In this document: piece by piece, positions 1 through 12,658 of the stretch
Layout of the letters: every line of letters begins with the position of its first letter
How positions within the stretch are numbered: the first letter of the stretch is position 1
Source of the DNA: an uncultured Fibrobacterales bacterium
GTDB lineage: Bacteria; Fibrobacterota; Fibrobacteria; Fibrobacterales; CAWVXU01
Reading direction: 5' to 3'
Assembly: GCA_963934255.1 (NCBI GenBank)
Contig: CAWVXU010000076.1
Span: forward strand, 1-12,658
Length of the DNA: 12,658 nt
The notes under the pieces: model-generated
What the model was told of the DNA's origin: nothing
Database searches by the model: none
What the model saw: only the letters and a program-made list of their open reading frames with translations
Translations under genes and position numbers: made by a program

Positions 1-1
1 C

Positions 2-643
2 ACGGTTAAGCAGGCAGTATATGAAAGTGAATTTTGGTCTGTGGATATTCAAATAAAAGCACAGTCAGTTGTGTCCTCCTCAGTCAAATCCTCTTCAATT
101 CAATCGACACATTTGATTTGCTCCTCCGGAGCTTGGCTTGATGAAATTTTAAAACCCTTCGGTTACGAATCTCGAATGACTCCCGTTCGAGGACAACTCG
201 CTTGGTATGAAGATCAAGATCTTTTACATCCACCCCTCAATACTTCGCTTCACATTGACGGTCATTTCTATGCTATACCACGTGAGGATGGATTTATACT
301 CGGCGCCACGACTGAGGCCAGAGAGTGGGATCAAAGATTCGTCCAGAGTGGTGATGAGTTTCTTAATGAAAATATTCAACGATATTTCCCCAAGGCTCGA
401 CACACGATTAAACACAAACGATCCTGGGCGGGGCTTCGCCCGAGGACGAGAGACCGTCAACCTCTTATGGGGTGTATAGATCCATCTATCCATCTTTGGG
501 TCAACGCCGGACATTATAAAAACGGGCTTTCTATGGCTCCATTAGCGGCTCGAGTGATGATTCAAACACTTTTAGGTGAAGTCCCTGATGTTTTGTTTGA
601 GGAGTTTCATCCTCTTCGTAAAAAAGGCTTAGTCAGCTTGTAA
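2..643 (+). CDS. thiO: FAD-dependent oxidoreductase, glycine oxidase ThiO / D-amino-acid oxidase family (5'-truncated by window edge)
   Basis: The frame is open from base 2 (TVKQAVYESEFWSVDIQ...), so the GTG at 41 is probably internal. DAO-family C-terminal motifs are present: SGAW, PVRGQ, YAIPR, GAT, WAGLRP, GHYKNGLSMAP (ThiO-like GHYRNGILLAP). The family is well supported; the thiO symbol is tentative. Confidence 0.75.
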   Translation, partial: TVKQAVYESEFWSVDIQIKAQSVVSSSVKSSSIQSTHLICSSGAWLDEILKPFGYESRMTPVRGQLAWYEDQDLLHPPLNTSLHIDGHFYAIPREDGFILGATTEAREWDQRFVQSGDEFLNENIQRYFPKARHTIKHKRSWAGLRPRTRDRQPLMGCIDPSIHLWVNAGHYKNGLSMAPLAARVMIQTLLGEVPDVLFEEFHPLRKKGLVSL

Positions 644-718
644 TTTCTATATTAAAGCTCTAGACAAAACCCATTTGTCGGCCAATTTGTACTCCATTTT
701 ACCCCTTTGGATATTTCT

Positions 719-3436
719 ATGAAAAAAGTCTTTGTCATTGACTCCTACGCAGTCGCTTTTCGCTCATTTTATGCCTTTATCAAAAACCCCCTCAAAAACT
801 CACTCGGTGAAGAAACCTCCGTGGTTTTTGGTTATGCCAATGCGATATTTCGTTTGATTCTCGAGCAAGGTGCAGACTACATTGTCATCGCCAAAGACCT
901 ACCGGGTAAAAACTTTCGTCATGATCTTTATCCTGAATACAAAGCCAACCGTAAGCCGATGCCTGAAGAAATGCAAGCTCAATTATCGATGCTTCAAGAA
1001 TTTATGGAAATAAGTGGCATCCCCGCAATAGGTATGGAAGGTTATGAAGCCGATGATGTCATGGCGAGGGTTGGTCAAATGTGTGAAAAAGAAGGTGCTG
1101 AGTGTTATCTCGTCACCAAAGACAAAGACATGATGCAACTCGTCGGTGACACAGTCAAGCTAATACACTTAGAGCGCATGGGCGAACAGCCGACTATTAC
1201 AGATAGAGCCGCTGTCATCAAGAAATTTGATGTTCCACCTGAGCAAATTCGTGATCTATTGGCGCTGATGGGTGACTCCGCGGATAATGTCCCTGGGGTG
1301 CCAAAGGTTGGACCCAAGTCTGCCGCCAAGCTTCTGAATGAATTTGGCACAGTAGAGGGCATTTATGATAATTTGGATAAAATCACAGCCAAAGCACTGA
1401 ACAAAAATTTGACGGAGAACAAAGAGCTGGCCTTCTTATCTCAAGAGCTTGTGAGTCTGAGAACAGATTATGATTTAGGTGTAGAGTTTGAAGACTTTAA
1501 ATTTAATGGATTTGATAAGACCAAGCTGTCGGCCTTTCTAGAACGCTATGAGTTGAACTCTCTCAAACGGCATTTAAATAAACTCCCCGGCTTTGGTGAA
1601 ATTGCAGCTCAAGTCGTTGATGTCGAACCAGAAGACAAGCCAGCTGAATACCACTTGATCTCGGACAGTGCTAGTCTCAAAAATTGTATAGAAGATCTCG
1701 AATCATCATCGTTGATTTGTCTTGATACTGAAACATCAGGACTCAACCCTTTTGAAAATGACCTCGTAGGTATCTGTCTAGCTGGTGAAGAAGATGTTGG
1801 GTACTATATCCCTCTCTTACATGAAGACTCTGACAACCTGTCTATTGTTGAAGTCAAAGCCGCGCTAGAGCCTTTATTGAAATCAACGAACCGCACCATC
1901 GTCATGCACAATGCCAAGTTTGATTTACAATTTCTTCGTGAAGCAGGTATTGAGATTACCGCAAATATTGTTGACTCTATGTTAGCGAGTTATGTGCTTG
2001 AACCAGGTGCTCGTGAAAACAGTCTTGATGCTCAAGTTCGCAAACGCTTGAGTCATGAGATGATTCCGATTACATCACTCATAGGTAAAGGTAAAGACCA
2101 AATTACTTTCGGTGAAATTAAAGCTAGTGAAGCTTATACTTATGCAGCTGAAGATGCAGTCTATACTTGGCGTCTATGGAAAATACTAGAATCTCTTTTA
2201 AAAGAAAAAGGACTCGAGAAACCTTTCTATGAAGTCGAAATGCCACTGGCATTAGTACTGACAGATATTGAACGAAATGGTATCGCACTTGACTCTCAAG
2301 CCATGACAGATTTTTCTGGTGAATTAAAAATCCGAATTGCAGAGCTAAACGATTTGATCTATGCTGCGGCAGGTCAAATATTTAATATTGGATCACCTAA
2401 ACAACTCTCAGAAATCTTATTTGATGTATTGGGTCTCAAGCCAACCAAGAAAACCAAGTCGGGATTTTCTACAGACTCCTCTGTGCTTGAAAACCTTCTA
2501 GGTGATCATGTCATCATCGAATACATCATGGAGATACGCGAACTAGAGAAATTGAAAAACACCTATGTAGATGTATTACCCACCCTAGTCCAAGGCTGGA
2601 GTGGCAGAGTTCATACACATTTCAATCAAGTGATTGCGGCTACTGGCCGCTTGTCTTCGACTAATCCGAATCTACAAAATATCCCGGTTCGCACTGACTT
2701 AGGTAAAAGAATACGTTCGGCTTTTGTCCCTCAAGATGATCAACATGTCTTACTCGCGGCGGATTATTCTCAAATTGAGCTGAGGGTGCTTGCGCATCTC
2801 TCAGAAGACTCTAACCTGGTGAGTGCCTATGTCAATAATGAAGACATTCATACTCAAACTGCCGCGGCGATTTACGATGTGGATCCGCTCTTTGTGGATA
2901 GTGCTATGCGTCGCAACGCTAAAGCCATTAACTTCGGCATACTTTATGGTATGAGTGCTTTTAGACTCTCACGTGATCTGGGCATCCCTATGGGGCAAGC
3001 CAAAGATTTCATCGATGGATATTTTGCACATTATCCAAGCATCACAACATTTATTGAATCTACAGTCAATCAAGCTCGCAAAGATGGTTATGTCGAAACG
3101 ATGTTTGGTCATCGCAGGTATTTACCAGGTCTTGATGATGACAACCGCAATGTTCAAGGTGGGGCAGAGCGAATGGCTGTGAATACTCCTATCCAAGGCA
3201 CAGCGGCCGAGCTCATCAAAAAAGCGATGATTACTATTCATGCTAAATTAAAATTAACTGACCTTCGGGCGAGGATGCTTTTACAAGTACATGATGAACT
3301 CATATTCGAAGTTCATCAAGATGATATAGAGGCAACAACCAAGCTCGTCAAAGAAGAAATGGAAAACGCCGCACAACTGATTGTTCCATTGACTGTTGAA
3401 GCAGGCTTTGGGCAAAACTGGTTAGAGGCACACTAG
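719..3436 (+). CDS. polA: DNA polymerase I
   Basis: N-terminal 5'-3' exonuclease (YKANR, EADD, DKD, GDSADNVPGVPKVGPK). Intact 3'-5' exonuclease motifs (DTETSG, HNAKFD, YAAEDA). Polymerase motifs TGRLSSTNPNLQNIP, DYSQIELR, AKAINFGILYG, QVHDEL. ATG at 719 (MKKVFVID) matches typical PolA N-termini; an in-frame TTG lies at 707. Confidence 0.99.
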   Translation: MKKVFVIDSYAVAFRSFYAFIKNPLKNSLGEETSVVFGYANAIFRLILEQGADYIVIAKDLPGKNFRHDLYPEYKANRKPMPEEMQAQLSMLQEFMEISGIPAIGMEGYEADDVMARVGQMCEKEGAECYLVTKDKDMMQLVGDTVKLIHLERMGEQPTITDRAAVIKKFDVPPEQIRDLLALMGDSADNVPGVPKVGPKSAAKLLNEFGTVEGIYDNLDKITAKALNKNLTENKELAFLSQELVSLRTDYDLGVEFEDFKFNGFDKTKLSAFLERYELNSLKRHLNKLPGFGEIAAQVVDVEPEDKPAEYHLISDSASLKNCIEDLESSSLICLDTETSGLNPFENDLVGICLAGEEDVGYYIPLLHEDSDNLSIVEVKAALEPLLKSTNRTIVMHNAKFDLQFLREAGIEITANIVDSMLASYVLEPGARENSLDAQVRKRLSHEMIPITSLIGKGKDQITFGEIKASEAYTYAAEDAVYTWRLWKILESLLKEKGLEKPFYEVEMPLALVLTDIERNGIALDSQAMTDFSGELKIRIAELNDLIYAAAGQIFNIGSPKQLSEILFDVLGLKPTKKTKSGFSTDSSVLENLLGDHVIIEYIMEIRELEKLKNTYVDVLPTLVQGWSGRVHTHFNQVIAATGRLSSTNPNLQNIPVRTDLGKRIRSAFVPQDDQHVLLAADYSQIELRVLAHLSEDSNLVSAYVNNEDIHTQTAAAIYDVDPLFVDSAMRRNAKAINFGILYGMSAFRLSRDLGIPMGQAKDFIDGYFAHYPSITTFIESTVNQARKDGYVETMFGHRRYLPGLDDDNRNVQGGAERMAVNTPIQGTAAELIKKAMITIHAKLKLTDLRARMLLQVHDELIFEVHQDDIEATTKLVKEEMENAAQLIVPLTVEAGFGQNWLEAH

Positions 3437-3438
3437 TC

Positions 3439-4014
3439 ATGAAGCTCATCGGCCTTACAGGCAATGCCGGCTCAGGTAAATCAACTGTGAGAAAATTCTA
3501 TGAGGATAAGGGTGTTCCTTGTCTAGATGCAGATTTGATTGCTCATGAAATTTACCAACGAGACTCTGCACTTGTCGCTCGTCTAGTAGATGTATTTGGG
3601 GTAGAGATTTTAGATCAGGACGAGCAAATAAGTCGTCCTCAATTGGCCACAATCGCCTTTGCTAATCAGTCTTCTACCGAGCTTCTTAATAATATCGTTC
3701 ACCCCGCAATTTTCGAGCAAATTCAAGCATGGATTGATTCACAGAGGCAATTAAACCCGCAGCCAGATCAGATAATTATCGAAGCAACTTTGATTATTGA
3801 GGCGGGTCGGGCAGAATTCTATGATGAAATTTGGGTGGTTACAGTCGATGAACAAATCCAGCTTGAGCGTTTAAGGGACAGAGGGTGGAGTGATTCTGAG
3901 ATTCAAAATCGACTCTCTAAACAACTTCCGCAAACCCAAAAAACTCAATTTGCGGCGAAGGTTATTGAAAATAATGAGAACATACAAAAGTTATTTTTAT
4001 CTTTGGCTTTATAA
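3439..4014 (+). CDS. coaE: Dephospho-CoA kinase
   Basis: IGLTGNAGSGKSTV P-loop, DADLIAH, LNNIVHP, QLERLRDR, IENN. Starts 2 bp after the polA stop; polA-coaE is a common gene order. Confidence 0.97.
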   Translation: MKLIGLTGNAGSGKSTVRKFYEDKGVPCLDADLIAHEIYQRDSALVARLVDVFGVEILDQDEQISRPQLATIAFANQSSTELLNNIVHPAIFEQIQAWIDSQRQLNPQPDQIIIEATLIIEAGRAEFYDEIWVVTVDEQIQLERLRDRGWSDSEIQNRLSKQLPQTQKTQFAAKVIENNENIQKLFLSLAL

Positions 4015-4149
4015 TCAAACCATAATATACAAATGGTCAAGCAGCTGAACCTTTTCAAGCCCCTGAGAAGATTATGAAACGAGTTGTTAGGTAGCTGTTT
4101 CTCTATTTCTAGTTTTATACTTCTAAATCGTTTTTGAGGTTTCTTAATT

Positions 4150-4180
4150 AAAAAAAGGACAGCACCAAAATGCTGTCCTT
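4150..4180 (-). terminator. Rho-independent terminator downstream of purF, possibly bidirectional
   Basis: Perfect 10-bp stem AAGGACAGCA (4155-4164) / TGCTGTCCTT (4171-4180) with a 6-nt loop. The A7 run at 4150-4156 gives a U-tract on the minus strand. It lies between convergent coaE and purF. Confidence 0.88.
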
Positions 4181-4261
4181 AAAATTTTTAATCGAAGCTG
4201 ACATTACTATTCAAAGTTGAAATTTATCGGAAATCCAAATCAAATCCCAAACCAAAAAAAC

Positions 4262-6163
4262 CTAATAAGCTCTGATGTTAGAACCTTCAATGTAGTTGAC
4301 ATAAGACTGACAAACAACTCTGTTACCACCAGGTGTTGGGTAGTCTCCAGAGAAATACCAATCACCTAAGTCACCAGGACATGCGCTATGCAAACTATCT
4401 AAAGTTTGGTAACAAATTTTGATTTCAGCGCTGATCTCATTTGGGCGTAGAAGTTCAGCAATTTTGTCAGAGATGTCTTTGTCAGTAAACGGATCATAGA
4501 GTTTTTTGACCACATTGATTTTTTCTTCATCAGGCAGATGAAGCTGCTCTTTGGCTTCTTCATAGACTTGACTAATCAGAGACTCTAAGCCACGATCTTT
4601 TAGAAGTGCGATACAGGCTTTAAAGGCAATGAAGTCACCCATCTTAGCCATATCAATCCCGTAACAGTCAGGGTAACGGATCTGCGGAGCCGAGCTCACA
4701 ACAACGATACGTTTGGGCCCAAGGCGATCTAAGATTCTTAGGATAGAGTTCTTAAGAGTCGTACCGCGGACGATTGAGTCATCGATAATAACAAGGTTGT
4801 CTTTGCCAGCGCGAATTGTACCATAGGTGATGTCATAAATATGCGCTACAAGATCATCGCGAGAAGAATCTTCAGTGATAAAAGTACGAAGCTTCGCATC
4901 CTTAATCGCCACTTTATCAATACGTGGTTTGCGGCTAATGATACGCTCAATCTCTTCGGCCGAAAGCTGACGATCGATCGCTGCAATATCACGAGCTTTT
5001 TCTTGATTGAGTTGTTCGTTGATACCTTCAATCAATCCAAAGAAAGCGCTTTCGGCAGTATTTGGGATGTACGAGAATACAGTATCATCAAGTTCGTTTT
5101 CAACGGCTTCAAGGATTTGAGGAACTAAAAGTTTCCCCAATAGTTTTCGTTCGCGATAGATCTCGCGATCTGATCCACGACTAAAGTAGATACGTTCGAA
5201 TGAACAAGATTTGCGTTCAACTGCTTCGCGGATTTGTAATAAATCAACTTTACCTTTGCGACTGACAGTCAGTGCAGCTCCCGGAGGAATTTCTTGGATG
5301 CTTTCAAAAGGAACATTAAATGCAGTTTGGATTGCAGGACGCTCAGAAGCGGCAATGACAAACTCGTCATCTTGGTAATAGTAGGCAGGGCGAATGCCGG
5401 CTGGATCTCTCATGATGAAAGAGTCTCCGTGACCGAGAAGTCCACACATCGCGTATCCACCATCCCACTGCTTAGAAGCCTCTTTGAGGACCCATTCAAT
5501 ATTAAGCTCGTCATGTACACGAGTATATGCTTCACGAGTTGAAAGTCCATTAGCCGTATGCCCGTCTACAATACGACGGTTTTCAACATCAATAAAGTGA
5601 CCGATTTTTTCAAGTATAGTAACGCTATCAGAAAGTTCTTTGGGGTGCTGACCTAACTCAACTAATTTACCAAAGAGATCTTTGACGTTGGTGAGGTTGA
5701 AGTTACCAGCGAGAACTAAGTTTCTTGACATCCAATTGGACTGTCTTAAAAAGGGGTGGCAACTAGAGATGTTGTTGCGACCAAATGTGCCATAACGCAA
5801 ATGCCCGAGTAAAATTTCACCGGTGAAAGATGCGTTTTGAGTTAGCCAATCGGTGTTCTTTAAAAGAGCCGGATTTTTTTCACCGATCTCATTGAACTTG
5901 CCGTTAATTTTTTTGAAGATATCTTGGATGGCGGTAGTTTCCTTGGAGCGATATCGAGAGATATACTTCTGTCCAGGAGCGGCATTGAGCTTAATCGTGG
6001 CAACACCAGCGCCGTCTTGACCTCTATTGTGTTGTTTCTCCATCATAAGATAAAGCTTGTTAATGCCGTAAAGAGCTGTACCATACTTCTCAAGATAATA
6101 GTCGAGAGGCTTTAGTAAGCGGATAAAAGCAATTCCACATTCGTGTTTAATCGGGTCACTCAT
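4262..6163 (-). CDS. purF: Amidophosphoribosyltransferase, long (633 aa) Bacteroidota-style form
   Basis: Short propeptide then catalytic Cys (MSDPIKHE-CG), RGQDGAG, GHLRYGT, CSFERIYFSR, PRTase motif IIDDSIVRGTT, SSAPQIRYPDCYGIDM, FSGDYPT. SD-like AAAGGT upstream of the ATG. Confidence 0.95.
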   Translation of the reverse strand: MSDPIKHECGIAFIRLLKPLDYYLEKYGTALYGINKLYLMMEKQHNRGQDGAGVATIKLNAAPGQKYISRYRSKETTAIQDIFKKINGKFNEIGEKNPALLKNTDWLTQNASFTGEILLGHLRYGTFGRNNISSCHPFLRQSNWMSRNLVLAGNFNLTNVKDLFGKLVELGQHPKELSDSVTILEKIGHFIDVENRRIVDGHTANGLSTREAYTRVHDELNIEWVLKEASKQWDGGYAMCGLLGHGDSFIMRDPAGIRPAYYYQDDEFVIAASERPAIQTAFNVPFESIQEIPPGAALTVSRKGKVDLLQIREAVERKSCSFERIYFSRGSDREIYRERKLLGKLLVPQILEAVENELDDTVFSYIPNTAESAFFGLIEGINEQLNQEKARDIAAIDRQLSAEEIERIISRKPRIDKVAIKDAKLRTFITEDSSRDDLVAHIYDITYGTIRAGKDNLVIIDDSIVRGTTLKNSILRILDRLGPKRIVVVSSAPQIRYPDCYGIDMAKMGDFIAFKACIALLKDRGLESLISQVYEEAKEQLHLPDEEKINVVKKLYDPFTDKDISDKIAELLRPNEISAEIKICYQTLDSLHSACPGDLGDWYFSGDYPTPGGNRVVCQSYVNYIEGSNIRAY

Positions 6164-6192
6164 AGCACAATACCTTTGGTCATTTTATGTAA

Positions 6193-7023
6193 TTATAGGG
6201 GCCAAATTTGATCCAAGACAATACTCAGCATACCGCCGAGAATAATCCATTTCAATAACTTTTGCTGTTTTTTCCAGTTGTCATGGTTTGGATTTTGAAA
6301 TTTCCAAATACCAACCACACTCGGAATTACGACAAATATAGAACTCATTAGCAAAAAGGTTTTAGAGTAAATATTAAAAATCCCAAATAAGGCAGTCAAT
6401 AGGGTTAAAACAACCCAAATAGCCGCTGGGATTCGGTAATTCCAAGGACTTGGAATGAGAATGGCCAAGGTTTTGGCGCCGTGCTGGGTGTCACCTTTAA
6501 TATCCTCAAGATCTTTAAACATCTCACGCGTCAAAGTAAAGCCAAAGGCAAAGACAAAGGCAGCTGCAAGAGGGGCATTTAGAAAGGGAAGAGTAGGGAA
6601 GACAACGGCAAGCCCGCACAATAATGCTACACTCAAATTCCCGATAAAAGGCCATCTTTTAAAGAATCTATTGTAGAAATACAACAAAAACGCCATCAAG
6701 AATGCGAGCCAAAATTGCAACTCACCACTAAAAAGTGCACCCACCAAAGCCATGCCAGTGAGGTTTAAGGTCAAGAACCAGGCTGCTATAAAGCCCATCT
6801 GACGACTCGGTAGAGGTCTGTTAGGTTGATTAACAAGGTCGATTTCAAAGTCGCAGATGTCATTATGAACATTGCCAGCCATGGCCAAAAAGCTCATCGA
6901 AAAGAAGGCAAAAATAATTTGAGACTCAAAAATGGGGATATCCAGGCACAAAGCACCTAAAAAAACACCAAGGCCAGCAATTATTCCATTAATCGGACGT
7001 GTGATTGTAATCCAAGCTCTCAA
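6193..7023 (-). CDS. UbiA-family prenyltransferase, digeranylgeranylglyceryl-phosphate synthase (DGGGPS)-like, multi-pass membrane protein
   Basis: N-terminal RPIN, Asp-rich motif 1 NDICDFEIDLVNQPNRPLPS, motif 2 REMFKDLEDIKGD...GAKTLA, and many hydrophobic segments. TTG start with GGAAG 6 nt upstream; an in-frame stop lies just further upstream. Confidence 0.88.
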   Translation of the reverse strand: MRAWITITRPINGIIAGLGVFLGALCLDIPIFESQIIFAFFSMSFLAMAGNVHNDICDFEIDLVNQPNRPLPSRQMGFIAAWFLTLNLTGMALVGALFSGELQFWLAFLMAFLLYFYNRFFKRWPFIGNLSVALLCGLAVVFPTLPFLNAPLAAAFVFAFGFTLTREMFKDLEDIKGDTQHGAKTLAILIPSPWNYRIPAAIWVVLTLLTALFGIFNIYSKTFLLMSSIFVVIPSVVGIWKFQNPNHDNWKKQQKLLKWIILGGMLSIVLDQIWPL

Positions 7024-7069
7024 GAAGCACTTCCATTTGTTAAATTCTTTACAAAGCTACAAAATTACA

Positions 7070-8191
7070 TTGAGGTTATTTCTGAAGAAACAGGTCAAAG
7101 CATTCACAGGTGAGAGTCGTCGTAGGAACCGCGCCAAGCGAGTTGACGCACTTAAAGACTGGCAAGAAGGCCTCGATCATCAAGGTCCCGAAAAGGAACG
7201 ATGGTCTCGAGAAGCACGTAAAGCTCGTCCTAAAGTGACTAAAAAAGGTGCAGAACACGCCTATATTGATGTTTTTGATGCCCAAATTGTGGGAATGCAC
7301 CGCCGGACTTGTGAATTTCGCCGCGAGTCCATTTGGCTGCCTAATTCAGAGCCTGAAATTGCCCGATTTAGCGCCAATCTAGATCTCAACGATCAAAGTC
7401 ACCTCACTGTAGGTGATAGGGTCGAAATCGGGATAGAAGAGATTTCAACTGATTTTTATGTTACAAAATTAAAGACTCGCGTGTCTAAGCTCTCAAGACC
7501 GGGTCCACCCGATCGTGAACACCGTGAGCAACTACTTGCAGCCAATGTGGATCAAATTATCGTCGTCGGTTCAAGTGCAGAGCCCGCCTTTAATCCGGGG
7601 TTCGTGGAGCGTTATTTGATGGTCGCTCAGCATTCTGAGATTCCATTATCTTTGGTACTCAACAAAGTTGACCTGACACCTGAGATTCCTGAGAGTTTGA
7701 TGGAGCTGGTGCCTCATATTGAAAAAATTATTTTCACCTCGGCTAAATCGGGGGTGGGGCTTGATGAACTTTCTGAATATCTCAAAGACAGTAAAAGTAT
7801 CTTCACGGGTCAGTCGGGCGTCGGCAAGTCATCTATCATTCAAAAAATTATCCCCAATATCGAACTCGATGTCACAGAAGTTCGTGAAAAAGATGGCAAA
7901 GGTCGTCACACCACGACTACAAGTACTGTTTTTCCACTCCCTCTTGGGGGCCAAGTGATTGATAGTCCTGGGATTCGTGGATTGGGATTTTGGAAAATGT
8001 CTCAAGCTGATCTTGCTTCAATGTATCCGCTGTTTTCACAATGGGATGACGAATGTCGTTTTCAAGATTGCTTGCACCACAAGGAGCCTGAGTGTCGAGT
8101 CATTGACGCCTTGGATTCTGGTGAACTTTCTACTCGAGCCTATGAGTCCTATCTTCGGATGCTAGACTCATTAGAGAATCAAGGAAAATAA
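7070..8191 (+). CDS. rsgA: Ribosome small subunit-dependent GTPase A (circularly permuted GTPase)
   Basis: OB-fold VGDRV, AANVDQ, G4 NKVDL, G5 SAK, G1 GQSGVGKSS, G2 GRHTTT, G3 DSPG, Zn site CRFQDCLHHKEPEC. The track start at 6932 overlaps the divergent UbiA gene, so TTG 7070 or CTG 7082 is more likely. Confidence 0.95.
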   Translation: MRLFLKKQVKAFTGESRRRNRAKRVDALKDWQEGLDHQGPEKERWSREARKARPKVTKKGAEHAYIDVFDAQIVGMHRRTCEFRRESIWLPNSEPEIARFSANLDLNDQSHLTVGDRVEIGIEEISTDFYVTKLKTRVSKLSRPGPPDREHREQLLAANVDQIIVVGSSAEPAFNPGFVERYLMVAQHSEIPLSLVLNKVDLTPEIPESLMELVPHIEKIIFTSAKSGVGLDELSEYLKDSKSIFTGQSGVGKSSIIQKIIPNIELDVTEVREKDGKGRHTTTTSTVFPLPLGGQVIDSPGIRGLGFWKMSQADLASMYPLFSQWDDECRFQDCLHHKEPECRVIDALDSGELSTRAYESYLRMLDSLENQGK

Positions 8192-8192
8192 A

Positions 8193-8735
8193 TTGAGAAA
8201 AATGAACATAATTATGGGGCTTTATCTGTTTATTCTGATGGCACCTATCTTGGCCCAAACATCTCTCATGTCCATGGGTTTTCAGATGGAGTTTGCTCAA
8301 GATAATGAGCTCATTGAAGCTCCTTATCGATTGACGCCCTGGGTTGCATTAGGACTCCCCAATGGTTTTTACACCAAAGGCCTCGTGACTTTAGCTCAAA
8401 ATAATCACATATCAGATGAGGGTAGAGAGACTGTGACTTATAGAAGCCTGGGTGCCGAGCTTGGTTTTTATGTTCCCTTAATATCTTTGCCTTATGTTTA
8501 TGGAACTGCCCAAAAAATATCTAGTCTTAAAAATGATCGCAGTGGTGATAGACATTGGTGGGAGTATGGGCTTGGAGTCGGTAACAAATGGCGCTCAGTT
8601 ACAGGGACTGCAATCTATGGTAACATCGAGTATCGATTTTATGAGAAACATCAAATCAATGGCAATCTGAATGATCAGTGGATTGAGGGCGAAGGTCTGA
8701 TGGTGGCACTTGGATTTGAGTGGGACTTGCTATAA
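8193..8735 (+). CDS. Hypothetical secreted protein, probable small outer-membrane beta-barrel
   Basis: Signal peptide (RKMNIIMGLYLFILMAPILA-Q), alternating amphipathic strands (SLGAELGFYV, YGLGVG, IYGNIEYRF) and a terminal strand LMVALGFEW. AAGGA (8181-8185) is 7 nt before TTG 8193, which is 1 bp after the rsgA stop. Alternative ATG at 8202. Confidence 0.65.
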   Translation: MRKMNIIMGLYLFILMAPILAQTSLMSMGFQMEFAQDNELIEAPYRLTPWVALGLPNGFYTKGLVTLAQNNHISDEGRETVTYRSLGAELGFYVPLISLPYVYGTAQKISSLKNDRSGDRHWWEYGLGVGNKWRSVTGTAIYGNIEYRFYEKHQINGNLNDQWIEGEGLMVALGFEWDLL

Positions 8736-9191
8736 TTATCGGCGTGGTTCAATTCCACTCTTACGAGCCATCTCAAACAAGATAGAGCGCACTTCGTCTT
8801 GTTTTTTGTCAATGACATAAAGGATCTCAATCTTACGAGCTTCTCTCCATGTGGCTGCATATTTGCGAGACCATTCATCTTTAATCACTTCGTTGTCGGA
8901 CTCACCCTCTTCAGCGCGAATCCATTTTTCTTTGTTAATCTCTTGAATAAGTGCTGCCATCTCAGAAGGCAAATGGATATATCCACGTTTGCCAACTAAA
9001 ATTTGAGTCGCCTCAATATAGGGATGTTTGACATCATTATCAATCAGAGTATCTGCAATAGATAGGATTGACACGTGATGTCGCTCGACAAAATCATTAA
9101 TCTGAACCTCAATGTCTTTAAGGTCTCCAGCTTCAAACTTCGCTTCCAGAGAGTTCTCTGGGTAATAAATTGATTTATAATCTTTTGTCAT
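8736..9191 (-). CDS. Hypothetical cytoplasmic protein (151 aa) with a DUF4032-like helical motif
   Basis: Fills the gap between neighbours exactly, ATG start, natural charged composition. EINKEKWIRAEE...EWSRKYAATWR resembles, from recall, the EILKHKWIESE...DW..K....WR motif of DUF4032-type proteins. Confidence 0.7.
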   Translation of the reverse strand: MTKDYKSIYYPENSLEAKFEAGDLKDIEVQINDFVERHHVSILSIADTLIDNDVKHPYIEATQILVGKRGYIHLPSEMAALIQEINKEKWIRAEEGESDNEVIKDEWSRKYAATWREARKIEILYVIDKKQDEVRSILFEMARKSGIEPRR

Positions 9192-9237
9192 GATGTAAAT
9201 TATAACAAATCAAAGCCAAATAGGTTATAATATTAAC
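9192..9237. promoter_or_regulatory. Symmetric divergent promoter with two consensus -10 boxes
   Basis: Inverted repeat ATTATAAC (9199-9206) / GTTATAAT (9224-9231). TATAAT on + at 9226-9231 is 6 nt before ATG 9238. TATAAT on - at 9204-9199 is 7 nt before ATG 9191. Confidence 0.7.
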
Positions 9238-10392
9238 ATGCATATAAATATCAAAACCGTACTTTTTTTGGCTTTTTTAGTTTGCCTTGAAGCATATGCT
9301 GGTTTTTTCCTAGAACCAGAGGTCCATTACTGGAACGGTCGGGTAGAAAAACAACAGAGATCTGTGTTAAAATGGGAGTCCATCGCACATGGTGAAACCA
9401 TTTTACATAACACTAAGCTTCGGACTTTTGCCGAATCTCAGATACAATTAAAATATTCTCCCGAGTGGTTTTTTAGTATCGGGCCAAACTCCTCAGTTGA
9501 CTATCTCTTTTCTCGTGGTGAGTCAGACCAGATACATCAGGTGAGTTTTTCTCTTCAATATGGTGAGACATTTTTTTCATTCCCTCAATGCCTTAGCTGT
9601 CAAAAGGCTCGTTTCTCATGGAATTTAGGTGATTATTTTCTCAAGGGGGAAAGTGCTGAGGTACTTCTGCAAAACTCGCCCGACGAGAAATTTATTTTTC
9701 TTTATGAGGGTTCTATCCAACTGAGTCTTGAGGGTAAGCAATATCTCCTCAAAGCACCTGTATTTGTGGATTTGCAAAGCAAAACACCATTGATCTTGCA
9801 TAAAAAACTCCCTGAACATAATTTTGATCTTTGGATTCCACCCATTGTGGAGCAGCAGTCGCTCAATAATCATCCCTCTCGTCGCAAAGCACTAGCGAGT
9901 CATATCCTAGTGAGCGACCCTGCCAGTAAGGTGAATTGGGACATCAAGAAATTATTTGAATCTTGGACCAGTGAGTACATGATGGACAAAACGGTACTCC
10001 ACCAAAATATTCAAAACATAAATGAGGTCCAAACAATCGAACCCAAGTTTAAGACTCTACTGAGTATAGATGTCAGTGAGTTTGATTTACAATCGAGTGC
10101 TTCCAACTGGACATTCAATGTCAAGATTGACGCCAAGATTACCAATATCCAGTCTAAAATTATTGAAGACCAGTGGACTTTTGAGCGAGTTTACAAAGGG
10201 GTGAGTCAAGAGGGTAGTGACTTGCGATTATTGAAATTTTTACCACTGAATTCCAAAAACAAGAAATTTGACAAATCCTTCTTTAATGGTTTCTGGGAGG
10301 ATTTTCAAAGTGAGCTCTTGATGCGTGGTATTGACCCCTTGTATGATGTTAATGGCAAGGGGGATAATGAGATTGATGTCATGTCTTGGTGA
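9238..10392 (+). CDS. Secreted protein with an N-terminal FecR-like domain and an uncharacterised C-terminal domain
   Basis: Signal peptide (KTVLFLAFLVCLEAYA). GETILHNTKLRTFAESQIQL...SIGPNSSV, LQYGE and LYEGSIQL follow the FecR beta-domain pattern. Confidence 0.65.
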   Translation: MHINIKTVLFLAFLVCLEAYAGFFLEPEVHYWNGRVEKQQRSVLKWESIAHGETILHNTKLRTFAESQIQLKYSPEWFFSIGPNSSVDYLFSRGESDQIHQVSFSLQYGETFFSFPQCLSCQKARFSWNLGDYFLKGESAEVLLQNSPDEKFIFLYEGSIQLSLEGKQYLLKAPVFVDLQSKTPLILHKKLPEHNFDLWIPPIVEQQSLNNHPSRRKALASHILVSDPASKVNWDIKKLFESWTSEYMMDKTVLHQNIQNINEVQTIEPKFKTLLSIDVSEFDLQSSASNWTFNVKIDAKITNIQSKIIEDQWTFERVYKGVSQEGSDLRLLKFLPLNSKNKKFDKSFFNGFWEDFQSELLMRGIDPLYDVNGKGDNEIDVMSW

Positions 10393-10503
10393 ATGCAATT
10401 CAAGCTGAGGACGTTAATTTGATTGAAATACCCTCCTAAAGCATCCTTGCTAAATTATTTCTATTATTCATTTCAACTCATTCCCCAGAGAATTGATAGT
10501 TTA

Positions 10504-11283
10504 ATGATCTTAATCCTACTTGCCACACTCTTTAGTCTAGGCTATTCCCAATCCGCTGACAACAAATTAGCTGAGTCGATGATGTCAATCTCTTCAGGAT
10601 GCTTCCAAATGGGGTCTGAAACTGGTGGCGATGATGAGAAACCCATCCATAAAGTGTGCTTAAAGTCCTTCAAGATGGATAAATACGAAGTCAGTCAAGA
10701 ACAATATCGTCAAGCCACCGGAGCAAGTCCATGGGATAAATGTTCTGGCCCCTACTGTACGCCTCCAAACCCTCAAGACCCTGCATATTTTGTCAACTGG
10801 GATGAAGCCAACTCCTACTGTCAAGCTCAAGGTAAGCGACTTCCGACAGAGGCAGAGTTTGAATATGCCACTCGAGCCGGGACAACGTCTATGTGGTTTT
10901 GGGGAGATGATGAGTCACGCCAATGTCAGTATGCAAATGTAGCTGATAAGTCCGCTAAGTCACAATTTCCGTCAATGGAATGGGCCAATAGTTGCGAAGA
11001 TGGATATGCCATGTTAGCTCCCGTAGGGAAGTATCAAGCCAATGCTTGGGGACTTCATGATATGACAGGAAATGTTTGGGAATGGGTCTCTGACTATTCT
11101 AGTGATGATTATTACAAAAGCTCTGCTTCAACTGATCCAACGGGTCCTACGAGCGGCTCCAATCGTGTGTTTCGCGGGGGCAGCTGGGGCAGCGGTGCTG
11201 CGCTTTTGCGTTCAGCCTTTCGCAGCGGAGATGCAGCCGAGCGTCGCAATGGCGTTCTTGGCTTCCGGTGTGCTCAGGACTAA
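10504..11283 (+). CDS. Secreted FGE-sulfatase (SUMF1/EgtB/PvdO family, CLec-fold) domain protein; candidate DGR target
   Basis: GCFQMGS, DEKPIHKV, KYEVSQ, VNWDEA..YC, RLPTEAEFEYATRAG, NAWGLHDMTGNVWEW, RGGSW, GFRC. A hydrophobic signal follows ATG 10504 (MILILLATLFSLGYS); the track's TTG 10423 start is less likely. Confidence 0.92.
   Translation: MILILLATLFSLGYSQSADNKLAESMMSISSGCFQMGSETGGDDEKPIHKVCLKSFKMDKYEVSQEQYRQATGASPWDKCSGPYCTPPNPQDPAYFVNWDEANSYCQAQGKRLPTEAEFEYATRAGTTSMWFWGDDESRQCQYANVADKSAKSQFPSMEWANSCEDGYAMLAPVGKYQANAWGLHDMTGNVWEWVSDYSSDDYYKSSASTDPTGPTSGSNRVFRGGSWGSGAALLRSAFRSGDAAERRNGVLGFRCAQD
11141..11283 (+). other. Putative DGR variable region (VR) and IMH
   Basis: Hand count over 11141-11280: 91/140 GC and 16/140 A, versus 22/60 GC in 11081-11140. 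NNY codons occupy the positions that are AAY in CLec-type DGR template repeats. Confidence 0.65.
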
Positions 11284-11344
11284 AGTTTTAAGGCTACATC
11301 CAACGAAGTAGAATTTAAATTCCCAAAATCGTATTGTTAGCCCT

Positions 11345-11350
11345 AGGAGG
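11345..11350 (+). promoter_or_regulatory. Shine-Dalgarno site of the GH16 gene
   Basis: AGGAGG 6 nt upstream of ATG 11357. Confidence 0.85.
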
Positions 11351-11356
11351 TTTAAT

Positions 11357-12463
11357 ATGCAATATCGTCTAAGTTGTTCACCACAAAACGACCTGACTCC
11401 TTCGAGTCTAGGCCTCTCCTCGCTTTTGGCACCTATCGTATTTCTGTTACTCATTGCCCTCACTACTTTAACCCAAGCTGCCCCCCCTTCCAACGATCTC
11501 ACCCTCGTGTGGCAAGATGAATTCGATGGCACAGATCTCGACTCAACCAAATGGAAGACGGCCCCAGAATGGTTTCGGCAAGGAGCTAGTTACTGGAGTC
11601 CGGATAACTATCACTTAAATGGCGCTGGTCGGCTGACCCTCAGTGTGACTGAATCAAATGGGATTGTGTATGCAGGGGCTATACGCACCCATAAACTATT
11701 TGATCAGACTTATGGCTACTTTGAAGTCAGATGTAAGCTTCCCCAGATCAAAGGTGGCTGGGCCGCGTTTTGGATGATGCCTTATGGAAATCATCCTGGG
11801 GATGCCGGGCGAGACGGAACTGAAATAGATATATTCGAAAGCATCAATGGTTGGAATAATAAAGTTCAACACGCTCTGCATTGGGATGGCTATGGCGTCG
11901 AGCATCAGAAGGTTTCTCAAAGCTTCACTCGATCTGACCTTTATGATGGAGGTTTCCATACTTTTGGAGTTTGGTGGACTGAGAACGAGTATATTTTTTA
12001 TATCGATAATGAAGAGACTTGGAGGACATCTGATGGTGGTGTTAGCCAAGTAAAGCAATATCTAAAACTGACTATGGAAGTGAGCAATGCTGATTGGCCA
12101 GGTAAGTGGTCCGAGCAAATAGAGAAGCCTATCCCTTGGATGATAGATTATGTGAGAGTCTATGAAGCTCAAGAGTCTGGGACTGTGAATATCCAAAAAG
12201 ACCCAAGCCATGCTCCTTTATACAGGCTTTCAATTTCAAATAATACAGTGAGAGTTTTGTTTGATAATCCGAGACACCTGCAAGATTACAAAATAGAGGT
12301 TTGGGATCTTAAGGGCTCTCTGATTTCAAAAGATTCCAAGATAGAGAGTGCTGATTACCTCATCAACTTGGCTGCATACACTGAGGGCGTTTATTTTGTT
12401 CGAGTGACTCATTTGAAATCAAACCAGATCACTGTGACTCCATTTCAACATCTTGCTCAATGA
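11357..12463 (+). CDS. Glycoside hydrolase family 16 with signal peptide and T9SS type A-like C-terminal sorting domain
   Basis: LVWQDEFDG, YGYFEVR, WAAFWM, catalytic EIDIFE (ExDxxE), FHTFGVWWT, FYID, IDYVRVY. The tail IEVWDLKG...INLAAYTEGVYFVRV matches the Por secretion tail pattern. Substrate cannot be determined by eye. Confidence 0.93.
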   Translation: MQYRLSCSPQNDLTPSSLGLSSLLAPIVFLLLIALTTLTQAAPPSNDLTLVWQDEFDGTDLDSTKWKTAPEWFRQGASYWSPDNYHLNGAGRLTLSVTESNGIVYAGAIRTHKLFDQTYGYFEVRCKLPQIKGGWAAFWMMPYGNHPGDAGRDGTEIDIFESINGWNNKVQHALHWDGYGVEHQKVSQSFTRSDLYDGGFHTFGVWWTENEYIFYIDNEETWRTSDGGVSQVKQYLKLTMEVSNADWPGKWSEQIEKPIPWMIDYVRVYEAQESGTVNIQKDPSHAPLYRLSISNNTVRVLFDNPRHLQDYKIEVWDLKGSLISKDSKIESADYLINLAAYTEGVYFVRVTHLKSNQITVTPFQHLAQ

Positions 12464-12623
12464 TATAGTTGAGAGGCCACCCAAATACTTACCTTTACAA
12501 TGCTTCTTGTTGATAAGCCCCTATAAGTATTTTTTATTGAATTAATTTGTTGCGTATTGAAATAAATTATTCATGACTCTATGACCTCTTCAATGTAACT
12601 GATATTGAATTTAGAATAACTTG

Positions 12624-12645
12624 AGTGACTGAATCTGTCACTTTT
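12624..12645 (+). terminator. Short hairpin: weak terminator or operator
   Basis: AGTGAC (12624-12629) / GTCACT (12637-12642), 7-nt loop, followed by TTT. Confidence 0.3.
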
Positions 12646-12658
12646 CTCAACACAGGTC

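Follow-up and report, generated by a model that had tools for sequence, protein, structure and literature searches.

The window, that is, the whole stretch of 12,658 nt that was analysed, corresponds to contig C76; the assembly has 2.67 Mb, 38.6% GC and a completeness of 92%. Runs that contain most of the window are marine metagenomes. The window's central feature is a gene for a 259-aa FGE-sulfatase (C-type-lectin-fold) protein (10504..11283, + strand, as are all window features below; PF03781, E 2.9e-54), which starts at the ATG at 10504; the frame is open from a TTG at 10423, and the 259-aa form is present in the protein collection. Its nearest named homologue carries the label Fibrobacterota, probably the phylum of the window as well. 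The neighbouring ORFs are of the housekeeping type, and inspection of the window's ORF list gave no hint of a prophage or mobile element. An AT-rich spacer without a stable hairpin follows the stop codon (11284..11356); no GC-rich inverted repeat was found downstream, the DNA fold of 11255-11360 (-4.3 kcal/mol) being matched by 192 of 200 shuffles, and the RNA fold of the gene's 3' end showed nothing unusual (z -0.63). Next comes a GH16 glycoside hydrolase gene (11357-12463), whose product has a C-terminal tail of the Por/T9SS type; a paralogue of this gene, 68% identical in DNA over 443 nt, lies on contig C23. On the other side, three genes without Pfam matches (8193-10392; 180, 151 and 384 aa) have counterparts in genome G004 (L279) that are alike in size, order and orientation, two of them confirmed by sequence. 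At that syntenic place other ORFs come after the three genes, and the FGE and GH16 genes are absent; nor was an orthologue of the FGE gene found in G001, the sole same-family genome (78% complete). At positions 10512 and 11575, both run X1 and run X2 have contigs whose base differs from that of the window.

The structure model of the FGE protein (pLDDT 78) matches FGE, PvdO and TvpA. The best structural matches are formylglycine-generating enzyme (2Q17, human SUMF1) and PvdO, with TM ~0.76, and the fold of TvpA (2Y3C) is matched at E 9e-16; a CLec1-type region was found at the C-terminus of the FGE-sulfatase domain. Formylglycine-generating enzyme possesses two loop cysteines after RGGS, which we take to be its catalytic cysteines, whereas in the alignment to 2Q17/6MUJ the loop of the window protein is shorter and has neither of them. 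As both cysteines are absent and the protein scores far below all NCBIfam enzyme cut-offs, the modelled fold makes a binding role like that of TvpA the likeliest function. A hydrophobic N-terminus (10504..10560), read from the sequence, is a probable secretion signal; the first 32 residues lack Cys, and the protein is therefore not an obvious lipoprotein; it is probably secreted. A glycan is conceivable as ligand, a guess that draws on the downstream GH16 gene. In the sections of PMC5758913 considered here, TvpA and the category 'b' FGE-sulfatase/CLec1 targets are likewise described with a C-terminal CLec1-type region and without the FGE catalytic loop.

A preliminary description of this DNA had pointed to a sharp GC step inside the gene, and the step is real. 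GC is 36.7% at 11081-11140 and 63.6% at 11141-11283, close to the ~37% and 65% first given, while the 11% A stated for the latter part was a little low (12.6%). The tail had been placed from 11141, but the reading frame starts at 11140, and the GC-rich, adenine-poor tail thus comprises 47 codons plus the stop (11140..11283), the 47 codons having 64.5% GC and 12.1% A. With a tail-minus-body GC difference of +0.195, the gene ranks first of 1945 mechanically called genome ORFs of at least 150 aa (mean -0.012, sd 0.044), and at least 62% GC over 143 nt is reached at only 6 places in the assembly. Most of the step is due to amino acids (Gly/Arg/Ala/Ser), which under genome codon usage would give 53.8% GC. 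The codon choice adds to this: GC3 is 27/47 against 14.5 expected (p ~1.5e-4; z-score rank 8 of 1945 ORFs) and A3 is 3 against 12.6 expected (p ~2e-4). At the 13 codons that had been predicted to be variable, 12 are NNY as originally counted; 9.3 are expected from the residues (p = 0.059), and the count taken alone is weak evidence. Three parsable tails among the genome's five other FGE-family genes lie at 36-38% GC. Of 94 FGE loci examined elsewhere, 21 could not be parsed; a GC jump of at least +0.18 was seen in 3 of the other 73 tails, and the composition is therefore a lead rather than a proof; the jump by itself was rejected as proof of a DGR. Positive controls for the GC-jump signal were positive in two of three cases. 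A CLec template was present in 6 of 14 hand-picked genomes with jumps of at least 0.11 and in 2 of 33 others, an association that is only a hint since none of the six templates matched its own genome's tail at A only.

Much of this composition could be accommodated by an ordinary FGE C-terminal motif, in which Gly/Arg/Ala residues are combined with chance codons and any likeness to a template reflects the shared protein family. The part of the GC content owed to amino acids, the p-value of the NNY count and the 3/73 tails that jump as much are all compatible with such a motif, as is the occurrence of RSAFRxG in conserved orthologues. It leaves the excess of GC3 and the deficit of A3 unexplained, however, and the 36-38% GC of the genome's own paralogue tails speaks against it, as do the template comparisons described below.

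DGR retrohoming is established to copy the non-A sites of a template and to randomise A (PMC5758913, as far as the sections considered here describe it). The preliminary description had expected a near-identical template, a DGR-class reverse transcriptase (RT) and avd, and paralogous FGE genes sharing the 3' DNA, none of which was found in the genome. By blastn there is no second copy of the tail in the 92%-complete genome, TR-type patterns also gave none, and the best result of an A-tolerant scan of every genome position had 18 non-A mismatches with 25/114 identities. PF00078 had 0 matches in the genome, and the RT of the related genome G175 (described below), used as a query, had 0 matches at E <= 1. 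For Avd (PF22296), 0 matches were obtained in the window's genome (G000), while G173 and G175 gave weak ones. No stand-alone HRDC gene was found in the genome, its sole HRDC match ending an ORF that by eye is RecQ-like, and the 3' DNA of the tail is not shared by the five other FGE-family genes. A DNA search of 41 related genomes returned only short matches at the conserved GNVWEW region. No template-like contig was present among the contigs of four runs at 80% likeness. In viral contigs, three stricter patterns gave 0 matches and a loose pattern gave 14 VR-like tails, which are unrelated. Pattern scans had 0 matches in the genome contigs and 2 in metagenome contigs, namely a 99.7% identical strain and an unrelated GC-rich gene. 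No match to a template-type pattern was obtained in 284 of the 296 genomes from this phylum, but the same pattern missed the G175 template. An RT match in the same-family genome G001 was rejected as a DGR, as the fragment reads by eye like a eukaryotic LINE-type RT; this fragment (L016, G001:C628) lies on a small contig that is probably a contaminant of the G001 assembly. Wu et al. recognise non-adjacent targets by a template in the genome that differs from them by A-to-N changes only (PMC5758913, same sections), and the window gene has no such template in its assembly.

A protein search of the 296 genomes placed the closest same-order homologues of the window gene in G174 and G175, and synonymous codons of the window tail proved to be common to one G175 paralogue. 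The RTs of G175 were examined after this likeness had been seen, so that the choice of G175 was not blind. On G175:C169, an HRDC gene (146 aa) and an RT gene (329 aa) are followed, directly after the RT stop, by an Asn-rich repeat with the frame typical of CLec templates. The adjacent HRDC gene and the Asn-rich repeat suggest that this cassette is a DGR of the HRDC type (architecture C), a type for which remote targets have been described (Wu et al. 2018; PMC5758913, sections considered here). The cassette (L213, G175:C169:1-1970) lies on a short contig without an adjacent target; its genome has ~52% GC and belongs to the same order as the window's and to a different family. The template predicted in the preliminary description from the window alone resembles this real template beside a DGR-type RT.

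The putative fossil variable region of the window gene (11155..11273) aligns without gaps to the G175 template (119 nt, 66% identity; core G175:C169:250-366, minus strand). At its end, an 18-nt constant block in an IMH-like position (11256..11273) is identical to the template and includes the codon CGG, which makes up 4% of the genome's Arg codons; 12 of these 18 nt had also served as a search word, and the tests were redone without them. Of the 13 predicted variable codons, 12 align with AAY in the template and one with GAC. Across the 117-nt core there are 40 differences, of which 23 fall on template A, all at codon positions 1-2, and 17 on non-A, with 14 of the latter at codon position 3; at codon positions 1-2, template adenines thus hold 23 of 26 differences. 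The non-A positions of the template have 72% GC and, of the 23 adenines that changed, 13 have become G, which together account for the GC step. The window's own template was not found, so that the comparison is with a relative's, from which the tail has 17 non-A differences; this and the lack of a downstream hairpin weigh against a DGR origin.

The non-A sites provide the test that counts, since differences at a template's Asn codons are to be expected of every FGE tail. At these sites none of 127 FGE tails comes closer to the G175 template than that of the window, with the G175 paralogues next, tails found by window-derived patterns having been excluded. At codon positions 1-2 the window differs at 3 of 47 sites (median 13, rank 1) and at codon position 3 at 14 of 38 (median 25, rank 1 of 127). 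Conversely, the G175 repeat is the closest to the window among 27 template-like repeats (17/73 non-A mismatches; next, 23/74). Where tail and template share a residue, 15 of 22 codons are identical against 7.1 expected from a position-specific background of 161 tails (p 1.8e-4); once the 12-nt search word is left out, the figures are 11 of 18 and 5.7 (p 0.006). These p-values are optimistic and the kin are not independent, G175 having been noticed partly through its window-like tail. One background tail, L031, equalled the window's score in the codon test (1/161), and had itself been found with a window-derived pattern. An A-only target of the G175 template was not found among the G175 paralogues examined, 2 of 12 candidates being scored in one test, and there is thus no sign that this element is active. 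Four FGE paralogues elsewhere in G175 (L182, L159, L237 and L181) have a graded, decayed likeness to the template. Neither the first rank among 127 tails nor a synonymous identity that is specific to the tail, beside a saturated body, is explained by an ordinary FGE motif, which we therefore regard as improbable.

The gene body has a different history. Its synonymous sites are at chance level against 14 of 15 homologues, the remaining one giving p 0.03; in L182, for instance, 24 of 80 body codons are identical (24.9 expected) against 13 of 22 in the tail (4.1 expected). A tree of 40 bodies groups the window gene with six orthologues of another order (98/92) and then with L155 and L159 (99/96). 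Third positions match the template at 16 of 22 in the window and at 5-9 of 22 in five of the six sister genes (L152-154, L156 and L157), so the template likeness does not come from the body's ancestor. Judged from these sequences, tail and template share a younger ancestor than the body and any sampled gene. RSAFRxG is common to the window and to undiversified-looking sister genes, and two of the 'variable' residues, its Phe and Gly, may be ancestral. The differences at third non-A positions (14/38, with saturation near 25) correspond to ~0.5 changes per site, a rough figure to which drift of the template itself contributes. The most recent rewriting would hence postdate the body's split from its homologues and predate the split of the sampled strains.

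A related account places the work of the DGR in another organism, from which the tail reached this gene through recombination or came along with a transferred gene, the present lineage never having carried the element. The gap at the syntenic place in G004 and the missing orthologue in G001 fit such an entry, as does the ~52% GC of the template's genome. The codon usage of the body, however, is close to that of the host genome (GC3 84 against 72 expected, A3 as expected) and the body is saturated against all homologues, so a transfer of the whole gene would be older than the tail, and a swap of the tail only, with ends exactly at the template's ends, is the product of retrohoming itself. We consider this origin unlikely, if marginally less so than an ordinary motif.

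The preliminary description had proposed a current or former target that gives a hypervariable protein. The predicted sites are constant among the strains: none of the 13 residues differs among 9 cluster members (93-100% identity; 6 distinct proteins over the last 224 aa), which are invariant from F223 to D259, nor is there variation at these sites in X2, X5 or L124. Run X2 and a further metagenome contig are identical over the tail. Strain X5 has 34 differences in 794 nt; those in the tail are two synonymous sites and a Thr-to-Ala change (11149/11151) that lies outside the template-like stretch, on its upstream side. A third-base change, at a non-A site, falls in a predicted variable codon. 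Variable columns number 1 of 41 in the tail and 17 of 183 in the body, and a tail more conserved than the body was rejected as not significant (p 0.21). The comparison is based on contigs, not reads, with some records filtered out, and the informative runs are X2 and X5 only, X6 being without tail coverage and X1 maybe the window's source. In this lack of strain variation the window gene differs from TvpA-type targets (PMC5758913, sections considered here).

A live remote target would require that the cassette is missing from the assembly and that variants are hidden by selection. The 92% completeness of the assembly leaves room for this, the cassettes of relatives lie on contigs of 2-3 kb, contigs drop rare variants, and purifying selection can mask activity (PMC8144416, in the part considered here). 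On the other side, neither the contigs of four runs nor the pattern scans yielded a template, and the strains share all 13 residues although two independent rewrites, at the rate of a live pair, should differ at ~20 of 32 adenine sites. The third-base change in X5 is moreover at a site that retrohoming would reset. We regard continuing activity as very improbable; of the two states originally proposed, that of a former target is supported by the template (AAY at 12 sites, GAC at 1); present diversification in trans finds no support in the assembly, in the other FGE-family genes or in the strains.

Hence, we hypothesize, with a probability of roughly 0.7, that the last 40 codons are an old, frozen variable region of a non-catalytic FGE/C-type-lectin-fold protein whose element the genome no longer seems to contain. 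On this view, these codons would have been overwritten in an ancestral genome with the template of a DGR akin to G175's HRDC-type element, the faithfully copied non-adenine positions leaving GC-rich codons like those of the template in a genome of 38.6% GC and the randomised adenines leaving NNY codons at positions predicted to face the ligand. Still before the divergence of the sampled strains, the retroelement would have been lost or have ceased to recognise the FGE gene; a single variant with many small residues would have become fixed, and the third positions of the tail would have drifted toward genome usage.

Orphan targets of this kind are already known. Nimkulrat et al. (2016) reported target genes left in Treponema denticola isolates without RT and TR (PMC4891356; the comparison covers the part of that paper considered here). 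Like the window gene, these leftovers are FGE/CLec targets in genomes that have neither RT nor template, they differ from a relative's template with a bias to adenines, and the relatives' element is of the HRDC type. In T. denticola, however, the template is from the same species and nearly all differences are at A (19 of 21 in the published example), whereas the nearest template to the window tail is of another family and leaves 17 of 40 differences at non-A sites; the overall adenine bias (23/40) is weaker than published. With so many non-A differences and a saturated body, the window relic would be far older than those of T. denticola, and its description as an unusually old orphan variable region is well supported. 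Orphan targets being known and the FGE gene not being hypervariable now, the surprise is modest. Literature searches brought up no publication on this FGE gene, nor one on old frozen targets in the phylum; DGRs of this order may be listed in the target tables of PMC5758913 and PMC8144416. A variable region can be recognised from codon scars alone and then confirmed by a template of another family, even where the body is saturated. According to Roux et al., surveys based on gene neighbourhoods overlook remote targets, and DGRs are rarely found in the open ocean (PMC8144416, in the part considered here). Surveys that require a nearby RT and template miss such genes, so that DGR-shaped binding proteins are undercounted.

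A wider, tentative and rather doubtful idea is that DGRs of this order act as passing mutators of successive FGE/CLec paralogues, leaving a datable decay ladder against one template lineage (the window gene, L182, L159, L237 and L181), and that the window gene has been domesticated and is held by selection. If so, a ligand specificity made by a DGR would have been fixed across an entire marine species and selected long after the element had left. In G173, another genome of the order, two template/target pairs on separate contigs (L200/L235 and L216/L239) have 17/17 and 14/17 differences at template A, respectively, and are apparently live DGRs; the pair with all 17 differences at A shows that such elements work in bacteria of this order, which favours the frozen-region reading. 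A second DGR-like element of G175 (L210, G175:C191) has an Avd-like gene, and the Asn-rich repeat that precedes its RT is a different one. Further afield, the FGE homologues L110, L097 and L058, whose records are labelled Methylomonas, Pirellulales and Acidobacteriota, respectively, each have a local template, with 17/17, 16/16 and 15/17 differences at A.
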